Assembly (NCBI GenBank): GCA_965204535.1
Contig: CBDBEV010000001.1
Span: 1,376,001-1,440,000 of the forward strand
DNA length: 64,000 nt
Origin: a bacterium
GTDB lineage: Bacteria > UBA8248
Direction of reading: 5' to 3'
The translations under genes and the position numbers were made by a program. Under the pieces are notes generated by a model. The model did no database searches. It saw only the letters and a list, made by a program, of their open reading frames with translations, and had not been told where the DNA came from. This document shows positions 1 through 64,000 of the stretch, piece by piece (within the stretch, counting starts at the first letter, position 1; the number at the start of each line of letters is the position of its first letter).

Positions 1-240
1 TAGAGCCGGTTCGCGAACCGCCCCTACAGTTGGAGTGCCTCTTGAAGCGTAGGCGCGAATACCTACGTAATTTTGCTCGTCATTTCTGAGCGAGGAAGGC
101 TTTTTCAACACCCCCCCTTCAACGAGCTGTTGAACAAGTCTCTCGGTCGGTGTTCTCGTTGTCCTTTTTCAGGATGGTTCGAGTCAGGACAGGCACGGAG
201 GCCTCTCCCTACGGGGCGTCCCTCGATACGGCCCCCTTCG
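1..240. repeat. Intergenic mosaic of GTAG-type REP-like palindromes and IS1182-like end fragments (cut by window edge)
   Basis: tagagccggttcgcgaaccgcccctac (1-27) nearly matches the palindrome at 48917-48944. Also ctttttcaacacccc near 100, gagctgttgaacaag near 124 and ggacaggcacggaggcctctccctac near 187. Confidence 0.7.
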
Positions 241-246
241 GTAGGC

Positions 247-1026
247 TCAGGGGTTTCGCTCGGCGATAAGGCGCAGGCCCAGGAGGGTCAAATCGGGGTT
301 GATCAGGTCGAAAATTCCGTCTTCTTCGTTTAATGCCAGGCTGTGGCCGCCCGTGGCGACGACTTTCGCGCCGCTCCCGAGTTCCGCTTTCATGCGCTCG
401 ACGATCTCCTTTACGAGGCCCCGGTAGCCGTAGGCGATGCCTGCCTGGATGCTGTGCACCGTGTTCTTCCCGATGACGGTGGGGGGTACTGCGGTCTCGA
501 CCCGGGGGAGTCGGGCCGTTTTGTCGATGAGCGCTTCCAAGGCGATTCCCAGGCCGGGCGATATGGCGCCGCCCAGGTATTCGCCCCCGGCGGATATCGC
601 GTCGAAGGTGATGGCCGTTCCGAAATCGACGATGATCAAGGGCCCGCCGTAGAGGTGGTGCCCGGCGACGGCGTTGACGATTCTGTCCGCCCCCACCTCG
701 CGGGGGTTGTCGTACTTGATGGAGATGCCCGTCCGTATGCCCGGACCGACGACCAGCGGCTTTACGCCGAAGTAGCGCTTCGCCATCTCCTCCAGACTCG
801 GCCCCAGGGGAGGGACGACGCTCGCGATCACCACGCGGCCCACGTCCGACATCTCGTGACGCCCGAGCCGGAACAAGCCTTCCATGAGAATGGCCAGCTC
901 ATCCGTCGTGCGGCGGGCCACGGAGCCGAGCCGCCAGCTCGAAGCGAGTTCTTCGCCGTCGAAAAGCCCCACGACGGTCTGCGTGTTGCCCACGTCGATG
1001 GCCAGCAGATAGGAGCCCTGGTTCAT
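247..1026 (-). CDS. coaX: Type III pantothenate kinase
   Basis: LAIDVGNTQT, GADR, IVDFGTAITFD, YLGGAISPG and ATGG motifs; directly follows birA. Confidence 0.95.
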   Translation of the reverse strand: MNQGSYLLAIDVGNTQTVVGLFDGEELASSWRLGSVARRTTDELAILMEGLFRLGRHEMSDVGRVVIASVVPPLGPSLEEMAKRYFGVKPLVVGPGIRTGISIKYDNPREVGADRIVNAVAGHHLYGGPLIIVDFGTAITFDAISAGGEYLGGAISPGLGIALEALIDKTARLPRVETAVPPTVIGKNTVHSIQAGIAYGYRGLVKEIVERMKAELGSGAKVVATGGHSLALNEEDGIFDLINPDLTLLGLRLIAERNP

Positions 1027-1790
1027 GGGAGTTCCACCTCGCCGGAGGTTATTCTCTCGATGGAACCGCCCGGTTTTTCGAGGAGCAGGCGGCCCGCCTC
1101 GTCAATCCCGTTGTTTTTTCCAACCAAAATCTCATCCGCGGCGCGGACGGATATCGTCCCGCCCAGATTGTCGCATAAGCCGAGCCAGCGGTCGCGGACG
1201 GGGCCGAAACCGCTCGATTCATATTCCTTGTACCAGAAAGCGACCCGCGCCAGAAGGAGATCGAGGAGACCCTCCGCGTCGGGAACCCGCCCTCCCGAGA
1301 GAAGAACCGAGGATGCCGACTCGCGTAGTTCGGGAGGGAAGTCGGCTTCGCGCGTCGTGAGGTTCACGCCCAATCCTGCGACGACGGCAGGGGGCTGGTT
1401 CGGAGGGCTCAAGTATTCGCACAGGATTCCGCCGATTTTTTTGCCGTTCACCCTTAAGTCGTTCGGCCATTTGAGCCCGACCCGGAGGCCCGTCGCCTCC
1501 ATGAGTCCTTCTGCGGCGGCGACGCCGAGCAGGAGCGTCAGGAGGGGTGAATTTTCAGCTTCGCCACCTGCGCGAAACAGGATGGAGAAATAGAGTCCGC
1601 TCCCGGGTGGTGAGAACCAGGAGCGCCCTCTTCTGCCGCGTCCTGTTGTTTGGGAAATCGCGCGTATCACGAGGCCGCCCGGCTCGCCCGCGCGTGCGCG
1701 GGTGGAGACCAGATCGTTGGTGGAGCTTGTCTCGTCAATCGTTTCTACGCGCCAGGCGAGCGTCTTTTCGCTGGCGCGGGTGGGGTCCAT
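1023..1790 (-). CDS. birA: Biotin--[acetyl-CoA-carboxylase] ligase without an N-terminal HTH
   Basis: SSTN, QTTGRGRRGRSW, LKWPND and KIGGIL motifs. Confidence 0.95.
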   Translation of the reverse strand: MDPTRASEKTLAWRVETIDETSSTNDLVSTRARAGEPGGLVIRAISQTTGRGRRGRSWFSPPGSGLYFSILFRAGGEAENSPLLTLLLGVAAAEGLMEATGLRVGLKWPNDLRVNGKKIGGILCEYLSPPNQPPAVVAGLGVNLTTREADFPPELRESASSVLLSGGRVPDAEGLLDLLLARVAFWYKEYESSGFGPVRDRWLGLCDNLGGTISVRAADEILVGKNNGIDEAGRLLLEKPGGSIERITSGEVELP

Positions 1791-4412
1791 CTAGTCCTGA
1801 AACTCTGCGATGCGCTCTGCGCTCTCGCGGAGTTTTTCCGCGCGCTCTTGCGTTTCGCGCAGGCGGTTCTTGTCCTTCTCCACGATCTCGGCGGGCGCGC
1901 GTTCGATGAAGGCGGGGTTGGCGAGTTTTTTCTCGAGGCCCGATATCGCATCGTCCGCGTCGGCGATTTGCTTGTGGAGGCGCTTCAACTCCTCTTCGAC
2001 GTCGATGAGTCCGCCGATGGGGACGAACGCCTGCCCGTAGCCGAAAACGGTGTGGGCTGACGCCTTGGGACGCTCCACGTCGGGGCCGACCTTCCAGTCG
2101 GGCGCAATTTTGGCCAGTCGCCGAATCCACTCGGATTCGCGCATGATGACGTCGATTTTCTCGGGGTTCTGCACCTGAATGTGCGCGGGCATCTCCTTGT
2201 TGGGGGAAATGTTGAGTTCGCCCCGTATGTTCCTGATGCCGCCGATCATCTCCGTCAGGGCCTCGAACTCCGCTTCCGCTTGCGGGTCGTCCCACCCGTC
2301 CTGCGGCTTCGGCCACTCGGCCACCATGATGCTCTCGCCCGTGCGGTTCGGAAGTTTCTGCCATATCTCCTCGGTGATGAAGGGGATGATCGGGTGCAGC
2401 AGCCGCAGCGTGCGTTCGAGCGCCTCGGCGAGCACGGCGCGGCTGGCGTCGCCCCGCTCCCCGGAGGTGAGGGCGGGTTTGATGACCTCCAGGTACCAGT
2501 CGCAGAGCTCATGCCAGGTGAAGTGGTAAAGCGCGAGGGCGGCGTCGTTGAAGCGGTATTCTTCGAGCGCTTCGTCCACCTGGCGCGTCACGCCGTTCAG
2601 GCGGCTCAGTATCCATCTGTCCCCGAGGGAGAGTTCTTCTCTGGGCGGCATGGGCGGAGCGCTCTCGCCCAGGTTCATGAGCGTGAAGCGGGCCGCGTTC
2701 CAGATTTTGTTGCAGAAATTCCGGTACCCGGCGATTCGCTCGGTGGACAGGCGTATGTCGCGCCCCTGGGCGGCCATGGCGGTGAGGGTGAAGCGGAGTG
2801 AATCCGTTCCGAATTCCTCGATGATCTCCAGCGGGTCGATGATGTTCCCGCGCGTCTTGCTCATCTTGTGTCCCTGCTCGTCCCGCACCAGGGCGTGGAT
2901 GTAGACGTCGCGGAAGGGGACGTCGTCCATGAACTTGAGACCCGTCATGATCATCCTCGCCACCCAGAAGAAGATGATGTCGAAGCCTGTGACGAGGACG
3001 GACGTGGGGTAGAAGTATTTCAGATCTTCATTGTCGTCCGGCCATCCGAACGTCGAGAAGGGCCAGAGAGCCGAGCTGAACCAGGTGTCGAGCACGTCGG
3101 TTTCGCGTCTTAAGTTCGGGTCGTCCGGATCTTCGCGCGAGACGACCACCTCTCCGGTGTCGTCGTTGTACCAGGCGGGTATCTGGTGGCCCCACCATAT
3201 CTGGCGGCTGATGCACCAGTCCCGGATGTTATGCATCCACTCGAAATAGGTGGACTCCCACTGTTTGGGGATGATTTTGATTCGCCCGTCCTCGACGGCG
3301 CGTATCGATTCCTCCGCCAGCGGCTTCGCGCGCACGAACCATTGTTTCGAGAGGTAAGGCTCCACCACCGTGCCGCAGCGGTAGCATCCGCCGATGGCGT
3401 GACGATGGGCCTCCACCCCGCGCATCAACCCCTGCGCTTCCATGTCGGCGACGACGCGCTCGCGCGCCACGAAGCGGTCCAGCCCCTCGTAGGGGCCTCC
3501 GTTTTCGTTGATCTTCGCGTCCGGCGTGAGGATGTTGACTTGCGGCAGGTCGTTTCTGAGGCCCGCCTCGAAATCGTTCGGGTCGTGCGCGGGCGTGACC
3601 TTCACGGCGCCCGAGCCGAACCCGGCGTCCACGAAAGAATCCGCGATGACGGGGATTTTCCTGTCCAGTAGCGGCAGGCGCAGATGCTCGCCCACGAGGT
3701 TCTTGTATCTCTCGTCGTCGGGATGGACGGCCACGGCCGTATCGCCGAGCATGGTCTCGGGGCGCGTCGTCGCGATGGTGACGCCGTCCCCGCCGTTCCA
3801 GAGCGGGTAGTGGAAATTCCACAGGTGGCCGTCGTGTTCTTCGTGTTCGACTTCCAGGTCGGAAACAGCCGTCCCGCACCTCGGGCACCAGTTCACCAGA
3901 TAGTTGTCGCGGTAGATCAGCCCCTCTTCATAGAGCCTCACGAAGGCTTCGCGCACGGCGCGGGAGAGCCCCTCGTCCATCGTGAACCGCTCGCGCTCCC
4001 AGTCGCACGAAGCGCCCAGGCGGTGAAGCTGGTGGATGATGGTTCCGCCGCTCTCGGCCTTCCATTTCCAGACGCGCTCGATGAATTTCTCACGCCCCAG
4101 GGATTCGCGCGATTGATTCTCCTCGGCGAGTTGGCGCTCCACCACGTTCTGGGTGGCGATGCCCGCGTGGTCGGTGCCGGGCATCCAGCAGACGCGCAGG
4201 CCGCTCATGCGTTTCCAGCGGACGAGGATGTCCTGCAGGGTGTTGTTCAGGGCGTGGCCCATGTGGAGCGAGCCTGTCACGTTCGGGGGCGGGATGACGA
4301 TGGAGTAAGGCTCGTGGCTCTCGCTGGGCGCGCCGTGAAAATATCCGCGCTTCAGCCATTCGGCATACCAGCGATCTTCGGCCCCTTTCGGGTCGTAGCG
4401 GGGTTCCAGCAA
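1791..4412 (-). CDS. valS: Valine--tRNA ligase
   Basis: PPPNVTGSLHMGH (HIGH), WCISRQIWWGH, KMSK and a C-terminal coiled-coil arm. Confidence 0.98.
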   Translation of the reverse strand: MLEPRYDPKGAEDRWYAEWLKRGYFHGAPSESHEPYSIVIPPPNVTGSLHMGHALNNTLQDILVRWKRMSGLRVCWMPGTDHAGIATQNVVERQLAEENQSRESLGREKFIERVWKWKAESGGTIIHQLHRLGASCDWERERFTMDEGLSRAVREAFVRLYEEGLIYRDNYLVNWCPRCGTAVSDLEVEHEEHDGHLWNFHYPLWNGGDGVTIATTRPETMLGDTAVAVHPDDERYKNLVGEHLRLPLLDRKIPVIADSFVDAGFGSGAVKVTPAHDPNDFEAGLRNDLPQVNILTPDAKINENGGPYEGLDRFVARERVVADMEAQGLMRGVEAHRHAIGGCYRCGTVVEPYLSKQWFVRAKPLAEESIRAVEDGRIKIIPKQWESTYFEWMHNIRDWCISRQIWWGHQIPAWYNDDTGEVVVSREDPDDPNLRRETDVLDTWFSSALWPFSTFGWPDDNEDLKYFYPTSVLVTGFDIIFFWVARMIMTGLKFMDDVPFRDVYIHALVRDEQGHKMSKTRGNIIDPLEIIEEFGTDSLRFTLTAMAAQGRDIRLSTERIAGYRNFCNKIWNAARFTLMNLGESAPPMPPREELSLGDRWILSRLNGVTRQVDEALEEYRFNDAALALYHFTWHELCDWYLEVIKPALTSGERGDASRAVLAEALERTLRLLHPIIPFITEEIWQKLPNRTGESIMVAEWPKPQDGWDDPQAEAEFEALTEMIGGIRNIRGELNISPNKEMPAHIQVQNPEKIDVIMRESEWIRRLAKIAPDWKVGPDVERPKASAHTVFGYGQAFVPIGGLIDVEEELKRLHKQIADADDAISGLEKKLANPAFIERAPAEIVEKDKNRLRETQERAEKLRESAERIAEFQD

Positions 4413-4415
4413 AAC

Positions 4416-5126
4416 TTATTCTCCGCGTTTGATTTTATCGATTTCTCGAATGACGATTTTCTCTACGATATAGGGGAGCTGTTTTACCACGGCGTCTTCG
4501 ATGTGGCTGAGCAACGTGGGGGCGATCTTTTCTGCCGCTTCTTCCAGATGTTTGGCGATTATGGGAGCGAGTGTTTCGCTGTCGAGGGCGAGCGGGGCGT
4601 CGGAGGGGGCGACTTGCTCCTCACCGCTGGCAGATTCCGCGCCTTCCGCTTCGGCGGAAGGCGTTTCAACGGATTCCCCTGTGGCGTCTCCTGAAGAGGA
4701 GGGCGATTCCTCCATCCCGGTTTCCGGGGAATCGGGCTCCGGTGTCGATGTGCTATGTCCATGACCGATGATGCGCTCCACTTCGTCCGTGAAAACCACC
4801 GGTTTGAACGGTTTCTCGATGTTCGCCACCGCGCCCACTTCCTGGATTTCCTCATCGCTGACGCTGTTGCGCGTGCTCGTTAAAACGAGGAGAGGGACCT
4901 GGGAGAGTTCCGGTTTTTCGCGCAGGCGACGGCAAAAGGCCAAGCCGTCGGAACCCTCCATGTCCAGGCTCGCGACGACGACGTCCGGCGCCGCATTCTC
5001 CGCCATTTCAAGCGCTTCGTCTGCATTCTCCGCTATCTGGACGTCGACTCCCTTATCCCTGTAGGCCAATTCCACGACGCGTTGCACCAGGAGGCTTTCA
5101 TCGAGGAGAAGTAATTTGGTCGTCAT
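4416..5126 (-). CDS. RomR-like response regulator (atypical receiver, acidic Pro/Ser linker, C-terminal helix)
   Basis: Receiver fold with KPF; the canonical Asp53 is Ser (PDVVVASLDM); C-terminus QLPYIVEKIVIREIDKI; lies immediately upstream of valS. Confidence 0.7.
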   Translation of the reverse strand: MTTKLLLLDESLLVQRVVELAYRDKGVDVQIAENADEALEMAENAAPDVVVASLDMEGSDGLAFCRRLREKPELSQVPLLVLTSTRNSVSDEEIQEVGAVANIEKPFKPVVFTDEVERIIGHGHSTSTPEPDSPETGMEESPSSSGDATGESVETPSAEAEGAESASGEEQVAPSDAPLALDSETLAPIIAKHLEEAAEKIAPTLLSHIEDAVVKQLPYIVEKIVIREIDKIKRGE

Positions 5127-5282
5127 ATGATCGGTCCTCGTCCGGTCGTTCGCTGGATGAGCCGAAAGGACGATAAGAGCCAGCAGTCTACGCTCAAATA
5201 TCTTTGTAACTCTTGAGCCTTCTTGCGCCGGGCAACTGGCTGATAATCATGCCACCACCGCAATTCCGGGGTCAACCAGTTT

Positions 5283-6350
5283 CTATTTGCGCTGGTACCG
5301 GTTCACGGCGCGGCGGTGTTCTCGGTACGTGCGGGAAAATCGATGGCCGCCTTCCTTGGTGGCCACGAAATACAGGTATTTCACCTGGGCGGGATTCAAG
5401 GCCGATTTGATGGATTCCAGCCCCGGGCTGGCGATGGGGCCCGGGGGAAGTCCCCGGTGGAGGTAGGTGTTATAGGGTGAATCGTACCGCAAATCTTTTT
5501 TGGTGATGTTTCCGTCGAAACGGGGAAGCCCGTATATGACGGTGGGGTCGCTCTGGAGGCGCATTCTTCGTTTGAGCCGGTTGATGAACACGGCGGCGAT
5601 GAGTGGCCGTTCGCTGCCGAGAGATGTTTCTTTTTCGATAATGGAGGCCAGGGTGAGCGCCTGATGCATGGTGAATCCCATCGTTTTCGCCTGCTCTCTG
5701 AGAGCGGGCGAGAATTTCCTCCGCATCGTGCGAACCATGAAACCCAGGATTTTCTTCGACGAGGCGCCCACCGGGAATTGATACGTGTCGGGGAATAGAT
5801 ATCCCTCGATGGAGGCCGCGGAAATCTTGAGTTCCCGAAGGAAAGAAGGATCGCGGGCGAGTCTGAGAATTTCCTCTTCGTCTGCGAGTTTCGCGCGCTG
5901 AATCGTCCGGGCGATTTCCCGGACGTTGTAACCCTCGGGAATGGTGAACGTGCGCCGGGCGACTCTGCCCTCCGACAGATGCCGGTATATCTCTCGCGGC
6001 GACATGGATGCTTTGAGCGCATAGACGCCGGCCTGAATGTTTGTTGCGCCGCCTCTGAGTCTGGCCTGGAGATGGAACAACCCGGGGTTTTGAATCAGGC
6101 GGTTTTTCTCCAGCAATTCGAGTATTTGGGCGAAGGACATGCCCGGGCGGATGTGGACGTGTTTCGTTTCATTCGCCTTGGGGTTCGCGGGGCGACGGAA
6201 TTCATCGTCGAGATATTGATAGCCGATGAAAGCGGCCAGGACGATGGAGGAGAAAAGGGCGACGAGGATTTTCCCGAGCCGCCTCTTTTTGGCGGGAGGC
6301 GATATTTCCGGCGCATCGGATTCTTCGGGGGGATTTTCTTGTTCACTCAT
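5283..6350 (-). CDS. mltG: Endolytic transglycosylase MltG
   Basis: N-terminal TM helix, TIPEG, EGYLFPDTY, LASIIEKE, LQSDPT, SPYNTY and GLPPGPI. Confidence 0.95.
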   Translation of the reverse strand: MSEQENPPEESDAPEISPPAKKRRLGKILVALFSSIVLAAFIGYQYLDDEFRRPANPKANETKHVHIRPGMSFAQILELLEKNRLIQNPGLFHLQARLRGGATNIQAGVYALKASMSPREIYRHLSEGRVARRTFTIPEGYNVREIARTIQRAKLADEEEILRLARDPSFLRELKISAASIEGYLFPDTYQFPVGASSKKILGFMVRTMRRKFSPALREQAKTMGFTMHQALTLASIIEKETSLGSERPLIAAVFINRLKRRMRLQSDPTVIYGLPRFDGNITKKDLRYDSPYNTYLHRGLPPGPIASPGLESIKSALNPAQVKYLYFVATKEGGHRFSRTYREHRRAVNRYQRK

Positions 6351-6786
6351 GGGAAATCGCGCGTTCCATCCTCTGATGATCCAGGTACGCCTGTAGTATG
6401 AGTTGCGCCGCGATGATGTCGCGCTTTTTCATCTTTTTGCTCGGCCTGGTTTCCGTTTCATTCAAAACCCGGTCCGCCTGCGTCGTGCTGAGCCGCTCGT
6501 CCCATTTCTCGACGGGGACCGCTAAATTGTTCCGCAAAAATTTCACGAGCCTTCTGGTGCGCTTCGCCCTGGACGTATCGCGGTTCGAGAGTCCGACGGG
6601 GTGCCCCACGACCAGCAGATGAACATCATGCTCACGGATGATGTTGCTTACCTCGTCGAGCAGTTGCGCATCACTTCGCCTTTCGATGAGGCCGAGTGGC
6701 TGGGATGTCAGACCGAGCGAGTCGCTGATGGCGAGACCCACGCGTTTTTCGCCGAAGTCCATTCCCAGGATTCGGGGATGACTCAT
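6343..6786 (-). CDS. ruvX: YqgF/RuvX family nuclease
   Basis: ILGMDFGEKRVGLAISD, WDERLST and DIIAAQLILQAYL. Confidence 0.93.
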   Translation of the reverse strand: MSHPRILGMDFGEKRVGLAISDSLGLTSQPLGLIERRSDAQLLDEVSNIIREHDVHLLVVGHPVGLSNRDTSRAKRTRRLVKFLRNNLAVPVEKWDERLSTTQADRVLNETETRPSKKMKKRDIIAAQLILQAYLDHQRMERAISHE

Positions 6787-8402
6787 TTTTTTCCGGTTTT
6801 CGTCTTCGTCTCGCCGGGATAGAACATTTCGATCTGGAATCGTTCGAGCGTGGAATGGGTCGCCCTGTCCAATGAGGCGAGAGATTTGTGGTAGTCGATG
6901 AGCGCCCGGGTTTCTTCCGTCAGTGCGTTGGCCAGCCTTTCCTGGTCTTCGAGAATGTTTCTGCTCGTCGAGAGGCCGACCTTGAATTTCTTCTCCTGGG
7001 CGTCGAGGCGCTCTTCCGCCAGCCTTCTGGCGACGCGCGTCGCCTCGATTCTTTTTACGTTTACGCGAACCCGGCGCGCGTTGCGTCGGACTTCCTCCAT
7101 GATGGCCTGTTGCGTTTGATGGTAGGAGGCCACCGTTTTGGCGTGCTGGAGTTGCGCCTGGCGGTAGTCCGCGTTCGCTCCCCTGTTTCCGATGGGGATG
7201 CGGAACGAGACCCCGCCGGAGAAGGTGTAGTTTTCGTTCTTGAATTGTTCTTCAAAAGCTCTTCCTTCGGTTTCCGCAAGAGAGTTGTTGGATGCCGATG
7301 CGTTCAAATTGACTTCGGGAAGCAGGTTTTGTTCCGCTACTTTCATGTCGATTTTTCTTTTGTCGATTTCGATGCGGGCGTTCTCCAGCGCCGCGTGCTT
7401 GCGCAAGGCGCCGAGCGTGAGTTTCATCTCGTCTACCTGAACCACCTGAAACTCGGGCTTGTCCTTCGGCAGAATGCTGATGTCCCAGGAAGAGGGTTTC
7501 TCCGCTACGTTCAGCAGCATTTTCAGGGTGTCTTCCCGGTCCTTGACTTCGCGCTCCGCTACGAGAAGGGCTTCTTCCCGGGAGGCGACGGTGGCTTCCG
7601 CCTCCGTTATCTCTATCGGAGCGAGCGTGCCGACCTCGACCTGAATCTTGTTCCGGCGCAAGAGGTCCTTCGCGAGATCGAGGGATTTTCGCCTGAACTG
7701 GAGATTTTCGATGGAGAAGACGAGGTTCCAGTAAGCCTGTTGAACGGCGTCCACCGTCTGGATGACCCTGCTTCGATACGCATGGAACGTTTGTTCTTTC
7801 GTGGCCATGGCCACCTTGATCCTGGCCCGGTTGAGATTGATGCCGAAATTCTTGAGCAAGGGCTGTTCGATGGTGAAAGTGAGACTGGTTTGGTAGCTCG
7901 GGTCGAAACGGTTCTGTGGAGAGTTCGTCGATTCTCTGATGTTTCGCAGGATGAGTGAATACTCGGCGCCCGTGATGATTCTTTGGCGGATGCCGGCCGC
8001 GATACCCAAGCTGTCGGTTTCCCGTATTCCCCCGGTCGCGTTGAATGCGCTGTTCGCAGAGCCGAGCTTGGATTTGCTGGCACTCGTGTCCACAAAGGCC
8101 TGGGGGTCGAAGGCGGAGCGTTCCCTGGTGACGTTGCTTTCCGCGATGTCGGGGTCGAACCCGGCGATGGTGATGTCGAAATTGCGCGCGAGGGCGATGC
8201 TCACGGCTTCTCGTATGGACAGCGCGATGCGAGGGCCACTTATGCTCGGCGGCGCCACGTTGCTGCGTGGACGTTCGAAAGAAGTTTCCGCAGACATGCC
8301 GGATGTTGCGGCGGGGGCTGCATCCGCGAGAAGGAGTGAGGGTAAAGAGATGAGAATCGAAAGCGCAATAGACCGGAAAGACAATAATTTGGGCGGTCTC
8401 AT
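6783..8402 (-). CDS. TolC-family outer-membrane efflux protein
   Basis: Signal peptide and two OEP-like halves (QQAYWNL...VEVG; LLPEVNL...KFKVGLST). Confidence 0.88.
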   Translation of the reverse strand: MRPPKLLSFRSIALSILISLPSLLLADAAPAATSGMSAETSFERPRSNVAPPSISGPRIALSIREAVSIALARNFDITIAGFDPDIAESNVTRERSAFDPQAFVDTSASKSKLGSANSAFNATGGIRETDSLGIAAGIRQRIITGAEYSLILRNIRESTNSPQNRFDPSYQTSLTFTIEQPLLKNFGINLNRARIKVAMATKEQTFHAYRSRVIQTVDAVQQAYWNLVFSIENLQFRRKSLDLAKDLLRRNKIQVEVGTLAPIEITEAEATVASREEALLVAEREVKDREDTLKMLLNVAEKPSSWDISILPKDKPEFQVVQVDEMKLTLGALRKHAALENARIEIDKRKIDMKVAEQNLLPEVNLNASASNNSLAETEGRAFEEQFKNENYTFSGGVSFRIPIGNRGANADYRQAQLQHAKTVASYHQTQQAIMEEVRRNARRVRVNVKRIEATRVARRLAEERLDAQEKKFKVGLSTSRNILEDQERLANALTEETRALIDYHKSLASLDRATHSTLERFQIEMFYPGETKTKTGKK

Positions 8403-8701
8403 ATAAGATATCGCTCCACGTTACCGGCGGCGTAGACCATGAATCGCTTTTGCCGTGAATCTACCCGTCATTCCCGCGCTCGAGTTCTCCGGCTTCTTGT
8501 GGACATATTACTCATATCGGGACGAAAAGGGAAATGAGTTTTTGTTTTTCCATCGGTTACTCTTTGTAAATGCGGGAGATAGAGCGTTGCCCCTTCTTTT
8601 CTTGCGCAAGTGCGCGACGCTCTGCTAGAAAGATTTTCGGGAGAAACCTATGGTTCGCAGCTGTATTTCGTGAGCAGCGATTTTTTTGAGGTGAGCGAGC
8701 G

Positions 8702-9634
8702 GTGGAAGTTTTTGAGGGAGTAGACGCCTATGATCCTGAGGAATCTCCTTCGGTATTGAGCATCGGGAATTTTGACGGCGTTCATCTCGCTCATAGAGAG
8801 ATTTGCCGGTTCATCAGGGAAGAGGCCGCCCGGCGCGGCGGCCGGAGCGTCATACTGACGTTCGAGCCGCACCCGCTCTCCGTGGTCGCCCCCGAAAGAC
8901 GCCCCCCCCTGATGACGACCTTGGAAGAAAAGCTGGCCCGCCTGGAAGCCCGGAACGTCGACGCCGTGGTGGTCGAGAAATTCACGCCTTTCCTGGCGCA
9001 AACCGAAGCGGGGGATTTCGTGCGGCGCATTATCGGCGAGGGCCTCAAAGCCGCGTTGGTGGTGATCGGCTTCAATTTCCGGTTCGGAAAAGGACGCGCG
9101 GGAAACGTCGAACTGCTGCAGGAAGCGGGGGCCGACGCCGGGTTCGAAACGCACGTGCTGGAGCCTTATATGTTCGAGGGAAGGCGGGTCAGCAGCACGG
9201 AGATACGAAAGCTGTTGCTGGGCGGAGCGGTGGAGGAGGCCGCGCGCCTGCTGGGGCAGCACCATATGATAGAAGGACGGGTGGTCCGGGGCGACGGGCG
9301 GGGCCGCCAGATCGGCATACCGACCGCCAACGTGGACTATCCGCCCATCCTGATTCCCGAAAACGGGGTGTACGCCTGCCGGGTGCAGATAGACGGCAGG
9401 GAGGGCCCCCGGTATCCCGCCGTGACGAACATCGGCAATCGCCCCACGTTCGATAAGAAGGGAGTGACTCTCGAAACCCATCTGCTCGATTGGGAAGGGG
9501 ACCTTTACGAAAAATCCATTCGGGTGGAGTTCGTCTCCCGCCTGCGCGAGGAGAAGAAGTTTTCAGGACCCGATGAGCTCGTCCGGCAAATTCACGTCGA
9601 TATCGAAAACGGTCGGAAAAAATTGAGCGCCTAG
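8702..9634 (+). CDS. ribF: Bifunctional riboflavin kinase/FAD synthetase
   Basis: IGNFDGVHLAH, TFEPHP, GRQIGIPTAN, NIGNRPTF and LREEKKF. Confidence 0.96.
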   Translation: MEVFEGVDAYDPEESPSVLSIGNFDGVHLAHREICRFIREEAARRGGRSVILTFEPHPLSVVAPERRPPLMTTLEEKLARLEARNVDAVVVEKFTPFLAQTEAGDFVRRIIGEGLKAALVVIGFNFRFGKGRAGNVELLQEAGADAGFETHVLEPYMFEGRRVSSTEIRKLLLGGAVEEAARLLGQHHMIEGRVVRGDGRGRQIGIPTANVDYPPILIPENGVYACRVQIDGREGPRYPAVTNIGNRPTFDKKGVTLETHLLDWEGDLYEKSIRVEFVSRLREEKKFSGPDELVRQIHVDIENGRKKLSA

Positions 9635-10257
9635 GCCAGAAGGGCCGCCACGCCGTCATAGATGAAGAAAAGCCCGAATCCGAGCATCACCCACGCGCAG
9701 CCCTGCTCGATTCTCATCCACCCGGTTTCACTGATCATGCGGCTCCCCTGGTTCGACGACCATGTGACGAAGACGGCCCACACCCCGTCCGCCAGCAGGT
9801 GAACGACGGTCATGCCCGCCAGACCGGTCAACCACCCGAATTCGATCGTCCGGGCGATGAGGCTGGCGCCGATCGTGAGCCACCATAAAATCCAGTAGGG
9901 ATTCAGAAGCGTGAGCAAGACGCCGCCGGTGAGAGAATTCCACTCCAGAACGCTTCTTTGCTCTGGCGCGGCGGGCCGGAAACTCCGGAACACGCCGCTT
10001 CCGAGGTAGATGAGGACGCCGCCGCCCAGCAGGGAAACGCCCTCTCGTATCCCCTGGATTTCAAAAAATGGCTGAAGCCCGGCGTAAAGGGCGATGATGA
10101 GCGGGACTTCGGCCAGAGCGTGGCCGAGCGTGACCCGGATTCCCGCCCAGGGGCTTTGCCTGCCGCGCGCGATGAGGAATGCGGTGAGAGGACCCGGCGA
10201 CATGACGCCGCTCAGCGAGATGACGGTGATGAATCCGTAGAATGCGAGCAGGTTCAT
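9631..10257 (-). CDS. LysE-family translocator
   Basis: MSPGP and LLNPYWILWW motifs with about six hydrophobic helices. Confidence 0.85.
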   Translation of the reverse strand: MNLLAFYGFITVISLSGVMSPGPLTAFLIARGRQSPWAGIRVTLGHALAEVPLIIALYAGLQPFFEIQGIREGVSLLGGGVLIYLGSGVFRSFRPAAPEQRSVLEWNSLTGGVLLTLLNPYWILWWLTIGASLIARTIEFGWLTGLAGMTVVHLLADGVWAVFVTWSSNQGSRMISETGWMRIEQGCAWVMLGFGLFFIYDGVAALLA

Positions 10258-10499
10258 GCCTTCGGGTCTGTCTCATCGAGCAGGCGGCGCAATCGCTTGA
10301 TGTCCATATGATATTTGAAGACCTTCGTCTCGCCCAGGTAGCCGACGGGCACCTCCTCGCCGTAGAGGCGGATTAGCTCGGGATCCGTATCTACGTCGAT
10401 CTCTTCGATCGCAAGGTCCGGGAAGTGGCGCATCATCGCCGTTTTCGCCTCGTCGCACAGATGACACTCGTTTCGCGTATAGAGCGTAATTTTGCGCAT
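10254..10499 (-). CDS. Glutaredoxin-like protein (DUF836 type)
   Basis: TLYTRNECHLCDEA (CxxC) and YGEEVPV; 4-bp overlap with the LysE gene. Confidence 0.85.
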   Translation of the reverse strand: MRKITLYTRNECHLCDEAKTAMMRHFPDLAIEEIDVDTDPELIRLYGEEVPVGYLGETKVFKYHMDIKRLRRLLDETDPKA

Positions 10500-10645
10500 A
10501 TCTTCCTACATCCTGGCCGGATTCGGATTCGAGGTTGTCCTGCCTTCCCCGAACTATACCAAATGACGAGATGGTTTGATTCATCGACTCGAATCCTTGA
10601 CAACGCATTCGCCCCCCGATATAGGGAATGACTACCAATCTTCTC

Positions 10646-10732
10646 GCCGGAGTGGCGGAACTGGTAGACGCGCTAGATTCAGGTTCTAGTGGGCTTCGGC
10701 CCGTGGAGGTTCAAGTCCTCTCTCCGGCACCA
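10646..10732 (+). tRNA. tRNA-Leu (anticodon CAG)
   Basis: GCCGGAG/CTCCGGC acceptor stem with encoded CCA; anticodon arm CTAGA-TTCAGGT-TCTAG; long variable arm; GGTTCAAGTCC T-arm. Confidence 0.97.
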
Positions 10733-10786
10733 ATAAAATCATAACGGTTCCTGCACAGGTTCGCGCTTTTCGATTCGGGAGACTAC

Positions 10787-12040
10787 ATGAAGATCGTCGA
10801 GGACAAGCTTTCCAACGGGGTTCGCGTGGTGACGGCGGAACGCGCGGAATCGGCGGCCGTGGCGTTCCATATCTATTTCGGCTGCGGCGGCCGGCACGAG
10901 CGCGACGAGGTGGTGGGCGTTTCCCATGCGCTGGAGCACATGGTCTTCAAGGGCACTCCCTCGAGAACGACGCTCGACATCGCGCGCGAGATGGAAGGCA
11001 ACGGCGCGTCCATCAACGCCAACACGGCGCCCGAGCGCACTTGTTATCACTTCACGGCGCCGGCCGATGCGTTCGCCACCGTGCTGGAAGTCTATGCGGA
11101 CGCGGTGAACAACTGCCTGCTGGATAAAGACGAGTGGGACCGGGAGCGCATGGTCATCCTGGAAGAGTTGAAGATGTATGAGGACATGCCTCGGGTATGG
11201 GTGTCGGACATGCTCGAGACCACCGTCTACAACCTGCAGATGGGCGTCATCGGGGACCGCGATACCATCAACGCGATAGAGCCCGAGCACATGCGCGAGC
11301 TGATAGAGAAATGGTACACCCCCGGCAATACGGTGGTCTCCGTGGCGGGCGGCGTGAAGCATGAAGAAGTGATGGCGCTCTCCGAGCAGCATTTCGGGGG
11401 TCGGGCCGGCAGCGAAGAGAAGCCGCTTTCCCCCGGCTTGCCCGAAGAGAGCAAGGCCAAAATCGTGGATCAGGCCCGCCAGACGGATCAGGTGAATCTC
11501 GCGATCGGGTTTCGCGCCTTTGGCCTCAATCACGAGGACGCCGCCCCGCTTCGGGTGATGTGCAACATCCTGGGCGGCAAGATGAGCAGCAGGTTATTCA
11601 CCGAAGTGCGCGAGAAGCGGGGGCTCGCCTACAGCGTGGGCGCAGCACCGCACCGTTACACCGATACCGGCATGGTGGAACTGAAGGCGGGCGTGGCTCT
11701 CGAGAAGGCGGTGGAGGCGACCGAGGTGATGCTCTCCGAAACGGGCAGGTTCAAGAGCGAACCCGTGACGAGAGAGGAACTGGCGGAAGCGAAGCGCTAC
11801 ATCAAGGGAAATCTCCAGATACACGAGAGTTCGCAATACCATGCGGGCCGAAACGGCTCGAACCTCATGCTCAAAGGCAAGGTGTATCCCGTGGAGGAAG
11901 AGTTGGCGGATATCGACTCCGTGAATGAGGAAGATATCCAGCGGGTGGCGGGCGGGGTCTTTCAGGAAGAGAGACTTACGGCCGCCGTGATCGCGGAGCG
12001 AGAACTCGGCTCCGAAATCGAGGCGGTCCTCAAAATCTAG
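10787..12040 (+). CDS. M16 (pitrilysin/insulinase) family zinc peptidase
   Basis: Inverted zinc motif HALEH followed by MVFKGT; SSRLFTEVREKRGLAY. Confidence 0.93.
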   Translation: MKIVEDKLSNGVRVVTAERAESAAVAFHIYFGCGGRHERDEVVGVSHALEHMVFKGTPSRTTLDIAREMEGNGASINANTAPERTCYHFTAPADAFATVLEVYADAVNNCLLDKDEWDRERMVILEELKMYEDMPRVWVSDMLETTVYNLQMGVIGDRDTINAIEPEHMRELIEKWYTPGNTVVSVAGGVKHEEVMALSEQHFGGRAGSEEKPLSPGLPEESKAKIVDQARQTDQVNLAIGFRAFGLNHEDAAPLRVMCNILGGKMSSRLFTEVREKRGLAYSVGAAPHRYTDTGMVELKAGVALEKAVEATEVMLSETGRFKSEPVTREELAEAKRYIKGNLQIHESSQYHAGRNGSNLMLKGKVYPVEEELADIDSVNEEDIQRVAGGVFQEERLTAAVIAERELGSEIEAVLKI

Positions 12041-12060
12041 CCATCAATCCCCGGAAAATG

Positions 12061-14631
12061 CTAGCGAGCCGCTTCTTCTACCGTTACCCGAGGGCTGCTG
12101 AGAAGTATTTCCGTTCGACGATTTTTGGCGCGGCCCTCTTCGGTGTCGTTTTTCGCCACCGGGCGGTAAAATGAGTAGCCGGTCGCCGACATGCGTTCAG
12201 GCGATATGTTTTTCGATTCCAGGAACTTGACGATGGCGATAGCGCGCGCGAACGATAGTTCCCAATTCGAAGGATAGCGTCTGAGCAGATTGCCTCTGAT
12301 GGGCCGATTATCCGTATGTCCTTCTACCTGTATTATTTTGTCTTTTTGTTTTCCGAGAAATTCCGCAATCTTAGAGAGCGCCTCGCTTCCCTTTTCCCTG
12401 ATCCTGGCGCTTCCCAGATCAAACAAAAGATTGTTCACGAAGGTCACGCGGAGCAAGTCTTCAGTTCTTCGCAGCGTGATGGATTGTTCCTGTAGCTTGC
12501 TGTCCATCTTCTTCAGGTCTGATTCCAGTTGCTTGGCCCGTTCGGCTTCTTCGCGTGCCCTTTTCTCCAGAACTTTAGAGCGTGCGATTGCCAGCGTGTG
12601 TTTTTTGATCGTTTCCGCCAGGCTCAGGTTTGTCTGATCCAGCTTGTTCCTGATGAGGTCGGCCACGGAGGTTTTCTCCGCGATGAGTTGGCTCATCTCT
12701 TGAACCTGCGCCCGGAGGAGTTCCCTGGCTTTTCCGAGACGGTTTGCCTCTTCGGCCCGCTTTCTTGCGAGTTCGGCGTTTCGGGTCTTTGCTTTTTCCG
12801 CCTCCGTGCGCGTCTTGCGTTCAGTATCGAGAGTTTTCCGGGTTTCTTCGAGCGCGAGTTCGAGGTTCTGGGTTTTGGTTCTTCCCTTTTCGATGGTGGC
12901 GTTTTTCTCCGAGATGAGTCGGCTCATCGCCTGAACCTGGGTATTGAGGATTTCCCTGGTTTTCTCGAGGCGCTTCATCTCCGCGGCCCGGTTTTGCGCG
13001 AGTTCGGTTTTTTGCGCGGTTGATTTCTCGGCCTTAGCCGGCGCCTTGCGCTGACTGGCGACGCTGCGTTTTTTCGCCCTTGCCTGCTCGTCCTTGATGA
13101 GTTGCCCCATCTTTCGGGCCTGGGTCTCGAGAATCTTTCTGACTTGTTCGAGGCGCTTTATCTCTGCGGCCCGTTTTTGGGCGAGTTCGGTGGTATCTTT
13201 ATTTGATTTCTCAACCTTCACCCTTATCTTGCGCTCGGTTTCGAGGGCCGCCTGGATTTGCTTGAGCGCGCGCTCGAGACTTTGGGTTTTTGATTTTTCC
13301 TGTTCGATGTCGGCGCTCTTCTTCGCGATGAGTTGACGCATGATTCCAACCTGGGTCTCGAGGCGCTCTCTGGCTTTTTCGAGACGCTTTATCTCCACGG
13401 CCCGTTCGCTGGCGAGTTTGATGTTCTGCTGACTTGCTTTTTCGGCCTTGGCGCGCATCTTGCGCTCGGCATCGAGGGCCGCCTGGATTTGCTTGAGCTC
13501 GAGTTCGAGTTTTTGAGTTTTTGCTTTTTCCTGCTCGATGTCCGCGCTTTTCATCGCGATGAGTTGGCGCATCCTGCGGACTTGCGTCTGGAGAAGCTCC
13601 CTGACTTTTTCGAGACGCTTCATCTCCCGGGCGCGGGTGCTGGCGAGTTGGACGTTTTGCCGATTTGATTTTTCCATCTCGACCCGCATCTTGCGCTCGT
13701 TCTCGAGCGTGGTCTGGATTTGCCTGAGCGTGCGCTCGAGTTTTTGGGCCTTCGCTTTTTCCTGTTCGATGTCGGCGCTTTTCTCCGCGACGAGCTTGCT
13801 CATCTTTTGAGCCTGTGCCTCGAGTCCTTTTATCTCCTCGGCCCGCGCCTTACGCTCGTTTTCGAGAGTTGCCTCGATTTGCTTGAGCGTACGCTCGATA
13901 TTTTGATTCTTCACCGCCCCTTTCTCGATGTCGGCGCTTTTCTCGGCGATGAGTCGGCTCATCTTTTCAGCCTGGGTCACCAGGCGCTTTACCTCTTCGG
14001 CCCGATTCCCGGCGAGTTGTATGTTTTGTTGATTCGCTTGTTCTGCGTCGGCGCGCATCCTGCGCTCGTTATCGAGGGAGCCATGGATGATGTCGAGCGT
14101 GACTTTGAGGCTTCGGATTTGGGCTTTTCGCTGCTTGATGTCGGCGTTTTTCTCGGTGATGAGCCGGCTCATCTCTTTCGCTTGGGTCTCAAGGCGTTCT
14201 ATGTCTCCCGCCCTCTTGGCGGCGAGCTCGAGATTTTGCTGGTTTGATTTTTCCGTCTCGGCGCGCGTCTTGCGCTCGCTTTCGAGGGCGGTCTGGTTTT
14301 CCTGGAGCGCGGACTCAAGGCCTTGGATTTTCGCTTGGCCTTGCTCGATAGCGGCGTTTTTCTCGGTGACGCGCCTGTCCAGCTCTTCCATTTGTGTCTT
14401 GGCGGAGGCGACCTCTTTTGCGAGCCGGGATCCCAGACTCTTCATCTTCTGGTCTATGTCTTTGAAGCCCTGGATGTCGCTCTTGAGCTTGGCGGAATTC
14501 TCTTTTTCTTTTGAGAGTTCAGCTTCTCTTTGCTGCAGCAGCTCTTTTGTCGATTGGGATTGCTGGGCGAAATATCCTGTCCCGCCGAGCAGAACGGCGA
14601 TAATCGCCCCTATGGAGATGCGAAGCCCCAC
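12061..14631 (-). CDS. Membrane-anchored long coiled-coil repeat protein with a C-terminal OmpA/MotB peptidoglycan-binding domain
   Basis: N-terminal hydrophobic helix; about eight EKxAxIE repeats; C-terminal LFDLGSA, VEGHTDN, SNWELSFARA and NRRTEI. Confidence 0.88.
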   Translation of the reverse strand: MGLRISIGAIIAVLLGGTGYFAQQSQSTKELLQQREAELSKEKENSAKLKSDIQGFKDIDQKMKSLGSRLAKEVASAKTQMEELDRRVTEKNAAIEQGQAKIQGLESALQENQTALESERKTRAETEKSNQQNLELAAKRAGDIERLETQAKEMSRLITEKNADIKQRKAQIRSLKVTLDIIHGSLDNERRMRADAEQANQQNIQLAGNRAEEVKRLVTQAEKMSRLIAEKSADIEKGAVKNQNIERTLKQIEATLENERKARAEEIKGLEAQAQKMSKLVAEKSADIEQEKAKAQKLERTLRQIQTTLENERKMRVEMEKSNRQNVQLASTRAREMKRLEKVRELLQTQVRRMRQLIAMKSADIEQEKAKTQKLELELKQIQAALDAERKMRAKAEKASQQNIKLASERAVEIKRLEKARERLETQVGIMRQLIAKKSADIEQEKSKTQSLERALKQIQAALETERKIRVKVEKSNKDTTELAQKRAAEIKRLEQVRKILETQARKMGQLIKDEQARAKKRSVASQRKAPAKAEKSTAQKTELAQNRAAEMKRLEKTREILNTQVQAMSRLISEKNATIEKGRTKTQNLELALEETRKTLDTERKTRTEAEKAKTRNAELARKRAEEANRLGKARELLRAQVQEMSQLIAEKTSVADLIRNKLDQTNLSLAETIKKHTLAIARSKVLEKRAREEAERAKQLESDLKKMDSKLQEQSITLRRTEDLLRVTFVNNLLFDLGSARIREKGSEALSKIAEFLGKQKDKIIQVEGHTDNRPIRGNLLRRYPSNWELSFARAIAIVKFLESKNISPERMSATGYSFYRPVAKNDTEEGRAKNRRTEILLSSPRVTVEEAAR

Positions 14632-14745
14632 GGTTATTCTCCTGCAAGGGCGATGGTAGGTGTTACGTCTTTCATAATTCTAATTATATCACTCATTGTC
14701 GGGAAATTGGAAGAGACAAACCATAGTTGCGGTGTTATGAAAGCG

Positions 14746-14769
14746 AAGCCGGGGCCGAAGCCCCGGCTT
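14746..14769 (-). terminator. Terminator-like hairpin downstream of the BI-1/YccA gene
   Basis: 10-bp stem aagccggggc/gccccggctt with a UUCG loop on the minus strand; the U-tract is weak. Confidence 0.6.
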
Positions 14770-14793
14770 TGTGGATGGATAAGGTTGCCTTGC

Positions 14794-15504
14794 TCATTCG
14801 CGTGAAGCGCCCAGAAGCTGCGTGAGATAAATGAACATCATGATGAAATCGAGGTAGAGTTCGAGCGCCGCCATGATGGAGGCGCGCCTGCCCGTTTCGT
14901 TGTCCGTGTCCTGGGTGTAGGCGTATTCCTTCATCTTCTGGGTGTCATAGGCCGTCAGTCCCGCAAAGATGAGAACGCCCAGAACGCTGATGGCGAAATG
15001 AACGGCGGAACTGCCCACGAAGATGTTGACGACGCTGGCGAGGATGATGCCGATGAGCCCCACCATGCAGAAATTGCCCACGCCGGACAAGTCTTTTTTG
15101 GTCACGAAGGCGAAGAGGGTCAATCCGCCGAACGCGCCGCCGGTCACGAAAAACGCCTGGGCCACGGAAGTGAGCGTGTAGCGCAGGAGCAGGGTGGAGA
15201 CGGTGACGCCCAGCGTCGCGCTGTAGAGCAGGAACAGCACCGCGCCCGCCTGCCAGCCTTTGCTGCGCATCACCGGCCGGATGGAGAAAACCAGGGCGAG
15301 TTGAACGCCGATGACCAGAAATACCGAGATGGAGCTTCCAAAGATGAATTGGATGGCGGCGGGGCTGGATGCGACGTAGAACGCGCTGAAGCCCGTGACG
15401 AAGAGCCCCAGCGTCATCCAACCGTAGACGCGCTGCATGAACGCGGCGGCGTCTTGTGCGATGACGCGTTGCCCGGTCGAGCGAGTGAAGTCTTGAGAGC
15501 GCAT
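14794..15504 (-). CDS. Bax inhibitor-1/YccA family membrane protein
   Basis: FMQRVYGWM, LTAYDTQK and ALELYLDF; start moved to ATG 15504, which follows AGGAGG. Confidence 0.93.
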   Translation of the reverse strand: MRSQDFTRSTGQRVIAQDAAAFMQRVYGWMTLGLFVTGFSAFYVASSPAAIQFIFGSSISVFLVIGVQLALVFSIRPVMRSKGWQAGAVLFLLYSATLGVTVSTLLLRYTLTSVAQAFFVTGGAFGGLTLFAFVTKKDLSGVGNFCMVGLIGIILASVVNIFVGSSAVHFAISVLGVLIFAGLTAYDTQKMKEYAYTQDTDNETGRRASIMAALELYLDFIMMFIYLTQLLGASRE

Positions 15505-15721
15505 TGAAGTGTTCCTCCTGGGTTGTCCAATCTTTTCGTATCTTAGGCGAAGCGGCCAGAGTTTATTCAAGCTTCCGTGAATTCATATCCCCTGAATTCA
15601 GGAATATCACCGTACACCCGCTAATATATCCCATTTGGTGAATGTTTCAAGACTTGAAATTGTGCTTTCTTGCTACGGCGCCGCATTCAGTCCTGAAGAA
15701 ACGTCCGTGCGGAAGCACTGT

Positions 15722-15750
15722 TTGACTTGGATTGTAAGGCCCCATACAAT
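15722..15750 (+). promoter_or_regulatory. Sigma70-type promoter with an overlapping inverted repeat (candidate MarR operator)
   Basis: TTGACT-N17-TACAAT; ATTGTA-N8-TACAAT inverted repeat at 15731-15750. Confidence 0.7.
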
Positions 15751-15785
15751 TAGGCTCCATAGCATTTCATTTTCGGAGCAATTCC

Positions 15786-16328
15786 ATGTTCTATATGAAA
15801 GAACTGCCGAACGAGGAAGATTTCAGGCCACTCGTGCCGGAGTATTCCTCTCTGGATACTTCCTCGGTCATGTTGTTTTATCTTTTCCTGCAGGTCGGCA
15901 GTGATATGCTCACCGCCTTTGAAACGTATCTGGCCAATCACGGCGTATCGCAGGGTAGATTCATCGTTCTGTTGCTGCTGCTGCGTTCGCAAATGAGAAA
16001 CAACGGTTCGGGCTTAAGCCCCTCGGAGTTGGCCGGGCAAGCCGGCGTGACGCGCGCGACGATGACCGGCTTGATGAAGGGGCTTCAGCGCGACGGGCTT
16101 ATCGAGCGTTTCAGCCACGATGGCGACAGGAGGAAAGTCATCGTGCGCCTGACGCCCAAGGGAAAAGAGAGCCTGCACGCTATTTTCCCGGACTATTACT
16201 CCCGCATAGCGGACCTCATGAATGATCTGGAGGACGATGAAAGAGAGAAATTTTCCATGCTCCTCCATAAAGTGAAGAACAAAATGTATTCATCGAAACA
16301 GGCGCCGGCCGCCGGCGCTCGAGGATGA
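15786..16328 (+). CDS. MarR-family transcriptional regulator
   Basis: SPSELA...VTRATMTGL...L..DGLIER...DRR..IVRLTPKG winged helix. Confidence 0.93.
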   Translation: MFYMKELPNEEDFRPLVPEYSSLDTSSVMLFYLFLQVGSDMLTAFETYLANHGVSQGRFIVLLLLLRSQMRNNGSGLSPSELAGQAGVTRATMTGLMKGLQRDGLIERFSHDGDRRKVIVRLTPKGKESLHAIFPDYYSRIADLMNDLEDDEREKFSMLLHKVKNKMYSSKQAPAAGARG

Positions 16329-16361
16329 AGAAAACCTCTGTCGAGGAAGGAGAATAAGGCG

Positions 16362-17606
16362 ATGCCGAAACCCAAAGTGATTATCCAGCTGTATCCCATG
16401 CTGCCGACGGAAAACCGGGAGGAGCGCGAGCAGAAACGTCCCCTGGCCAGGGACAAGGACTTGTACCATCACGTGCTTCACGAATGGACGGACATCGTGA
16501 AGGCCGCCGATGAGATGGGTGTCTGGGGCATCAGCACCATCGAGCACCACCTGCATTCGGAGGGTTATGAGGTTGGGCCGAACCCGGGCGTTCTCAACGC
16601 TTGGTGGGCGAATCATGTCAAGAATGCGCGGGTGGGCGCGCTCGGTTACGTCATGGCGACTCAGGATCCGATTCGCGTGGCCGAGGAGACGGCCATCCTC
16701 GATCACATCACCAAGGGGAAGTTCTTCTGCGGCCTGGCGCGCGGATATCAGTCCAGATGGTCGAACGTCCTGGGGCAGTTCAGCGACACCCGGGCCACCG
16801 TCTCCGACGCCCTCGGCGGGGCCGACGACGTGAAGAACCGGGACATCTTCGAAGAGCGCGTCGAGATGCTCCTGAAATTCTGGCAGGAAGATTCGGTGGA
16901 AGTGAAGGGGAATTACTACGAGATTCCCTACCCGTATGAAGAGGGCATCGATTACCCGGCCTGGAAGAGCGCCCGGGACGCCGGCGCAATCGGCGAGATC
17001 GGCGACGACAATCGGGTGCGAAGGGTGAGCGTCGTGCCCAAACCCTATCAGGAGCCTTATCCGCCCGTGTTCCAGGCCGTGAGCGCGAGCCCCGATTCCA
17101 TCAAATTCGCCGCAAGAAACGGTTTCCGGCCCGTGTATTTCACCAAACTGGAAAAGATGGAAGAATTCTCCCACCTCTACGTGGAAGAAGCAGCCAAGGC
17201 GGGCCACAACTTCGCACATGGCGAGCGGCAGTGCGTCTGCCGTTGGATTCATGTGACGGACACCGAAGAAGAGTACGACGAGAAGCTCAAGAACTACGAT
17301 CAGGATATCTACCAGAACTTCTACGTGCCCTTCTTCCCGCAGTTCCCCGACGACACGGAGAGCATCGACTGGATCCAGAACATCAAGGAAAGCGGCATCT
17401 TCCTGGGTGGTCCGGTGGACAAGCTCAAGCAAGAATGGGAGGAAACGTACGAGAAAGTGCCTTCCGAGTTCATTACTCTCATCTGGCACTACGCGCAGTG
17501 CCCCAAGGAAGAGGTTATTTATGAGCTTGAGACGTTTATGACGAAAGTCTGGCCCGACCTCGAGTGTCCGGTGTCGAATGGCGTCACGGTCGGCGGCGTC
17601 GCCTGA
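16362..17606 (+). CDS. LLM-class (luciferase-like) flavin-dependent oxidoreductase
   Basis: IEHH, DPIRVAEETAILDHITKG, ARGYQ and PKPYQEPYPP. Confidence 0.9.
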   Translation: MPKPKVIIQLYPMLPTENREEREQKRPLARDKDLYHHVLHEWTDIVKAADEMGVWGISTIEHHLHSEGYEVGPNPGVLNAWWANHVKNARVGALGYVMATQDPIRVAEETAILDHITKGKFFCGLARGYQSRWSNVLGQFSDTRATVSDALGGADDVKNRDIFEERVEMLLKFWQEDSVEVKGNYYEIPYPYEEGIDYPAWKSARDAGAIGEIGDDNRVRRVSVVPKPYQEPYPPVFQAVSASPDSIKFAARNGFRPVYFTKLEKMEEFSHLYVEEAAKAGHNFAHGERQCVCRWIHVTDTEEEYDEKLKNYDQDIYQNFYVPFFPQFPDDTESIDWIQNIKESGIFLGGPVDKLKQEWEETYEKVPSEFITLIWHYAQCPKEEVIYELETFMTKVWPDLECPVSNGVTVGGVA

Positions 17607-17621
17607 TTTTTGTTGACGATG

Positions 17622-17650
17622 AAGCCCCCGCATTCACGTGCGGGGGTTTT
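17622..17650 (+). terminator. Rho-independent terminator-like hairpin after the LLM gene
   Basis: cccccgca/tgcggggg stem followed by TTTT. Confidence 0.6.
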
Positions 17651-17675
17651 GCATAACGTTTTTGAGGAGACGAGC

Positions 17676-18389
17676 ATGTATGAAATCATCGATCTGAGCC
17701 AGGAGATCTACACCGGCGCGCCCAGGTTTCCCGGGCACCCGGCGACGGAAATCGAATACGTCGCCCGGCACGAAGACGCAGCCAATGCGCCGATCAAGCC
17801 GAAGGACATCACATACGCCGCCATGATGCTTCACATGTGCGATCACGGCCCGACGCATACCGATTCGGTCAGCCACATCGATGAGCGTGAAACGGCGCCC
17901 AATATCGATCAGGCGCCGCTCGAATGGTTCATCACACGGGCGATTGCGCTCGATTTCACGGGCAAGGTGGGGCCGATGGAAGAAATTTCCCTGCAATTGT
18001 TACAGGACGAGCTTTCGGCGGCGAACCTCGCACCCCCCAAAGACGGCACGTTCCTCTTCACGGGGGGGCATTTCAAGCGCACCTATCCGACGGATGATTA
18101 CCTCACAACGTACCCGGGTCTGGGTTACGACGCCGCGAATTTTCTGTATCGCGAATGCGGCGTGGTGAACATCGGCCAGGATGCGCCGAGCATCGATGCC
18201 GGCGTGAACACCACGGAGATGACGTTCCCCTGCCATGTGCTTTGCCGGGAACTTCAGCGCCACAACACGGAAAATCTCGCGAATGTGGAAGCGGTGGGGG
18301 GGAAGGAATTTCTCTATGTGGGGCTTCCGCTCAAGATTCGCGCGGGCACCGGCTCTCCCATACGGGCCGTCGCCGTCATGAACCTTTAA
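17676..18389 (+). CDS. Cyclase (kynurenine formamidase-like) family metal-dependent hydrolase
   Basis: IIDLSQ, HGPTHTD, ENLAN and PLKIRAGTGSPIRAVA; start set at ATG 17676 after GAGGAG. Confidence 0.9.
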   Translation: MYEIIDLSQEIYTGAPRFPGHPATEIEYVARHEDAANAPIKPKDITYAAMMLHMCDHGPTHTDSVSHIDERETAPNIDQAPLEWFITRAIALDFTGKVGPMEEISLQLLQDELSAANLAPPKDGTFLFTGGHFKRTYPTDDYLTTYPGLGYDAANFLYRECGVVNIGQDAPSIDAGVNTTEMTFPCHVLCRELQRHNTENLANVEAVGGKEFLYVGLPLKIRAGTGSPIRAVAVMNL

Positions 18390-18512
18390 TAAAGCGGGGA
18401 AATCTTCGTCTTTGCCATGCGTTAGTCGGAGGCGGGCATTCCCCGAATCGCTTTGCCGCCGTCATGGTTTTTGAGCGAGAGGGTTTCTCGGTTTGTGAGG
18501 AGATTTCAAGAC

Positions 18513-18863
18513 ATGCCCAAGACAGTGGATTGGTACTACCATCGCTCCGGCTGAAAGACCTGCGCCAAAACGCAAGCGTTTCTTGCGGAAAATGGAATCG
18601 AGGTATCCGAGCAGGCCAGTTCCAGAAAAGACGTGGTGGATGAGAACAACGTCGATTCGCTTCTGGACGGCGTGACGGACGTCTATTCGACCAGGAGCAG
18701 GAAGGTCATTCACCTGGATATCAAAAAAGCGAACCCTGCGCGCGAAGACGTGCTGGCGCTTTTGATGGGCCGCTCGGGCACGCTCAGGGCGCCGGTCATC
18801 AAACATCGCAGCGCCCTCATCGTCGGCTTCGACGCGGAAACGTATTCACAGGTTTTGACGTAA
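18513..18863 (+). CDS. ArsC-family/thioredoxin-fold selenoprotein (UxxC), 116 aa
   Basis: GAGGAG then ATG 18513 gives MPKTVDWYYHRSG-U(TGA 18552-18554)-KTCAKTQAFL, in frame with the 18633-18863 ORF that contains GTLRAP...IVGF. Confidence 0.88.
18571..18587 (+). promoter_or_regulatory. Candidate bacterial SECIS for the ArsC-like gene
   Basis: CGCAAG-CGTTT-CTTGCG hairpin; the loop begins 22 nt after the UGA and has G at position 2. Confidence 0.65.
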
Positions 18864-18879
18864 ATCTTCTCTGGGTGTC

Positions 18880-20334
18880 TCAGAGGGCCAACTGGCCCTC
18901 GGTGGGTTCCGCTCAGCAGAACCACGATTCGGTCAAACGGGGCGGGCGGATTCGGTCGGGCGCGAAGGCGGCCTTTGGCTGCTCTTGATCGGGGCGTTCG
19001 AGAACCTCGGCCGCCAATTCGCGAATCCTCGCAAAAGTCACGGCGGCGTCCTCTTGGCGAGTGGCAGCGTCCTCCACGAGAGTGAGCGCCTCCTGGTGCA
19101 GCTTGTCCATTCGCGCGTCGGGATGCGCCCAGCGGTAGATGAAATTCTCGGCGTCGAGTTCGGTGATGTATCTCTTCATGTGGGGGGAGTCGAGTAAATG
19201 GGAACCCGGCGGCACCAGTAGCCGGATGGCCATCTGAATCGGGTCGACCTCGTCGATCAAGGCGTTTTCTTCAATGAAATCAAGCAAGTCGAAATAATCC
19301 TGCGCGCTTGTCCACGGCGTGAATGCGACCAGAGACGGCCTGATGGAAACGCGCGCCTCCCGGGCGGCTTTCACGACGCGGAAGACGTCCTCCCTGTTGT
19401 GCCCTTTTACCAGATGACCAAGGACGAGGTCGCTCAGAGACTCCACCGCGGTAATGATAAACGCGCATCCGTTATCTCTAAACTCCGGCAGAAGCTCCTC
19501 GTGCTTGATGAGGTGCTCGACCTTGGCCGTGAAGTCGAAGGTGAGCGAGGGAAACCGCTCGTGCATGGCGCGGGCGACCCGGAGCGCATGAGCGGGGCCG
19601 TTCAGGAAATCCGGGTCCGCAAAGGTGATGTGGCGCGCGCCTTGCGCCGCCAGGTCTTCGATGTCTTCCAGAACTTTGTCCTGCGGCACGACGAAGAAAC
19701 GGCCCTCATACACCGGCGGAATGGGGCAATGGAGGCACAAGTGCTTGCAGCCTCGGCTCGCTTCGACGGCGCCCGCAGGATAATGCTGCCCCTCCTTCAC
19801 GAGATGGGCGTATGCCTGAAGCGCGGGCAATCCTTCCCGGTCAGGTTTGAGCAGGGGGATTTTTTCGAGATACGGGCCGGATGTTCGCTCTCTCGTGGCC
19901 GCGCCGGCTACTTCAATGTTCCCCGAGGCTTGGGACAGTTCTTGAACGAGCCTCACGAGCGGAAGCTCGAACTCACCGCCGATCGCCGAATCCCCGCCGT
20001 TCTCAAGCAGATAGCCCTTGTTGAGCAGGCCGTATAGGCCATAGAAACAGATGTGGCACCCCGGGTTCGCCTCGCGTACTTTCGCCGCGACTTCCACGCC
20101 GAGCCTGAGCGCGGTGTGCATCGGTACGCTGATGCCGACGAATTTGGCATTTTCGATTTTTTGTGGGGAGAAGTCCTCCGCCGCAACGTCCATCGCCCGG
20201 GGACGAAAGCCCGCTTTGCGCAAAAAAGCCAGGGGCGAGGCGACGGCCAGGGGCTGGTGACCCAACTCGTAACACGAGACGAGGACGACGGCGCCGGGCG
20301 CTCGCCACTCCGAAGCCTTATCGGTTCGGTTCAC
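18880..20334 (-). CDS. B12-binding radical SAM selenoprotein with a CUAEP tail
   Basis: CKHLCLHC motif and an N-terminal cobalamin-binding-like domain. Reading through TGA 18915-18913 gives ...LTESWFC-U-AEPTEGQLAL* with the stop at 18882-18880. Start is uncertain (GTG 20334 versus ATG 20376). Confidence 0.88.
18883..18900 (-). promoter_or_regulatory. Candidate bacterial SECIS for the radical SAM gene
   Basis: GAGGGCC-AGTT-GGCCCTC hairpin starting 12 nt after the UGA, with G at loop position 2. Confidence 0.75.
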
Positions 20335-20356
20335 GGCGAAATCTCTCGTTCGGCAC

Positions 20357-20388
20357 AAAAAAAGCCCCGGGCGCATGATGCCCGGGGC
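20357..20388 (-). terminator. Rho-independent terminator after the iscA/erpA-like gene
   Basis: gccccgggc/gcccggggc stem followed by seven U on the minus strand. Confidence 0.8.
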
Positions 20389-20406
20389 ACATAAAGCATT
20401 GTTTTA

Positions 20407-20790
20407 TCACGTAGTGAACGATTTTCCGCAGCCGCACATGCCCATGGCGTTGGGGTTGTTGATCTTGAAGCCCGAGCCCTGGAGGCTGTCGATGAAGTCG
20501 ATTTCCGTGCCCGCGATGACGGGATAACTCTGGGGGTCCACGAACACGTCGAAGCCATCGGCGGAGAACACTTTATCCTCGGGGTTGGCGGATTCCTCGA
20601 AATACAGGCCATAGTTGTAACCCGAGCAACCGCCGGCGGTGACGGCCAGCCTGAGGCCGTGGCCGCTCTTGCCTTCCGCCTCGAGAATCTCGGCGACCTT
20701 CTTGTTGGCGAGCGGCGTAACCGTAATGCCTTCAAGGGCTTGGGGTTTCTTTTGGGACTGATCGAACAGCGTGACCGTTCCATCCGACAT
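20407..20790 (-). CDS. HesB/IscA/ErpA family Fe-S cluster carrier
   Basis: GGCSG, GFKINNPNA and CGCGKSF. Confidence 0.95.
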   Translation of the reverse strand: MSDGTVTLFDQSQKKPQALEGITVTPLANKKVAEILEAEGKSGHGLRLAVTAGGCSGYNYGLYFEESANPEDKVFSADGFDVFVDPQSYPVIAGTEIDFIDSLQGSGFKINNPNAMGMCGCGKSFTT

Positions 20791-21015
20791 CGGTTGTTTC
20801 TCCTTGACCTTGATAAGGGCTGTTGTGATTTATCGATTTATCGTTATGACCACATACCAAATATACCTCATTTCGCCTTTTTTGCAAAGGCTTGTTCCCG
20901 ATATATCCTTGAAATACAGGCTTGTTCAAGGATGAAGGCGCTTAGTCTTTCCAGAGTGGGCAGGGGAACCCCCTGGGGCATATCGAAAAATTATACATGA
21001 CATACCTTATAAAAC

Positions 21016-21044
21016 TTGACAATAAAAGACTAAGATATTATATT
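21016..21044 (+). promoter_or_regulatory. Sigma70-type promoter upstream of clpB
   Basis: TTGACA-N17-TATATT in an AT-rich intergenic region. Confidence 0.75.
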
Positions 21045-21193
21045 TTTCTTGCGTCATAAAGCCTTGGCCGCCTCCAATATAACGGAATTGACGGGGTTTC
21101 AGGCGCCGGGAAATTTATCGAAATACGGTGGAAATTTATCGATATTTATCGAAATTTTCATCAATTCCACCGGGAAATTCGGAGCACACCCTC

Positions 21194-23824
21194 ATGAATT
21201 TTGAGCAATTCACCCACAAGACGCAAGAGGCCCTCCAGCATGCCCAGGAGTCGGCCCAGACGAGAGGCCACCAGGGCGTCACGCCCGCGCACGTAATCCT
21301 CGCGCTTCTGAGTCAGCCAGAAGGCGTGCTGGCCCCTCTGCTCGAAAAGGCGGGGCTGAAAGTCCACGTCTTAAGCCGCGAACTCGAAGCCTCGCTCGAG
21401 AAGCTCCCGAAAGTCGCCGCAAACGGCGGGCCCATTTATGTCACGCAGGAGTTGGCGACGCTCTTCCAGGCGGCCCAGCGCGAGGCGAAGGCCATGACGG
21501 ATGAATACGTGAGCGGCGAGCACCTCCTTCTCGCCGCGCTTGAGAACGGCGGCGCGGATGTCGTGAACATCCTGCGCGCCGCGGGTCTCGACCGCGAGAC
21601 CGCCCTCACGGCGCTCAAGGAGGTCCGCGGAAGCCAGCGCATCACCGATCAGAACGCGGAGAGCCGCTACCAGGCGCTCGAGCGTTTCGCCGTCGACCTC
21701 ACCGCGCAGGCCCGCTCCGGCAAGCTCGACCCCGTCGTGGGCCGCGAGGAGGAGATAAGGCGCGTCATGCAGGTGCTCTCCCGGCGCACGAAGAACAACC
21801 CGGTGCTCATCGGAGACCCCGGCGTGGGCAAGACCGCCATCGTCGAGGGACTCGCCCAGCGCATCGTGAACGGCGACGTGCCCGAGGGCCTGAAACGCAA
21901 GCGCCTGCTCAGTCTCGACATGGGTTCGCTCGTCGCGGGTTCGAAGTTCCGGGGCGAGTTCGAGGACAGGCTCAAGGCCGTGCTCAAGGAAGTGAGCGAA
22001 TCGGCCGGCGAGATCGTCTTGTTCATCGACGAGCTTCACACCGTCGTGGGCGCGGGCGCAGCGGAGGGGGCGGTGGACGCCTCGAACCTCCTGAAGCCTG
22101 CGCTCGCCCGTGGAGAGCTTCACTGCGTGGGCGCCACCACGCTGGATGAATACCGGAAACACATCGAGAAGGACGCGGCGCTCGAGCGGCGCTTTCAGCC
22201 GGTGGTGGTGGACGAACCCGGCATGGAGGACGCCGTCTCCATCCTGCGGGGTCTCAAGGAGAGATACGAGATTCACCACGGCGTCCGCATTCTGGACAAT
22301 GCCCTCGTCGCCGCCGTCGCGCTCTCGCATCGCTACATCAGCGACCGCCATCTGCCGGACAAGGCCATCGACCTGATAGACGAGGCCGCGAGCGGCCTGC
22401 GGCTCGAACTGGACAGCCTGCCCAAGGACATCGACCGGCAGGAGCGCGAGCTTCTCAGGCTCCGAATCGAGGAGCGCGCTCTCGAAGGCGAACAGGACGA
22501 GGGCAGCCGGGAGCGTCTTTCGCAGATACGCGAGCAGATATCCACTCTCGATGAGCAGAGCAGCGCCCGGAGAAGCAAATGGGCGGAAGAGAAAGAGGAG
22601 ATATCGCGGGTCCGCGAACTCAAGGAGCGCGTCGAGGCGATGAAGGCCGAGGCCCAGCGCGCCGAGCGCGAGGGAGATCTGGGCCGGGCGGCGGAGCTTC
22701 GCTACGGCGGGATTATCGCGGCCGAGAAGGAATTGGCCGAGGCGGAGGAAGAACTCGAAAAAAGGACCAACGGCCGCATGTTGAAAGAAGAGATCACCGA
22801 GGACGACGTGGCCGCCGTCGTGAGCCGCTGGACGGGGGTCAACGTAAGCAGGCTCCTGGAGACGGAGCGGGAGAAGCTCCTGCGCATGGAGGAGAACATC
22901 CACAAGCGCGTCGTGGGCCAGGACCGGGCGGTGGAGGCCCTCTCCGAAGCCGTGCGCCGCGCCCGCGCGGGCATCATGGACGAGAACCGGCCCATCGGCT
23001 CGTTCATCTTCCTGGGCCCCACCGGCGTGGGCAAGACCGAACTCGCCCGCGCGCTCGCGGAATTCCTGTTCGACGACGAGTCGGCGATGGTTCGCGTGGA
23101 CATGAGCGAATACATGGAAAAACACGCCGCCGCCAGACTCATCGGCGCGCCGCCCGGCTACGTCGGCTACGAGGAGGGGGGGCAGCTTACCGAAGCCGTC
23201 CGCAGGAAACCCTACTCGGTGGTGCTTCTGGACGAGATTGAAAAGGCGCACCCCGAGACCTTCCACCTGCTCCTCCAACTGCTCGATGACGGGAGGCTCA
23301 CGGACGGGCACGGCCGCACGGTCGATTTCCGAAACGCCGTCATCATCATGACGAGCAACGTCGGCACCGATGAGCTTTCGCGGAACGAGATCGGCTTCGT
23401 CGGAGGCGGTATACAGGAAATTGACCAGTCCAACGGATTGCTCGCGTCGCTTGGCAGGGTGTTCCGCCCCGAGTTCCTGAACCGCGTCGATGAGATCATC
23501 GTCTTCCGCGCGCTCACGAAAGAGCAGATCGCAGATATCGTGGAACTCCAGTTGCGGGATTTGGAAAAACGCCTGGAAGCCCAGAAGATCAGGCTGCGCT
23601 TGACGGACGCCGCCAGGAGCTTCCTGGCCGAGCGCGGCTACGACCCGGTCTACGGGGCGCGGCCGCTGAAGCGGGCGATTCAGACTTATCTGATGAACCC
23701 GCTCAGCAAGAAGCTCCTCGCCGGGGAATTCGAAACCGGAGAAACCGTGGAGGCGGACCACCCGGAGGGAGCGGATGCGCTCGCCTTCGCCGTCCTCATG
23801 GAAGCCGAAGCGGTGAAGACTTGA
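21194..23824 (+). CDS. clpB: ATP-dependent chaperone ClpB
   Basis: Two AAA+ modules ([16 protein letters not shown]) and a long middle domain (AAELRYG); start set at ATG 21194 after GGAG. Confidence 0.97.
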
Positions 23825-23838
23825 ATGCTCCCGGATGC

Positions 23839-23907
23839 GGGGTTGTAGAAAAACCCGCGGAAGGAGAATTCGGTTTTGTAGGGGCCGCATATGGGGTTGT
23901 TGAAAAA
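23839..23907 (+). repeat. Two tandem IS1182-like left-end fragments
   Basis: GGGGTTGTAGAAAAA at 23839 and GGGGTTGTTGAAAAA at 23893, compared with the IS end GGGGCTGTTGAAAAA. Confidence 0.6.
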
Positions 23908-23947
23908 GTCCCGTGGAGCGATTTTGGTTGAGCGCACGCTTTTGAAG

Positions 23948-24135
23948 TTCACTCCCCCCTTGAGGGGGAGTCGAAGAGCTAAGGGCGTAAGCCCGCAAGC
24001 GATTCGGTGGGGGGTATAATTCGGAATGGCGATAAAACGCATTTTACCCCCCACCGATTCAGCCTTCGCATAGAACGCTCGGCTTCTGTCGGGCTTTCCC
24101 CTCGGGAAGCCCGACCCCCTCAAGGGGGGAGTGAA
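23948..24135 (+). repeat. About 170-190 bp palindromic MITE-like element, family A, copy 1
   Basis: Ends TTCACTCCCCCCTTGAGGGGG and CCCCCTCAAGGGGGGAGTGAA; core ggcgataaaacgcattttaccccccaccgattcagccttcgc shared with copies at 48584 and 55231. Confidence 0.88.
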
Positions 24136-24241
24136 AAAACCAGGCACGGGAGAGTAGTTTTGCAGAGGGAGTTATGAATTGATCGGCAGGGAAGTCATCA
24201 ACTCTAATATATACTTCGCGTTTGGATAAGGAGAAAGTTTG

Positions 24242-26161
24242 ATGTCGAAGGTAATCGGAATTGATTTGGGCACCACCAACTCGGTCGTCTCCGTCATGGA
24301 GGGTGGGCAGCCTACGGTCATCGCCAACCAGGAGGGCAACCGCACGACGCCCAGCGTCGTGGCGTTCACCGACGACGGGGAGAAGCTCGTCGGCCTCGTG
24401 GCCAAGCGCCAGGCGGTGACCAACCCGACCAAGACCATCTATTCCGCAAAACGCTTCATGGGCAGGCGTTTCGCCGAGGTGCCCGAAGAGGTCACCATCG
24501 TGCCCTATGAGGTCGTGAAGTCGGACAGCGGCGACGCGCGCATCCGGATCGACGGCAAGGAGCACGCCCCGCCCGAGATATCGGCGAGCGTGCTGCAAAA
24601 GCTCAAACAGGCCGCGGAGGACTACCTGGGCGAGCAGGTGACCGAGGCGGTCGTCACGGTGCCCGCGTATTTCAACGACAGCCAGCGCCAGGCGACGAAG
24701 GACGCCGGAAAAATCGCAGGCCTCAACGTCCAGCGCATTATCAACGAACCGACGGCCGCCGCCCTCGCCTACGGACTCGACAAGAAGGCGGATCAGACCA
24801 TCGCGGTCTATGACTTCGGCGGGGGCACGTTCGACATCTCCATCCTCGAGGTGGGGGACAACGTGGTCGAGGTGAAGGCCACGAACGGCGACACGCACCT
24901 GGGCGGCGACAACATCGACCACCGGATCATCGAGTGGATGGCCGAGGAGTTCAAGAAGGATCAGGGAATCGACATCTCCGGCGACCCCATGGCGCTTCAG
25001 CGCCTGCGCGAGGAATCCGAGAAGGCGAAGATCGAGCTTTCGAGTTCGATGGAGACGACCATCAACCTGCCGTTCATCACGGCGGACGCCTCGGGCCCCA
25101 AGCACCTGAACCTGAAGCTCACGCGCGCGAAACTCGAGCAGCTGACCGGCGATCTGGTCGAGAAGACGCTGGGTCCCTGCCGGCGCGCGCTCGATGACGC
25201 CAAGGTCCAGCCCGGCGACATCGACGAGGTCGTGCTGGTGGGCGGCTCCACGCGGATGCCGCTGGTGCAGGAGACGGTGGAGAAATTCTTCGGAAAAGAG
25301 CCCCACAAGGGTGTGAATCCCGACGAGGTCGTGGCGGTCGGCGCGGGTGTTCAGGGCGGCGTGCTCGCCGGAGACGTGAAGGACGTGCTGTTGCTGGACG
25401 TCACCCCGCTCTCCTTGGGCATCGAGACGCTCGGCGGCGTGTCCACCAGGCTCATCGAGCGCAACACGACGATTCCCGTCAAGAAGAGCGAGACCTTCTC
25501 GACCGCGGCGGACAACCAGCCCTCCGTCGAGGTGCACGTCTTACAGGGCGAGCGCGAGATGGCCTCGGGCAACCGCTCGCTGGGCAAGTTCCATCTCGTC
25601 GGCATTCCCGCCGCGCCCCGGGGCGTTCCCCAGATCGAGGTGACGTTCGACATCGACGCCAACGGCATCGTGAACGTCTCCGCCAAGGATCTGGGCACCG
25701 GCAAGGAGCAGGCGATCACCATCACGAGTTCGAGCGGCCTCTCCGAGGATGAGATCAACAACATGGTGGCCGATGCGGACGAGCACGCCGAGGAGGACAA
25801 GAAACGCCGCGAGGCCGTCGAGGCGAGGAACATGGCCGACAGCATGGCGTACAGCACGGAGAAGATGCTCAAGGAGAACGAGGAGAAGGTGTCGGCCGAA
25901 GACAAGAAAGAGATAGAAGACGCCATCGCCGCGCTCCGGGCGGTTCTCGCGAAAGAGGACGCGACGGTGGAGGAGATCAAGGAAGCGCAGGAAAAACTGG
26001 AGGCGGCCTCGCACAAGCTCGCGCAGGCGATGTACGAACAGGCGAGTCAGGCCGGCGACGGCCCCGCCGAGACGCCTGAGTCCGGCGGCGGTGAGAACGG
26101 CGCGCCCGCGGGCGACGTCGTGGATGCGGAGTTCGAGGAGGTGGACAAGGACAAGTCCTGA
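24242..26161 (+). CDS. dnaK: Chaperone DnaK
   Basis: [25 protein letters not shown] and C-terminal [10 protein letters not shown]. Confidence 0.98.
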
Positions 26162-26185
26162 TAGTCCTGCCCGGATGAGGACGGT

Positions 26186-27139
26186 ATGCCTAAGCGTGAT
26201 TATTACGAGGTGCTGGGAATCGACCGGAGCGCCTCGGAAGCGGAACTGAAGCGCGCCTTCAAGAAGCTGGCGCGGACGTATCACCCCGACGTGAACCCGG
26301 GGGATGCGAAGGCCGAGGAGCGCTTCAAGGAGATCAGCGAGGCCTACGCCGTCATCTCGGACCCCGAGAAGCGCAGAAAATACGACGCCATGGGACACGC
26401 CGCCTTCGGCGGGGGCAGTCCCTGGGGCGAGGGCGCCCCGCCGGGCATGGAGGACATCCTGCGCGAATTCGGCCTGGGCGATATTTTCGGCGGGATTTTC
26501 GGCGGCGCGCGCGGCGGTGCGGCGCGCGGCGGTTTCCACGCGCAGCCTCAGGCCCCCCGGAAGGGTCAGGACGTGAACTACTCGATGGAGATCGGTTTCG
26601 ACGATTCCCTGAAGGGGCTCAACACCACCATCACCGTGCCCAAGACCACGAACGAGAACGGGAAAATACAGCACACCACCGAGCGCATTCAGGTGAAGAT
26701 ACCGCCCGGCGTCTCGAACGGCTCGCGCATCCGCCTGGCGGGCAAGGGGGAAACCTCGCTGAACGGGGGACCGCAGGGGGACCTCTTCATCGTCACAAAG
26801 GTGCGCGAACACCCCTTCTTCGAGCGCAAGGGGGATAATCTGTATCTCGAACTTCCCGTCAGCCTCGGCGAGGCGCTGCTGGGCGCGCGCGTGGAGATCA
26901 ACACCTTCGAGGGGGTGACGAAGATGACGATTCCCCCTTCGACCCAGAACGGCCAGGTTTTCAGGCTTTCGGGAAAGGGCGCTCCGAAACTCAAGGGCTC
27001 GGGCAAGGGCGATTTGTTCATCAGGGTCCAGGTCTTGTTGCCCGATCAGATGGATGAGGAGAGCAGGGAGATCGTCCGCGAACTCGAACGGCGCAACCCC
27101 ACGTCGCCGCGTGCGAACATGACGGGCGTGAGCATGTAG
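26186..27139 (+). CDS. DnaJ-class B chaperone (CbpA-like, no zinc finger)
   Basis: J-domain with HPD, G/F region and C-terminal domain; no CxxCxGxG repeats. Confidence 0.9.
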   Translation: MPKRDYYEVLGIDRSASEAELKRAFKKLARTYHPDVNPGDAKAEERFKEISEAYAVISDPEKRRKYDAMGHAAFGGGSPWGEGAPPGMEDILREFGLGDIFGGIFGGARGGAARGGFHAQPQAPRKGQDVNYSMEIGFDDSLKGLNTTITVPKTTNENGKIQHTTERIQVKIPPGVSNGSRIRLAGKGETSLNGGPQGDLFIVTKVREHPFFERKGDNLYLELPVSLGEALLGARVEINTFEGVTKMTIPPSTQNGQVFRLSGKGAPKLKGSGKGDLFIRVQVLLPDQMDEESREIVRELERRNPTSPRANMTGVSM

Positions 27140-27194
27140 TCATGGGCGGATGCCGGCGTGGGCAGACATATGACGAGAGGCTCAGGAGAGGATA

Positions 27195-27602
27195 ATGGCG
27201 CGTAGAGGCGTGAGGGACGGGCGCTACACCATCAGCGCGGTGGCCGAGATGTTCGAGATACACCAGCAGACGCTCAGGATGTATGAGCGCCAGGGTCTCA
27301 TCGAACCGGGCCGCAGCGAGGGCGGGACGCGCTATTACTCCGAGGAAGATATCGATCAACTCGAAGTCATCATGGCGCTCACGCGGGACATGGGCGTGAA
27401 CCTGGCGGGCGTGCAGGTCATCATCGAGCTTCGCGATAAGCTGATGAGCGCGCTCGAGCGCCTGGGCGAACTCGAGGAACTGATCGAGAGCCGGGCGTTC
27501 GAGGAATTCCGTGAGCAGATGAACAACGCGACCCCAGAGATGCAGGCCATGATACCTTCGGTCGCCGCCAAACTCGTGCGTGTCAGGAGGAGGCGGTTGT
27601 GA
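27195..27602 (+). CDS. hspR: MerR-family heat-shock repressor, HspR-like
   Basis: [35 protein letters not shown] and GVNLAGV; located in the dnaK cluster. Confidence 0.8.
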
Positions 27603-28459
27603 GCACGAATTCCATAAAATCCTTTTTGCTGCTCGGTCTGTTGACGGGGCTGATCCTGCTCATCGGGAATCTCCTCGGCGGGACGACCGGGCTGGTCATC
27701 GCCCTGGTGCTCGCGGTGGGCATCAACGGCTACAGCTACTGGTATTCGGACAAAATCGTTCTCGCCAGCACGGGCGCGAACGAGGTGCTTCCCGAACATG
27801 CGCCCGAACTCTACGGCATGGTGGCGGACCTCGCGCGGCGCGCGAACCTGCCCATGCCGCGCGTCTACGTCATTCCCGAGGATGCGCCGAACGCGTTCGC
27901 CACGGGCAGGAACCCCGAGAACGCCGCCGTCGCCTTCACCGAGGGAATTTTGCACGATCTCAATCGTGAGGAACTCGAAGGCGTGGCCGCGCACGAACTC
28001 GCCCACATCAAGAACCGCGACATTCTTCTGAGCACCATCGCCGCCTCCCTGGCGGGCGCCATTATGTATCTCGCGCAGATGGCGCAGTTCGCCGCGTTCT
28101 TCGGCGCCTACGGCAGGGACGACGACGAGGAGGGCGGAGGGGGCGGCCTGCTGGGCATCATCGTCGCCGCCATCGTGGCGCCCATTGCGGCGACGCTGCT
28201 CCAGATGGCGGTGAGCCGCTCGCGCGAGTATCTCGCCGACGCCACGGGCGCGCAAATCGCGGGCACGCCGGTGGGTCTTGCGAACGCCCTGCATCGACTG
28301 GACGAGGCCGCCCACCGCGAGGAACTCCACTGCGCGAGCGAGGCGACCGCCCACATGTATATCGTCAACCCGCTTGCGGGAGGCGGCCTGGCGAATCTGT
28401 TCAGCACGCACCCGCCGATGGAGGAGCGGATTCGGCGGCTGATGGAAATGAGATATTAG
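27599..28459 (+). CDS. htpX: Zinc metalloprotease HtpX
   Basis: [22 protein letters not shown] and STHPP. Confidence 0.95.
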
Positions 28460-28480
28460 GATCCGGGAGGAAGTCGTTTC

Positions 28481-29188
28481 ATGAAAGCCAAGGACGTAAA
28501 GGTCGAAACGGATAACGGCGATGGCGCGAAGGCGGAAGCCGAAGCCGCGGAGTCGGTGGACGCGGAGGAAGAAGCCAAGGAAAAGCCGCGCGTCGTGGAC
28601 AGGCGGCGCGTCCGCGAAGACGGCGAGGTGACCGAGGAGAGCGAAGCGGAGGCCGAGGAAACCCCGCGCGTGCCCGCCTACGTGGAGCAACTCCAGGCGA
28701 AGGTCGCCGCCGCCGAGGAGAAGTTTAGGGAATATGTCGAGAAAATCGACAAGGATACGGCCGATTTCCGGGCGCGCCAGGAACGCGAGATGGAGCGGAG
28801 GACCCAGGAGGTGAAAAAACAGGCGGTCTCCGGTTTCCTGGGCATCGCCGACGATCTGGCGCGCGCCACGGCGGCCGTCGATAGCGAAACCTCTCAGGGG
28901 GAAAAAAGCGGTGCGCTGGATACCCTGGTGCAGGGCGTCCGGATGATTCAGGGCCGGTTTTTTCAGGAACTCTCGAATCTGGGGGTGGAGCCTCTATCGG
29001 CGATGGGCGCCGCTTTCAATCCCGAGGAACACGAGGCGGTGCGCATGGTCGAGGTGAGTGATGAGGCGCAGGACGGCCTTGTGGTCGAGGAGTTGGCTTG
29101 CGGCTACAGGCTGGGCGATGCGGTATTGAGGCCCGCGCGCGTCTCGGTGGGCAAGTACGCCGGCCCGCAGCCGGACGCGCGCCCTTGA
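28481..29188 (+). CDS. grpE: Nucleotide exchange factor GrpE
   Basis: DDLARA, FNPEEHEAV and GYRLGDAVLRPARVSV. Confidence 0.93.
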   Translation: MKAKDVKVETDNGDGAKAEAEAAESVDAEEEAKEKPRVVDRRRVREDGEVTEESEAEAEETPRVPAYVEQLQAKVAAAEEKFREYVEKIDKDTADFRARQEREMERRTQEVKKQAVSGFLGIADDLARATAAVDSETSQGEKSGALDTLVQGVRMIQGRFFQELSNLGVEPLSAMGAAFNPEEHEAVRMVEVSDEAQDGLVVEELACGYRLGDAVLRPARVSVGKYAGPQPDARP

Positions 29189-29247
29189 ACCGGATGCGCG
29201 CGCATAGTATGTTCGCGTGTTTTCGATTTTAGGTACGAAGGGAAAAC

Positions 29248-30396
29248 ATGAGCAAGCGTGACTACTACGAAGTGCTGGGTGTAGACCGCAACGCGAGCGA
29301 CGCCGAGATCAAAAAGGCGTATCGCACGCTGGCGATGAAGCATCATCCCGATCGCAACTCCGGCGATGCGAAGGCGGAGGAGTTGTTCAAGGAAGCCTCC
29401 GAGGCCTACCAGGTGTTGAGCGAGCCCGAGAAGCGGAGCGCATATGACCGTTTCGGCCATGACGGGCTTCGGGGAATGGGGCATCAGGGTTTTTCGAGTT
29501 TCGACGATATCTTCTCCTCGTTCGGGGATATTTTCGGCGATCTGTTCGGCGGCGCATTCGCAGGCGGACGCTCCCGCCGAGACGGGCCGCGCCAGGGCCG
29601 GGACCTCGCCTATGAACTGGAGATGACGTTCGAGGAGGCGGCTTCGGGCATCGAGCGTGAAATCGAATTCGAGCGGCCCGTGGAATGCGTCTATTGCGGC
29701 GGAAGCGGGGCGAAGTCGCCCGATGCGATTCGCGAGTGTCCATCGTGCGGCGGAAGCGGGCAGATGTCCTACCGCCAGGGTTTCATGACCTTTTCCACCA
29801 CCTGCTCGGACTGCGGCGGCACGGGCAGGCGAATCACCGAACACTGCCCGGAATGCGGCGGTACCGGACGCCGCCTGGAGCAGCGGAAGATGAAGGTGAA
29901 GATTCCCCCCGGCGTGGACGAGGGCGCCAGGCTGCGCCTTCGCGAAGAGGGGGAAGGGGGCGCCAAGGGCGGGCCGGCGGGCGATTTGTTCGTCGTCGTC
30001 TCCATGCTCGCGCACGAGGAATTCGAGCGCAACGGGTCGGACGTGGCAAGCCAGGTATTCGTTTCGTTCTCCCAGGCCGCGCTCGGCGATACGGTGAAGG
30101 TGAGGACGCTTTACGGAGAATCCGAACTCGAGATACCCAAGGGGGTGCAGTCCTCGGACGTGCTCCGGCTCAGGGGCGAGGGATTCCAGCGCCTGGGGAG
30201 GAGAGGACGCGGCGATCACATGTTTTTGGTGCACGTCCGGACGCCGACGAGATTGACGCCGGACGAGGAAAAGCTGTTTGGCGAATTGTCGGAGATCGAA
30301 CGTGAGAAGGCGGGGAAAAACGGGACGGGCGGCGTCGCGGAAAACGGCGCCGGAAAAAAGGGCATTCTCGATAAATTGAGTTCTCTTTGGGGATAA
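29248..30396 (+). CDS. dnaJ: Chaperone DnaJ
   Basis: HPD J-domain and four CxxCxGxG repeats. Confidence 0.97.
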
Positions 30397-30464
30397 GCGC
30401 GCATTCAGGCAAATGAGAAGAGGCGGCGTCCGGTACCCCGGGGTCGGACGCCGGAGGGCAAGCG

Positions 30465-30983
30465 ATGGAAGAGGAAAACGTAGAAGATAAAGGGTTCAAG
30501 ATTTCCGACCGGAGATTCTCCGTGAGGGGATATGAGGATGAGGAATCGCCTGCTTCCGGAGGTGAAGGGCAGTTGTTCCCCCCGGATGCGGCGGATGAAG
30601 AGATGAATCCGCCAACCGGCGCGTTCGCGCCAGGTCCCGAGGCGATGGAGCCGGAACCGGCCCCACCCCCGGAGGTTCCGCAACCCCAAGCCGAAGAAAG
30701 GGAGCAGCCTCCGGCCGAAGACGCGGATGAGGAGGAAGACAAGAGTTTCGAGATGCTCATCGCCATCGTGCAGCAAAACGCTCTGGCGGCGATGGGCATT
30801 CATCCGCAAACCGGAGAGCGCATCGGGGCGGCGGACCCGCGAAGTTCGAAAATTTTCGTCGACTTGTTCGCCGCCCTCAAGGAGAAGACGGAAGGCAACC
30901 TTACCCAGGAGGAGGAGCACCTTCTGAATCAGGTTCACTCCGATCTGCAAATGATATATGTTCGGGAGGTTGGGTTCGGTTAA
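30465..30983 (+). CDS. DUF1844-like protein with an acidic Pro-rich N-terminal region
   Basis: FKISDRR at the N-terminus; LKEKTEGNLTQEE...LQMIYV at the C-terminus. Confidence 0.75.
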   Translation: MEEENVEDKGFKISDRRFSVRGYEDEESPASGGEGQLFPPDAADEEMNPPTGAFAPGPEAMEPEPAPPPEVPQPQAEEREQPPAEDADEEEDKSFEMLIAIVQQNALAAMGIHPQTGERIGAADPRSSKIFVDLFAALKEKTEGNLTQEEEHLLNQVHSDLQMIYVREVGFG

Positions 30984-31063
30984 GTCCGAAGGATCGGCGA
31001 GGCGCCGATTCGATGCGCGTCATCCCCAACAGTCCTTTTTGTTTACCTCATGCGGGAGATTAC

Positions 31064-31339
31064 ATGACCGTGTCCACGTCTTATGACGAGATGTTCGAAG
31101 AAGCGCTCGGTGTCGTCAAGAATCGCTTTCTGCTTTCGGTGCTGCTCGCCAAGCGGGTGGCCCAGCTCAGGCGGGGTGCGGAGCCTCTGGTTCCCTCACA
31201 GTCCCACGAGACGCCCGAGGAGATCGTGTTCCGCGAGATTATCGAGGAAAAACTGGAGTGGCGAAAGACCGCGTCGGCCCTTGATTTGACCGACATTGAC
31301 CAGGGCTTCATGGATGTCGGGTTCGACGACGAGGCGTAG
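31064..31339 (+). CDS. rpoZ: RNA polymerase omega subunit
   Basis: NRFLLSVLLAKRVAQLRRGAEPLV...FREI; ATG 31064 after GGGAG. Confidence 0.85.
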   Translation: MTVSTSYDEMFEEALGVVKNRFLLSVLLAKRVAQLRRGAEPLVPSQSHETPEEIVFREIIEEKLEWRKTASALDLTDIDQGFMDVGFDDEA

Positions 31340-31361
31340 TTTCGCCTGAAAGCGCACGCCG

Positions 31362-31393
31362 GCCGCTGCCCGGGGAACCGGGCGGCGGTTTTT
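31362..31393 (+). terminator. Rho-independent terminator after rpoZ
   Basis: ccgctgcccgg/ccgggcggcgg stem followed by TTTTT. Confidence 0.75.
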
Positions 31394-31560
31394 GTTGGGA
31401 ATGAAATCTTTCAGTTGACGACCCCTTTTTGCCTGTCGATTCATCACCCTTTCTTCAAAACCGATTTTTCCTGCATAGGTTTTCCCGCTCTCGCGTTGAG
31501 GGGTTGTTGAAAAAGCTCCTGATTTCGTGATTCGGCGTATGTAGCCAACCGGGGAGGGGG

Positions 31561-31630
31561 GTAGGGACAACCCCCTGTGGTTGTCCCTTGCAGAACAGGG
31601 CATCGGACAGGCACGCGGGCCTGTCCCTAC
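31561..31630. repeat. Inverted GTAG REP-like doublet (REPIN-like)
   Basis: GTAGGGACAACC..GGTTGTCCC followed by GGACAGGC..GCCTGTCCCTAC. Confidence 0.75.
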
Positions 31631-31648
31631 AGCCCTTGCGACTTTGTT

Positions 31649-31863
31649 CGTCATTCCGGCGAAAGCCGGAATCCATTTTCGCCTTTGCTTTTTCGCCTCC
31701 TCGTTCGGACGTTTTTACTCCCAGGCAGGGAGGATCGGGATCGAACACAAAAAGGAAAGGCGGATTCCCTGAATTTCGAATCTGGACGCCGCGCGACAAC
31801 AAGGTCGTGGCCGCCCCGCCCGGTAAAAAGTCAAAATGGATTCCGGCTTTCGCCGGAATGACG
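31649..31863. repeat. Element with 31-bp perfect terminal inverted repeats (GTCATTCCGGCGAAAGCCGGAATCC type)
   Basis: cgtcattccggcgaaagccggaatccatttt and aaaatggattccggctttcgccggaatgacg. Confidence 0.85.
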
Positions 31864-32005
31864 GCGGGAGGATTTACGGTTTTCGTAGGGGTCAGACATA
31901 TATGTCTGACCTATACTTGTGCCGCTGATGGGATCGCCTATGCGCAATCGGGCTCTGTCCCGCCCCGCTCACCCTGAAAACCAACCCCCCCTACCCCCCC
32001 TTGTC

Positions 32006-33518
32006 GGGCCTGTTGAAAAACCCCTGGTTTTGTGATCGTATGGATGTATCCCCCCTCGCCCGAGATGGGAGATTCCCCGATGTTGGACCGCAAGAGGCGC
32101 GGGCAGATGGAATTGTTCGTGGCCGGTTCGCTGGAGCAGTTGATTCCCGAAGATTACATATTGTTCCGGGTGAACCGCGTACTGGATTTGAGCTGGCTGC
32201 GCGAGGAGGTGGCGGAGTGTTATTGCGCGGACAACGGTCGACCGGGGATCGACCCCGAAGTGGTGGTTCGGTTGATGCTGGCGGGCCTGCTGCTGGGCCA
32301 CGTGCACGACCGGCATCTGCTTCGCGAGGCGCAGGTGAACCTGGCGATCCGGTGGTTCATCGGTTACGAGCTGCACGAGGAGTTGCCGGATCATTCGAGC
32401 CTGACGCGGATTCGCCAGCGGTGGGGGGAGGCGCGGTTCAAGGAGATATTGCGCCGCACGGTTCAGGCGTGCCTGGAGGCGCAGGTGGCGAAGGGGGAAG
32501 TGGTTCACCTGGACGCGTCTTTGATACGCGCGGACGTGAGTTGGGAGAGTCTGGCGGCGCGCCACGCGGAGAAGGTGGTGCGGGAGAACGACTCGGCGGA
32601 TGAGACGGGGAAGAAGGGCGGCGGGGGTTCGGGGCCGGTGAGCCGAACGGACCCCGACGCGCGCCTGGCGCGCAAGAGCGCTCGGGCGGGGTTCGAGCCG
32701 AGCTACAAGCACCACGCGGTGGTGGACGATGAGCGGGGGGTGGTTCTCGACGTAGAGGTGACGGAGGGGACGTTGAACGAGCGGGAGATGATGGAGCCGC
32801 AGTTGGATGCGGTTTGCGAGCTCACGGGTCGCGCGCCCGCGGTGGTGACGGCGGATTCGGGCTATGCGTACTCGAAGGTGTACGGCGCATTGGAGCGGCG
32901 TGGCGTCGCCGCGGTGATTCCGGCGAAGAAGGAGCCTTCCCAGAGCCGTGTTCCGCTGCAGTTGTTCCGCTACGACGAGCGGCACAAGGTGGTGAAGTGT
33001 CCGGGCGGCAAGACGCTGCGCCCCCGGAAGGAGACGGAGCGGGGGCGCTACTATGGTTCGAGGACGCGCGATTGCGCGGGCTGCGCGCTGAGGTCGGATT
33101 GTCTTCCCAAGTCGCACACGAGCAGGACGGTGCTGGTTCCGCATGAGTATCCGGCGCTGTTGCGCGCGCGTCGGCGGCACGCGCGCCGGGGGGAGGAGGA
33201 GGGCCGGCTGTGGCGCCGCCACATGTCGCGTTCGGAGGGCTACCACGGCGAAGCGAAGAGTCGGCACGGACTGGCGCGGGCGGTGCGCCGGGGCCTTGCG
33301 AACATGAGGATCCAGGCCTACCTGACGGCGACTGCGGTGAACCTCAAGCGGCTCGCCGCCGCTGTTGCGGCGCGTTTATTCGCGCTCTGGAGGGCCTGGG
33401 CCGCCCGGAGACGCCGTCTGCGCGTTCCTCGCGGCCTCACGCGCCGATTGGGCTTCCTCTCCGCCGCTGCGTGAGCCGCCATACCTCCCGCTTCAAAACG
33501 GGGTTTTTCAACAGCCCC
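32006..33518 (+). mobile_element. IS1182-family insertion sequence, copy 1 (1513 bp)
   Basis: Terminal IRs GGGCCTGTTGAAAAA and TTTTTCAACAGCCCC; 5-bp direct repeat TTGTC at 32001-32005 and 33519-33523. Confidence 0.92.
32080..33474 (+). CDS. IS1182-family DDE transposase
   Basis: GRPGIDP, LPDHSSLTRIRQRWG, HLDAS, TDPDA, TADSGY and NLKRL; start set at ATG 32080. Confidence 0.92.
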   Translation: MLDRKRRGQMELFVAGSLEQLIPEDYILFRVNRVLDLSWLREEVAECYCADNGRPGIDPEVVVRLMLAGLLLGHVHDRHLLREAQVNLAIRWFIGYELHEELPDHSSLTRIRQRWGEARFKEILRRTVQACLEAQVAKGEVVHLDASLIRADVSWESLAARHAEKVVRENDSADETGKKGGGGSGPVSRTDPDARLARKSARAGFEPSYKHHAVVDDERGVVLDVEVTEGTLNEREMMEPQLDAVCELTGRAPAVVTADSGYAYSKVYGALERRGVAAVIPAKKEPSQSRVPLQLFRYDERHKVVKCPGGKTLRPRKETERGRYYGSRTRDCAGCALRSDCLPKSHTSRTVLVPHEYPALLRARRRHARRGEEEGRLWRRHMSRSEGYHGEAKSRHGLARAVRRGLANMRIQAYLTATAVNLKRLAAAVAARLFALWRAWAARRRRLRVPRGLTRRLGFLSAAA

Positions 33519-33750
33519 TTGTCAGGGGGGTATGAAAAGGCGACGCCCGCCGCGGGTAGAGGGGCTTTTGTTTTTTCTTGCTCTCTGACAAGGGGGTCTT
33601 TCTTTTTTACCCCCCTGACAAGGGGGGGTAGGGGGGGTTGCCTTTATCCCCTGATAAGGGAGGTTGGGGGTCGAACGCGACCGGAGAGGGAGCGTTCGCT
33701 CCCTTGACAAAGACTTTCTCAACAACCCCCTCAAGGGGAAGTGAATTGCA

Positions 33751-34914
33751 TCATTCCCTTTCTTGCCGCTCCCTCAGGAACGCCCCCACTCTTTCGAGAC
33801 CGGCCTCGATGTTTTCGACCGAGTTGCAGTAGGAAAACCGAAGGAACCCCTCTCCACCCGGCCCGAAATCCGCTCCCGGCGCCACGGCCACGCCGGTGGC
33901 TTCGAGAATTTCTTTTGCCAGTTTCAGGCTGTCCGCCCCGTACGCGCGCGCATCGGCGAAGGCGTAGAACGCGCCCGTCGGCTCATGAAGCATTTTCAGG
34001 CCGATGTCCTCCAGGCGCGCGAGCATGATCTTGCGCCTTTCGTCATAAATCCCGCGCATGCGCTCCGCCTCGGGCACGCCGTCCTTGAGAGCGGCGATCG
34101 CCGCGTGCTGGACGAAGGAATTGGGCGACACGAAATAGTTTTGCTGCAGTATCTCCAGCGGACGGACGTATTCGGGAGGCACGATGAGATAGCCGACCCG
34201 CCAGCCCGTCATGGCGAAATACTTCGAGAAACCGTTGATGACGAAACAATCCTCCGTGAAGTGGAGCGCCGTGTATTCCGCATCCTCGTAGCTGAGTCCG
34301 TGATAAATCTCGTCCGAGACGATGGGAACTCCCAACTCGGCGAGCGCCGCCATGTCCCCTCGCGAGAGCGACGCGCCCGTGGGATTGGACGGCGAGTTGA
34401 TGAGGATGGCCCTGGTGTTCTCGGTGATGCGCTCGCGGACGGCCTCGGCCTTGAGCGCGAAGCCGTGCTCCGCATGGGTAGGGACCCGCACGGGTCTCCC
34501 GCAGGCGGAGAGGATGAAAGCCGGGTAGCAGGCGTAGTGGGGGTCTGAAATGACAATCTCATCGCCCGCATCCACGAGAACGGAGAAGAGCATCAGCAGG
34601 CCCGGGCTCGTGCCGTTCGTCACCACCACGCGTTCGGGAGATACGGATACGCCGTATTTGTGGTTGTAGAATTCCGCGATCGCCTCGCGCAGTTCGGGAA
34701 TCCCCAGAGCTGCCGTGTAGTGGGTGTGGCCGGCGCGCAGGGCGTCCTCGGCGGCGCGGGTGATGACCCCGGGCGTATCGAAATCGGGCTCTCCCACTTC
34801 CAGGTGGATAACATCGCGGCCCTGCGCCTCCAGTTGATGGGCGCGCTCCATGATGTCCATCACCAGGAAGGGCTTGATGCCCGAGATGCGCGCCGGGATG
34901 GAAAATTCCTTCAT
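33751..34914 (-). CDS. PLP-dependent class I aminotransferase (aspartate aminotransferase-like)
   Basis: VGEPDF, NSPSNPTG, SDEIY and GFSKYFAMTGWRVG. Confidence 0.93.
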   Translation of the reverse strand: MKEFSIPARISGIKPFLVMDIMERAHQLEAQGRDVIHLEVGEPDFDTPGVITRAAEDALRAGHTHYTAALGIPELREAIAEFYNHKYGVSVSPERVVVTNGTSPGLLMLFSVLVDAGDEIVISDPHYACYPAFILSACGRPVRVPTHAEHGFALKAEAVRERITENTRAILINSPSNPTGASLSRGDMAALAELGVPIVSDEIYHGLSYEDAEYTALHFTEDCFVINGFSKYFAMTGWRVGYLIVPPEYVRPLEILQQNYFVSPNSFVQHAAIAALKDGVPEAERMRGIYDERRKIMLARLEDIGLKMLHEPTGAFYAFADARAYGADSLKLAKEILEATGVAVAPGADFGPGGEGFLRFSYCNSVENIEAGLERVGAFLRERQERE

Positions 34915-35115
34915 GTTTTTTGACCTTTTATGTTTCCAGTTGTTTTTTAAGTGGTTGCTCACCTGCAAGGCTAGTGGTAAAGTGCATTGAACTCAAGACG
35001 TTACACGGATTGATGAACTTTGAATAGGGAATCAGAGAATTTTCCACTCCGGTCTTGTTCCCTGTACGAGGACGGGGTTGCGCACAAATATGGTGGGTAA
35101 GAAGGAGGGAGTCCT

Positions 35116-35409
35116 TTGACGAAAATCGACATCATTAACCTCGTGTCGGACGATACGGGTCTCAGCAAAGTGAAGTCGGAAGAAGCGGTAGAGACGATCA
35201 TCCAGACCATCAAGGAATCCCTCCGCAGCGGCGAGTCGGTTATTCTAAGGCGCTTCGGTTCTTTTCAGGTGAGAACAAAGAACCCTCGCGTGGGGCGCAA
35301 CCCCAAGACGGGTCAGGAGGCGCCCATCAGCGCGCGCCGCGTCGTGCGCTTCAAGGCGGGCAAGCACTTCAAGGATGCGGTGAACGGCGCCGACGTGAGA
35401 TTTCATTGA
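35116..35409 (+). CDS. HU/IHF-family DNA-binding protein
   Basis: MTKIDII, FGSF, GRNPKTG and VRFKAG. Confidence 0.95.
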   Translation: MTKIDIINLVSDDTGLSKVKSEEAVETIIQTIKESLRSGESVILRRFGSFQVRTKNPRVGRNPKTGQEAPISARRVVRFKAGKHFKDAVNGADVRFH

Positions 35410-35430
35410 GCCGGTGATTCTCCCGGCCCC

Positions 35431-36471
35431 CTAGCTTATCAGCATGGCGTCCCCATAGCTGTAGAACCGGTATCCCTCATCAATCGCCTCCACGTATGCG
35501 CCCAGGATTTTCTCCCTGCCGGCGAACGCCGCCACGAGCATGAGCAGGGTCGAGCGCGGCAGGTGGAAATTCGTCAGCATCATGTCCACCAGGTGAAACC
35601 GAAAGCCCGGCCGGATGAACAGCCGGGTGCGGAACTCCCCCGCCTGTAGCGTCCGGCCTCGGGCGGCCGCCTCGATATGTGCGGATTCCAGCGCCCGGAC
35701 CACCGTCGTGCCCACGGCCAGGATTCGCCCGCCGCTTGCTTTCGCATCCTGGATCGAGGCGACGGTCTCTTCGGTGAGAATATAGCTTTCCGCCTCCATC
35801 TCGTGTTCTTCGATGTTTTCCGCCTGAACGGGCCGAAACGTCCCGGCGCCCACGTGGAGGGTGAGCCTCGCGATGCGCGCACCTGCGGCCGAGACCTCTT
35901 CGAGCAGCGTTTCGCTCAGGTGCAGGCCCGCCGTGGGCGCGGCGACCGCGCCGGGGTTTCGGGCGAAGACGGTCTGGTAGCGCTCCTTGTCGACAGCCTC
36001 GGCGCTTCTTTCCAGATAGGGCGGGATCGGCATCTCCCCGAAAGATTCCAGCCATTCGGTGAGGCCGTGCGAGGAGGAGAATTCGAGTTCTCTCTCAAGC
36101 CCCTGGGCCCCGAGCATGGCGCGGTGCGCCTCGTCGAAGACGATCCTTTCGCCTTCGGGCAGGGGGCGGTTGGCGCGCGCCATGGCGCGGAATTTTCCGG
36201 GCGAAAGTTGCTTGAGCAGCAAGACCTCCACCCGGCCGCCGCTCTCCCGCCTGCCGTGAATCCGCCACGGGTTCACCTTCGTGTCGTTGATGACGACCAG
36301 ATCCCCCGGACGCAAATGACGCGGCAGGTCGGTGACCTGGAGATGCGCGAGCGCTTCGCCCTCTCTGGAGAGGTGGAGGAGCCTCGCGTCTCCGCGCCTC
36401 GGCGGCGGGTAGCGGGCGATGAGGTTTTTGGGTAGGTGGTAGTCGAAGTCATCGAGTTTCATGCGCTTCAC
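35431..36471 (-). CDS. queA: S-adenosylmethionine:tRNA ribosyltransferase-isomerase
   Basis: DFDYHLP, PIPPY, YQTVFA, AAPTAGLH, TNFHLP and FYSYGDAM. Confidence 0.97.
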   Translation of the reverse strand: MKRMKLDDFDYHLPKNLIARYPPPRRGDARLLHLSREGEALAHLQVTDLPRHLRPGDLVVINDTKVNPWRIHGRRESGGRVEVLLLKQLSPGKFRAMARANRPLPEGERIVFDEAHRAMLGAQGLERELEFSSSHGLTEWLESFGEMPIPPYLERSAEAVDKERYQTVFARNPGAVAAPTAGLHLSETLLEEVSAAGARIARLTLHVGAGTFRPVQAENIEEHEMEAESYILTEETVASIQDAKASGGRILAVGTTVVRALESAHIEAAARGRTLQAGEFRTRLFIRPGFRFHLVDMMLTNFHLPRSTLLMLVAAFAGREKILGAYVEAIDEGYRFYSYGDAMLIS

Positions 36472-36506
36472 GCTCTATCCGGTTCCCTTCGGAACGATGC
36501 CCGAAG

Positions 36507-37340
36507 TCAGTCTTCGTCTGCTTCACCCGGGCGGGACGAGACGGCGGCCTCATCCGGCCCGTCTTTTTCTCCCGGATGAAGGAGTTTCCAGATCGCCTGG
36601 CGCAGCACGCCGCGCATCACCCGGACCTCCCTTTCGTCCGGCCCCAGTCTGTCGAGCATCTTTCTGAAAGTCCGGGCCACGCGGTCCGGGTCGTTGTGGG
36701 GGACGAAGCCAATCTGCTCCATGGATTCGAGGAGATGATCCACGAGTCCCTCGATTTCCTCGCGCGATGCGGGCTCGTGTTCATTCGCGCCCTCGCGCTT
36801 CGCATCGCCGACTCCGGGCCGGGCGTTCGGCTGGTTCTGGCAGAACAACTCCCACAAGACGATCAGCACGGCCTGGGAGAGGTTGAACGACTCGCCGTCG
36901 GGCAGTGCCGGGATGAGGAGCCTCTCCTGGCAGAGGCTCAACTCCTCGGTGAACAGGCCCTTGTCCTCCTGCCCGAACACCAGGCCGACTTTCACCCCCG
37001 ATGCGCGCGCGAGCAGAGCGCCAGCGTCCTCTCTCGGGCGCATGGTGGGCTGGCGTTTCCTGCCGAGGCGCCTCGACGTGCCCACCAGCCAGCCGCAATC
37101 GTGCGAGGCCTCGCGAAGACTCGCGAAATGCTTCGCGCCGAGCAGTAAGGGCTGCGCGTTCATGGCCATCGAGCGCGCCTCGACGCTCTTGACGTCGCAT
37201 CCGGGCGAGACGAGGCGCAGGTCCGACAGGCCGAAATGCGACATCACGCGCGCGATGGCGCCCACGTTGCCGGCCCCCCTCGGGCGCACGAGGATGACGG
37301 CGAAATCGGCGTTTTCTTCCAAAGAAACGGGTTCGTCCAT
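36507..37340 (-). CDS. TrmJ/LasT-family SPOUT RNA methyltransferase
   Basis: GNVGAIARVM, VFGQEDKGL and SFNLSQAV. Confidence 0.9.
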   Translation of the reverse strand: MDEPVSLEENADFAVILVRPRGAGNVGAIARVMSHFGLSDLRLVSPGCDVKSVEARSMAMNAQPLLLGAKHFASLREASHDCGWLVGTSRRLGRKRQPTMRPREDAGALLARASGVKVGLVFGQEDKGLFTEELSLCQERLLIPALPDGESFNLSQAVLIVLWELFCQNQPNARPGVGDAKREGANEHEPASREEIEGLVDHLLESMEQIGFVPHNDPDRVARTFRKMLDRLGPDEREVRVMRGVLRQAIWKLLHPGEKDGPDEAAVSSRPGEADED

Positions 37341-37572
37341 GAGGCGAAATCACCATGTTGGAAAATCTGGAATTTACGGCTCGCCATCGCCGGGTGCAGC
37401 TTTCGTCCATGCTGCCCGACGCAGGCCATGCCCTTTCCTCCTCATAGCACGAAGCGGCCCGGCCTGTCATAAACGAATCGGGTGCGGCGCTGAGTTTCGG
37501 GTGAATCGGTGGTTGCGAATGAATATTCTGCGCTTTTTGCAGGTAGAGGGGATACCCCTCTCGACTGGAAAA

Positions 37573-37715
37573 GCAACCCCCCCTACCCCCCCTTAACAGG
37601 GGGGTAAAAAAGAAGCCCCCGACAAGGGGGAGATATAAAAAGGCGATGCCCACCGCCGATAGAGGGGCTTTTGTTTTTTCTTGCCCCCCTGTTAAGGGGG
37701 GGTAGGGGGGGTTGC
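37573..37715. repeat. Family B C-run/G-run element, uninterrupted copy with 32-bp perfect terminal inverted repeats
   Basis: GCAA-C7-TA-C7-TTAACA-G6 ... C6-TGTTAA-G7-TA-G7-TTGC. Confidence 0.88.
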
Positions 37716-37825
37716 CTTTATCCCCTGAAAAGGAGACTTTTCCAAAACCCCTTCGGCCGCCGGATTCGCGCCTGAGTCCTTCGGGCGGTGTCATCCGCCT
37801 TGTTTTGGCGTAATATGGACGCGCT

Positions 37826-38218
37826 ATGAGTTCCGACATCACGCGAACATTCGAACGCGGGAACCTGCACGAGTTGGCGGAATTTCTGGTGACGCCCGCC
37901 CGCTCGGGCATTTTTCTCACGAGAAGCCGCATCCGCGCTCTTGCGGGGGAAATGGGCCTGCGCGCGGGCGTTCAGAACCGCGCCAGAATGCTGGAGAACC
38001 TCTTTCGCGAGGCGGGTTCGGACGGTCGGGTGCAGGAACTGCTCGGGCGCATCGACGGGGTGGCGGAAGAGAACCTCGCCCGCTACCGCGCCTGGTCGAA
38101 GGCGTGCCCGCCGTCCAGGGCCGCGTGGCGCGACTGGAGCAAGAAGACGCGAGAGCTGAGGCGCCACCTCAAACAGGCCCGGAAGTGGGCGCGCGCCATG
38201 AAAGAGGAAGTTTCATAA
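37826..38218 (+). CDS. Hypothetical basic helical protein, 130 aa
   Basis: Fills the gap between the repeat and the TorD-family gene with typical GC-rich codon usage; no family recognised. Confidence 0.7.
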   Translation: MSSDITRTFERGNLHELAEFLVTPARSGIFLTRSRIRALAGEMGLRAGVQNRARMLENLFREAGSDGRVQELLGRIDGVAEENLARYRAWSKACPPSRAAWRDWSKKTRELRRHLKQARKWARAMKEEVS

Positions 38219-38271
38219 GTCCGGCGGCTCAGGCGCGAAACCCGCGCGGCTCGAACCGACGCCCTCCCTTA

Positions 38272-38910
38272 TCAAAGTATCCCGGCGATGTATTTCCTGT
38301 CCGAGAAGGCGAATTCTCGTATCCATCCGGCGAGTTCGCGGTAGAGATGCGTTTCCGCGTCCTCTTCCATGCTCGACGTGTAGACGGGCATCCAGCGCAT
38401 GAGGTGTTCGTCCATGAACTGCGCGCTCAAGGAGAGTTTTTCCCGCGCGAGGTCGGCGTCTCCATCCTCCCAGGCGTCCGCCTCTTCCGTGGCGAGCCGG
38501 GCCAGGAATTCGAGCTCCACGCTCAGGTGGTCCATCGCCAGGACGCTGGGGTGGGCGAGGCCCTCGCTGCCCCGTCCGGGGTTGTAGCCGCACGCCCGGT
38601 AGAAATCGGCGACCGCATCCGTTCTCTTCGAGTTCAGATGTCCGCTCTCATCCATCAGGGCGGCTTCGTAGGGCGGGGAGGAGAGCACGAAGAGGTTCGT
38701 GAAGTCGACCCGGAGTTTCTGGAGGGCCTCCTCGGTGGCCTCGAACCCTTCGGGGAGGAGGAACGGGTAGTTTTCCCGCAGGAACCCGGCGAGTTCCTTA
38801 TCGAGCGGATCGAGCATCGCCCGCGCCTGCACCCGGTAGAGTTGCGCGCGGAGCCTCGCCTGTTCGGCGTATTCAGCGTGTGAGGCGCGGCGCTTCCAGC
38901 GGAGACTCAT
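38272..38910 (-). CDS. TorD/DmsD-family molybdoenzyme chaperone
   Basis: PPYEA, DHLSVELEFL and FMDEHLMRW; ATG 38910 overlaps the upstream stop (ATGA). Confidence 0.88.
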   Translation of the reverse strand: MSLRWKRRASHAEYAEQARLRAQLYRVQARAMLDPLDKELAGFLRENYPFLLPEGFEATEEALQKLRVDFTNLFVLSSPPYEAALMDESGHLNSKRTDAVADFYRACGYNPGRGSEGLAHPSVLAMDHLSVELEFLARLATEEADAWEDGDADLAREKLSLSAQFMDEHLMRWMPVYTSSMEEDAETHLYRELAGWIREFAFSDRKYIAGIL

Positions 38911-41783
38911 TCGGAGATGGTGTAGGCCTCGGCCTGGGGCTTGTTGGGCCGGGCGAACCACAGCGGACGCCTGAGGTTGTCGGGGCCGGGCGCGGGCTTC
39001 GTCATCTCGAGCCATTGCTTGTAGTGCTCGAAGCTCTTCTTCGTGTCGACGCTGATGTCGCCGTAGCGATCCGCCGCCCCCGCCTTCGTCACCCGCACCT
39101 TCTGGTGCCAGCAGTGCATCCCGCTCACCGGGTCGGGGTTGACCGGGAAGGTGAGGTTCTGGTTCACGCCCACCTCGCGCCACCAGATGCGCTCCGTATC
39201 CGGGTCGTCGCTCTTGAAGGGCTGGACGCCGTGGACCTGTCTCATGGTGTATTCCCCGTCCCCTTTCTCGTCGAGGCGAACGACGGCGGAGGCGATCTTG
39301 GGCGCGCCCTGCTCCTCGCTCAGACGCCAGCGGCCGAGGTGATGCGCCATGGCGACGATGCCGGGCCGAAGACCCTCCGTCACCCAGCATCTCGTGACGA
39401 AATGGCCTATCGCAGTCTCGACTTTCGCGAGGTCGCCCGTGGCAAGCCCCAGGCGTGCGGCGTCGTCCGTATGGAGCCACAGCGGGTTGTTGTGGGTGAT
39501 CTCATAGAGCCACTTCACGGCCGAGCGCGTGTGGATGAGGGTGGCGAGGCGATAGTTGGGAAGCAGGTCGAACTCGTTGTTCTCCCTTTGCATGTCGCGC
39601 CAGTAGACGTGGGTCTTCATGTACTTGGGTATGGCTTCATCGCCCCAGTTCCAGGCCGCCATGGTCGGGCTGTAGAATTCGAGTTTCTTGGACGGGGTGT
39701 GGAAGCCCTCTCTCGCTCTTCCCCGGCTCATGTTGCCGATGAGCGCGCCGTCTTTCCAGACAGACCCCGTCGCCTCGTCCACGTGGGCGTCGTGCATCGC
39801 TTCGTCCGGAAGCTCGTGCATGTGGGGTTCGTACACGTTTTCCTGCACGGCGAAGACGCCGTATTTGCGCATGTATTCCAGCGGCGTCAGGCCTTCTTTC
39901 TCGGCGGCCTCGGGCAGTCCCGGCACGCCGTTCTCGAACATCCACTGGTAGTATTCGTTCACCGTGATCTTCTCGCCCGGCCTGTAGGGACTCTCGAAAT
40001 ACTGCCGGATGCCGAGCGAGCCGTCGGGGTCGATACGCCAGGAGAGTTCGATGTGGAGTTCGTCCTCCTCCCACACCTCGCCGGGGTTCGTCTCGCGCGA
40101 GGTCTCGAACGTCTCGCCCATCTTCTCGCGCAGCGCGCGGAGCACGGGCTGGCGGAAGCCCACCCATTTCGTGGGGTGCGTCTCCTGGCTCTGGTTGTCG
40201 TGGCGTTCCGTCGCGTTGCCCATCGGCAGAATGTAGTCGGCGAACCACGCCGTCTCGCTCCAGGTGGGGGTGAGCGCGACGTGGCAGCCTATCTTGTCGT
40301 GGTCTTTCAGCATCTCCACCCACATGAAGCCGTCGGGGTTCGTCCACACCGGGTTGTAGACCCGCGTGAAGTAGACGTCGACGCTGTGGCCCTTGTCCTT
40401 CACGAGATGGGGCATGAGGAAGCTCATCTCGAAAAACGCGAGGGGGTATTCCCGGGGGAAGAGAAGCTCGTTCCACTCTTTCGGTCCCGGCGCGGGGTTG
40501 GGGTGTTTGGGCACGAACTTGTGCGTGTTCGCCAGGTGGGTTCCGCCCACCGTGCCCACCGCGCCCGTCAGAGACGGCAGGAAGTGCAGACAGCGCGACA
40601 CCTGCCAGCCGTGCAGGTTGCCCGTGGCGGCCGCGCGCCATACGTGGACGCAAAGCCTGCTCCCGGCGCGGGCGACGACCTGCGCGACTTCGGCGATCAA
40701 GTCGGCGGAAACGCCCGTCTCCTCCGCCGCGTACTCGAAGGTGAACTCCGCGTATTCTTCCTTCAGCTTTTCGATGAAGTTCTCGAAACTCGCCTCTTCA
40801 TGGGGGTGGACGGTCCGCATGTATTCGGTCCAGTTAAACCATTCCTCGACGAACTGCGCGTCGAACTGACCGGTGTCGAGCAGGTAGCGCGCGATGGCGA
40901 GCAGAATCGCAGACTCGGTGCCGCTGTAGGCGGGCAGCCAGTAGTCGGCCTTCGCCGCCGTGTTGGAGAGCCTGGGGTCGATGACGATGAGCTTCGCCCC
41001 GCTCGTCTGCGCCTCGATGATGCGCTGGGCCGAGGGGTTGTAGTAGTGGCCCGTGTCGAGGTGGCTGCTGATCAGCAGGATGGCGTCGGCGTTGGTGAAA
41101 TCGGGCGATGGCCTGTCCGAGCCGTTCCAGAGGAACTGGCCGATGCGGGCGGAGGAACTGCACACGTTGGTGTGGCTGTTGTGGCCGTCCACGCCCCAGC
41201 CGGCGAGCGTCTTGAACATGTAGCCGTCCTCGCCGGGGCGTCCCACGTGGTAGATGACGCCGTTTCGCCGCTCCGCCAGAATCGCCTCTCTAATGCGCCC
41301 GGCGATGTCGTCGAGCGCCTCGTCCCAGCTCACGCGCTCCCACTTGCCCTCGCCGCGCTCGCCCACGCGCTTCAGCGGATAGAAGATGCGGTCGGGGTCG
41401 TAGACCTGGTTGAGCGTCACCCAGCCCTTCGCGCAGTTGCGCCCGCGCGAGGCGGGGTGGAGCGGGTTCCCCTCGATTTTCCTGATCTTCATGTCGTCCT
41501 TGTCGACGTAGGCCAGAAGTCCGCAACCCGCCTCGCAGTTGAAGCAAAGGGTCGGGACCAGCGCGTAGTTCCTCGCCACCTTCTGCGGCCATTTGGTGCT
41601 CTCGTATTCCGTCCAGTTGTCCCATTGGTCCGGGCTGGGATAGGAGGTGAGGGCGCCGTTCGTGTTCGTGTAATTGAGTTGTCCCGCCGGAGCCGCGGGC
41701 GGGGCCTTGGCCAGCAGGTCGGGGCGGCCCAGCGAGGCGACGTCGCGCGCGCCCTTGCCGATTTGAAGATGACTTGTGCTCAT
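38907..41783 (-). CDS. Bis-PGD molybdopterin oxidoreductase catalytic subunit (Psr/Phs/Ttr-like, probable Cys ligand)
   Basis: CFNCEAGC...CAKG [4Fe-4S] motif, RGEGKWERVSWDEAL, HTNVCSS and SETAWFADYILP. Confidence 0.92.
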   Translation of the reverse strand: MSTSHLQIGKGARDVASLGRPDLLAKAPPAAPAGQLNYTNTNGALTSYPSPDQWDNWTEYESTKWPQKVARNYALVPTLCFNCEAGCGLLAYVDKDDMKIRKIEGNPLHPASRGRNCAKGWVTLNQVYDPDRIFYPLKRVGERGEGKWERVSWDEALDDIAGRIREAILAERRNGVIYHVGRPGEDGYMFKTLAGWGVDGHNSHTNVCSSSARIGQFLWNGSDRPSPDFTNADAILLISSHLDTGHYYNPSAQRIIEAQTSGAKLIVIDPRLSNTAAKADYWLPAYSGTESAILLAIARYLLDTGQFDAQFVEEWFNWTEYMRTVHPHEEASFENFIEKLKEEYAEFTFEYAAEETGVSADLIAEVAQVVARAGSRLCVHVWRAAATGNLHGWQVSRCLHFLPSLTGAVGTVGGTHLANTHKFVPKHPNPAPGPKEWNELLFPREYPLAFFEMSFLMPHLVKDKGHSVDVYFTRVYNPVWTNPDGFMWVEMLKDHDKIGCHVALTPTWSETAWFADYILPMGNATERHDNQSQETHPTKWVGFRQPVLRALREKMGETFETSRETNPGEVWEEDELHIELSWRIDPDGSLGIRQYFESPYRPGEKITVNEYYQWMFENGVPGLPEAAEKEGLTPLEYMRKYGVFAVQENVYEPHMHELPDEAMHDAHVDEATGSVWKDGALIGNMSRGRAREGFHTPSKKLEFYSPTMAAWNWGDEAIPKYMKTHVYWRDMQRENNEFDLLPNYRLATLIHTRSAVKWLYEITHNNPLWLHTDDAARLGLATGDLAKVETAIGHFVTRCWVTEGLRPGIVAMAHHLGRWRLSEEQGAPKIASAVVRLDEKGDGEYTMRQVHGVQPFKSDDPDTERIWWREVGVNQNLTFPVNPDPVSGMHCWHQKVRVTKAGAADRYGDISVDTKKSFEHYKQWLEMTKPAPGPDNLRRPLWFARPNKPQAEAYTISE

Positions 41784-41801
41784 GTTCTTGAAACTCCCGT
41801 A

Positions 41802-43322
41802 TTACGAAAGGGGAACGGCCTGACCGGCCTTCACCCAGATTTTGTCCCAAAGATACGCGCCCGCCATGGCCATGACCCCGGCCAGCACCGCGCCGAAACC
41901 GCCGAAGCCGCCCGCCCAGAGAAGAAGCAGGGGCAGAACGCACCCCACGATGATGGCCCCACCCCAGAAATCGTTCTTGAACGGGCCCTTCGTCAGCAGG
42001 TGGATCGCCCGCTCATGCGCGACGGAACCGAAGCGGTGCACGAGAATCGAGAACACCAGAATGCTCAGGTGCAATAAGATCAGAACGGCGAGCAGCCCGC
42101 CCAGGACGCTCAGAGCGGACGCCTGATTCGCGATCGGGAACAGCGTGGCGAACAGAAGCAGGATGGCCGCGCCCTTGATGCCCGATTGCACGCCGATGTC
42201 AAGGGTGTTCTCGCTTCCTTTCCACAAATCGCGCGCCGATGCCTGGGCGAAGAAAAAGCCCGTGTATATCGAGGACAGCACGCCCATCAGAATGGTGGGC
42301 CACAGGATGAGGTTCATGAAGCCTTCCGCGCCGAAGAGCGCGCCCAGCACCCAGAGCAGGGTGAGAACGCCGTCCAGCGCGATGAACCACGTGCCCCACG
42401 CCATCCAGCTTCCCCAGTTCGAGCGCAGCATGATGTAGTAGAACCGTTCGGGCCGCTTGAGGTCGGTGATGAGCACGAACCCCGTGGCGGCGAGGAGGAT
42501 TCCGCTCAGCGCGGGCATCCAGAAGGAGAACAGCGAGCTTTTGAAGCCGAACATCCACAGAAACAGGCTGATGACCAGAAGGCCCGTGCTCGCGCCTTTG
42601 GTCAGCAGGTAGGTGATGATCTTCGTCTCCCAGGGAACCTCGTGGAAGGTGTCGTAGACGGTGCGGCTCTCGCCGGGCTTGTTCTCCCACTCGGGCACGA
42701 CGTCTTCTCGCTCCATGTCCATCTCGCCCTGCTTGTAGATGCCCGACTGGCCCGCCTCGGTGGGGTCCAGGAGCTGGCGGCTGCCCTCGAGATAGTAGAT
42801 GTTGGGCGCCGTGTTGTACTCGGGCTTTCTCACGTGGTAGGGGCGCTGCGTGGTGAGTTTCGATATCTTCGAATCCGCGTCCTCCACGTCGCCGAACACG
42901 CGGCACTGCGTGGGGCAGACCACCACGCAGGCGGGTTCGAGATTCGCTTCGAGGCGGTTCGCGCAGAAGTTGCATTTCTCCGCCGTCATCGTGTTGGGAT
43001 CGATGAAGAGCTGATCGTAGGGACAGGCCGCGATGCAGGACTTGCACCCGATGCACCAGTCCGGGTCGAGGTCCACGATGCCGTCCTTGCGCCGGAAGAG
43101 CGCCTTCGTCGGGCAGATGTTCTGGCAGGGCGCGTCGTCGCACTGGTTGCACAGGACGGGCAGAAATTCCCGCCTCGTGCTCGGGAAGGTGCCTTTTTCG
43201 ACTTCCTTCACCCAGCATCGCCAGACGCCGATGGGAATGTCGTGTTCGGATTTACAGGCGATCGTGCAGGCGTGGCATCCGATGCAGGATTCAAGGTCGA
43301 TCGCCATTGCGTACTTGGGCAT
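41802..43322 (-). CDS. Fused four-[4Fe-4S] ferredoxin (PsrB-like) and NrfD/PsrC membrane anchor
   Basis: CIGCHACTIAC, CNQCDDAPC, CIGCKSCIAACPY and KCNFC, followed by DLKRPERF, SWMAWG and about eight TM helices. Confidence 0.92.
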   Translation of the reverse strand: MPKYAMAIDLESCIGCHACTIACKSEHDIPIGVWRCWVKEVEKGTFPSTRREFLPVLCNQCDDAPCQNICPTKALFRRKDGIVDLDPDWCIGCKSCIAACPYDQLFIDPNTMTAEKCNFCANRLEANLEPACVVVCPTQCRVFGDVEDADSKISKLTTQRPYHVRKPEYNTAPNIYYLEGSRQLLDPTEAGQSGIYKQGEMDMEREDVVPEWENKPGESRTVYDTFHEVPWETKIITYLLTKGASTGLLVISLFLWMFGFKSSLFSFWMPALSGILLAATGFVLITDLKRPERFYYIMLRSNWGSWMAWGTWFIALDGVLTLLWVLGALFGAEGFMNLILWPTILMGVLSSIYTGFFFAQASARDLWKGSENTLDIGVQSGIKGAAILLLFATLFPIANQASALSVLGGLLAVLILLHLSILVFSILVHRFGSVAHERAIHLLTKGPFKNDFWGGAIIVGCVLPLLLLWAGGFGGFGAVLAGVMAMAGAYLWDKIWVKAGQAVPLS

Positions 43323-43470
43323 GAAGATTCCTCACTTGAGATGATGCGCGTTTCTCATATCTTGGTTTTGGTAGTCCAAAGCTAGAACTTTGCGGCGGGC
43401 GTGTCAATTGAGGCAGAGTGATCGGGATTTTTCGCATTTTCGCGCGCTTGGCCGCCGGGGAGGAGACGGG

Positions 43471-44049
43471 GTGACCGGGGAGGGATCGATCAACCACAAG
43501 CTCGCGTATCTGGCGAGGGGCCTCACGCTCGCACGGATTCTTGCAATCCCCCTGTTCGTCTGGGCATTGCTGCGCATCGATTCCGCTCCCGACCTCAAGT
43601 GGCGGATTCTGCTCATCGCTGCTTACGTCTACGCGATCCTGAGCGACCTGATCGACGGCCCGCTGGCGAGACGCGCGGGTGCGAAGAGTTATTTCTGGGG
43701 GCAGGTGGACGCCTTCTCGGACGTGGCCTTCAACGCGGCGGCGCTCGCAGCCGCCGCCTGGGCGGGGCGTATCGGCCCCTGGGCTGCTCTGGGCGTCCTG
43801 GCGCTGGGCGCTCAGTTCCTGTGGCGGTGTCGGGGCGGGGCCGGAATCGAGGACGATTCCCTGCCCGAGGATGCGGCGGGGAAATGGGCGGGGGTGTTTT
43901 TCTATGCCTTGGTGGGCGTCGTCGTCTGCGAGGCGGGTTTATCGTGGAAATGGCTTGCGCCCATATTGCCCTGGCTCGGCCGTCTGGTATTTCTCTACGC
44001 CCTGTACCTGCTCATCCGCAACGCGCGCTCGCCTCAAAGAAGTCTTTAA
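43471..44049 (+). CDS. CDP-alcohol phosphatidyltransferase family protein
   Basis: LTLAR and SDLIDGPLAR...GQVDAFSD; GTG 43471 after AGGAG. Confidence 0.85.
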   Translation: MTGEGSINHKLAYLARGLTLARILAIPLFVWALLRIDSAPDLKWRILLIAAYVYAILSDLIDGPLARRAGAKSYFWGQVDAFSDVAFNAAALAAAAWAGRIGPWAALGVLALGAQFLWRCRGGAGIEDDSLPEDAAGKWAGVFFYALVGVVVCEAGLSWKWLAPILPWLGRLVFLYALYLLIRNARSPQRSL

Positions 44050-44050
44050 G

Positions 44051-44368
44051 GGGGCTGTTGAAAAAGCCCGTACAGGGTCCTGCAAGTAGAGGGTTTGTAG
44101 GGACAGGCCCCCGTGCCTGTCCCTGCGAAGCGCAACCACGGAGATGGATATATCCGATACGGGCGGCCACGGGGGGCCGCCCCTACGGGTGAATGCGGTT
44201 TTTGATCGTCATTCCGGCGCATGTTGGTTGACGCCGGCATATGCCAGAACGGCGATCTAAATCGCACCTCTCGCAATGATGAAGAATCAAACGTAGGGAC
44301 AGGTCGCGACCTGTCCCTACACCCCCCTCGCGTCGAACCCTCACTCCTCGGACTTTTCCAACAAACCC
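44051..44368. mobile_element. Non-autonomous element with IS1182-like ends and REP-like cargo
   Basis: Left end GGGGCTGTTGAAAAA is identical to the IS IR; right end TTTTCCAACAAACCC. Contains a REP doublet (44097-44186) and a perfect palindrome (44293-44320). No target duplication seen. Confidence 0.7.
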
Positions 44369-44370
44369 CC

Positions 44371-45312
44371 TCAGGCGGCGCGCCTCTTTCCGAACAGGTC
44401 CGAATACGCCTTCGGCATGAACAGCAAGCCGATCGTCCCGTTCGCCAGCATGAAGGTGAGGTGGGAGACGAGGCTGTAGGCGAGCAAGTCCGCTTCCGTC
44501 GCGTAGTCCTTGAAGAAGAATATCCACGCCGCCTGGGAGGTTCCCAGATGCGCGACCGTCACCGGAAGCGCGCCGATCATGAAAACGAGCGGCAGGAATG
44601 TCAGAAGCTGCAGCAGCGGTATGTCCATCCCGAAGAGCGTCAGGGCGTATTTGTGCACGAACAGGGAGAGCAGGAAGACGGAGCCCTTGAGCGCCAGGAC
44701 GGTGATGCCCTGACTGAACCGGACGGCCCGGAAGGTGTTGAGCAGGGTGTGGCCGCCGATTTTTGCGCCGCCGGCGCCCAGTCCCCCCCGCGCCACCTGG
44801 GTGATCAGCAGCCAGAAACAGGCCAGCCCGGCGGGCAGGGCGAACAGAAAGAGCGGTGCTCCGCCCGGAAAGGCGATGAGGCCGACCGTGGCGAAGGAGA
44901 TCAGGTTCGTGACTTCGAGCAGGATGAGCATGGCGACCGTGCTCGTGATCTCGGCGAGCGGGGTCTGGAACCTGCGGTGAAAGTAAAGCGCGAGCGCCAC
45001 CTGGGCGAGTTGGGTGTTGATGATGGAGACGACGTAGGTGACGGCGCGCACGGGCAGCAGGGTCGGGAACGTCAGGGGGCCGTGGAACCAGCGGATCATC
45101 CGGCTCAGGACGAAGGTGTCCATCAGGAAGAAACAGATCGAAAAGCACCCCATCACTATGAGGAAGGGCGCGAGCCTCGCCTTCGATATGGCCAGGACGA
45201 ACTCGCCGAACGGGATCCGCCAGAAGATGATGACGAAGATCACGACCGTGAGAGCGATGGGAATGACTCGTCCGGCTTTGCTCGATTGATGCGTATCCTG
45301 GTTTTGCTCCAA
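44371..45312 (-). CDS. Lysylphosphatidylglycerol synthase TM-domain (UPF0104, flippase-like) membrane protein
   Basis: About eight TM helices with LPVTVAHLGT near the C-terminus. Confidence 0.75.
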   Translation of the reverse strand: MEQNQDTHQSSKAGRVIPIALTVVIFVIIFWRIPFGEFVLAISKARLAPFLIVMGCFSICFFLMDTFVLSRMIRWFHGPLTFPTLLPVRAVTYVVSIINTQLAQVALALYFHRRFQTPLAEITSTVAMLILLEVTNLISFATVGLIAFPGGAPLFLFALPAGLACFWLLITQVARGGLGAGGAKIGGHTLLNTFRAVRFSQGITVLALKGSVFLLSLFVHKYALTLFGMDIPLLQLLTFLPLVFMIGALPVTVAHLGTSQAAWIFFFKDYATEADLLAYSLVSHLTFMLANGTIGLLFMPKAYSDLFGKRRAA

Positions 45313-45336
45313 AACGAAACTCCTTGAAGGCGCAGG

Positions 45337-46323
45337 CTATCCCTGGTGCGGCAGCGAGAGGTTTAATGTTTCATCTATGCCGGTGCGGGCGATGGGCGCG
45401 GCGCTCTGGGTTTCCTCGTCGTTGCACAGATGCTCGTAAAAAATAATATCGAAAACGGTGCGGCTCATGGGGGAGGAGGGGGAGAGGCGGCTGATGATGC
45501 TCGAAGCGGCCCGGCCCAGTCCCCTCGGAACCGTCAGGACTCTCGGCTGTTTCCCGATCCTCCGTCCGGCGCGGATGAGCAGTTCGCGGTAGAAGAGAGT
45601 CTCCGGCCCCACGAGGTTCATTCGCGCAAGCGGCGCTTCGGGATGAAGAATCGCCCACTCGATCGCGCTTATCACGTCGCCCAGGTATATCGGCTGTATC
45701 CGCACCGCGCCTCCCGCCACGAGGGGGACGACCGAGGAGCTAAGCAGCCGTTTTATCTGGTGCATCGCCGGGGTGTCGGCCCCCAGGATCATGGGCACGC
45801 GTAAGATCGCGCCCGAGGCGAAATTCTCCCCGATCACATCCTCGGCCTGGCCTTTCGTCCGTAAATACTCGTTATTCGACCCGGAATCCGCGCCCGGAAA
45901 ACTTAAATATACGAAGGACTTCACGCCTTGCGCCCGGCTCGCCTCGGCGACGTTTTTCGTGGTGAGCAGGTTCGCCCCGAGCAGGGAATCGCCCGCTCTC
46001 GGAACCAGCGAACCCGCCAGGTGGGCCACGCAGTCGGCGCCTTCCAGGGCTGGCTCAAGGCTTTCTGCGTCGTCGTAGTCCACCTGTATCAGTTCGGCGG
46101 GGAGATCGCGCAGGTTCGTACTCCGGCCCAAGTCCCGGACGAGCGCGCGCAGGCGAACCGGCCCGATAGCCGGATTCCCGCCCAGGCGTTCGATGAGCGC
46201 TTTGCCGACGGCGCCGTTCGCGCCCGTGATGGCGATGTCGATGGATTTTCTCCCGTGAACCGATAAGGCGTCCGTGCGCAGCGGGTTTTGAGCGTCCGCC
46301 GCGATCCGAAAAGCGGGGTTCAC
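45337..46323 (-). CDS. NAD(P)-binding epimerase/dehydratase-like (atypical SDR) protein
   Basis: ITGANGAVG, YLRTK and IQPIYLGD; start uncertain. Confidence 0.85.
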   Translation of the reverse strand: MNPAFRIAADAQNPLRTDALSVHGRKSIDIAITGANGAVGKALIERLGGNPAIGPVRLRALVRDLGRSTNLRDLPAELIQVDYDDAESLEPALEGADCVAHLAGSLVPRAGDSLLGANLLTTKNVAEASRAQGVKSFVYLSFPGADSGSNNEYLRTKGQAEDVIGENFASGAILRVPMILGADTPAMHQIKRLLSSSVVPLVAGGAVRIQPIYLGDVISAIEWAILHPEAPLARMNLVGPETLFYRELLIRAGRRIGKQPRVLTVPRGLGRAASSIISRLSPSSPMSRTVFDIIFYEHLCNDEETQSAAPIARTGIDETLNLSLPHQG

Positions 46324-46486
46324 CCTTCTAGGCGGGTAGGTTTGTTCCCTGCTTAGGGCGGCCCCGCAAAAAACGGCCGGGCATCAAGCCCGGCCTCGCT
46401 CTCTGGAGACGCTGTTCTCGTTGGACGGCTCGTTTGCAATGAGCGCCGTTCGTATGTCACGACTCGCGATTTCTTGACGCAGTTTT

Positions 46487-46993
46487 TCAATGGCATCCGA
46501 AAGTCGCAGGCATGTATACTACTTTCGCAATGCTCCCATTCTCAACGAGATAGTCCATGACAATCCCTCTCGTCGGGTATTGTTTCGACCGGACGCATTC
46601 TCCCTTCGCCTCCACTTTCGGGCGGTGCGCCTTGTCGATGTCGTAACGCGCATCCTTTCGGATATAGGTCCCGAGAAACCAACCTGCCACCGTTCTCCTG
46701 ATCGCCCTCTTGTTGAGGAATCGGAACACGTCATTTCCGACATCACTCATGCAACCCGGGTCACGAAACTCGATTGTTCTCACATCCTGATGAGTCGTAT
46801 GCCTCATGTTCGACGGCATAAAGTACAGGTTGGTTTCCTGATAAGACTGCGAGTACCAGCACTTCTTTCCTTTTCCATTCTGAATGAAACCCTCTTTGTT
46901 GAAGCGATGGCTGTATCTGTCCGCGCCTATAGCCACCTGCGCGAACGATACGAACGCAAGCACCAAACCCATAACCAAAACCATCTTTTTCAT
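46487..46993 (-). CDS. Hypothetical secreted protein, 168 aa
   Basis: GAGGAG RBS, MKKMVLV...AIGA signal peptide, four Cys; visibly lower GC than neighbours. Confidence 0.75.
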   Translation of the reverse strand: MKKMVLVMGLVLAFVSFAQVAIGADRYSHRFNKEGFIQNGKGKKCWYSQSYQETNLYFMPSNMRHTTHQDVRTIEFRDPGCMSDVGNDVFRFLNKRAIRRTVAGWFLGTYIRKDARYDIDKAHRPKVEAKGECVRSKQYPTRGIVMDYLVENGSIAKVVYMPATFGCH

Positions 46994-47108
46994 CTTACTC
47001 CTCTTCTAGCAAAAACACAGGTTATTCACGTTTTTCGATCTGCCGACACCTAGGTTCGCACCTTCTCACAGTTCAACAGTATAGGCTCTCTCTGTTGTGG
47101 TCTCCGGC

Positions 47109-48341
47109 CTACACTGTGAGCAGTTCGTGGGTCGGCGCGGTCATCTTCTCGATGGGCAGCCCGTGCGTGCAGGACCCGGCGCAGCTCTGGTGGCTGCAGG
47201 TGAGGCACGCCGATGCGCCCGCGCCCAGCATGGAGTACTCGGCCTTGGCGAATCGCACATCCTCGTAATCCGTCGCATACATGCGGGTGCGGAGCACGTC
47301 CGCGATGGGCACGTTCTCAGGACACGCGCCCGCGCAGTCGTTGCACGCATGGCGGCAGTAGGAGGTTCCGTTCAGCCGCGCGTATTTCTTCAGGATCGGC
47401 ACCTCGCGGCGCGATATCTTCTTCCAGCCCGAAGCGCCCACGAACTCGGTGATGTTGTCCTTGCTCGTCATCGAGATGATGAGCGAGTCCACGTTCGGGT
47501 TCGAGAGCACCCAGCGGAAGGCGGCCTGGGAGAACGTGGCGCCTCCTTTTTCATAAGGCCGCATGTCGTTCAGGCGCGCGCCCATGAGCGTCTTCATGGC
47601 GATGACGCCGATGCCCTTGGCCTTCGCCCGCGCGAGCGCCAGCGGCAGTTTCGGGAACCTGGCGATGAAGTCGAACCCGCGCGTGAAGCGCTGGTAAAAC
47701 GCCGGGTCCTGCCCGAAGTTGTAGGCGATGAGATACACGTCCACGACGCTGTTCTCGGTGCAGTAATCGAGGCACTGGATCAGGTTGCCCGCATGGCCCG
47801 ACATGCCCGAATAGCGGATTTTCCCCTGTTTTTTCGCGAGCGCGACGAACTCGCTCCACTCGGGGTTGCTCATCCTGTCCACGTCGTTCACCGCGTGGTT
47901 GAAATAGACGTCCACGTAATCGGTCTGGAGTTTCTGGAGGCTCTGCTCTAAAGAGCGCATCATCGACTCTTTCTTGTCGCTCGGTCCGGCATGCGTCTTG
48001 GAGGCGATGTAGACCTTGTCGCGCTTGCCCTTGAGCGCGCGGCCGATGGTGGTCTCCGATTCCCCCCAGGAGTAGCTCTCGGCGGTGTCGAAATAGTTGA
48101 TGCCCAGGTCGAGGGCGTGGCGTACGAGGTCCTCCTCATCGGAGCCGAGCCGGCTGCTGCCGAAGGAGATGTCCGACATCTTGATGTCCGTCGTGCCCAG
48201 CGTGACGTAGCGGCGCACCCGGTTCTGCGCGGCGTCAGAGTCCACGGCGCGCGCGAAGGGCAGGAGTCCCGCGCCCAGACCGGCGAAGGCGCCTTTGCGG
48301 ATAAAATCGCGTCTCGGAATGTAGTCGGTATGATGGGGCAT
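47109..48341 (-). CDS. Tat-exported aldo/keto reductase with a C-terminal Fe-S domain
   Basis: RRDFIR signal, GINYFDTAESY, LQTDYVD, CRHACNDCAGACP and CLTC..CAGSC. Confidence 0.9.
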   Translation of the reverse strand: MPHHTDYIPRRDFIRKGAFAGLGAGLLPFARAVDSDAAQNRVRRYVTLGTTDIKMSDISFGSSRLGSDEEDLVRHALDLGINYFDTAESYSWGESETTIGRALKGKRDKVYIASKTHAGPSDKKESMMRSLEQSLQKLQTDYVDVYFNHAVNDVDRMSNPEWSEFVALAKKQGKIRYSGMSGHAGNLIQCLDYCTENSVVDVYLIAYNFGQDPAFYQRFTRGFDFIARFPKLPLALARAKAKGIGVIAMKTLMGARLNDMRPYEKGGATFSQAAFRWVLSNPNVDSLIISMTSKDNITEFVGASGWKKISRREVPILKKYARLNGTSYCRHACNDCAGACPENVPIADVLRTRMYATDYEDVRFAKAEYSMLGAGASACLTCSHQSCAGSCTHGLPIEKMTAPTHELLTV

Positions 48342-48462
48342 CGGCGTTCTCCAGGATAGAGAAAGGTGGCGACTCCCTATCTCACCTTATTTTCCCGTCT
48401 TGGTCAATTCGCGATTTTTGTCAGTCTATTTCGGATCATCCACCCCATCAGAGGCTTGAAGT

Positions 48463-49003
48463 TCACTCTCCCCTTGAGGATTGTTGCCGACCGACGAGAA
48501 AGAGATTCACTCCCCCTGAAGCGGCCGCTGAAAAAGCCTGTTTTCGTGATTCGGTGCTTGGAGCCATCCTACGAGAGAGCAAATTCACTCCCCCCTTGAG
48601 GGGGAGTCGAAGAGCTGAGGGCTTAAGCCCGACAGCGATTCGGTGGGGGGGACAATACGGACTGGCGATAAAACGCATTTTACCCCCCACCGATTCAGCC
48701 TTCGCACAAACCGCTCGGCTTCATCGACTCCCCCTCAAGGGGGGAGTGAACTTCAACCTTCGAGATTGTTCGGCGTAGGGACAGGCCCCTGTACCTGACC
48801 TTGCGAGGGACAACCACGGGGGGCAGGACAACCCAAAAGGGTTGTCCCTACGGTTTTGGATTCCCCAAAGGCCTGTATTGCAGATTGCCGGAATGACGGC
48901 AATACGGATCTCGATTGTAGGGGCGGTTCGCGAACCGCCCCTACAGGTTCACTTCGATACGCGGAGAGGTGTAGCCGGACAGGCACAGTGGCCTGTCCGG
49001 GGA
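48463..49003. repeat. Intergenic repeat mosaic: family A fragments and copy 2, GTAG REP-like units
   Basis: ttcactctcccttgag near 48462; IS-like end gccgctgaaaaag near 48524; REP doublet 48775-48851; perfect palindrome GTAGGGGCGGTTCGCGAACCGCCCCTAC at 48917-48944. Confidence 0.8.
48584..48750 (+). repeat. Family A MITE-like element, copy 2 (complete)
   Basis: 27-bp terminal inverted repeats TTCACTCCCCCCTTGAGGGGGAGTCGA and TCGACTCCCCCTCAAGGGGGGAGTGAA. Confidence 0.9.
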
Positions 49004-49047
49004 CCCATATGTCCGCCCAATAGGCTACGAAACCTGCACCACTTAAA

Positions 49048-50280
49048 TCACGCATCGATGACGCGGAAGCTCCTGTCCTGCGGAATGAGCATCTCCCAGC
49101 CGTTTTCCTTAACGACGACCGAGTATTCGATCTGGTAGCCGCCCAGGCCGAACGTGCCGATGGGCGCCTCGATGTTGATCACCGAATCGACGGGCAGGGG
49201 AATCTCCGAGGTCGTCGGATAGAACGGCCCGTCGTGCTTCGACTCGGGTCCCAGGATGAAGGGGAACTCCCTGGCTTCGAGGCCGATGGTGTGGCCGGCG
49301 AAGGGGGCGTCGAACTCGGGAAAGCGCGACTGGATTCCCCGGACCAGCGCCTGGTATATCTGGTTGCCCGTGCAACCGGCCTTGATGACCTCCAGGCACT
49401 CGTGGAACCCCTCATCGATTCCCTTCCATTCGCGCTGCACCCGCGCGCTCGGCTCGCCGATGGAGCCGCAGCTTCCCGTGTCGGCGTTGTAGTTCTTGTG
49501 GAAAAGGCCGGCGTCGAACATGAAGCCGTCGCCTTTTTCGAGCTTTCTGTCGGTGGGCGGGAAGATGAAGACGCCCCTCGGGCCCGAGTTGAAGTGGAAC
49601 CAGTGCCACATGCCGCCGGGCCGGGCCACCTCCTGACGCCAGACCTCGGCCACCTCGCGCTCGCTCACGCCCTCATGCAGGAAGTCGAACACTTTTTCGA
49701 TGGCGTCTTCGTTCACCTGGGCCGCCTCGCGCAGGCGGTCGAGCTCGTCCGCCGTCTTGACGAGCCGCGTCATCAGGAACAGGCCCGAGCCGGGGATGAA
49801 TTCGCAGCCGGGGAGTTTTTCCTTGAGCGTCTCGAACAGGCTGTCCGGGCAGCCCTCCTCGTCCAGGGCGATTCTGCCGGAGGTGATGCCCCGGTCCTTA
49901 AGTGCTGCGAGGAGGCCGTCCAAGAGCGTCGCGTGCCTGGCCCCGCTGGCGTGAAGTTCGCGGTAGCGCCTCATCTCCTCATCATGCGGCTCGTAGCCTT
50001 CCGGCTCGATGTGGTTCGCCTGTCCGCCCCAGACGTAGACGTTCTCCGCGTGCCCGCCGTAGGCGGCGTAATAGGTGTTGTCCGCGCGGTTCATGATGAG
50101 GTCGGTGCCGGCGTCCGGGTCGTTGGTGATGACGCCGTAGCTTTTTCGCGCGCGGTAGACCCGCTGCGCCCAGCCGATGTGGCCCGTCAGATAGGTGACG
50201 TTCTCGAGCGTTGTGCCGATCATGGCCGCCACGTCGTGTTCTCTCATCAGTTCCAGCGCGCGTTCCCTGTTGTAGAGCAT
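49048..50280 (-). CDS. M24-family (Xaa-Pro peptidase/creatinase-like) hydrolase
   Basis: ENVTYLTG, RLVKTADEL, FDAG...YNADT, GHTIGL, NIEAP and QIEY. Confidence 0.88.
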   Translation of the reverse strand: MLYNRERALELMREHDVAAMIGTTLENVTYLTGHIGWAQRVYRARKSYGVITNDPDAGTDLIMNRADNTYYAAYGGHAENVYVWGGQANHIEPEGYEPHDEEMRRYRELHASGARHATLLDGLLAALKDRGITSGRIALDEEGCPDSLFETLKEKLPGCEFIPGSGLFLMTRLVKTADELDRLREAAQVNEDAIEKVFDFLHEGVSEREVAEVWRQEVARPGGMWHWFHFNSGPRGVFIFPPTDRKLEKGDGFMFDAGLFHKNYNADTGSCGSIGEPSARVQREWKGIDEGFHECLEVIKAGCTGNQIYQALVRGIQSRFPEFDAPFAGHTIGLEAREFPFILGPESKHDGPFYPTTSEIPLPVDSVINIEAPIGTFGLGGYQIEYSVVVKENGWEMLIPQDRSFRVIDA

Positions 50281-50494
50281 GTTTTTCTCCCTGAAAAATT
50301 TCTTTCACTGCACGGAATTTTGTTGGAAAATATCTCGGGGGGAATATGTACCACAACCAAAGCGCATCAAGCGAGGCTGTGCGCCTTGACGGAAAGCGGG
50401 ACGAAGCGCAAGGTTCATTAGAAGTAAGGGTGATTGGCTATTTCTTTGGTTGTGCATCTCTTTGATTCATCATCGTCGTGAGGGGGAGTCGAGC

Positions 50495-51070
50495 GTGGAA
50501 CTGGATCGCGCGAGTGCGGAGGCGCTTTTGTTCGAGTGGACCAAAAGCCCGGGTCTCAGAGCGCACGCCCGGGCGGTGGAGGCCGCCCTGCGCGCCTATG
50601 CGAGGAAATACGGAGAAGACGAGGCGCTTTGGGGCGTCACCGGCCTGCTCCACGACATGGATTACGAAAAGCATCCCTCGCCCGAAGAACACCCCGAGAC
50701 CGGCTGTGCGGTACTGCGCGAGGCGGGTTACCCCGAGGAGATGATACAGGCCATCCTGGGGCATGCGGAGTATCTGAACGTCCCCCGCGAGACGCGCCTC
50801 GCCCAGGCGCTCTTCGCCGTGGACGAACTGGTGGGCCTCATCACCGCCGTCGCCCTGGTGAATCCGGCGAAGGACATCCGCCAGGTGAAGCCGCGAAGCA
50901 TACGGAAAAAATGGAAGGACAAGAATTTCGCCAAGGGCGTGAATCGCGCGGACGTGGAGTTGGGAGCTTCCGAGTTGGGGGTGCCTCTGGAGGAGCACGT
51001 CGCCTTCACGCTCGAAGCCATGCAGGGGGCGGCTGAGGACCTGGGACTCGACGGCTCGCGTGCGGGCTGA
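50495..51070 (+). CDS. HDIG/HD-domain metal-dependent phosphohydrolase
   Basis: LRAHARAVE, GLLHDMDYE, AILGH and FAKGVNR; GTG 50495. Confidence 0.9.
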   Translation: MELDRASAEALLFEWTKSPGLRAHARAVEAALRAYARKYGEDEALWGVTGLLHDMDYEKHPSPEEHPETGCAVLREAGYPEEMIQAILGHAEYLNVPRETRLAQALFAVDELVGLITAVALVNPAKDIRQVKPRSIRKKWKDKNFAKGVNRADVELGASELGVPLEEHVAFTLEAMQGAAEDLGLDGSRAG

Positions 51071-51107
51071 TGTGTTTGATTTTTTTGAAAAAAAGGTTGA
51101 CTTTGCG

Positions 51108-51136
51108 TTGACGGCTTTAATGGATTTCCGCATAAT
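51108..51136 (+). promoter_or_regulatory. Sigma70-type promoter upstream of korAB
   Basis: TTGACG-N17-CATAAT preceded by A/T tracts. Confidence 0.6.
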
Positions 51137-51290
51137 TCGCGCTCGGCTGGTTGGTCGATAACTCGCCACTCGGACTCAAAAAAAGACATGCTCGAAAAAG
51201 ACATGCACGACATATGGTATTTCACGGTGAATAAAACCCTCCACGTGTTCTCCTACACCAGGTCTATCCAATTAAAGGACAACCAAACCA

Positions 51291-53147
51291 ATGGCTGAGT
51301 CTTCAGGTAAAAACGGGGCTGAGAAGCAGCTTGTTGAACTCGAAACGGTGGCGATTCGCTTCGCCGGCGACTCCGGCGACGGGATGCAGCTCACCGGAGA
51401 CAGGTTCACGAACGCGGCGGCCATCGCCGGGAACGATCTGAGCACGTTCCCCGACTTTCCCGCCGAGATTCGCGCCCCGGTCGGGACGCTTGCCGGAGTC
51501 AGCGGGTTCCAGATCAACTTCTCGAGCAGGGACATCCATACGCCGGGCGACGCCGTGGACGTTCTCGTGGCGATGAACCCCGCCGCGCTCAAGACGAGCA
51601 TCGGTGATTTGAAGAGCGGGGGCATCATCATCGCGAACGTCGACAACTTCGGCCAGAAGAACCTGGCCAAGGCCGGCTATGAGTCCAACCCCCTCGAGGA
51701 TGAGGAGTTCAAGAGCAACTATGACATCCACGAGGTGAAGATCACCTCCATGACGCGCCAGGCCCTGGAAGACATGGAGCTTCAGTCCAACCTGGCGGAT
51801 CGGTGCAAGAACTTCTTCGCGCTGGGGCTCATGTACTGGATGTACTCGCGTCCGCTGGAGCCGACCAGGGAGTGGATCGAGGAGAAATTCGGGAAACGAC
51901 CCGAGTTCGTGCAGGCCAACACGCGCGCGCTCGAGGCGGGCTATTTCTTCGGCGAGAACACCGAGGTCTTCACCAGCAACTACATCGTGCGCGAGGCGAC
52001 CTATCCGGCCGGCAGATACAGGAACATCTCGGGCAACGTCGCCCTGGCCTACGGCTTCATCGCGGCGACGAAGAAGATGGGCATCAACCTCTTCTGGGGC
52101 GCATATCCGATTACGCCGGCCAGCGACGTTTTACACGAACTCTCCCGCCACAAGAATTTCGGCGTGCAGACCTTCCAGGCCGAAGATGAAATCGCGGCCG
52201 TATCCGCGGCGCTGGGCGCTTCGTTCACGGGCTCGCTCGGCGTCACTTGCTCCAGCGGCCCCGGCATCGCTCTCAAGGCCGAAGCCATGGGCCTCGGCGT
52301 GATGACGGAGCTTCCCATGGTCATCGCGAACATCCAGCGCGGCGGCCCGAGCACCGGCCTTCCCACGAAGACCGAGCAGGCCGACCTCCTCCAGGTGATG
52401 TTCGGGCGCAACAGCGAAAGCCCGCTGCCGGTCGTGGCGGCGGCCACGCCGGGGGATTGCTTCTGGACGGCGATAGAGGCGAGCCGCCTGGCGGTGAAAT
52501 ACATGACGCCCGTCGTGCTTCTGAGCGATGGCTATCTGGCCAACGGCTCCGAACCCTGGCTGCTGCCCAAGGCGGCGGATATTCCCGAGATGCCCGTGAC
52601 CTTCCGGACGGAGCCGGAAGGTTTTCTTCCCTACCTGCGCGACCCCGAAACGCTGGCGCGTCCGTGGGCGATCCCCGGAACGCCGGGGCTCGAGCACAGG
52701 ATCGGCGGCATCGAGAAGGAAGACCAGACCGGCAACGTCAACTACGAGCCCGAGAACCACGAGTTCATGGTGCGCACGCGCGACGCGAAGATCGCAGGCA
52801 TCGCGAAGGACATCCCGCCGGCGGAGGTCATCGGCGAGGCGAGCGGCAAGGTGCTCGTCATCGGCTGGGGCGGCACCTTCGGCGCCATCACGGCGGCGAT
52901 CGAGGCCTTGCAGGCCCGTGGCGCCTCCGTATCCCAGGTTCATCTGCGTCACCTCAACCCCTTCCCGGCGAACCTGGAAGAAGTGCTCGGCAATTTCGAA
53001 AAAATCCTCGTCCCCGAGTTGAACCTCGGGCAACTCTCCAAGATGCTCCGCTACCAGTATCTGGTCGACACGATCAGCTTCAACAAAATTCAGGGCAAGC
53101 CCTTCAAGGTCGGCGAACTGATTACCAAGATTGAGGAGTTACTCTAA
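51291..53147 (+). CDS. korA: 2-oxoacid:ferredoxin oxidoreductase alpha subunit (gamma-alpha fusion)
   Basis: AGDSGDG, YPITPAS, QAEDEIAA and QRGGPSTGLPT; substrate not determinable. Confidence 0.92.
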   Translation: MAESSGKNGAEKQLVELETVAIRFAGDSGDGMQLTGDRFTNAAAIAGNDLSTFPDFPAEIRAPVGTLAGVSGFQINFSSRDIHTPGDAVDVLVAMNPAALKTSIGDLKSGGIIIANVDNFGQKNLAKAGYESNPLEDEEFKSNYDIHEVKITSMTRQALEDMELQSNLADRCKNFFALGLMYWMYSRPLEPTREWIEEKFGKRPEFVQANTRALEAGYFFGENTEVFTSNYIVREATYPAGRYRNISGNVALAYGFIAATKKMGINLFWGAYPITPASDVLHELSRHKNFGVQTFQAEDEIAAVSAALGASFTGSLGVTCSSGPGIALKAEAMGLGVMTELPMVIANIQRGGPSTGLPTKTEQADLLQVMFGRNSESPLPVVAAATPGDCFWTAIEASRLAVKYMTPVVLLSDGYLANGSEPWLLPKAADIPEMPVTFRTEPEGFLPYLRDPETLARPWAIPGTPGLEHRIGGIEKEDQTGNVNYEPENHEFMVRTRDAKIAGIAKDIPPAEVIGEASGKVLVIGWGGTFGAITAAIEALQARGASVSQVHLRHLNPFPANLEEVLGNFEKILVPELNLGQLSKMLRYQYLVDTISFNKIQGKPFKVGELITKIEELL

Positions 53148-54170
53148 ATGTCAACGACGACAGCCAAGAATGGCGGGGGTTTGGGCCTCACCCGCAAGGA
53201 TTTTCAGTCCGACCAGGTCGTGCGCTGGTGCCCGGGTTGCGGCGACTACGCGATTCTGGCGCAGATGCAAAAAGTCTTGCCGACGCTCGAGATCCCGCGC
53301 GAGAAGTTCGTGTTCATCTCCGGCATCGGCTGCGCGGCGCGCTTTCCCTACTATATGGACACGTTCGGTTTCCACACCATTCACGGACGCGCGCCTGCGT
53401 TCGCCACCGGCGTGAAGGTGAGCAACCCGGACCTTTCCGTCTGGGTCATCAGCGGCGACGGCGACGCGCTGTCCATCGGCGGAAACCACCTGATCCACTC
53501 CATGCGCCGCAACGTGGGCGTGAAGATCATTCTCTTCAACAACCGCGTGTACGGATTGACCAAGGGCCAGTATTCGCCGACCTCGCTTCTGGGCTCGCGC
53601 ACGAAGTCCACGCCCATCGGCTCGGTGGACTATCCGCTCCACCCGCTGACGCTGGCCCTGGGGGCGGAATGCAGTTTCGTCGCCCGCACGACGGACAGGG
53701 ATCAGAAGCACATGGCCGCGATGTTCGAGGAGATGGCGAACCACGAGGGAACGTCGCTGCTCGAGGTGCTGCAGAACTGCATCGTGTTCAACGACGGCGC
53801 GTGGCACAAGTTCACCGAGAAAGGCATGAAAGAGCAGAACGTGATTTATCTCGAAGACGGCCAGCCCCTCGTCTACGGCCCGGAGGATGAGCGCAAGGGC
53901 ATTTCCCTCGAGGATTACAAGGTCCGCATCGTCGAGGCCGATTCTCCCGACGTCACCGTCCACCGCGTGGACGACGAGGCGGGCGGCTACGCGCATATCC
54001 TGAGCCGGGTCGAACTCGAAGGCGGCCCCGTGCCCCTGGGCGTCCTGCGAAAGGTGGAGCGGCCGCCGTTCGAGGGATTGATGGTGGATCAAGTCGCCGC
54101 GGCCCAGGCGAAAGGCGAGGGCGATATCGACACGCTCTTGAATTCGGGAGATACCTGGGAGCACAGCTAG
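53148..54170 (+). CDS. korB: 2-oxoacid:ferredoxin oxidoreductase beta subunit
   Basis: WCPGCG, SGIGC, HGR and the GDGD...NN TPP-binding motif. Confidence 0.92.
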   Translation: MSTTTAKNGGGLGLTRKDFQSDQVVRWCPGCGDYAILAQMQKVLPTLEIPREKFVFISGIGCAARFPYYMDTFGFHTIHGRAPAFATGVKVSNPDLSVWVISGDGDALSIGGNHLIHSMRRNVGVKIILFNNRVYGLTKGQYSPTSLLGSRTKSTPIGSVDYPLHPLTLALGAECSFVARTTDRDQKHMAAMFEEMANHEGTSLLEVLQNCIVFNDGAWHKFTEKGMKEQNVIYLEDGQPLVYGPEDERKGISLEDYKVRIVEADSPDVTVHRVDDEAGGYAHILSRVELEGGPVPLGVLRKVERPPFEGLMVDQVAAAQAKGEGDIDTLLNSGDTWEHS

Positions 54171-54184
54171 TATTCGTCGCCTCC

Positions 54185-54218
54185 AAGGGCCGCCGGTTTC
54201 CGTTCCGGCGGCCTTTCT
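54185..54218 (+). terminator. Terminator-like hairpin after korB
   Basis: ggccgccgg/ccggcggcc stem followed by TTTCT. Confidence 0.65.
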
Positions 54219-54242
54219 CGCGCCTCCGGGCGTCCGGAAACC

Positions 54243-55112
54243 ATGTCCAAAACCTTCACCCTCATGCTGGTTCATGCGCACCCCGACGATGAGTGCAGCA
54301 GCACGGGCGGCCTGATTCTCAGGAGCGCGCGCGAGGGCCACCGCGTCATACTCATCACCTGCACCAACGGCGAGATGGGCAAGATGGAGCATCTCGGCGA
54401 AAACCTCGACCCCGATTCCGAGACGGACCAGGACAGACTCGGGGAGATCAGGCTCGAAGAACTCGAACGGGCGGCGCGGGTATTAGGGGTTTCTGAAGTT
54501 CACGCCCTGGGCTATCGCGATTCGGGCATGGACGGCTGGGAGGGCAACGGGCATCCCCGGGCGTTCAAGAACGCCGATGAGGAAGAAGTCGTCGGCAGAT
54601 TAGCGGGCTACATACGCCGCTATCGCCCCGACGTGGTCGTCACCTACAACGAGCAGGGCGGATACGGCCACCCCGATCACTTGATGGCCAACAAGGTCAC
54701 CACCGAGGCGTTGGAGGCGGCCGCGGACCCCGCCAGATTCCCCGAAGAAGGACGAGAGTCCTGGCGTGTGCCCAAGTTCTACCACACCGCCTGGTCGCGC
54801 ACGAAGATGCTGCGCGCCTGGCGCTGGATGAAGTTGTTCGGGCAGAAAACGCCGCTCGACGATCCCGATTTCCGGGAAGACAAGTACGGGACGCCTGATG
54901 AGTTCATCACCACCCGCGTGAACATCCGCAGGTACCTTCGCCGCAAATGGCGCGCCCTCACCGCGCACAAGAGCCAGATCAACGGGAATTTCTTCTGGTG
55001 GTTCGTCCGCATGACGGGGCGGTGGCTCTACAACGAGGAGACCTTCGTTTGCGCCCAATCGCAAGTAAAGGTTCGAGAGGGCGAAAGATCGGTGTTCGAG
55101 GGCCTGTCCTGA
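54243..55112 (+). CDS. PIG-L family deacetylase (Mca/MshB-like)
   Basis: HAHPDDE, TNGE, YRDSGM, GGYGHPDH and AHKSQ. Confidence 0.9.
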   Translation: MSKTFTLMLVHAHPDDECSSTGGLILRSAREGHRVILITCTNGEMGKMEHLGENLDPDSETDQDRLGEIRLEELERAARVLGVSEVHALGYRDSGMDGWEGNGHPRAFKNADEEEVVGRLAGYIRRYRPDVVVTYNEQGGYGHPDHLMANKVTTEALEAAADPARFPEEGRESWRVPKFYHTAWSRTKMLRAWRWMKLFGQKTPLDDPDFREDKYGTPDEFITTRVNIRRYLRRKWRALTAHKSQINGNFFWWFVRMTGRWLYNEETFVCAQSQVKVREGERSVFEGLS

Positions 55113-55385
55113 GCCGCCTGGAGGTTGTTGAAACAGTCCCGGAACTCTGGATTTGTCGTATGTAACCGACCTACGAGAGAGAAAAATCACTCCCCCTTTG
55201 AGGGGCATGGCCAAGGAAGAAGGAAGTAAATTCACTCCCCCCTTGAGGGGGAGTCGATGAAGCCGAGCGGTTTATGCGAAGGCTGAATCGGTGGGGGGTA
55301 AAATGCGTTTTATCGCCATTCCGAATCATACCCCCCACCGATTCGGTTTCGGGTTTACACCCTCACCTCATCGACTCCCCCTCAA

Positions 55386-56901
55386 GGGGCTGTTGAAAAA
55401 CCCCTGGTTTTGTGATCGTATGGATGTATTCCCCCTCGCCCGAGATGGGAGTTCCGGAGATGTTGGACCGCAAGAGGCGCGAGCAGATGGACTTGTTCGT
55501 GGCCGGCCCGCTGGAGAAGTTGATTCCCGAAGATCACATATTGCGCCAGGTGGACCGCGTACTGGATTTGAGTTGGCTTCGCGAGGAAGTGGCGGAGTGC
55601 TATTGCGCGGACAACGGTCGACCGGGGATCGACCCGGAAGTGGTGATCCGGTTGATGCTGGCGGGCCTGCTGCTGGGCTACGCGGAGGATCGCCGCCTGC
55701 TGCGCGAGGCGCAGGCGCATCTGGCGGTCCGGTGGTTCATCGGGTACAGGCTGGACGAGGATTTGCCGGATCATTCGAGCCTGACGCGTATCCGTCAACG
55801 CTGGGGGGAGGAGCGGTTCAAGGAGATATTTCGGCGCACGGTTCAGTCTTGCGTGGAGGCGAAGGTGGCGAAGGGAGAAGTGGTTCACATGGACGCGTCT
55901 TTGATACGCGCGGACGTGAGCTGGGAGAGTCTGGCGGAGCGCCACGCGGAGAAGGTGGTGCGGGAGAACGACTCGGAGGATGAGACGGGGAAGAAGGGCG
56001 GCGGCGGGGGTTCGGGTCCGGTGAGCCGAACGGACCCCGACGCGCGCCTGGCGCGCAAGAGCGCTCGGGCGGGGTTCGAGCCGAGCTATAAGCACCACGC
56101 GGTGGTGGACGACGAGCGTGGGGTGGTTCTCGACGTAGAGGTGACGGAGGGGACGTTGAACGAGCGGGAGATGATGGAGCCGCAGTTGGATGCGGTTTGC
56201 GAGCTCACGGGTCGCGCGCCCGCGGTGGTGACGGCGGATAGTGGTTATGCGTATTCGAAGGTGTACGGCGCATTGGAGCGTCGGGGGGTCGCCGCGCTGA
56301 TACCGGCGAAGAAGGAACCCACCCAGAGCCGGGTGCCGTTGCAACTGTTCCGCTACGACGAGCGGAATGAGGTGGTGAAGTGTCCGGGGGGCAAGACGCT
56401 GCGCCCCCGGAAGGAGACGGAGCGGGGGCGCTGGTATGTATCGAGGACCCGCGATTGCGCGGGTTGCGCGCTCAAGGCCGATTGTCTGTCGGCGTCTCGC
56501 ACGAGCAGGGCGGTTCTGATTCCGCACGAGTATCCGGCGCTGTTGCGCGCGCGCCGTCGCCACGCGCGCCGGGGGGAGGAGGAGGGCCGGCTGTGGCGCC
56601 GCCACATGTCGCGTTCGGAGGGCTATCACGGCGAGGCGAAGAGTCGGCACGGACTGGCGCGGGCGGTACGCCGGGGTCTTGCGAACGTGAAGATCCAGGC
56701 CTACCTGACGGCGACTGCGGTGAACCTCAAGCGGCTCGCCGCCGCTGTGGCCGCGGGTTTATTCGCTCTGTGGCGGGCCTGGGCCGCCCGGAAACGCCGA
56801 ATGAGCGCATATCGCGGCCTCACGCGCCGATTGGGCTTCCTCTCCCAGGCCGCGTGAGCCGCCATACATCCCGCTTCAAAACGAGGTTTTTCAACAGCCC
56901 C
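55386..56901 (+). mobile_element. IS1182-family insertion sequence, copy 2 (1516 bp)
   Basis: Perfect 15-bp IR GGGGCTGTTGAAAAA; 5-bp direct repeat CTCAA at 55381-55385 and 56902-56906. Confidence 0.93.
55460..56857 (+). CDS. IS1182-family DDE transposase
   Basis: Close paralog of 32080-33474 with one extra Gly codon. Confidence 0.92.
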   Translation: MLDRKRREQMDLFVAGPLEKLIPEDHILRQVDRVLDLSWLREEVAECYCADNGRPGIDPEVVIRLMLAGLLLGYAEDRRLLREAQAHLAVRWFIGYRLDEDLPDHSSLTRIRQRWGEERFKEIFRRTVQSCVEAKVAKGEVVHMDASLIRADVSWESLAERHAEKVVRENDSEDETGKKGGGGGSGPVSRTDPDARLARKSARAGFEPSYKHHAVVDDERGVVLDVEVTEGTLNEREMMEPQLDAVCELTGRAPAVVTADSGYAYSKVYGALERRGVAALIPAKKEPTQSRVPLQLFRYDERNEVVKCPGGKTLRPRKETERGRWYVSRTRDCAGCALKADCLSASRTSRAVLIPHEYPALLRARRRHARRGEEEGRLWRRHMSRSEGYHGEAKSRHGLARAVRRGLANVKIQAYLTATAVNLKRLAAAVAAGLFALWRAWAARKRRMSAYRGLTRRLGFLSQAA

Positions 56902-57076
56902 CTCAAGGGGGGAGTGAATGGCAATCTCAAGGGAAGAGTGAATCCCGACCTTCTGGATTATTCACCGTAGGGACAGGTCGCGACCTCGGACAGGCCCCTG
57001 TGCCTGTCCGTTACAGATGCGATGCGGTTTTGATCGTCATGACGGCGGTGGTCAATTCCGAGCAGGGAGGGCTTTT

Positions 57077-57475
57077 TCAACAATCCCCGCCGGAAAGGGG
57101 CTTGCTGACTTCGATCAAGAACCCGTTCGGGTCCTTCAGCATGAACATGCGCACGCCCCAGGGGGCGTCGAGTGGCGGGAAAACGGTTTCCGCGCCTTTT
57201 TCCACGAGGACATCATAGGCGCGGTCCACGTCCTCGGGCGAGAGCGTGACGACGACGCCCGAGCCCCTGGGTTCCCGGAGAGGTTCGAGATTCCACTTGC
57301 GCATCTCCTCATCCGGAATCGGCGCGTGGATGACGAGCGAGGTTCCTCCCACGTCATATCGCACGTGTTGTTTCTCCCGGCTCGCTTCTTTCAGTCCCAG
57401 CGTTTCGGTATAAAAACGACACGACGCCTCGTAGTCTTTGGTGATGAGAAAAACGGCGGGCAGCGATTCGAACAA
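57077..57475 (-). CDS. VOC/glyoxalase family protein
   Basis: FYTETLGL, PWGVR and KDPNGFLIEV; the stop codon lies inside an IS-like inverted repeat. Confidence 0.88.
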   Translation of the reverse strand: MFESLPAVFLITKDYEASCRFYTETLGLKEASREKQHVRYDVGGTSLVIHAPIPDEEMRKWNLEPLREPRGSGVVVTLSPEDVDRAYDVLVEKGAETVFPPLDAPWGVRMFMLKDPNGFLIEVSKPLSGGDC

Positions 57476-57519
57476 TTCAGACTCCTTGCAGTTCTTATGC
57501 GCTCGTTTGGAGAAAAGGA

Positions 57520-58203
57520 ATGCCCCATCCCCTGGTCGAGCTGAAAGAAGTATCCAAAACCTACGTTGCGGGCGACGTGCTCATCCACGCGCTCAAAGAC
57601 GTGAACTTCCGGGCGGAACAGGGCGAGTTTATCACGGTTTCGGGCCCGAGCGGCTCGGGCAAGAGCACGTTTCTGCACCTGATGGGCGCGGTCGATGCGC
57701 CCTCGAGCGGCGAGGTGTTTCTGGGCGGACGCGAAATATCGCGCCTGAGTGATGAGGGCCTGAGCGAAATTCGCCGCAAAGAGGTGGGCTTCATCCATCA
57801 GTTCTTTCACCTCATGCCGACGATGACGGCTTATGAAAACGTCGCCCTGCCGCTCCTGCTTCAGGGCCGGAAGCGCGCCGAGATCAAGGAGATGGCCGAA
57901 AACGCCCTGGCGCGCGTGGGGCTTGAGAACCGGATGCGGAGCTTCCCGAGGCAACTCTCGGGCGGCGAGATGCAGCGCGTGGCCGTTGCGCGCGCCGTCA
58001 TCCACAAACCCCGTCTCATCCTCGCCGATGAGCCGACGGGAAACCTCGATTCCGAAAACTCGCAAAATGTCCTGGAACTCGTCGCAGAACTCCACAAAGA
58101 AGATGGTTTTACGGTCGTCATGGCGACGCACGACCAGATGCCCATACGCTACGCCACCCGAAAAGTCGGTATCACCGATGGCCGTCTGGAGGAGGGTTGT
58201 TGA
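57520..58203 (+). CDS. ABC transporter ATP-binding protein (LolD/MacB type)
   Basis: [29 protein letters not shown] and ATHD. Confidence 0.95.
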
Positions 58204-58474
58204 AAAAGACCTGGCTTCGTGATTCGGTGTATGTAATCGACCGGGGAGGGAATATGTACCCACCCGCGTTTGGTGGCGTAGGGGCGGCCCCCCGTGGCCG
58301 CCCGTATCGAAGATGTCTACCCTCGTGGTTGTCCTGCATCAGGACAGGCACGGGGGCCTGTCCCTGCGGTGTACAATTCGATGATCGGGATGCCCTCCCC
58401 AAAAGGGGTTGTTGCCTTTCCAATCGAGAGTGTTCACCGTCATTCCGGGCGAGAAGGGGTTTTTCAACAACCCC
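58193..58474 (+). mobile_element. 282-bp MITE with IS1182-like ends and a 5-bp target duplication
   Basis: Ends AGGGTTGTTGAAAAA and TTTTTCAACAACCCC flanked by GGAGG (58188-58192 and 58475-58479); internal REP doublet 58277-58366. Confidence 0.9.
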
Positions 58475-58489
58475 GGAGGCGGCGGGCTG

Positions 58490-61084
58490 ATGAGCCTCAC
58501 CTGTTCCCTCTTGCGTCTTCTCGCCTGGCGGCGCCTCAAGGAAGAGCCGTTTCGCCTGTTGCTCACTTTAGTAGGGGTGGCCCTGGGCGTCGCCGTGTTC
58601 ATCGCCGTCAAGATGGCGAACGAGACTTCCATCCGGGCATTCGAGAATAGTTTGGTCGCCATCTCGGGCAAGACGCAACTGGAAGTCTCCGCGGGCGGTC
58701 TGGGCGTGGATGAAAATCTCATCTTGAGGCTCCGGGCGATGCGGGAGGTGAAAAGGGCGGCGCCTGTCATTCAGCACCACGTCTGGATAAGAAAGGCGGA
58801 TGGCTCAGGGGCCAAATGGCGGCGCGGCGCCCCTTCGCAAGGACGCGCCGTCCTGGCCCTGGGCCTCGATTTGCTGGGGGACAACGATTTCAGGGGCTAT
58901 GAGTTCGAAAATAAGTATTCGCGCGAGGAAATTCTCTCGCGCATCGCCGACCCGCAGGGTCTGTTCATCGCCCGGGGGGTGGCGGATGCGCTGGGCGTCG
59001 GGCGGGGCGATTTCATCGAGGTCGAAGCCGCGCGAAGAATGCGCTTTCGCGTCCAGGGCGTCCTGAAGCCGGAAGGCATGGCGAAATCGATGGACGGCCG
59101 TCTCCTCGTCATGGACATCGGCGTCGCGCAAGAGGTGTTCGAGCGTTTCGGCCGTCTGGACAGGATCGATCTGATTCTCGAAGGTGAAGGCGAAATCGAA
59201 TCGATCCGCGAAAAAATCCGGCGCATTCTACCGCCCGGCGTAGTGGTTGATCGGCCCGCGCGGCGCGGACGCGACGTGGAGAAAATGCTGGCGTCGTTCC
59301 AACTCAATCTCACCGTGCTGAGCGTCATCGCGCTGCTGGTGGGTTGTTTTCTGATCTACAACACGATGTCGGCCTCGGTCTTGCGGCGAAGAGGCGAAAT
59401 CGCCACCCTGCGCTCACTCGGCATGACGGCGAGAGGAATCGTCTTCCTCTACGGGGCGGAGGCGCTTTGCATCGGTCTGGCGGGTTCAGGTCTTGGCGTT
59501 GCGACGGGGGCCTTCATGGCCCAGGGCGCGCTATCGTTCATCTCCCAGACGATCAGGAACCTCTACGCATTTCTGGAGGTGCGGCACGTTTTCTTCGGAG
59601 CGGCGGAGCTTCTTTGGGGATTCGGCGTAGGACTGGCCGTCGCTCTCGTATCGGGTCTTTTCCCGGCGATCGCGGCCTCGCGCCAGAGTCCCCACCAGGG
59701 CATTGTGGAGAGGCGGGGAATCGTGGAGGTGCGTCCCAAAGTTATTGCCGTTTTGATTGCAGGCGCCTTGATCACCGCTCTCTTCGCCTACTGGCTGAAT
59801 CTCCAGGCACTGGCGGGGGGAACCCCCTTACCCGGCTATCTCTCGGCGGCGGCGGTCATCCTGGCCGCCGCGCTCGCGAGTCTGCCGGTCGTCTTGTTTG
59901 GTTCGATCATCATCCGGCGGGTGCTGGGCGGCGTCTTGAAAGCCTGGCTCGCCGCGCACGGTCTGGGCAGGCATCCGCATCGAAACGCGGTCACGCTCTC
60001 CTCACTGGCCATCGCCGTGGCCATGCTGGTGAGCCTCATCATCATGATCGAGAGTTTCCGCGCCACGGTGGAAATCTGGACGCATCAGACGCTGAGAGCC
60101 GACTTCTACGCCGCGCCCGCATCGCGCTTCATCAAGGGTTCGAAGGCGAGCATTTCAGAAGACGCGATCCAGGCCATCGGCGGCGTTTCAGGCGTCGCGG
60201 CGGTCGGTGGCTTCCGGGCCGTTCGCCTGCCCTGGCGCGGGGAGCGCATCACGCTTGCGGGCGGTGATTTTCGCATTGAGGCCGAAAGGGGCAGGCGGTT
60301 GTTCCTGGAGGGCGACTCGAAAGAAACGATCACGAGGGCGAGGACGCGCGGCGAGGCGATAATCACCGAGACGTTCTCGAACTTCTACGGTGTCAAGAAA
60401 GGAGACCTCCTGCGCCTCCCTGCTCCGGGGGGCGAGGTCGCGGTGCGCATTGCGGGCGTGTATTACGATTACACTACGGACGGCGGGTTCGTCGTAGTGG
60501 ATCGCGAATTCCTGAAAAGACACTGGGGGGATGATCGCTTAAGCGCCCTGGCGATATATCTCACGGAAAACGCGCGACCCGACGCGGTGCGTAAATCGCT
60601 CGAAGAAGTTCTTGATCCCACCATGGTGCTCATCTCCAACAGGGGTCTCAAAAAGCGCGTATCGAACATCTTCGATCAGACGTTCGCCATCACCTATGCG
60701 CTGGAGTTCATCGCCGTTCTGGTGGCCCTGCTCGGCGTGGCCACGGGGCTGAGTTCGAACATACTGGAGCGCGTTCACGAAATCGGCGCGCTGCGCGCCA
60801 TGGGTTTGAACCGCAAGGGAATCATCAGCGCCATCATGGGGGAGGCGGTCATTCTGGGCGTACTCTCGGTTTTGGTCGGCCTTGCGGCGGGCGTGTGTCT
60901 GGCGGCCATCCTGATCTTCGTCGTCAACAAGCTCAGTTTCGGCTGGACGATCCAGTATATCTTCGCCTGGAAGGCGATGGCGGCTTATCTTCTCGTCGTG
61001 GTTCTCGCCTCGCTGGCGGCGAGTTGGCTTCCCGCGAGGGCAGCGGCGGGCATCCCCATTCGGGAGGCGTTGAGCGAGGAATGA
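58490..61084 (+). CDS. FtsX/MacB-like ABC permease with two permease modules
   Basis: GVALGVAV, RRGEIATLRSLGM and HEIGALRAMGL; ATG 58490 after GGAGG. Confidence 0.92.
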   Translation: MSLTCSLLRLLAWRRLKEEPFRLLLTLVGVALGVAVFIAVKMANETSIRAFENSLVAISGKTQLEVSAGGLGVDENLILRLRAMREVKRAAPVIQHHVWIRKADGSGAKWRRGAPSQGRAVLALGLDLLGDNDFRGYEFENKYSREEILSRIADPQGLFIARGVADALGVGRGDFIEVEAARRMRFRVQGVLKPEGMAKSMDGRLLVMDIGVAQEVFERFGRLDRIDLILEGEGEIESIREKIRRILPPGVVVDRPARRGRDVEKMLASFQLNLTVLSVIALLVGCFLIYNTMSASVLRRRGEIATLRSLGMTARGIVFLYGAEALCIGLAGSGLGVATGAFMAQGALSFISQTIRNLYAFLEVRHVFFGAAELLWGFGVGLAVALVSGLFPAIAASRQSPHQGIVERRGIVEVRPKVIAVLIAGALITALFAYWLNLQALAGGTPLPGYLSAAAVILAAALASLPVVLFGSIIIRRVLGGVLKAWLAAHGLGRHPHRNAVTLSSLAIAVAMLVSLIIMIESFRATVEIWTHQTLRADFYAAPASRFIKGSKASISEDAIQAIGGVSGVAAVGGFRAVRLPWRGERITLAGGDFRIEAERGRRLFLEGDSKETITRARTRGEAIITETFSNFYGVKKGDLLRLPAPGGEVAVRIAGVYYDYTTDGGFVVVDREFLKRHWGDDRLSALAIYLTENARPDAVRKSLEEVLDPTMVLISNRGLKKRVSNIFDQTFAITYALEFIAVLVALLGVATGLSSNILERVHEIGALRAMGLNRKGIISAIMGEAVILGVLSVLVGLAAGVCLAAILIFVVNKLSFGWTIQYIFAWKAMAAYLLVVVLASLAASWLPARAAAGIPIREALSEE

Positions 61085-62193
61085 AGAAACTTATTCCATC
61101 TCTTCTGGCCGCCGTCATCATCCTGGGCGCAGCGCCCGCGCATCCCGCAAACTGGCGGCAGGCGCTGCCCGGCTATCGCTACCAGTTTCCCAGAGACAAC
61201 GGCGCGCACCAGGCGTTCCGCACGGAGTGGTGGTATTTCTCGGGAAATTTGCAGGATGCCGAGGGCGGGAAATACCCCTTCATGCTCACGTTTTTCAGGG
61301 TGGGGCTTCGTCCGGGAGTGCCCCGGAAGTCGAAAAGCCGCTGGGCGCTCCGGAATCTCTATTTCGGGCATTTCTCGGTTCTTGACGCGAAGCGGAAGAA
61401 ACACCGGTTTTCGGAGCGAATCAGCCGGGGCGAACTCGATCAGGCGGGCGCGTCGGAGAAGGGTCTCAAAGTCTGGCTGCGCGACTGGCGCGCCGAAAGC
61501 ACGGGCGGGGAAGGCGAATCTTCGTTCCGTATAAGCGCGGCGGCGCCCGAGATGAAGCTGCGCCTCGATCTGAAGCCCGCGAAACCCCTCGTGATTCACG
61601 GCGAGGACGGAGTGAGCCGGAAGGCGCCGGGTCCCGGACGCTCCTCTCACTATTATTCGTATACGCGGCTTCTCGCATCGGGCGTCCTCGAATTGGAAGG
61701 AAGGAAGATTGAGGTGCATGGAACGGCGTGGATGGACCATGAGTTCGGCTCGAACCAGTTGACGAAGGATCAGGTGGGGTGGGACTGGCTGAGCCTCCAG
61801 TTGTCCGACGGCCGCGATTTGATGTTATATCTCATGAGACGAAAAGACGGGAGCGTGGAGCCCACGAGCAGCGGCACGCTGGTGGAGGCGGACGGCAGCG
61901 CACGGCATCTGCGCCTCGGGGATTTCCGCTTTCAGGGCACGGGTAGCTGGAAGAGCGAGCGAAGCGGCGCCGTCTATCCCATGGGATGGGAAGTCGAGGT
62001 TCCGGCGCACGGCCTTCGCTTGCGGTTGGAGCCTTACGCCCGCGCGCAGGAGATAGAGTCCAAGGGCAGCACGGGCATCACCTATTGGGAAGGGGGTGTT
62101 TTCGCCGAAGGCGCCTCGGGCGAAAAAAAGCCCACGGGGGTGGGCTTTGTCGAGATGACGGGGTACGCTCCCGAGGGACGACCCAAATTCTGA
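61081..62193 (+). CDS. Secreted AttH/CrtC-like lipocalin-fold protein
   Basis: Signal peptide, TEWWYFSG, AWMDHEF, GWDW, YWEG and GFVEMTGY; ATGA overlap with the permease gene. Confidence 0.88.
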   Translation: MKKLIPSLLAAVIILGAAPAHPANWRQALPGYRYQFPRDNGAHQAFRTEWWYFSGNLQDAEGGKYPFMLTFFRVGLRPGVPRKSKSRWALRNLYFGHFSVLDAKRKKHRFSERISRGELDQAGASEKGLKVWLRDWRAESTGGEGESSFRISAAAPEMKLRLDLKPAKPLVIHGEDGVSRKAPGPGRSSHYYSYTRLLASGVLELEGRKIEVHGTAWMDHEFGSNQLTKDQVGWDWLSLQLSDGRDLMLYLMRRKDGSVEPTSSGTLVEADGSARHLRLGDFRFQGTGSWKSERSGAVYPMGWEVEVPAHGLRLRLEPYARAQEIESKGSTGITYWEGGVFAEGASGEKKPTGVGFVEMTGYAPEGRPKF

Positions 62194-62242
62194 TTTTCAT
62201 ACTCCCCTCGGGGAAATGGCTTCGTATGTTTGGAGATGCGAG

Positions 62243-63139
62243 ATGACTGAAAGCGCGAATATCGGGATCGTAGGGCTCGGCCTCATGGGAACGGCCATGA
62301 GCCAGAAGCTGATGGAAGCGGGGCACCGGGTGCGCGGGTTCGACATCGACGGGAGCAGGCTCGATGCGCTCGCCGAGAACGGGGGCACGCCCACGGGCTC
62401 GGCGGCGGAGGCGGCGGAAGACGCGCAGTTCGTCATCATCTCCCTGCTCTACAGCCACGTCGTCCGCGAAAGCTGCCTGGGCGATGGGGGAATTGCGGGC
62501 GTGGCGCGGGACGGCCTCATCGTCATCGACACCTCGACTTCGAGTCCCGATGACTCCGAGAAACTCGGGAAAGACCTCCGCGCCCAAAACATCGGCTTTC
62601 TCGATGCGAGCCTGAGCGGTTCGCGCAACCAGGTGCTCGACGGGCAGATCGTCTCCGTCGTCGGGGGCGAGGAGAGCGATTTCGAGAAGGCGGAGCCGAT
62701 TCTGGCGACGTTCGCCCGCTCCATCCACCACATGGGGCCGTGCGGGGCGGGCGCGCGGACGAAGCTCGTCATCAATCTCGTGCTCGGCCTGACGCGCCTG
62801 GCACTTTCGGAAGGTCTCGTTCTGGGCATGAAATCCGGTCTTGAGATGGAAGGCCTGCTCGAAGTGCTCAAGGACAGCGCGGCCTACAGCAAGGCCATGG
62901 ACCAGCGCGGCCCCCGGATGATCCACGCGGATTACGATAATCCCCTCTCGCGCATCAAACAACACCACAAGGACGTGCGGCTCATGCTGGAGCAGGGCCA
63001 GAAGCTCGGCTCCCCCATGCTGCTCAGTTCCGTGCACCAGCAGGTGCTCCAGGCCGCAGAGTATGGCGGGCTCGCCGATGCGGACACATCGGCCATCATC
63101 GAGGTATTCAGGCGCATGGCGGGCATCCCCTCCCGCTAG
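62243..63139 (+). CDS. NAD(P)-dependent beta-hydroxyacid dehydrogenase family protein
   Basis: IVGLGLMG, IDTST, FLDASLSG, GARTKLVIN and KDV. Confidence 0.9.
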   Translation: MTESANIGIVGLGLMGTAMSQKLMEAGHRVRGFDIDGSRLDALAENGGTPTGSAAEAAEDAQFVIISLLYSHVVRESCLGDGGIAGVARDGLIVIDTSTSSPDDSEKLGKDLRAQNIGFLDASLSGSRNQVLDGQIVSVVGGEESDFEKAEPILATFARSIHHMGPCGAGARTKLVINLVLGLTRLALSEGLVLGMKSGLEMEGLLEVLKDSAAYSKAMDQRGPRMIHADYDNPLSRIKQHHKDVRLMLEQGQKLGSPMLLSSVHQQVLQAAEYGGLADADTSAIIEVFRRMAGIPSR

Positions 63140-63175
63140 GCGTATGGCTCATACACATTGGAAGGACTCGCAGAC

Positions 63176-64000
63176 ATGGTGAAAAGAATATCCCCGGTCG
63201 TACTGAAGGAATTGATGGAGAGCTCCCGCGCCCACGCCGTGCTCGACGTGCGCGACCCGATGGAGTTTCACGAAAAGCAGATATTCATGACCACGAACGC
63301 CCCGCGCGGCGAGATTGAGTTTCTGGCCGCGCGCCTCGTGCCCGTCAAAGCGACGCCCGTGGTGTGCATGGATGAGGGCGGTTCGAGGGCGGAGCATGTC
63401 GCGGCGCTTCTCGAAGAGTGCGGCTATACGGACGTCTCTGTGCTCGAAGGCGGCCTGGGCGCGTGGGAGGCGCAGGCGTATCCGACGGCTTCGGGAACGA
63501 ACGTGCCGAGCAAGGACTTCGGCGAGCGGATTCACGTGGAAAACGAGGTGCCCGAGATTACGGCGCGAGAGCTATATGAGCTGATCGAGAGCGATGCGCC
63601 GCCGCGCATATTCGACACGAGGACGGAAGTGGAGTTCGAGCGCTTCTGCGTCCCTACCGGGCGGAGCCTGCCCGGGGGCGAACTCATCCTCCACGCATGG
63701 GACCTGGACCAGGACAGGGAGACGCCCCTCATCATCAACTGCGCGGGCCGCACCCGCAGCATCATCGGCACGCAGGCGCTTCACCGGCTGGGCGTCACGC
63801 ACGCGCGCGCGCTCAAAAACGGCGGCATGGGCATCATGCTGGAAGGCTTGCAACTCGATGAGGGGAAACCAAGCGAGATTCCCGCTCCCTCAGACCAAAG
63901 CCGCGCCCACGGGGAGGTGCTCGGCGCGCAGGTGGCCGAAGAGGAGGGGATTCCCTTCGTCTCGGTCGATGAGCTTCGCGCGCTTCAGGCGGAAGCCGAC
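63176..64000 (+). CDS. Multi-domain rhodanese-like sulfurtransferase (3' truncated by the window; absent from the ORF track)
   Basis: Manual translation from ATG 63176: MVKRISP...VLDVRDP...LEGGLGAW...NVPSKDFGE...NCAGRTRSIIG...LKNGGMG; open to the window end. Confidence 0.88.
   Translation, partial: MVKRISPVVLKELMESSRAHAVLDVRDPMEFHEKQIFMTTNAPRGEIEFLAARLVPVKATPVVCMDEGGSRAEHVAALLEECGYTDVSVLEGGLGAWEAQAYPTASGTNVPSKDFGERIHVENEVPEITARELYELIESDAPPRIFDTRTEVEFERFCVPTGRSLPGGELILHAWDLDQDRETPLIINCAGRTRSIIGTQALHRLGVTHARALKNGGMGIMLEGLQLDEGKPSEIPAPSDQSRAHGEVLGAQVAEEEGIPFVSVDELRALQAEAD

Follow-up and report, generated by a model that had tools for sequence, protein, structure and literature searches.

A conserved selenoprotein gene of the ArsC-related family NF041106 in a UBA8248 bacterium, with a putative role as a selenol/thiol oxidoreductase

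The 64,000-nt stretch of DNA analysed here (the window) carries, at 18513–18863 on the plus strand, a real and conserved selenoprotein gene of an already catalogued family. With its single in-frame TGA read as selenocysteine (U), the gene encodes a protein of 116 residues with a U14-x-x-C17 motif and an RAP motif at positions 92–94, and this read-through product scores 119.7 bits (cut-off 85) over profile positions 1–107 of the NCBIfam model NF041106, "ArsC family (seleno)protein" (ArsC_rel_Se_1). The protein is likely a redox enzyme and not an arsenic detoxifier, and "ArsC" should be read as a label of its fold, not of its activity.

The reading frame opens with an ATG at 18513 and closes with a TAA at 18861–18863, and the TGA of codon 14 (18552–18554) is its sole internal stop. 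A Shine–Dalgarno-like AGGAG (18498–18502) lies 10 nt 5′ of the ATG, and a purine-rich GGAG or GAGG precedes the ATG in relatives of the same genus. Gene callers report a 76-residue ORF in this region (18633–18863, plus strand), which starts from a GTG 120 nt downstream in the same frame and lacks the active site. The initial annotation had proposed a strong ribosome binding site and an upstream ATG for this ORF, with a TGA in place of the first Cys of a CxxC as the only interruption; both features are found as described, and translation places U14-K-T-C17 near the N-terminus in the context HRSG-U-KTC. Two shadow ORFs over the gene (18462–18806, minus strand; 18155–18643, plus strand) were set aside because selection matches the ArsC-like frame.

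Comparison with related genomes makes it almost certain that this conserved UGA encodes selenocysteine. The Sec machinery on which the initial reading depended is present: profile searches located selA, selB and selD above their cut-offs, selD carrying a TGA of its own, and a tRNA-Sec (tRNA-SeC) is found at C2:1945499. All 22 other genomes of the genus carry the gene with one TGA, and at the level of the phylum matches that pass the cut-off occur in 33 of 51 genomes, with one TGA in all 34 of these matches. The best 80 of 457 metagenome loci are all of the TGA form, a set that is biased in this direction as it was picked by peptide pattern and likeness. Homologues also align 5′ of the TGA, where W7 and R11 are invariant in 135 alignment rows, and residue 14 is mostly Cys or TGA, as had been anticipated: 106 of 120 database homologues show CxxC at the Sec position, with Trp in 11, Leu in one and two sequences truncated. 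The Trp residues (P0052, P0054, P0059, P0062, P0085, P0092, P0093, P0100, P0112, P0113 and P0132) are probably due to TGA translated under another genetic code.

A sample comprising 201 genomes from the phylum of one Planctomycete record, contained both forms of the gene. Matches were obtained in 54 genomes, 46 with the TGA form, seven Cys-only and one partial, and selB was found in 44 of the 46 TGA-form genomes versus two of the seven Cys-only ones (Fisher p 1.4e-4, overstated since kin are not independent). In a tree of 83 rows, built by a quick method, Sec and Cys forms interleave with 12 changes, at least three of them forced by strong branches and their direction not readable. One genome (G123) holds two copies, one with the TGA and the other (L165, G123:C12:140623-140940) with a non-Cys residue at the first redox position (QRSSDATC).

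The hairpin at 18571–18587 on the plus strand is attributed to a bacterial SECIS element on the basis of conservation, covariation and model constraints. Following a 16-nt spacer after the TGA, the arms CGCAAG (18571–18576) and CUUGCG (18582–18587) form a 6-bp stem around the loop CGUUU, in line with the hairpin with a G-containing loop that had been noticed from the sequence at this spacing. The bSECIS model of PMC13188914 describes a loop of 3–9 nt, a stem of 4–16 bp, a G in the first two loop positions, a spacing of 16–37 nt and an MFE ≤ −7.5; the element in the window has 6 bp, a 5-nt loop at a spacing of 22 nt from the UGA and an MFE of −9.2 kcal/mol once the lower stem is included (−5.7 for the bare hairpin). 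Stability as proof of a SECIS was rejected, as the z-scores against shuffles are near zero (−0.33 to −0.64, at −9.2 kcal/mol including the lower stem) and 304 of 1500 random window positions yield a model-conforming hairpin at −5 or better, i.e. 20% satisfy a loose model.

The hairpin is beyond chance by conservation, not by stability. Across 20 genus genes, codons 20–25 show zero synonymous or non-synonymous differences (pS 0.000), with pS of 0.31–0.39 in the flanks. In 110 of 112 distinct TGA genes, CTT encodes the Leu of the 3′ arm, versus 6% elsewhere in the same genes; the Gln of the 5′ arm is encoded by CAA in 95, versus 12% elsewhere, and otherwise by CAG, with which a G-U pair is retained. 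No gene of the 112 lacks the loop G. Over 96 distinct segments 87% of cells are paired, as compared to 22–59% in slid controls, and two-sided changes occur at three of the six pairs (12 cells), a result matched by none of 500 shuffles. A model-conforming hairpin at the same place is absent from nine of 22 Planctomycete TGA genes (L145, L148, L149, L150, L156, L158, L160, L164 and L166), and these may use a different SECIS. None of the seven Cys forms in that sample has a hairpin better than −5.3, and Rfam at gathering threshold returned only a single tRNA over the window.

That the TGA is instead a true stop, leaving a pseudogene or the 76-residue ORF as the only translated product, is extremely improbable. 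Gene callers do report forms of 75–86 residues throughout the database, and the hairpin is weak taken alone. Nonetheless, the TGA is fixed across the genus, the phylum and other phyla, and the codons 5′ of it are under purifying selection: pN/pS, computed over 20 genus genes of equal length, is 0.23 for codons 2–13, 0.32 for codons 15–40 and 0.24 for the called ORF. Moreover, the GTG at 18633 is not conserved, being replaced by ACG, GTA, GCT or GCG in relatives, and the short form, devoid of the active site, reaches 62.4 bits against NF041106 and thus falls under the cut-off of 85. An assembled contig is identical over 17665–20163 (0 differences), and may stem from the source sample.

The family itself is on record, which makes the gene small as a discovery, its motif and recoding being already catalogued. 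The statement in the initial annotation that ArsC-like selenoproteins of ill-defined function exist is borne out by the curated family NF041106, whose function is given as uncharacterised. A protein of this type is listed as "Arsenate reductase-like protein" with a UxxC motif in a 2026 catalogue (PMC13188914), which traces the family to the "Arsenate reductase 2" of Zhang and Gladyshev 2008 (PMC2398784; UxxC, 42 sequences). A search of the freely readable literature (main texts) for functional studies of NF041106, CUAEP or arsenate reductase-like selenoproteins returned only catalogues. All 135 rows of the family alignment match NF041106, and besides W7 and R11 the residues C17, G86, R92, A93, P94 and G105 are invariant; the first redox position is Cys or Sec in 91% of rows, and position 61, at the tip of a predicted β-hairpin, is K or R in all of them. 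The protein in the window shares the UxxC motif and Cys homologues of the family, and differs from its norm in lineage details only, with Arg87 in place of Pro (94%) and Ser62 in place of Gly (99%), and in a net charge of +1 against a family median of +6. The wide reach of the family rests on a word-based search and the Atlas, in which ArsC-domain and glutaredoxin-domain clusters were reached, none with known function.

AlphaFold2 predictions for the window protein and for a natural Cys form are consistent with each other (pLDDT 88.6 and 92.9). Both show a thioredoxin-like core with an insert composed of a helix, a β-hairpin (56–61, 64–69) and a further helix, and U14-x-x-C17 is predicted at the start of helix 1 with Pro94 at the usual cis-Pro position. 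Foldseek matched the chains of Spx, YffB and ArsC-related proteins with TM values of about 0.55, and VIA-align placed YffB, ArsC-related, Spx and glutaredoxin/NrdH chains in a tie at Z 7.4–8.8 (for example 3gkx_B, Z 8.8, rmsd 3.0, 90 aligned). The YffB and ArsC-related structures (PDB 1rw1, 2kok, 3gkx) resemble the window protein in size and core fold (Z 8.2–8.8); they are without the ArsC arginine triad and are proposed thiol reductases. Within the fold lists of Foldseek and VIA-align, none of the solved structures had this hairpin insert; a structure of this kind may still exist outside those lists. According to PMC3169414, YffB contains only one Cys and its insert is entirely helical, in contrast to the U/CxxC and predicted hairpin of the present family.

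In light of these features we consider it fairly probable that the protein is a stand-alone, glutaredoxin-like selenol/thiol oxidoreductase, a putative function for which the following sequence of events can be envisaged. By analogy with established Sec biology, SelB carrying Sec-tRNA would, with near certainty, recognise the hairpin located 22 nt beyond the UGA, leading to insertion of Sec14. The Sec14 selenolate would then attack oxidised sulfur, for instance a disulfide, borne by an anionic substrate or partner protein, in an active site lined by the conserved H10, R11, K/R19 and R92, and Cys17 would resolve the adduct to give a selenenylsulfide. The basic β-hairpin (56–69) may pick the partner, and a cellular reductase would recycle the enzyme. 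Outside the host's bacterial family the neighbours differ from locus to locus, with no conserved functional neighbourhood among the loci compared, which fits a redoxin of general use. Glutathione binding is reported for the related YffB, which has been proposed as a thiol reductase (PMC3169414). Glutathione as reductant is unsupported here, because the best match to glutathione synthetase in the genome scores 82.4 bits against a cut-off of 299. A counter-point to the oxidoreductase reading is that regulators, the Spx proteins, are the closest in sequence among solved structures.

Two alternative functions of a genuine selenoprotein were weighed against this oxidoreductase reading. A true arsenate reductase, converting As(V) to As(III) via Sec14, is unlikely. 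The Pfam ArsC domain (PF03960) is matched at 31.5 bits (cut-off 24), as the sole match to this model in the genome, and an oxyanion-binding site could be built from a His and a Thr near the nucleophile plus several conserved basic residues; in addition, the product of the neighbouring radical SAM gene is homologous to the arsenic-handling ArsL, an arsinothricin enzyme (316.7 bits, below the cut-off of 450). The glutaredoxin-dependent E. coli ArsC shares PF03960, the core fold and a His four residues before the nucleophile with the window protein. However, the ArsC catalytic motif HX3CX3R (PMC3169414) is absent, the corresponding segment reading H10-x3-U14-x3-A18, with G, A, K, Q or S in column 18 and Arg not among the commonest residues, and a second Cys is present. 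E. coli ArsC chains align in VIA-align at lower Z (6.2–6.3) than YffB and Spx, and TIGR00014 gave no match at E 0.01. Judged by motif position, the probable counterparts of the ArsC arginine triad (R60, R94 and R107) are the basic R61, the invariant Ala93 before Pro, and a GF where ArsC has its C-terminal Arg motif. Neither acr3 nor arsB was found in the 95.7%-complete genome, and the 91 of 106 neighbour representatives that were scanned contain one aquaporin-family gene and no ArsB, Acr3, ArsR or ArsM, the remaining 15 comprising chiefly short sequences together with the radical SAM gene. Classic ArsC activity is thus unlikely, given the lack of HX3CX3R and the outcome of the searches for arsenite pumps in the genome and for ars genes among the scanned neighbour representatives.

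Slightly less improbable, albeit still doubtful, is a selenoprotein acting like Spx, i.e. a redox switch on the RNA polymerase α-CTD and promoter DNA that controls thiol-stress genes. The top PDB sequence matches are Spx proteins (E 7e-6; 6.5e-10 with a profile), and alignment of the window segment DGVTDVYSTRSRK with Spx DGTDEIISTRSK places G53 and R61 on Spx G52 and R60, the residues reported as needed for α-CTD binding and activation (PMC2801614). Spx/MgsR (TIGR01617; PDB 1z3e, 3gfk, 7f75) shares the thioredoxin-like core with an insert, a CxxC-type centre at helix 1, on whose C10-x-x-C13 the UxxC of the window protein aligns, and the basic R60 position. The gene is single copy per genome with neighbours that are not fixed, position 61 is basic in 135 of 135 rows, and the median net charge of +6 fits as well. 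Conversely, TIGR01617 scores 49.4 bits against a cut-off of 75.05, and the Spx equivalogs 24–35 bits against cut-offs of 123–159. The column equivalent to G52 is Gly in just 24% of the family, Spx R92 before the cis-Pro corresponds to the invariant Ala93 in 135 rows, with the invariant Arg one residue earlier, and the window protein differs from Spx in carrying Sec and in lacking the Spx C-terminal extension (116 vs. 131 residues). Moreover, both models show the basic β-hairpin where Spx has helix α4 (TM about 0.55), and the solved inserts of YffB and Spx are described as helical (PMC3169414, PMC2801614). A complex prediction for a natural Cys-form member (G251) with the α-CTD of its own genome scored 0.00 twice (mark 0.32); the controls were not folded, and the outcome speaks neither for nor against the interaction. 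It is likewise unlikely that NF041106 represents a non-Firmicutes, selenium-based analogue of Spx, in which a U14–C17 bond would control contacts of the basic β-hairpin with RNA polymerase or DNA; if true, NF041106 would be a selenoprotein transcription regulator spread over several phyla. Taken together, the function of the family is narrowed to something other than classic ArsC and, by cut-off, other than Spx, with a predicted β-hairpin insert absent from the solved relatives compared here; this singles out concrete residues for functional study. Separately, a second UxxC selenoprotein of YffB/Spx-like type (WSST-U-GTC, FIRRP motif) was observed at L033:1483-1827 and L034:1483-1827 (both minus strand) in genomes G027 and G028; it scores 39 and 32 bits against NF041106, far under the cut-off, and its motif is nearer to Spx than is that of NF041106.

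Downstream, on the minus strand, lies a gene for a CUAEP-tail radical SAM selenoprotein (18880–20376; 498 residues from the longest start), assigned to NF040546 (CUAEP/CCAEP-tail radical SAM (seleno)protein) by a score of 668.3 bits (cut-off 500) and the tail WFC-U-AEPT. The ORF as called ends at 18913, and reading through the in-frame TGA (18913–18915) extends it to 18880 with the tail ESWFC-U-AEPTEGQLAL. Two mis-called genes are thereby corrected, one of which had lost its active site and the other its CU tail. The TGA is kept in 23 of 23 genus loci and in L053, and 32 of 32 radical SAM matches among 41 genomes contain one TGA. A SECIS-like hairpin, GAGGGCC AGUU GGCCCUC, is found at 18883–18900 on the same strand (−15.1 kcal/mol, z −2.41). 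The CUAEP-tail radical SAM family is termed uncharacterised in bioRxiv 10.1101/2022.07.06.499078.

The radical SAM stop lies 16 nt from that of the ArsC-like gene. Across the genus (23 of 23 genomes) the opposed stops are separated by 15–33 nt, in L053 by 17 nt, and the two genes also adjoin in L051 and L052. Other families of the phylum have the two genes unlinked or only one of them, and none of the remaining loci that were read has them side by side; the tail-to-tail pairing is thus a local gene order, seen only in the host's bacterial family. It is quite unlikely, more so than either alternative function above, that the ArsC-like protein is a dedicated redox partner of the adjacent radical SAM selenoenzyme. 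Such a partnership would agree with the arrangement in the genus and in L051, L052 and L053, which represent two other genera of the family, and with both genes encoding selenoproteins. Convergent genes, however, have no common transcript; one genome of the phylum (G032) has the two genes 440 kb apart, another (G026) has the ArsC-like gene alone, and five (G023, G024, G029, G030 and G033) have the radical SAM match alone, and a radical SAM match is adjacent in none of 78 non-genus metagenome loci (many of them short) and none of the 29 Planctomycete loci that were read. Because the radical SAM SECIS is near-palindromic, a plus-strand hairpin is possible as well, 20 nt past the ArsC-like stop, which might end or protect the ArsC-like mRNA; ArsC-like transcripts running on would lie antisense to the radical SAM UGA and SECIS.

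On the 5′ side, the ArsC-like gene is preceded on the same strand by luciferase-like monooxygenase and cyclase-family genes (16362–18389), a pair conserved within the genus and also at two further loci from the phylum. A promoter and terminator scan identified no site at the ArsC-like gene, its counts being near shuffle levels. Three RNA runs contained just 4% of the sequence words, and in one of these a 447-nt contig of a relative spans 18458–18790 with 44 differences over 333 nt; contigs cannot show transcription. This contig from an RNA library joins the end of the cyclase gene to the ArsC-like gene, a weak hint that the two genes form one operon.

On the scale of the genome, a crude scan for TGA-plus-hairpin arrangements produced 144 candidates, mostly noise, some 20–30 of which look like real selenoproteins in families. 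Presumably these include recurrent G-U-GSCT UxxC genes (C1:354864, C1:1005360, C2:981259, C2:1196284, C2:2318793, C2:2692700) and what we take to be AhpD-like CxxU genes (C2:819171, C2:1075139, C2:1221504, C2:1767824, C2:695168, C2:2805867). The host lineage seems rich in selenoproteins, and BSepDB places three UBA8248 genomes among the ten richest (PMC13326102). Elsewhere in the window, an IscA/ErpA-type Fe–S carrier gene (20407–20790, minus strand) sits ahead of the radical SAM gene in the same orientation, and a DUF836 glutaredoxin-like gene with a CxxC motif is found nearby (10254–10499, minus strand). The minus-strand gene at 12061–14631 encodes an 856-residue protein whose length varies among relatives; it combines an extended, repetitive coiled-coil region with an OmpA domain at the C-terminus.

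Follow-up and report, generated by a model that had tools for sequence, protein, structure and literature searches.

A UGA-recoded radical SAM gene of family NF040546, its ArsC-like selenoprotein neighbour and its association with an ATP-grasp ligase and iron–sulfur helper genes

Two recoded genes and an iron–sulfur carrier

The window, the whole 64,000-nucleotide stretch analysed (contig CBDBEV010000001.1, positions 1,376,001 to 1,440,000), carries two predicted selenoprotein genes on opposite strands and an A-type iron–sulfur carrier gene, with the following features in window coordinates:

18513..18863, + strand: ArsC-family (Spx/MgsR-like) UxxC selenoprotein; NF041106 score, independent distribution
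18552..18554, + strand: in-frame UGA (Sec14) of the ArsC-like gene
18571..18587, + strand: ArsC-like SECIS hairpin; pairing across 40 distinct homolog segments
18880..20334, - strand: CUAEP-tail radical SAM selenoprotein, 484 aa; NF040546 score, start at GTG 20334 inferred
18883..18900, - strand: radical SAM SECIS hairpin, stem GAGGGCC, loop AGUU; offset kept in Sec-encoding homologs of three phyla
18913..18915, - strand: in-frame UGA (Sec) of the radical SAM tail; TGA or a Cys codon at the same position in homolog loci
20354..20388, - strand: intrinsic-terminator-like hairpin between iscA and the radical SAM gene
20407..20790, - strand: IscA/ErpA A-type Fe-S carrier; TIGR00049 above cut-off

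With TGA read as selenocysteine (U), the frame at 18513-18863 encodes a 116-aa protein with a U14-x-x-C17 motif, while the minus-strand radical SAM frame passes through the TGA at 18915-18913 into a WFC-U-AEPTEGQLAL tail and reaches its stop at 18882-18880. As the initial annotation had described, the recoded genes converge with 16 bp between their stops (18864-18879), and a gap of 15-33 bp is kept in 21/21 close relatives. For both genes the UGA aligns with Cys or Sec of homologs and a SECIS element lies 3' of it, and the genome contains tRNA-Sec, selA, selB and selD; these sequence features confirm the prediction that both neighbouring genes encode selenocysteine, in families that have already been named (NF041106 and NF040546). 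The ArsC-like gene lies at the end of a marR-LLM-cyclase run. Elsewhere in the window, the 856-aa product of a minus-strand gene (12061-14631) combines an extended, repetitive coiled coil with an OmpA/MotB-like peptidoglycan-binding domain at its C terminus.

The ArsC-like SECIS is well conserved, with 216/240 cells paired in 40 distinct homolog segments (from 45/47 loci), compared to 42% and 48% when the register is slid by one base. For the radical SAM SECIS, Sec-encoding homologs from three phyla have the hairpin at an identical offset, and Cys-encoding ones have a weaker form. Its pair count in the 4-nt-loop register (67.9% paired across 16 sequences) was equalled by 32/500 shuffles, and a one-base slide scored higher (75%, including 5 pairs with a two-sided change) because most other lineages have a 5-nt loop. 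As the pair count does not rise above shuffles, support for this element comes from its position and its folding energy (mean -11.2 kcal/mol at 53 Sec loci versus -7.0 kcal/mol at 22 Cys loci, which are not phylogenetically independent). The hairpin does start 20 nt beyond the ArsC-like stop, but the accompanying suggestion that it doubles as a 3' structure for the opposite transcript fails, with the same hairpin present in Sec-encoding homologs that have no ArsC neighbour and no terminator called at this site in a scan of the plus strand. It is an ordinary SECIS and no second role is needed.

The ArsC-like protein scores 119.7 against NF041106 (cut-off 85), with the UxxC motif present, and falls below the models for Spx/MgsR (TIGR01617, 49.4 versus 75.05) and the Spx equivalog (35.2 versus 123). 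Its best sequence matches in the PDB are Spx proteins, and the UxxC aligns with the Spx CxxC. Glutaredoxin-dependent ArsC enzymes are distinguished by a set of arsenate-binding arginines and an ars-operon context. Assignment to the glutaredoxin-dependent arsenate reductases was rejected, given Spx as the best PDB match and a C-terminal motif (VGF) that is Spx-like; the first Arg position of the arsenate-binding set is often Lys amongst homologs, and no ars genes occurred among the 75 neighbour frames scanned around them. An 'ArsC-like' selenoprotein family that may correspond to NF041106 is tabulated in PMC1794560.

The radical SAM protein matches NF040546 over profile positions 1-467 of 468 (668.4 bits, cut-off 500), with ArsL (NF040542) as the runner-up family below its own cut-off (316.8 versus 450). 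It possesses a CxxxCxxC motif, an N-terminal B12-binding-like domain and a C-terminal Cys-Sec, and C180, C184, C187 and C457 are invariant across 87 radical SAM sequences. Based on UGA-truncated database homologs of 473 aa and on relatives with GTG, ATG or TTG at that position, the most likely start is predicted to be GTG 20334 rather than ATG 20376. An AlphaFold model (mean pLDDT 95.7) is confident up to the tail, and a fold search with it returned the B12-domain radical SAM enzymes AprD4, MgmA, TsrM and OxsB as top matches; no closely related solved structure came out of a PDB sequence search, where the best E was 6e-6. The NF040546 family, with a CUAEP or CCAEP tail, is named, and termed uncharacterised, in 10.1101/2022.07.06.499078, and the window protein, a full-length match above cut-off with the CU-AEP tail and SECIS, showed no difference from it.

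The IscA/ErpA protein carries the GGCSG and CGCG motifs and scores 120.4 bits against TIGR00049 (cut-off 58.8) but does not reach the cut-off of either the ErpA or the IscA equivalog. Its gene lies, as first reported, upstream of the radical SAM gene on the same strand with a terminator-like hairpin between them (20388-20364, 9 bp of G+C followed by a T run). By eye, the hairpin is visible in 21/21 loci of the genus and also in several of the family's other genera; two lack it. The T run ends ~20 nt ahead of the likely radical SAM start codon, where a separate promoter would hardly fit, so partial termination with read-through into the radical SAM gene is likely. The iscA gene is upstream of the radical SAM gene throughout the family, with an Rrf2-iscA-radical SAM order in other genera (Rrf2 regulator ahead of iscA in 10/10 loci from six other genera). 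In this window the Rrf2 gene is absent ahead of iscA. An inverted repeat with 9-bp arms upstream of iscA (20906-20934, seen by eye) is a possible operator, and several AT-rich near-palindromes upstream of clpB (21110-21160) are possible operator sites.

Distribution of the ArsC-like neighbour

The initial annotation had proposed that the ArsC-like protein serves as a reductase dedicated to the radical SAM protein, and had set beforehand the outcome that would count against this, namely independent distributions of the two families without adjacency in other genomes. The co-occurrence and adjacency survey gave that outcome: outside one family the distributions are independent and the genes are never adjacent. 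Amongst 51 genomes of the same class, the radical SAM gene is present in 49, the ArsC-like gene (over cut-off) in 33, and both in 32, with the pair adjacent in 26 (23/23 of the genus and three in two sister genera, g7 and g9), on different contigs or 438 kb apart in five, and undecided in one; 13 of the 49 radical-SAM genomes lack any ArsC-like match. Two further phyla were sampled at 201 genomes each. In the first, to which an Acidobacteria-labelled record belongs, the radical SAM gene occurs in 31 genomes and the ArsC-like gene in 18; chance predicts 2.8 genomes with both, and three were observed, in none of which the genes are adjacent. In the second, that of a Chloroflexota-labelled record, 50 genomes carry the radical SAM gene and none the ArsC-like gene, by the same NF041106 model that did find matches in the own-class and Acidobacteriota searches. 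Ten further radical-SAM genomes had no ArsC-like match over cut-off. One unpublished genome (G098) is counted only in the Acidobacteriota tallies of 18, 201 and, below, 35.

Within the genus, a nine-gene block (dnaK-clpB-iscA-radical SAM-ArsC-cyclase-LLM-marR-yccA) is kept in 21 loci as far as the contigs extend, and in two other genera the cyclase directly follows the radical SAM gene, with no intervening ArsC-like gene. The ArsC–radical SAM adjacency is inherited synteny within one family. ArsC-like loci elsewhere have heterogeneous neighbours, the sole recurrence being three loci with a Lon-sulfatase context.

The genome is also rich in candidate selenoproteins. A heuristic UGA screen returned 177 candidates, and 38 were chosen by motif among 140 of the 177. 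At E 1e-10, 30 of these 38 have an NCBIfam match that spans the UGA (above cut-off for 12), which gives a candidate selenoproteome of ~33 genes or more (the 30, selD and the two window genes). Candidate types include ~10 AhpD/YciW-like proteins, seven of the UGSC family, four OsmC-like, several redoxins, three sulfurtransferase-like, GrdA, SelW-like and SelD; seven more of the chosen candidates lack an NCBIfam match and some of these may represent unnamed selenoprotein families. The number of neighbouring candidate pairs expected is ~0.25, for ~4,200 genes as estimated from genome size, and a second touching pair occurs on the same strand at C2:1923732-1924875 (an OsmC-related gene, then a TIGR01244-like sulfur transferase). 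On these figures, adjacency by chance would be no rarity in this genome.

The idea that the UxxC protein recycles the Cys-Sec tail in a dedicated module with the radical SAM protein and IscA, in this family at least, draws on the 26 of 32 own-class genomes with adjacent genes and on the short gap kept within the genus; yet the 21 close loci conserve the synteny of the entire dnaK-to-yccA block just as well, 13 of 49 own-class genomes have no ArsC-like match and five have the genes apart. Beyond the class, co-occurrence is at chance level in the Acidobacteriota and 50 versus 0 in the Chloroflexota, the neighbours of ArsC-like genes vary, and several redoxins amongst the ~33 candidates place other reductases at hand. 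A module of this kind is very improbable, and the ArsC-like gene very probably has no part in the radical SAM system. The ArsC-like protein as tail reductase is a false lead that is now removed.

An ATP-grasp ligase and iron–sulfur helpers across phyla

Open reading frames were clustered from 78 radical SAM neighbourhoods (23 from the own class, 29 Chloroflexota, 22 Acidobacteriota and four Actinomycetota, several of them close kin), and 64 of 140 candidate neighbour proteins were scanned with Pfam. The neighbours were an ATP-grasp enzyme of the L-amino-acid-ligase type (32 neighbourhoods), YggX (27), true IscA (16), NfuA-type proteins (15), a formyltransferase (15) and the ArsC-like protein (6). 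The ligase, YggX and NfuA-type genes recur across phyla, true IscA and the ArsC-like protein are restricted to this family, and the formyltransferase is confined to the Chloroflexota, bar one weak distant match.

A ligase profile, built from 14 sequences that neighbour radical SAM genes (some from sampled genomes, though most matches fall in genomes outside that set), sets the subfamily clearly apart from the remaining ATP-grasp proteins (E below 1e-110 versus above 1e-60). In the Acidobacteriota, the ligase is present in 30/31 radical-SAM genomes and in 35/201 overall, where 5.4 genomes with both would be expected, and 15/30 pairs lie <2 kb apart; without G098, the 30/31 is unchanged and 30 of 34 ligase genomes, in 200, have the radical SAM gene. 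The Chloroflexota give 48/50 radical-SAM genomes and 60/201 overall (14.9 expected), with 33/48 pairs <2 kb apart. In the own class, the ligase is found in 46/49 radical-SAM genomes and in neither of the two without the radical SAM gene. Across the two phylum samples, 17 ligase-positive genomes (5 + 12) had no radical SAM gene detected. These counts include kin that are not independent and are uncorrected for phylogeny, which overstates their significance. With that caveat, the radical SAM, ligase and Fe-S helper genes both co-occur and recur as neighbours across phyla, and the ligase very probably acts in the same pathway as the radical SAM protein. A complex prediction for the radical SAM protein (without its last 11 residues) and the ligase scored 0.00, which speaks neither for nor against.

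In this genome the ligase gene (C2:2592023-2593261) lies 1.2 Mb from the radical SAM gene, tail-to-tail with an NfuA-type gene. That pairing is seen in 25 of the best 30 own-class ligase loci, while in the other five the ligase adjoins the radical SAM gene. At this two-gene locus (C2:2591413-2593271), the NfuA-type gene encodes an N-terminal carrier-like domain without the cysteines, and the pairing is kept in most of the class. Five genomes of another own-class family (G041-G045) have two ligase copies, one directly downstream of the radical SAM gene. Homologs of the partner ligase share ATP-grasp_4 and LAL_C2 domains with the BacD and DdaF ligases, whose models match at E 3.7e-20 and 1e-10, respectively. 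However, the partner falls far below their cut-offs, with no NCBIfam family above cut-off, and forms a distinct subfamily with an invariant Cys in an IGG-x-C motif, a position that is a Cys codon in 6/6 TGA-flagged ligase loci examined.

Of the two core genes, radical SAM and ligase, one usually has an iron or Fe-S helper beside it: IscA here, and an NfuA-type protein or YggX elsewhere. The link to an Fe-S carrier drawn in the initial annotation holds in this broader form, with such helpers flanking the radical SAM or ligase gene in three phyla, and for IscA itself within the family: the 'IscA-like' neighbours outside the family are NfuA-type (one tested), so true IscA adjacency is specific to the family. 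In the Chloroflexota, the radical SAM gene is present in 34/45 YggX genomes and in 33/34 with a strong YggX match (E below 1e-29), and YggX adjoins the ligase where the radical SAM and ligase genes are separated. YggX was not found in the genome under study, which is 95.7% complete.

In one Chloroflexota lineage (L084-L096, L235, L236), the ligase–radical SAM pair is flanked on one side by an NfuA-type gene and on the other by either a 2-oxoacid oxidoreductase or lipB-lipA-pyruvate dehydrogenase; with moaA frequently close by, these form a group of Fe-S-dependent genes. Tails of the Actinomycetota members (L087, L088, L093, L095) read CCSEP, and their genes share a conserved context of another kind, with an aldehyde dehydrogenase, a CoA-transferase and a 600-aa protein with no Pfam or NCBIfam match at the thresholds used; the ligase was not found inside these four loci.

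The radical SAM–ligase–helper set was not found in the literature searched. The expectation of an undescribed system stands to the extent that the radical SAM protein belongs to one absent from that literature, but its core partner is the ATP-grasp ligase outside the window.

Possible chemistry and its meaning

The reading preferred here, to which we give a probability of roughly 0.5, places the radical SAM protein and the remote ATP-grasp ligase in one pathway, with IscA as the likely cluster supplier, the ArsC-like protein as a lineage-specific neighbour and chemistry resembling that of ArsL. Recoding signals, family membership and the patterns of co-occurrence and adjacency are observed; every chemical step, the heteroatom, the end product and the pathway's direction are inferred. 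ArsL, the nearest characterised family, cleaves SAM to an aminocarboxypropyl (ACP) radical and needs its RCCLKC tail for As(III) binding (10.1101/2024.02.01.577332), with arsenic bound via all three tail cysteines (10.64898/2026.04.29.721666). The window protein is 36% identical over 420 columns to an RCCLKC-tail protein, shares its domain order and likewise ends in a thiol-rich tail. It differs from ArsL in falling below the NF040542 cut-off, in having ~45 extra residues ahead of the tail and in a tail of Cys-Sec with the third Cys missing, and it is not assigned to ArsL. The genomic context also differs, NF040546 genes occurring with the ligase and Fe-S helpers, and ArsL with ArsM and ars genes.

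Following ArsL, the radical SAM enzyme would cleave the C-gamma-S bond of SAM and move the ACP group onto an atom held by the Cys-Sec tail, after which the ligase would link the non-standard amino acid so formed to another amino acid through an amide bond. A formyltransferase may cap the product in many Chloroflexota, and loading or repair of the [4Fe-4S] cluster would fall to IscA, NfuA-type proteins or YggX. With ArsL as the nearest characterised family, ACP chemistry is, by analogy, slightly favoured for the radical SAM enzyme, although 36% identity does not fix the mode of SAM cleavage and the top fold matches are other B12-domain radical SAM enzymes. Sulfur or selenium might be guessed as the acceptor atom, arsenic being less likely because the tail offers two ligands and no ars genes occur among the neighbours scanned. 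The product is likely a molecule derived from amino acids. Single-copy genes that are near-universal within lineages speak for a metabolite kept inside the cell, not for an antibiotic that is exported.

A different relation between the same genes is conceivable, in which the radical SAM enzyme and ligase act on protein or on Fe-S biogenesis, modifying NfuA-type proteins, YggX or IscA or making their ligand, so that the helpers are clients. This would fit the iron or Fe-S helper found beside the radical SAM or ligase gene at most loci, the strong Chloroflexota YggX clade that is nearly confined to radical-SAM genomes (the 33/34 above) and sits beside the ligase if the core genes are apart, and the Rrf2 regulator ahead of iscA in the other genera. 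It is nonetheless unlikely, as three unrelated helpers interchange, which is more what cluster suppliers than a specific substrate would do, the search found no YggX in this genome, and the best named relatives of the ligase, BacD and DdaF, are small-molecule ligases. More doubtful still is an organoarsenical pathway, with a hydroxyarsinothricin-like ACP-As compound made into a dipeptide by the ligase. ArsL is the nearest characterised family and one RCCLKC-tail cluster has an ATP-grasp gene 2.1 kb upstream, but that ATP-grasp protein is just 23% identical to the partner ligase, the tail lacks the third cysteine of ArsL, and 0/64 scanned neighbour proteins match an arsenic-resistance or ArsM family at E 1e-12. 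The RCCLKC-tail (ArsL-like) cluster with its nearby ATP-grasp gene sits on a Priestia plasmid (L268:1626-6266).

Within the preferred reading of one radical SAM–ligase pathway, a more specific product can be imagined, though as a long shot: transfer of ACP to the tail sulfur or selenium, followed by ligation, might yield a (seleno)homocysteine-containing peptide, which could be a new low-molecular-weight thiol or selenol for the Fe-S traffic of NfuA, IscA and YggX in the Acidobacteriota, the Chloroflexota and this lineage.

The window contributes a test that speaks against the ArsC link and an example of a split module, each half beside its own Fe-S carrier; with the module split in this genome, a search limited to neighbouring genes would overlook the ligase. 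Reconstitution of the uncharacterised radical SAM family can now start from named genes. As ArsL is the only CxxxCxxC enzyme reported with an ACP radical in the literature searched, a Sec-tailed sister family with a dedicated ligase tests the reach of this chemistry and the atoms it may use.

Follow-up and report, generated by a model that had tools for sequence, protein, structure and literature searches.

The nearest studied relative of the enzyme described here is, judged by sequence (36% identity), ArsL, which is a radical SAM enzyme and passes the aminocarboxypropyl (ACP) group of S-adenosylmethionine (SAM) onto arsenic held by the cysteines of its tail. ArsL is described as producing an ACP radical and binding As(III) via these tail cysteines (10.1101/2024.02.01.577332; 10.64898/2026.04.29.721666), with cleavage of the C-gamma-S bond of SAM and formation of an Fe-ACP species (10.64898/2026.04.29.721666). 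An MCCA variant with two vicinal cysteines is described as fully active, and a variant of this two-cysteine kind as the most active one (PMC13598754). Going by these accounts, no canonical radical SAM enzyme other than ArsL is known to cleave SAM at its ACP side. Another family, NF040546, is defined by a CUAEP or CCAEP tail and was described as uncharacterised by Haft and Gwadz, who tied CU motifs to heavy-metal binding (10.1101/2022.07.06.499078).

Our analysis of a 64,000-nucleotide stretch of bacterial DNA (the window) identified a full-length member of the latter family, encoded with the following features.

18880..20334, minus strand: gene for the CUAEP-tail radical SAM protein (NF040546), a predicted selenoprotein of 484 amino acids with TGA read as selenocysteine (U)
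19948..20286, minus strand: Rossmann domain at the N-terminus (residues 17-129), similar to a B12-binding domain and likely cobalamin-free, below the PF02310 cut-off and present in ArsL-type proteins
19726..19749, minus strand: CxxxCxxC motif of the radical SAM [4Fe-4S] cluster (C196, C200, C203), with no change in any of the 63 aligned proteins
18913..18918, minus strand: Cys473 (TGC, 18918-18916) and predicted Sec474 (TGA, 18915-18913)
18883..18900, minus strand: bacterial SECIS hairpin GAGGGCC-AGTT-GGCCCTC, with a 7-bp stem and an AGUU loop from 19 nt past the UGA
18880..18882, minus strand: true stop codon, TGA here and TAA or TAG in relatives

The protein scored 668.5 bits against the NF040546 cut-off of 500, with residues 16-483 matching profile positions 1-467 of 468, which bears out the original prediction of a named CUAEP/CCAEP family without a characterised reaction. 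The general radical SAM domain (PF04055) was found at 51.7 bits, over the cut-off of 29.5, with the TIM-barrel core and the CxxxCxxC motif in place. ArsL (NF040542) was the second-best family with 316.9 bits, under its cut-off of 450, and the third reached 45 bits. At the protein level the window protein shows no difference from its family, and the C-[C/U]-A-E-P tail is present in the form C-U-A-E-P. Compared with two ArsL-type proteins, identity was 36-37% over the core (residues 17-424), and among the 84 residues that are invariant in the family, 55 are identical in both ArsL-type proteins and 29 differ. Shared with ArsL are the two-domain architecture and the vicinal chalcogens at the C-terminus. 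However, ArsL carries an RCCLKC/CCxxC tail, whereas the CUAEP enzyme lacks the RCCLKC tail and has a Cys-Sec pair, located about 50 residues further out than the ArsL cysteines and after an RPPRLTExW linker. The neighbours differ as well, being arsQ, arsM and arsN for ArsL and a ligase and Fe-S carriers for the CUAEP enzyme. The closest sequence match in the PDB had an E-value of 6.5e-6, and there is thus no close solved relative. The suggestion that the vicinal Cys-Sec pair could hold a metal(loid)-type substrate gains support by analogy with the tail cysteines of ArsL, a closer precedent than HgcB and thioredoxin reductase, which had been named as analogies. The long, free-swinging redox arm that was also proposed does not agree with our structure model, in which pLDDT is 92 at residues 461-470 and drops to 68 only at residues 471-480.

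Translation with table 11 ends the protein at the Cys before the TGA. With TGA read as U the C-terminus becomes RPPRLTESWFC-U-AEPTEGQLAL-stop, and this predicted continuation was confirmed in related loci: the tail was reached in 39 of 40, and the codon at this position was TGA in 36 and Cys in 3. The alignment of homologous C-termini, in which CCAEP or C*AEP was expected, gave [A/T]EP after the recoded codon in all 39 loci with the tail, and the motif is thus conserved. Among the best 120 related proteins, 95 stop at WxC, 23 contain WxCCxEP and 2 are otherwise cut. Within the window's phylum the gene exceeded the NF040546 cut-off in 48 of 51 genomes, with one in-frame TGA in 47 of the 48 and the remaining gene cut by a contig end. 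A Planctomycetota draft genome (G052) contains two copies, each with the TGA. The window's genome encodes tRNA-Sec, SelA (572.8 bits) and SelB (389 bits), both over their cut-offs, as well as a SelD-like gene. The Cys of the homologues, the AEP homology beyond the TGA, the SECIS element and the Sec machinery together make it almost certain that the TGA taken for a stop codes for selenocysteine. The second TGA (18882-18880) was rejected as a read-through codon since it swaps with TAA or TAG in relatives. The GTG at 20334 was taken as the start, in agreement with close homologues of 473 amino acids up to the Cys. An upstream ATG at 20376 was discarded for the same reason and because it falls within a terminator-like hairpin between the radical SAM gene and iscA. 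The resulting annotation correction is minor, with 11 residues gained.

20357..20388, minus strand: terminator-like hairpin with a run of Ts, in the gap that separates iscA from the radical SAM gene, by consensus match only
20407..20790, minus strand: IscA/ErpA A-type Fe-S carrier (TIGR00049, 120 bits, over cut-off), upstream neighbour

The predicted GAGGGCC-AGTT-GGCCCTC hairpin was indeed present at 18900-18883. Its stability by itself lies within chance (13 of 200 shuffled versions are no less stable, z -1.67) and was not accepted as proof of a SECIS. The bacterial SECIS model is described with a 3-9 nt loop, a G in the first two loop positions, a 4-16 bp stem and a spacing of 16-37 nt from the UGA (PMC13188914), and the window hairpin agrees with it in loop size, loop G and spacing. 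The test for covariation that had been suggested gave a positive result, with two-sided stem changes in Sec forms and loss of the stem in Cys forms. When a loop length of 4 or 5 was picked per sequence, for Sec and Cys groups alike, 6 or 7 of the 7 stem positions were paired in 51 of 60 distinct Sec-form 36-mers and only 1-4 in the 5 Cys forms; many of these sequences are closely related, and the counts overstate their independence. Stems of the Sec forms vary on both sides, pair 5 being A-U in 24 and G-C in 28, and pair 6 being C-G in 29, G-C in 25 and U-A in 3. Mean folding energy was -11.5 kcal/mol for 72 Sec forms (one truncated) compared to -1.3 kcal/mol for the 5 Cys forms. The loop of 4 nt is a lineage variant, many relatives having 5 nt. 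The hairpin was also considered as a terminator of the convergent ArsC-family gene (see below) and rejected, since there is no T run on either strand and the hairpin tracks the Sec codon; it was absent from the terminator predictions for the region.

Clustering of neighbouring genes revealed an ATP-grasp gene of the L-amino-acid-ligase type that recurs among them. In the window's genome (G000) the ligase lies outside the window, 1.2 Mb from the radical SAM gene, at C2:2592017-2593270, convergent with nfuA at C2:2591413-2591961 (L044). In a sample of 201 Acidobacteriota genomes, 31 encoded the radical SAM protein, 35 the ligase, 30 both and 165 neither, one of the ligase-only genomes being G078, which is unpublished; the two genes were at most 3 kb apart in 16 of the 30 genomes with both. 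Each enzyme occurred in 2 of 121 Nitrospirota genomes, and these were the same two. All 46 genomes (of 51) in the window's phylum that have the ligase also have the radical SAM gene, and in G008, where no trace of the latter was detected, the ligase is missing too. Among 301 Planctomycetota genomes 6 had the radical SAM gene, and a ligase search that covered these six was positive in 4. The ligase was not found in three draft genomes with the radical SAM gene (G088, G469 and G052). This distribution suggests that the radical SAM enzyme and the ligase are, with high probability, obligate partners.

Among solved structures, BL00235 (3VOT) comes closest to the ligase (E 1.6e-71 over nearly the whole length); it is described as making Met-Gly and Met-Met with methionine as the N-terminal substrate (PMC6920838). 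The partner ligase differs from it by an invariant Cys in the motif RxIGGxC, which BL00235 lacks and which is encoded by TGC or TGT, and never as selenocysteine, in every locus found, and by its predicted acceptor, a protein lysine. In most loci nfuA, iscA, yggX or a Rrf2 regulator flank one or the other enzyme. In 45 of 45 genomes of the window's phylum no more than 3 kb separate the ligase from nfuA, and iscA is located upstream of the radical SAM gene also in relatives. In family f4 (L105-L110; G002, G004, G005) two ligase paralogues occur in 5 of 7 genomes, one adjoining nfuA and the other adjoining the radical SAM gene and yggX. Loci of related genera (L022-L025, L039, L112) have a Rrf2/IscR-like regulator ahead of iscA and the radical SAM gene, suggesting regulation by Fe-S status; in the window it is not adjacent. 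Three Blastocatellia-type loci (L027, L029, L040) carry selD together with an EgtB-like gene just upstream of their ligase gene, which could reflect selenium supply or local synteny.

NfuA of the window's genome contains the CxxC motif CAGC and ends in NPYYAPTQK. Among Acidobacteriota, in the best 50 of 118 places (E <=1e-22, tail-bearing type), the tail lysine was found in 22 of 22 ligase-positive but only 1 of 28 module-negative sequences, the latter from 27 genomes. It is placed 2-4 residues past NP[YF][YF], both where the two enzymes occur together (17 of 17 genomes) and where there is the ligase only (5 of 5). For Planctomycetota, 46 of 48 places gave the lysine in 4 of 4 module genomes versus 0 of 42 others. 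The remaining two places are both from G052, whose one complete NfuA ends in ATAR and whose other is cut by a contig end. In the window's own phylum all 30 NfuA tails, read from 47, had the lysine, and G008, without radical SAM gene or ligase, has a tail-less Nfu only. The 13 Acidobacteriota module genomes without a tail-type NfuA all had a strong match to YggX, often beside the ligase. When 32 of 82 YggX matches were read, a lysine at a fixed tail position was present in 13 of 13 such module genomes versus 4 of 19 module-negative ones. In family f4 the YggX lysine occurs in G002 and G004, each with a second ligase beside the radical SAM gene and yggX, and is missing in G005 and G006, each with a single ligase (beside nfuA in G005).

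The tail lysine is in some proteins not the last residue (KG, KGGSSPFA), and this speaks for its side chain as the site concerned, and not for the C-terminal carboxylate. Several module-negative NfuA relatives have arginine at this position. On a tree of the NfuA domain minus its tail (FastTree, 109 rows) the lysine label needs 11 changes. The independent-pairs test was underpowered, with 1 pair on well-supported branches and 6 on all branches (p = 1). There are also exceptions to the pattern. The two Nitrospirota genomes with both enzymes (G053, G355) gave no NifU-domain match and their YggX-like proteins had no tail lysine; in both a DUF169 gene lies between the two enzymes. In the draft genome G059 we found a lysine-tailed NfuA and neither enzyme. 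On balance we lean slightly towards the tail lysine of NfuA or YggX being the acceptor.

Beta-lysylation of EF-P provides a precedent for a radical SAM enzyme (EpmB) and an amide-forming enzyme (EpmA) that act on one lysine. The formation of lipoyl-lysine by LipA with LplA or LipB shares this logic (PMC9585516). Both systems differ from the present one in their enzyme families, and here the predicted target is the C-terminal tail of an Fe-S carrier. The co-occurrence with the ligase and the co-variation of the NfuA and YggX lysines suggest that radical SAM enzyme, ligase and lysine-tailed carrier might form a protein-lysine modification system. Beyond what is observed, namely the recoding signals, family membership, kinship to ArsL, ligase co-occurrence and co-variation of the tail lysine, we propose a mechanism of four steps. 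SelB would read the SECIS, for which the recoding signals are present, and Sec474 would be inserted. The [4Fe-4S] cluster would then, as in ArsL, split SAM into methylthioadenosine and Fe-ACP, and by this analogy we consider cleavage of the C-gamma-S bond by the CUAEP enzyme likely. The Cys-Sec pair would present S or Se, possibly As, which takes the ACP group. Finally, the ligase would activate the carboxylate of the product with ATP and couple it to the lysine in the tail of NfuA or YggX.

The third step is the weakest and the captured atom the least certain part of this scheme. In our estimate the capture of a chalcogen, S or Se, with a homocysteine-type residue as the result, falls just short of probable and is favoured over arsenic, for which we hold only a tentative expectation, since the gene context is one of Fe-S biogenesis and not of arsenic handling. 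By our reasoning an ACP-X product would be methionine-shaped, comparable to the methionine products of BL00235. The same kind of reasoning also provides an argument against the scheme, because ordinary metabolism would make a radical route to mere homocysteine superfluous. Considered as a whole, the attachment of a methionine-like amino acid to the tail lysine of an Fe-S carrier by the two enzymes is a serious possibility, based on sequence patterns and analogy, that we would not yet call probable. Still more tentatively, the modification might be widespread, with an ACP-S/Se/As amino acid isopeptide-linked to the C-terminal lysine of NfuA or YggX, one carrier replacing the other between lineages. 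If true, Fe-S carriers would gain a thiol-, selenol- or arsenic-tipped arm, as lipoyl domains do with lipoate.

A small-molecule pathway, which we hold to be rather unlikely, would use the same enzymes differently. An ACP-heteroatom amino acid, such as hydroxyarsinothricin or a seleno or thio analogue, would be ligated to a free amino acid or an amine, with a dipeptide as product, the lysine tail would be a docking signal, and NfuA, IscA or YggX would merely supply or repair Fe-S clusters. The ligase does belong to the L-amino acid ligase group, whose members are described as joining free amino acids to dipeptides (PMC6920838) rather than as acting on proteins, which also counts against the lysine scheme, and NfuA is described as a cluster donor to the radical SAM enzyme LipA (PMC9585516). 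The two Nitrospirota genomes that have both enzymes and no lysine-tailed partner would also fit. However, in 45 of 45 genomes of the window's phylum nfuA adjoins the ligase, which has no evident cluster, rather than the radical SAM gene, and the tail lysine occurs on two unrelated proteins in genome sets that complement each other. A docking signal based on charge would be kept by the arginine of several module-negative NfuA, and no exporter or resistance gene recurs among the neighbours. A further point in favour is an ArsL-type locus on a Priestia plasmid (L117:1629-2852) with an ATP-grasp gene nearby, which is, however, only 23% identical to the ligase and was rejected as its orthologue. 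This locus, which may make an arsenical dipeptide, encodes the unrelated ATP-grasp, a CMD-family gene and ArsR, and arsM was not seen in the stretch examined.

Returning to the proposed lysine modification, the genes around the radical SAM gene also bear on an improbable alternative, namely arsenic or antimony detoxification or organoarsenical synthesis, in which Sec would improve the capture of As(III). ArsL is the only characterised close relative, and there two vicinal thiols suffice (PMC13598754); CU motifs have moreover been linked to heavy-metal binding (10.1101/2022.07.06.499078). The convergent neighbour in the window is itself a predicted selenoprotein of arsenical name.

18513..18863, plus strand: ArsC-family selenoprotein (NF041106) with a U14xxC motif (U14-K-T-C), TGA at 18552-18554

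This gene scored 119.7 bits (cut-off 85), is overlooked by plain ORF calling, and kept its TGA in 23 of 23 relatives with an alignment over it; a fold search found no clear SECIS fold for it. It is convergent with the radical SAM gene in 24 of 40 loci, none of which lies outside the lineage group of the window, and we found no reported arsenate reductase activity for NF041106. The luciferase-like monooxygenase, the cyclase, MarR and clpB-dnaK are, like it, confined to loci of this lineage group, and all these genes were rejected as parts of the system and appear to be neighbours by descent. Queries with ArsM, ArsQ, ArsN, ArsB, ArsR and ArsC gave no match in 85 loci around radical SAM or ligase genes, whereas true ArsL lies among ars genes, and the radical SAM gene is near-universal in the phylum (48 of 51), even in genomes of about 2 Mb.

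Other genes near the module were noted in passing. A DUF169 query matched 4 of the 85 loci, and a minority of loci (L031:7564-8262, L201, L076, L295, L297), including those of the genomes without a lysine-tailed partner, have a DUF169 (PF02596) gene that adjoins the radical SAM gene. In the window, positions 15786-18389 (plus strand) contain a MarR regulator, a luciferase-like monooxygenase and a cyclase/arylformamidase-like gene, which are conserved in the genus. Positions 12061-14631 (minus strand) encode a protein of 856 amino acids with long repeated coiled-coil segments and, by inspection, an OmpA/MotB-like C-terminal domain.

The enzyme was originally labelled cobalamin-type, with methylation implied. 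B12 radical SAM enzymes usually have a GGxH motif, and the CUAEP family has YGLY at this site. PF02310 (B12-binding) gave 22.5 bits for the window protein, under the cut-off of 32.1, and 22.2 bits for the ArsL-type protein of the Priestia locus. The structure model (pLDDT 93) matched AprD4 first in the fold ranking, followed by TsrM, OxsB and MgmA at 14-18% identity. Class B radical SAM enzymes (TsrM, OxsB, MgmA/QCMT, TokK) resemble it in overall fold, with TM-scores of 0.58-0.70 by query, but differ by this low identity, the B12 score below cut-off and the first rank of AprD4, which is not a B12 enzyme. AprD4 and ArsL homologues are described as having a remotely Rossmann-like domain that does not bind cobalamin (PMC12931638), and the main-text assays of ArsL report turnover with SAM and reductant and do not mention cobalamin (10.1101/2024.02.01.577332). 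From the B12 score, the best match AprD4 and the non-binding ArsL homologues, 'cobalamin-type' would describe the fold and probably not the cofactor, and the CUAEP enzyme likely needs no vitamin B12; the label, and with it the implied methylation, is probably wrong given the ArsL-type kinship. A cobalamin-dependent methyltransferase or reductase, with the Cys-Sec arm delivering a metal(loid) or shuttling electrons like thioredoxin reductase, is therefore very improbable despite the Rossmann and TIM-barrel fold, weak matches to several B12 radical SAM families and genes for B12-type mutases in the genome (translations inspected), and methylation would leave the ligase unexplained.

Taken by itself, the radical SAM gene of the window is by its sequence an ordinary member of a catalogued, uncharacterised family, one that forms a much more widespread sister of ArsL. 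It likely belongs to a three-protein system whose genes are unlinked in the window's lineage. In a search of mostly open literature we found no published description of a CUAEP radical SAM enzyme with a ligase and a lysine-tailed NfuA or YggX, and the system, unlike the family itself, is likely undescribed in print. The link to the ligase and the pattern of lysine tails single out a partner enzyme, a candidate for the substrate and a single residue for mutagenesis. If cleavage on the ACP side is true, the CUAEP enzyme would be the second canonical radical SAM case after ArsL, and a selenoprotein. If the proposed lysine modification is right, it would represent a new post-translational modification in Fe-S cluster trafficking and, for these lineages, a first concrete starting point in the study of YggX.

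Follow-up and report, generated by a model that had tools for sequence, protein, structure and literature searches.

An IS1182-family element inserts at a fixed position in the palindromic ends of two intergenic repeat families, probably by reading sequence

Excerpts of PMC4923244 and PMC5678879 describe IS1272/TnSha1 of staphylococci, members of the IS1182 family, as elements that target hairpins without a consensus sequence, produce no target duplication, and delete part of the hairpin. Both sources cite Siguier et al. 2015 for the targeting of palindromes by some IS1182 members, and PMC5678879 remarks that this statement came without detailed data. REP palindromes are targeted by IS1397, ISKpn1, IS621, ISPpu9/10, ISPa11, and ISRm19/22 of the IS3, IS110, IS4, IS256, and IS5 families; the same source, consulted in part, gives evidence that the specificity of these IS is borne by the transposase and mentions a palindromic target preference of Tn5 (PMC1525189). 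An IS1182-derived MITE, MITEPye1 of Paracoccus yeei, occurs in 1–3 copies per chromosome that are 96–100% alike (PMC11578231, excerpt). Nothing on IS1182 targets appeared in the excerpts of PMC3196728, PMC3281130, and bioRxiv 2024.06.02.596822, and a literature search mostly outside subscription papers, ISfinder, and supplements returned no report of an IS1182 element changing its targets while keeping its ends, or of insertion into IS256 genes. An earlier sequence-only reading of this DNA had treated IS targeting of REP palindromes as known, which PMC1525189 bears out in the part consulted. Since both REP targeting and palindrome targeting by IS1182 members are already published, the core idea of that reading is not new.

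The window, i.e., the whole stretch of 64,000 nucleotides analyzed here, contains two copies of an IS1182 element (Table 1). Both window proteins exceeded the cut-off of the NCBIfam model for IS1182 (NF033551; 341 and 348 bits, cut-off 270), and Pfam assigned DUF772 and DDE_Tnp_1_6 to them. The element has the features of the family, namely a single transposase, 19-bp ends, duplications of 5–6 bp, and a DDE in an RNase H fold. D161, D275, and E402 (P0001 numbering), likely the catalytic triad, were invariant in 11 aligned sequences, and a four-cysteine insertion was present at about residues 300–372. The predicted structure (pLDDT 90.8, pTM 0.88) was closest in fold to Tn5 transposase (Foldseek E 4.8e-5; Z 16.2, rmsd 5.1, 278 residues aligned), and integrases also matched; a sequence search for a solved IS1182 relative found none.

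Removal of copy 1 together with one TTGTC, which is present on both flanks, restores C7-TTGTCA-G6, and removal of copy 2, flanked on both sides by CTCAA, together with one CTCAA restores a palindromic end of repeat family A, as the sequence-only reading had described. The rebuilt empty sites fold as DNA at −7.9 kcal/mol (copy 1) and −9.8 kcal/mol (copy 2), and the matching places in relatives are intact IS-free hairpins, at L114 and L115 in the case of copy 1 and at L137 in the case of copy 2. The same reading held that the two duplicated 5-mers differ. This has to be corrected: read on the opposite strand, CTCAA becomes TTGAG, and TTGTC and TTGAG both stand behind C6. Both window events therefore have CCCCCCTTG in common.

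Table 1 Features of the two IS1182 copies in the window and of the repeats and cassettes that enclose them.
Feature	Position	Strand	Remark
Lone IS1182-type 19-bp end	31500..31518	+	Opens repeat cassette containing copy 1
Family B repeat arm, ends in C7	31982..32000	+	Left flank of target, copy 1
Left target duplication TTGTC, copy 1	32001..32005	+	
Copy 1 of IS1182 element	32006-33518		1513 bp
Left 19-bp inverted repeat, copy 1	32006..32024	+	Tip is GGGC variant
IS1182 transposase, copy 1	32080..33474	+	ATG start inferred from alignment; open frame from 32032
Right 19-bp inverted repeat, copy 1	33500..33518	-	
Right duplication TTGTC, then A-G6 of family B hairpin	33519..33530	+	Duplication at 33519-33523
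Second end of family B doublet, inverted	33610..33640	+	Unoccupied
Lone IS1182-type end	33711..33729	-	Closes copy 1 cassette
5-bp duplication CGCCT	55115..55119	+	Belongs to older cassette enclosing copy 2
Lone IS end with variant core	55120..55139	+	Copy 2 cassette
Family A doublet	55228..55380	+	End 1 unoccupied; end 2 is target of copy 2
Left duplication CTCAA, copy 2	55381..55385	+	TTGAG on opposite strand
Copy 2 of IS1182 element	55386..56901	+	1516 bp; 91% identical to copy 1
Transposase, copy 2	55460-56857		
Right duplication CTCAA, then G6-AGTGAA end of family A	56902..56918	+	Duplication at 56902-56906
Lone IS end and second duplication copy	57069..57092	-	End at 57069-57087; closes copy 2 cassette

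We searched the genome (4.56 Mb, two contigs; G000) and found 26 copies that retain both ends; another element interrupts 2 of them, and the remaining 24 are whole. This count leaves out 3 short partial matches. Their identity to copy 1 was 90.7–97.4%. When the flanks of all of them were inspected for hairpin context, every copy (26/26) was at a C-run/5–6 nt/G-run site in the palindromic ends of families A and B. What was first seen in the two window copies, site-specific insertion into palindromic repeat ends of two families, thus holds throughout the genome, and the other copies share the palindromic context. A C-run plus 5–6 bases stood at the left of each copy (in one case a stem-broken A arm) and 5–6 bases plus a G-run at the right; the script labels of the 52 junction arms were C-run for 49, broken-stem A for 1, and neither for 2. 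Exact duplications flanked 18 copies (16 of 5 bp and 2 of 6 bp). By sequence, the 5-bp duplications of this genome were TTGTC (4), GACAA (4), TTGAG (4), CTCAA (3), and TTGAC (1), and the duplicated five bases were identical whichever orientation the element took. The other 8 copies had mismatched half-sites, likely reflecting a second cut at a neighboring target or recombination between copies.

By crude gene calls, the genome has 2023 intergenic hairpins with a stem of at least 7 bp, of which 540 are of the C-run/G-run type. If any intergenic hairpin would serve, finding 26 of 26 copies in this type has p ~1e-15. None of the 26 copies was inside the other intergenic hairpins (n = 1483), which include GTAG- and CGTC-type families (type names from an excerpt of PMC3733652); the untargeted families have from tens to more than 100 copies each. 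Both flanks were outside the genes called by a crude gene finder in 25 of the 26 copies, in line with the harmless landing proposed earlier. Among the joints listed in sequencing-run contigs, neither an IS-free allele nor a circle junction was found. Many sequencing runs with parts of the window carry the label sponge metagenome.

Among the 26 copies, the 5′ and 3′ halves of two sequence variants (P0001 versus P0002) assort differently, which gives the copies a mosaic look and suggests recombination between them. Three copies are in tandem at G000:C1:164723-169664, separated by short repeat and end remnants, and similar tandems occur in two relatives, G002 (L037, L041) and G022 (L098, L109). 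The element that interrupts two copies (G000:C2:1234942-1236724 and C2:2823248-2825030) is also IS1182-like but has different ends and a length of ~1.8 kb; it occupies the same insertion point both times, with an apparent 10-bp duplication and an inverted repeat doubled at one end.

Both repeat families form inverted doublets, with ends that read C6-TTGAG-G4 (A) and C6-TTGTC-A-G5 (B). In this genome we counted 164 words of family A (116 with a strict pattern), 69 of stem-broken A, and 296 of family B; 526 of these 529 are intergenic. In B the duplication occupies the middle of the loop, whereas in A it is displaced from the center by one base, and in both families it comes after the C-run without exception, indicating that the register follows the sequence and not the hairpin axis; slipped pairing within the runs may also account for the off-centre register. 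On both strands, the minimal motifs CCCCCTTR and CCC-N7-GGG occur 915 and 8318 times, respectively. The shared motif alone is therefore too common, and longer contacts, DNA shape, or selection must contribute.

Among 61 genomes searched, 23 had a match, and we examined 80 stretches from ten genomes; the matches listed for these included 86 long ones, 84 of them with both ends. In six genomes, elements mostly 80–94% identical to the window element used the same A/B sites, with 109 of 118 arms and 34 of 59 exact duplications among the matches listed and two clear off-repeat sites (L079 and L064). The element of G022 is 75–77% identical and has the same ends, and 37 of its 42 arms were at another palindrome, CAAWCSC-N4-[5 bp]-N4-GSGWTTG. 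None of its 21 copies was in an A or B word, despite 207 such words in G022 versus 26 intact sites of its own type; conversely, the window genome has 33 intact G022-type sites and none of its 26 copies there. Most G022 sites can also be folded into a hairpin with a stem of 7 bp and a loop of 13 nt. The elements of G042, G044, and L233 (63–65% identical) lie within a stretch coding for IGKLLGH, a motif that we take to be integrase-like; Pfam gave no match for two short integrase-like fragments. The G061 element is mostly at yet another repeat.

Of 24 more distant loci from GTDB, 15 had a 5-bp duplication, 11 of these in a WQRC-x-HFMRN-like motif. Of the 106 loci from a narrower search, both ends were present at 57 and a duplication at 25; the distant relatives keep the 19-bp end and the 5-bp duplication, and the WQRC-x-HFMRN coding motif holds 22 of the 25 duplicated sites, which include some near-duplicates and belong to elements ~60% identical to the window IS. 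Pfam assigned both L255 flanks, which match successive parts of the protein, and one of the L252 flanks to a Mutator/IS256 transposase. In a quick tree with a midpoint root, the A/B elements formed one group (support 98) with G022 as its sister (99) and the others outside. Constant ends together with changing targets place the specificity in the protein, as far as can be inferred from these comparisons. Twelve alignment columns track the target class, three of them in loop 217–219 between two strands of the catalytic core. We considered a single specificity loop (residues 213–222), which differs between A/B and G022 elements, and rejected it, as integrase-motif and IS256-motif elements are near-identical there; with two target classes nearly the same in this loop and 12 columns tracking the target, the loop is only a lead.

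The explanation that we favor, and consider probable, is that a Tn5-like dimer reads duplex C5-6 / TTRNN / (A/G)GG, not a folded hairpin, at the fixed position in A and B. The transposase would act as a dimer by cut-and-paste: it would read the symmetric sequence on either side of the cut and cleave duplex DNA with a stagger of 5 bp. The A/B repeats would be favored because their palindromic ends suit the symmetric preference of a dimer, and rarer insertions in genes would probably be removed by purifying selection.

An extruded cruciform might instead be recognized, with the ends joined 5′ of both loops, the loop duplicated, and sequence only tuning the choice. We regard this as unlikely. In its favor, IS1272, an IS1182 member, targets hairpins without a sequence consensus (PMC4923244, excerpt), and a pathway that duplicates only the loop is drawn in Fig. 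13 of PMC5678879 (likewise an excerpt). All 18 duplicated sites in this genome also fold, with stems of at least 6 bp at −6.0 to −10.0 kcal/mol. Against it stand the 1483 hairpins without any copy, sibling elements that ignore one another's hairpins, and the IS256-motif sites of relatives, 12 of 22 of which have a contiguous stem of 0 bp (3–4 bp in the other 10). Exact-duplication insertions also occur at sites with little or no stem, namely the off-repeat sites L079 (−2.7) and L064 (0.0) and a natural variant of A. This stem-broken A retains C6-TTGAG-GG and has lost the long stem; it folds at −1.5 to −5.1, keeping a mini-stem of 3–4 bp at the site, and another hairpin lies alongside.

In the pooled data of five genomes, stem-broken A was used about as frequently as its abundance predicts: 6 exact-duplication insertions were in stem-broken A and 22 in intact A, versus an availability of 246 and 648 words, counts that take in words recreated at IS junctions (p = 0.53; p = 0.17 with a stricter availability count), and a five-fold depletion at stem-broken A is unlikely (p = 0.012). 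The junction arms of the five genomes were broken in 11 of 38 cases, with 27 intact. Lone ends of the element in this genome were at broken A in 7 and at intact A in 2 cases (66 and 108 available, respectively). The whole copies of this genome alone lean toward the cruciform, with 9 at intact and 1 at broken A, where 38% of the sites are stem-broken (p ~0.06 by hand). All of these events are related and drawn from few repeat families, and since cassettes are shuffled, a broken arm could have come after insertion. The earlier proposal of stem-loop or C/G-run recognition thus survives in its second half: C/G-run geometry, taken as sequence, fits best, and recognition of a stem-loop as such is countered by the unused hairpins, the register following C6-TTR, the use of stem-broken A, and the stemless sites of relatives. 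On these sequence comparisons, sequence-read targeting appears probable and hairpin recognition rather unlikely.

It is still less likely that insertion is loose and the pattern arises from selection against gene disruption, or that a host or repeat-associated protein such as a DUF559 nuclease marks or nicks the repeats. The near-complete confinement of A, stem-broken A, and B words to intergenic DNA agrees with the former, and the only DUF559 gene of the genome, which has family B repeats on its flanks with IS copies in two of these, agrees with the latter. However, intergenic DNA makes up about a quarter of the genome and is rich in other repeats without insertions, and the base-exact register and the lineage-specific targets within one genus implicate the transposase. 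The DUF559 gene (G000:C2:1233602-1233919) is between two IS copies that face inward onto it, and the three together are a possible composite transposon. The single Y1-transposase gene of the genome is flanked by GTAG-type repeats, which are abundant and without insertions.

The least credible alternative, which we judge very improbable, is that the target imitates the junction that two ends of the element would form tip to tip (CCCC-N5-GGGG), is chosen by the end-binding surface, and is rebuilt by insertions: the ends do start with G4 and finish with C4, junctions refold as hairpins, and some of the three tandem copies on C1 are beside end remnants, but G022, G042, G044, and alphaproteobacterial relatives have equally G-rich tips and targets without C/G runs, which rules it out as a general rule.

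The IS end motif occurs 436 times in the genome, 384 times outside the 26 elements, versus ~23 expected. Of 355 lone ends, 69 had their outer side exactly at an A/B half-site (129 when a deviation of one base was allowed) and 18 at a G022-type half-site. Among 84 facing pairs of lone ends, 18 had an exact duplication versus 2.5 in shuffles, and this excess indicates that some cassettes moved as MITEs. The cassettes are MITE-like in having IS-type ends, no gene, target duplications, and empty sites in relatives, and they are mosaics without a common interior.

Both window copies are inside cassettes bounded by lone IS ends. At the copy 2 site, 15 of 21 relatives' loci were empty, 5 had a cassette with the CGCCT duplication, and 1 had no data; the second duplication copy is CGCCG in the window versus CGCCT in the 5 cassette-bearing relatives. 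For copy 1, 14 of 21 loci were empty, 4 were filled, and 3 had no data. The variant core at the left end of the copy 2 cassette occurs once in this genome and at the same site in G016 and G012. The interiors of this cassette differ among relatives, with the change directly behind the end in G012 and G017. G002 and G011 share the variant of the end closing the copy 1 cassette, and in G011 the interior next to this end is different. At window sites near 23.9, 44, and 58.2 kb, the flank and end are kept and the interior differs among five relatives. Repeated hot-spot insertion or gene conversion could also produce fixed ends with changed interiors.

The 19-bp end is self-complementary at 14 of 19 positions. 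When mapped onto intact repeats, outer junctions were in register in 22 of 31 cases versus 21 of 164 controls, and inner junctions gave no clear signal in 16 usable cases. In a profile scan, 28 of 313 inner junctions were in register within one base (19 G022-type and 9 A/B) at low background. This hints at cutting at the inner edge of the 19-bp end; most inner junctions fit no in-register half-site.

Several further differences among relatives were observed in the window. The copy 1 cassette is itself inside another insertion (31390-31500 and 33730-33760) with GGGAATG/CATTCCC inverted ends, which is absent from 14 relatives. Positions 43400-43420 are empty in the window, and G016, G011, and G014 carry there a different insertion of 0.5–0.7 kb with its own ends and likely an ATTGAGG duplication, which contains IS1182-ended cassettes. 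At 62190-62230, likewise empty, a cassette of 175 bp with IS1182 ends is present in G011; its duplication is TCGGG, and it occupies a short C-run/G-run palindrome that belongs to no repeat family. A segment of ~780 bp at 46280-47110 is unique to this genome among six compared, has a lower GC content, and contains a 168-codon frame on the minus strand. The 856-codon gene at 12061-14631 has internal repeats spaced 159–231 bp, and its length varies among relatives.

A broader proposal, which we put forward tentatively and hold to be doubtful as a whole, is that these elements form a retargetable clade in which the ends and the 5-bp cut are fixed and a few transposase residues re-aim insertion, with an IS256 coding motif, an integrase-like motif, and at least three unrelated repeat palindromes as targets. 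The 19-bp end would also be cut at its inner edge, leaving lone ends and swapping repeat cargo, so that the transposase would act as a shuffler of the lineage's intergenic repeat mosaics.

The phenomenon is real, strong, and ordinary in kind; its useful twist is that the clade provides comparable enzymes that differ in target. For deciding between structure and sequence recognition by IS1182 enzymes, a question left by the published work, this genus offers natural controls in its stem-broken targets and in sibling transposases, 60–90% identical, that have the same ends and different strict targets. Swaps of the protein or of short segments could test structure versus sequence directly. The results point to a compact single-protein transposase with a strong and changeable site preference and suggest a path from landing in other mobile genes to harmless host repeats. 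The cassettes, fixed in their ends and variable in their contents, are relevant to the origin of REP mosaics.

IS1272/TnSha1 share with the window element the family, palindromic targets, and insertion in either orientation. The window element differs from them in duplicating 5–6 bp at a fixed sequence register, in its strict consensus, and in losing nothing in 18 of 26 copies. The IS1182 members attributed to Siguier et al. likewise have palindromic targets with approximately the loop duplicated, whereas the stem-broken sites and siblings of the window element favor the sequence reading. As in REP-targeting IS, the copies are at a fixed point in extragenic palindromic repeats (26/26 here and the 109 of 118 arms in six relatives); unlike them, the window element belongs to IS1182, uses two C/G-run families, and avoids the RAYT-associated GTAG and CGTC REP types. 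MITEPye1 resembles the cassettes in being non-coding and intergenic, with IS1182-type ends and target duplications, but the window genome has hundreds of lone ends around a mixture of repeats, and at a single site this mixture varies from relative to relative. The transposase of Tn5/IS50 is likewise an RNase H-fold DDE enzyme with an insertion domain; its identity to the window transposase is 8–12%, and its 9-bp target is loosely preferred, whereas the target of the window element is strict with 5-bp duplications.

Follow-up and report, generated by a model that had tools for sequence, protein, structure and literature searches.

A composite IS1182-ended MITE at a coupled ABC ATPase-permease junction and the open frame spanning it, probably kept as a ribosome relay

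Results

Genes and features of the junction

The DNA analysed here (the window) is a stretch of 64,000 nucleotides from a bacterium of the lineage UBA8248 (contig CBDBEV010000001.1, positions 1,376,001 to 1,440,000). On its forward strand lies an operon comprising a LolD/MacB-like ABC ATPase (57520..58203, 227 aa), an FtsX/MacB-type ABC permease (58490..61084, 864 aa) and, as the third gene, a CrtC/Lipocalin_9 protein (61081..62193) with a 4-nt overlap with the permease stop. Between the ATPase and permease genes lies a composite MITE with IS1182-type ends, exactly 282 bp long (58193..58474) and present, as a whole, in a single copy. It is flanked on both sides by GGAGG, a 5-bp target duplication, of which the left copy (58188..58192) looks like a Shine-Dalgarno (SD) motif, and its right counterpart (58475..58479) is the SD of the permease, 10 nt before its ATG. 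The 15-nt terminal inverted repeats occupy 58193..58207 (forward strand, with A in place of the terminal G) and 58460..58474 (reverse strand). The 282-bp length, the IS1182-like ends and the flanking GGAGG agree with an earlier note on this DNA, as does the removal in silico of the element and one GGAGG, which restores an ATPase ending in LEAAG* and a TGATG overlap with the permease; the present ATPase ends in LEEGC*, encoded by the left end of the element, while the permease keeps its GGAGG.

The ATPase stop TGA (58201-58203) falls within the left repeat, where it overlaps a TTG (58200-58202) situated 7 nt after the left GGAGG; another TTG within this repeat, at 58197, is an alternative. From the TTGA overlap a reading frame of 96 codons plus stop (58200..58490, forward strand; here called the bridge) runs across the element to the ancestral TGATG (58488..58492), the former ATPase stop, which now terminates the bridge and overlaps the permease ATG. 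The earlier note makes no mention of this frame. A spacing of 7 nt is modal for GGAGG among the called genes of the genome, whose 16S rRNA has the anti-SD sequence. TTG is a weak start, assigned to 206 of 3401 genes by a rough codon-model caller, which also provided the gene calls for the codon scores, co-directional gaps, IS survey and control junctions described below.

Inside, the element is assembled from fragments of other elements together with REP-like hairpins. A GTAG-tagged hairpin at 58278..58303 is presumably REP-like, as judged by its sequence, high copy number and fold; a second REP-like hairpin (58342..58363) belongs to a family (D16) with five copies within the window, and a truncated internal element end (58405..58414, forward strand) is a remnant of a nested or tandem element. 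The codon at 58212..58214 is TGG on the forward strand, while in the subterminal module elsewhere it is most often TGA (a stop in 14 of 37 other copies), i.e. a bridge-frame stop was lost. The whole element is predicted to fold as one long RNA hairpin (z -4.2). No sigma-70-like promoter was found inside 57300-58700, an Rfam search of the locus gave no match at E<=0.01, and there is one weak terminator-like match at 58392-58409 (4 found vs 1.5 expected).

Origin of the element

The MITE encodes no transposase and shares its ends with an autonomous IS1182-family element in the window (55386..56901, forward strand; transposase ORF 55412-56857), whose transposase matches NF033551 with 348 bits against a cut-off of 270 and contains the DUF772 and DDE_Tnp_1_6 domains. 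A second full copy lies at 32006..33518 (forward strand), and the genome holds 24 related full IS copies at 90-100% identity; a further IS1182 family of this genome differs in its ends, so the IS1182 assignment proposed in the earlier note stands. The claim that the duplication matches that of the autonomous IS holds for its length only, the IS copies having CTCAA (55386..56901) and TTGTC (32006..33518). Among IS-sized end pairs, 16 of 26 are flanked by an exact 5-bp duplication (20 of 26 allowing 1-nt boundary slack), and the IS targets are mostly hairpin loops. Of 197 innermost end pairs, 39 have an exact 5-bp duplication; duplications of other lengths number 0-12, and shuffling the pairs gives 4.8. 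The core of the ends occurs 413 times in the genome, as opposed to 0-39 times for nine control 10-mers, which argues that the ends are not due to chance. Also as claimed, the subterminal motif ttcgtgattcgg (family D8) is found near 31524 and 48543; genome-wide it has 38 end-adjacent copies with at most 2 mismatches. The conclusion that an IS1182-type insertion duplicated GGAGG and rewrote the C-terminus of the ATPase is supported.

The same element had been regarded as the clearest sign that REP-carrying cassettes move as units, an argument that its single copy, patchwork structure and species-dependent interior do not bear out; no second full-length copy of the 282-mer was found in the genome among 249 BLAST pieces. 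Better evidence for unit movement is provided by short elements elsewhere in the genome, which form near-identical twins (93-99.7%) in different flanks. The genome contains one partial PF01797 (RAYT/Y1) match, limited to profile positions 60-121. A candidate gene-carrying cassette in the same genome (C1:1142485-1143981, with perfect GAGGA repeats) was rejected, because the gene inside it has the same left neighbour in relatives and is hence resident.

Empty and filled alleles in relatives

Of 41 related genomes found, the 20 with fetched loci were scored. Six carry the empty, overlap-coupled site that the earlier note had predicted (G022, with LEAAV*; G006, with LEAAR*; G004, G010, G009 and G019). 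In the other 14 the same base is occupied by inserts of 234-803 bp, made up of MITE pieces that are for the most part unrelated, and TTGA is found in 14 of 14. A further 37 loci comprise 18 repeats of junctions already counted, 8 that lack one of the genes, 2 new filled alleles (L049 and L050) and 9 distant ones, of which 7 are overlap-coupled without insert (two share one junction), one has a short spacer (L056) and one is partial (L085). In sequencing runs, examined as Logan contigs, a joint in X4 and X5 (one sample) skips exactly 287 nt with 5 shared letters; it possibly comes from a related organism (side 28, likeness 85-90). X1 and X2, the runs in which the locus is best represented, showed no empty joint, but contigs drop rare variants there.

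A single clade of filled alleles was rejected both with rpoB (p-AU 4e-10) and with the locus itself (2e-43), and G008 (filled) and G022 (empty) are sisters that differ mainly at the junction. The pattern may reflect repeated insertion, precise loss or exchange of short tracts.

All filled alleles have the site and the outer ends in common, with interiors that differ among species; many allele pairs have no detectable common interior. The right inverted repeat is lost in G013, G020 and L049. Internal element ends were identified in 8 of 16 alleles, and whole foreign elements lie inside the inserts. G012, G013 and L050 possess a full internal end near the point that matches 58405-58414; G012 differs from the other two by 81 nt, in frame, between two left ends. 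It is likely that the interior was replaced through nesting and end-to-end deletion. The insert of L049 contains, in addition, an 885-nt group II intron without an ORF (Rfam RF02003, 56.7 bits vs a gathering threshold of 49; longest frame 94 codons, no intron-encoded protein). With boundaries set from intron-free alleles, its exons join to an intron-free sequence, and a candidate EBS1 complement is present.

A stop-free frame across the insert

The earlier statement that the insertion separated two coupled genes is not supported: in 14 of 16 filled alleles (one of them after removal of its intron) the ATPase stop and the permease start are connected by a stop-free frame. Among the 14 filled genomes it is open in 12, ending at +1 (8), +4 (1) or -3 (3) relative to the ATG; other frames are open in 0-1 of 14, and an insert length of 1 mod 3 occurs in 0 of 14. 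The later-found alleles fit this pattern, L050 being open and ending at +1, and L049 likewise, with a frame of 71 codons, once the intron is removed in silico. The two broken alleles end 90 nt (G013, by an 8-nt hairpin swap) and 60 nt (G017) early, and the restart codons of both enter the permease in a frame other than its own. The bridge frame has 2 stops in 1821 codons vs 39-53 in each of the five other frames, and 48 of 338 element orientations in the genome of the window are open in the bridge frame, i.e. 0.9 would be expected among 14. These allele counts overstate independence, because the alleles are related and exchange DNA. The non-redundant part of the bridge (~800 codons) has at most 2 stops, compared to 22-25 in the other two sense frames (Poisson ~1e-6) and 17-20 expected; the background rate is ~2.5 per 100 codons. 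In columns where most paralogues carry a stop, it was lost in 7 of 8 bridge-frame cases (~2-3 events), vs 3 of 28 and 10 of 48 in other frames.

These figures bear on the possibility that the insertion uncoupled the genes, that the duplicated SD rescues the permease, and that the open frame is a chance feature inherited from one open ancestor. The common site and outer ends of all filled alleles, the scarcity of stops in GC-rich DNA and the closure of two alleles are consistent with such a scenario; however, the interiors are often unrelated, consensus stops have been lost, and the same DNA shows a normal stop density when read in its other frames. We consider it very unlikely, and largely refuted already by the stop counts, the non-redundant codons and the stop-loss columns. 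As far as can be judged from the sequences, the insert probably did not uncouple the ATPase and the permease.

Could the peptide itself be the object of selection? The pooled pN/pS of the bridge, computed without transition correction, is 0.65 (30 synonymous and 56 non-synonymous differences), that is, below 1, while the ATPase has 0.13. Against a newborn functional small protein, the individual pairs give ratios of 0.29-5.4, the bridges vary from 71 to 268 aa and are unrelated in sequence, all of them score as non-coding (negative codon scores), and no NCBIfam family was matched by the peptide; this interpretation is thus highly improbable and the peptide is likely a by-product. Nor do we give much credence to entry into the bridge by -1 frameshifting at the ATPase stop rather than by reinitiation, in which case a long junk tail would be added to the ATPase: relative to the ATPase the bridge is in the -1 frame, and there is an SD immediately upstream, but the A-run follows the stop codon, and inspection by eye found no slippery site before it.

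At three co-directional control junctions without gene overlap (two incomplete and three duplicate loci left out), none of the 21 filled alleles has a start-to-start bridge. At control locus A, which the 12-nt ancestral gap suggests is probably one transcript, each of the 5 filled alleles is closed by stops in every one of the three frames, over 192-347 nt; at control locus B one frame is stop-free in 4 of 12, without a start at the upstream stop. Among 141 element-bearing co-directional gaps of the genome, a stop in the element end is combined with a bridge only at the junction studied here. With 1 of 141 gaps and 48 of 338 open orientations, the bridge was rejected as a trait of the element family, and the best reading is that the host locus, rather than the element, imposes the condition of an open frame. 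A second apparent bridge, at C1:418899, starts with ATG and has 243 codons; it is probably a gene missed by the rough caller and was discarded.

The controls also concern a reading in which the frame is kept only so that ribosomes cover the RNA against Rho-dependent polarity or decay, with translation of the permease beginning afresh from its own SD. The genome encodes Rho (TIGR00767, above the cut-off), the permease SD is retained, and even the broken bridges of G013 and G017 (56 and 62 codons) still span most of their inserts. The fully closed alleles of locus A speak against this reading, as do the clustering of the bridge ends at -3, +1 and +4 and the lack of inserts of 1 mod 3, and we regard it as unlikely. 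Occlusion of the SD as the reason for a relay was rejected, since the predicted accessibility of the SD-to-ATG region is alike in filled (0.25), empty (0.28) and masked (0.27) versions. Because the permease keeps its SD and this accessibility is unchanged, folding gives no sign that a relay is needed. Contigs of the RNA run X22 are those of a relative and do not span the element.

Discussion

On the basis of the sequences compared here, we propose as the probable explanation that a MITE inserted into the SD of a coupled ATPase-permease junction and that a stop-free frame across it has been kept, likely by selection, as a ribosome relay. The cognate IS1182 transposase would have inserted the MITE in trans; later elements would have nested into the insert, and deletions between repeated ends would have swapped its interior. 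Having terminated at TTGA, ribosomes would start again on the junk ORF, open the hairpin and reinitiate once more at the permease ATG. An allele with a broken frame would yield less permease, and most such alleles would be purged.

The locus shows the overlaps expected of termination-reinitiation coupling (TTGA and TGATG, with GGAGG at both). As described in excerpts of PMC6728339 and PMC10666635, it resembles such systems in the -4 overlap at entry, the -1 overlap at exit, the SD inside the upstream ORF, and the fact that the genes encode subunits of one complex; the latter states that a gap of ~20 nt nearly abolishes reinitiation. Unlike the coupling described in those excerpts, two junctions are chained here through a non-functional ORF of transposon DNA.

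The closest parallel is provided by the mycobacterial MIRUs, which are described as using a coupled ORF (in an extract of PMC12548453). According to the portions of PMC12548453 and PMC3184786 available to us, these mobile repeats sit on a stop/start junction with an inner ORF that overlaps both neighbours, and expression of the downstream gene is probably spared. MIRUs, as characterized in the same portions, are however ~40-100 bp long with 4-nt repeats, as opposed to 234-803 bp, a 5-bp duplication and IS1182 ends here; their ORF is a family trait, which does not hold for the present family, given its proportion of open orientations; and here the frame has been maintained at a single locus as the interior was replaced, stops were lost and an intron was inserted. 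The 15-nt ends, 5-bp duplication and empty sites in relatives agree with IS1182 elements (NF033551) and their MITEs, but this element is a composite remnant and not a multi-copy unit. The Chunjie MITE of Geobacter uraniireducens is also tolerated inside an operon, and the passages of the review cited for it describe no coupling bridge. Rickettsia RPEs (an excerpt of PMC10969869) are repeats that keep frames open, but they fuse in frame inside proteins. Nothing closer than MIRUs on MITEs or IS1182 and coupling appeared among the literature matches listed, partial texts in which subscription journals are thinly covered. The relay principle is already known from MIRUs, as far as those portions go, and what is new is the evolutionary demonstration.

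We speculate, at about even chances, that the TGTTGA end with the duplicated SD forms a lasting landing pad, where selection maintains a translated sequence-free ORF of 70-270 codons whose sequence is rewritten again and again, so that transposon DNA would act as a natural nursery of de novo proteins. If so, MITEs, hairpins and even a self-splicing intron would be absorbed and exchanged successively, provided only that they leave the frame open. The comparison with matched controls suggests that selection can target a frame's openness instead of its peptide, and that openness decides which mobile DNA survives inside operons. It also indicates how MITE-rich genomes tolerate insertions at coupled junctions, with interiors that turn over while the ends persist, and cautions annotators that what looks like a non-coding spacer between genes for subunits may be a translated relay.

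The junction and its alleles

The gene order at the locus is ABC ATPase (57520-58203), FtsX/MacB-type permease (58490-61084) and CrtC/Lipocalin_9 protein, and a composite MITE with IS1182-type ends (58193-58474) lies between the first two. As the earlier note had read, its 282 bp are bracketed by GGAGG on both sides (58188-58192 and 58475-58479), and in silico excision of the element with one GGAGG yields an ATPase ending LEAAG*, the TGA of which overlaps the permease ATG. The empty allele predicted there was found in relatives: 6/20 genomes with a fetched locus are empty and coupled by TGATG, while the remaining 14 are filled, all at the same base and with an ATPase ending GC*. Overlap coupling also holds at 7 of the 9 loci that are more distant, so that an empty junction was probably the ancestral state. 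Where records of close relatives bear titles, these name Nitrospinota, and most runs with related sequence are sponge metagenomes; a joint skipping exactly 287 nt was seen in two runs, both of one sample. The divergent Glyoxalase-family gene on the other side of the ATPase (57077-57475, minus strand; listed starts 44 nt apart) ends next to another element end near 57051-57088.

The interior of the insert turns over. Lengths span 234-803 bp, many allele pairs have no interior in common, internal ends occur in 8/16 alleles, several contain whole foreign elements, and genome G012 differs from G013 and allele L050 by the 81 nt between two left ends. Elements appear to nest into one another first, after which the stretch between two repeated ends is deleted; two of the control loci described below, A and B, show a similarly stable site with changing insert length. 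The filled alleles do not form one clade, which implies that the insert was gained, lost or exchanged repeatedly, whatever the direction. In alleles L005, L008 and L050 (G012, G013) an internal end that should be a right one reads as a left one, as though ~20 nt had been inverted in place. ATPase tail remnants 3' of the insert fall into classes (EAAG, EEAD); in this right flank G013 and the G021 group differ in ways that look synonymous, a hint that the empty backgrounds on which filled alleles arose, or with which they recombined, were not all the same. A second insertion adjacent to a Shine-Dalgarno (SD) sequence, at a 12-nt gap (L090-L112; C2:2797058-2797232 in G000, the genome holding the window), is identically placed with differing lengths in G000, G002, G016, G011 and G012; because these genomes split over two separate rpoB clades, allele exchange between species is suggested at this site.

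An open frame across the insert

The interpretation that the MITE separated two coupled genes is borne out as regards the coupled empty site, but in 12/14 filled genomes a stop-free frame spans the insert. In the ATPase frame the left end supplies TGT TGA; a TTG starts one base earlier and follows the left GGAGG by 7 nt, which is the spacing most often seen in G000. From this TTG a 96-codon frame (58200-58490) reaches the old TGATG. Among the 12 open genomes this bridge ends at +1 (8), +4 (1) or -3 (3) relative to the permease ATG; in the +4 allele the old stop is gone and ATGA is in use. Premature stops occur in G013 (90 nt early) and G017 (60 nt early). The bridge frame has 2 stops in 1821 codons, whereas the remaining two sense frames have 48 and 53 and the antisense frames 39-46; with shared sequence counted once, ~800 codons hold at most 2 stops (an upper bound, since the counting can mask a stop where another allele covers it) versus 22-25 in those two sense frames. 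Columns with a stop in most paralogues have lost it in 7/8 cases in the bridge frame (~2-3 events), versus 3/28 and 10/48 in the other frames. One such loss lies in the subterminal motif flagged by the earlier note, which reads TGG here at a codon where 14/37 other copies have a stop. Stop density in G000 short elements is equal over three frames (2.2-2.5%), and the genome-wide share of open orientations (48/338) predicts 0.9 open alleles. Two alleles found after the open-frame idea arose agree with it. L050 has an open frame ending at +1; L049 is interrupted by a group II intron of 885 nt that encodes no protein, and its frame stops after 21 codons unspliced and runs for 71 codons to +1 with the intron removed in silico. 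This intron (L049:752-1636) lies in sense orientation within the MITE interior; as it is ORF-less and BLAST against G000 gave no match, any maturase would need another source.

The bridge peptide itself is not conserved: pN/pS is 0.65 (ATPase 0.13), codon scores are negative, and the protein family search returned no match.

Three co-directional junctions, non-overlapping when empty, served as controls (filled alleles with a detected end, n = 5, 12 and 4). None of these 21 alleles has a start-to-start bridge; at locus B one frame is stop-free in 4/12 filled alleles but lacks a start where the upstream gene stops. An end-supplied stop combined with a bridge occurs in 1/141 element-bearing co-directional gaps in G000, namely the focal one. 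The open frame thus belongs to the focal locus and not to the element.

The element family

Genome-wide (4.56 Mb), 413 occurrences of the end core were counted, versus 0-39 for nine control 10-mers. At ≤2 mismatches, 678 ends gave 197 innermost pairs (26 IS-sized, 169 short) with a clear peak of 5-bp duplications (39 exact versus 4.8 in shuffled pairs; 23 versus 2.3 among short pairs). The autonomous element of the window (55386-56901), with a transposase above the IS1182 cut-off, is matched by 24 IS-sized copies at 90-100% identity, most of them sited in hairpin loops. CCCCC-N5-GGGG loops are the main targets of this IS across G000, and because they resemble the joint of its own two ends, tandem and nested arrays would be explained. 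The earlier proposal that REP-carrying cassettes move as units fits the family, certain short elements having twins at 93-99.7% identity in different flanks, which supports such movement; it is not supported by the focal 282-mer, a mosaic of pieces that also occur near other ends, with no full-length twin found in the genome.

A second IS1182 family (C1:743827-745215 and 13 further equal-scoring copies) has ends unrelated to these. Close to its right end the end sequence recurs internally, and its flanks are GC-rich, with direct repeats that vary in length. Another end pair (L163; C1:688754-690305) surrounds a low-complexity repeat ORF of 207 aa, which has several genomic paralogues and is flanked by MITE modules akin to those of the focal element. 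Several REP-like hairpin families are abundant, though the genome gave one partial Y1 transposase match (PF01797; C1:983551-983739). Tandem 159-231-nt repeats at window positions 12677-14406 (families D1-D3, D7) probably belong to a minus-strand gene for a repeat protein.

A possible translational relay

The comparative evidence for selection on the open frame is unusually strong. Reinitiation reportedly fails beyond a gap of ~20 nt (PMC10666635) and makes variable use of an SD located within the upstream ORF (PMC6728339), so a silent gap of 286 nt would be expected to break coupling. Junction geometry, frame openness, interior turnover and stop loss are direct observations; as the likely mechanism behind them, a transposase acting in trans would make the insertion, ribosomes would reinitiate at the TTG, translation of the bridge would relay them to the permease, and selection would keep the frame open. 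The insert is predicted to fold as a single long hairpin (z -4.2), and since predicted SD accessibility is equal with and without it, folding does not decide whether a relay is needed. The frame may instead be kept because it avoids polarity, Rho being present in the genome, but untranslated inserts are tolerated at control locus A.

As for the relay, the first part of section 4 of a MITE review (PMC10969869) describes in-frame fusions and no coupling bridge of this type. MIRUs, in the accounts drawn on here, insert at start codons and carry their own ORF coupled at -4 (PMC12548453; PMC3184786). By analogy the focal insert would work as they do, although its size, duplication and host differ; the main difference is that the ORF of MIRUs is a trait of the family, which the focal ORF is not.
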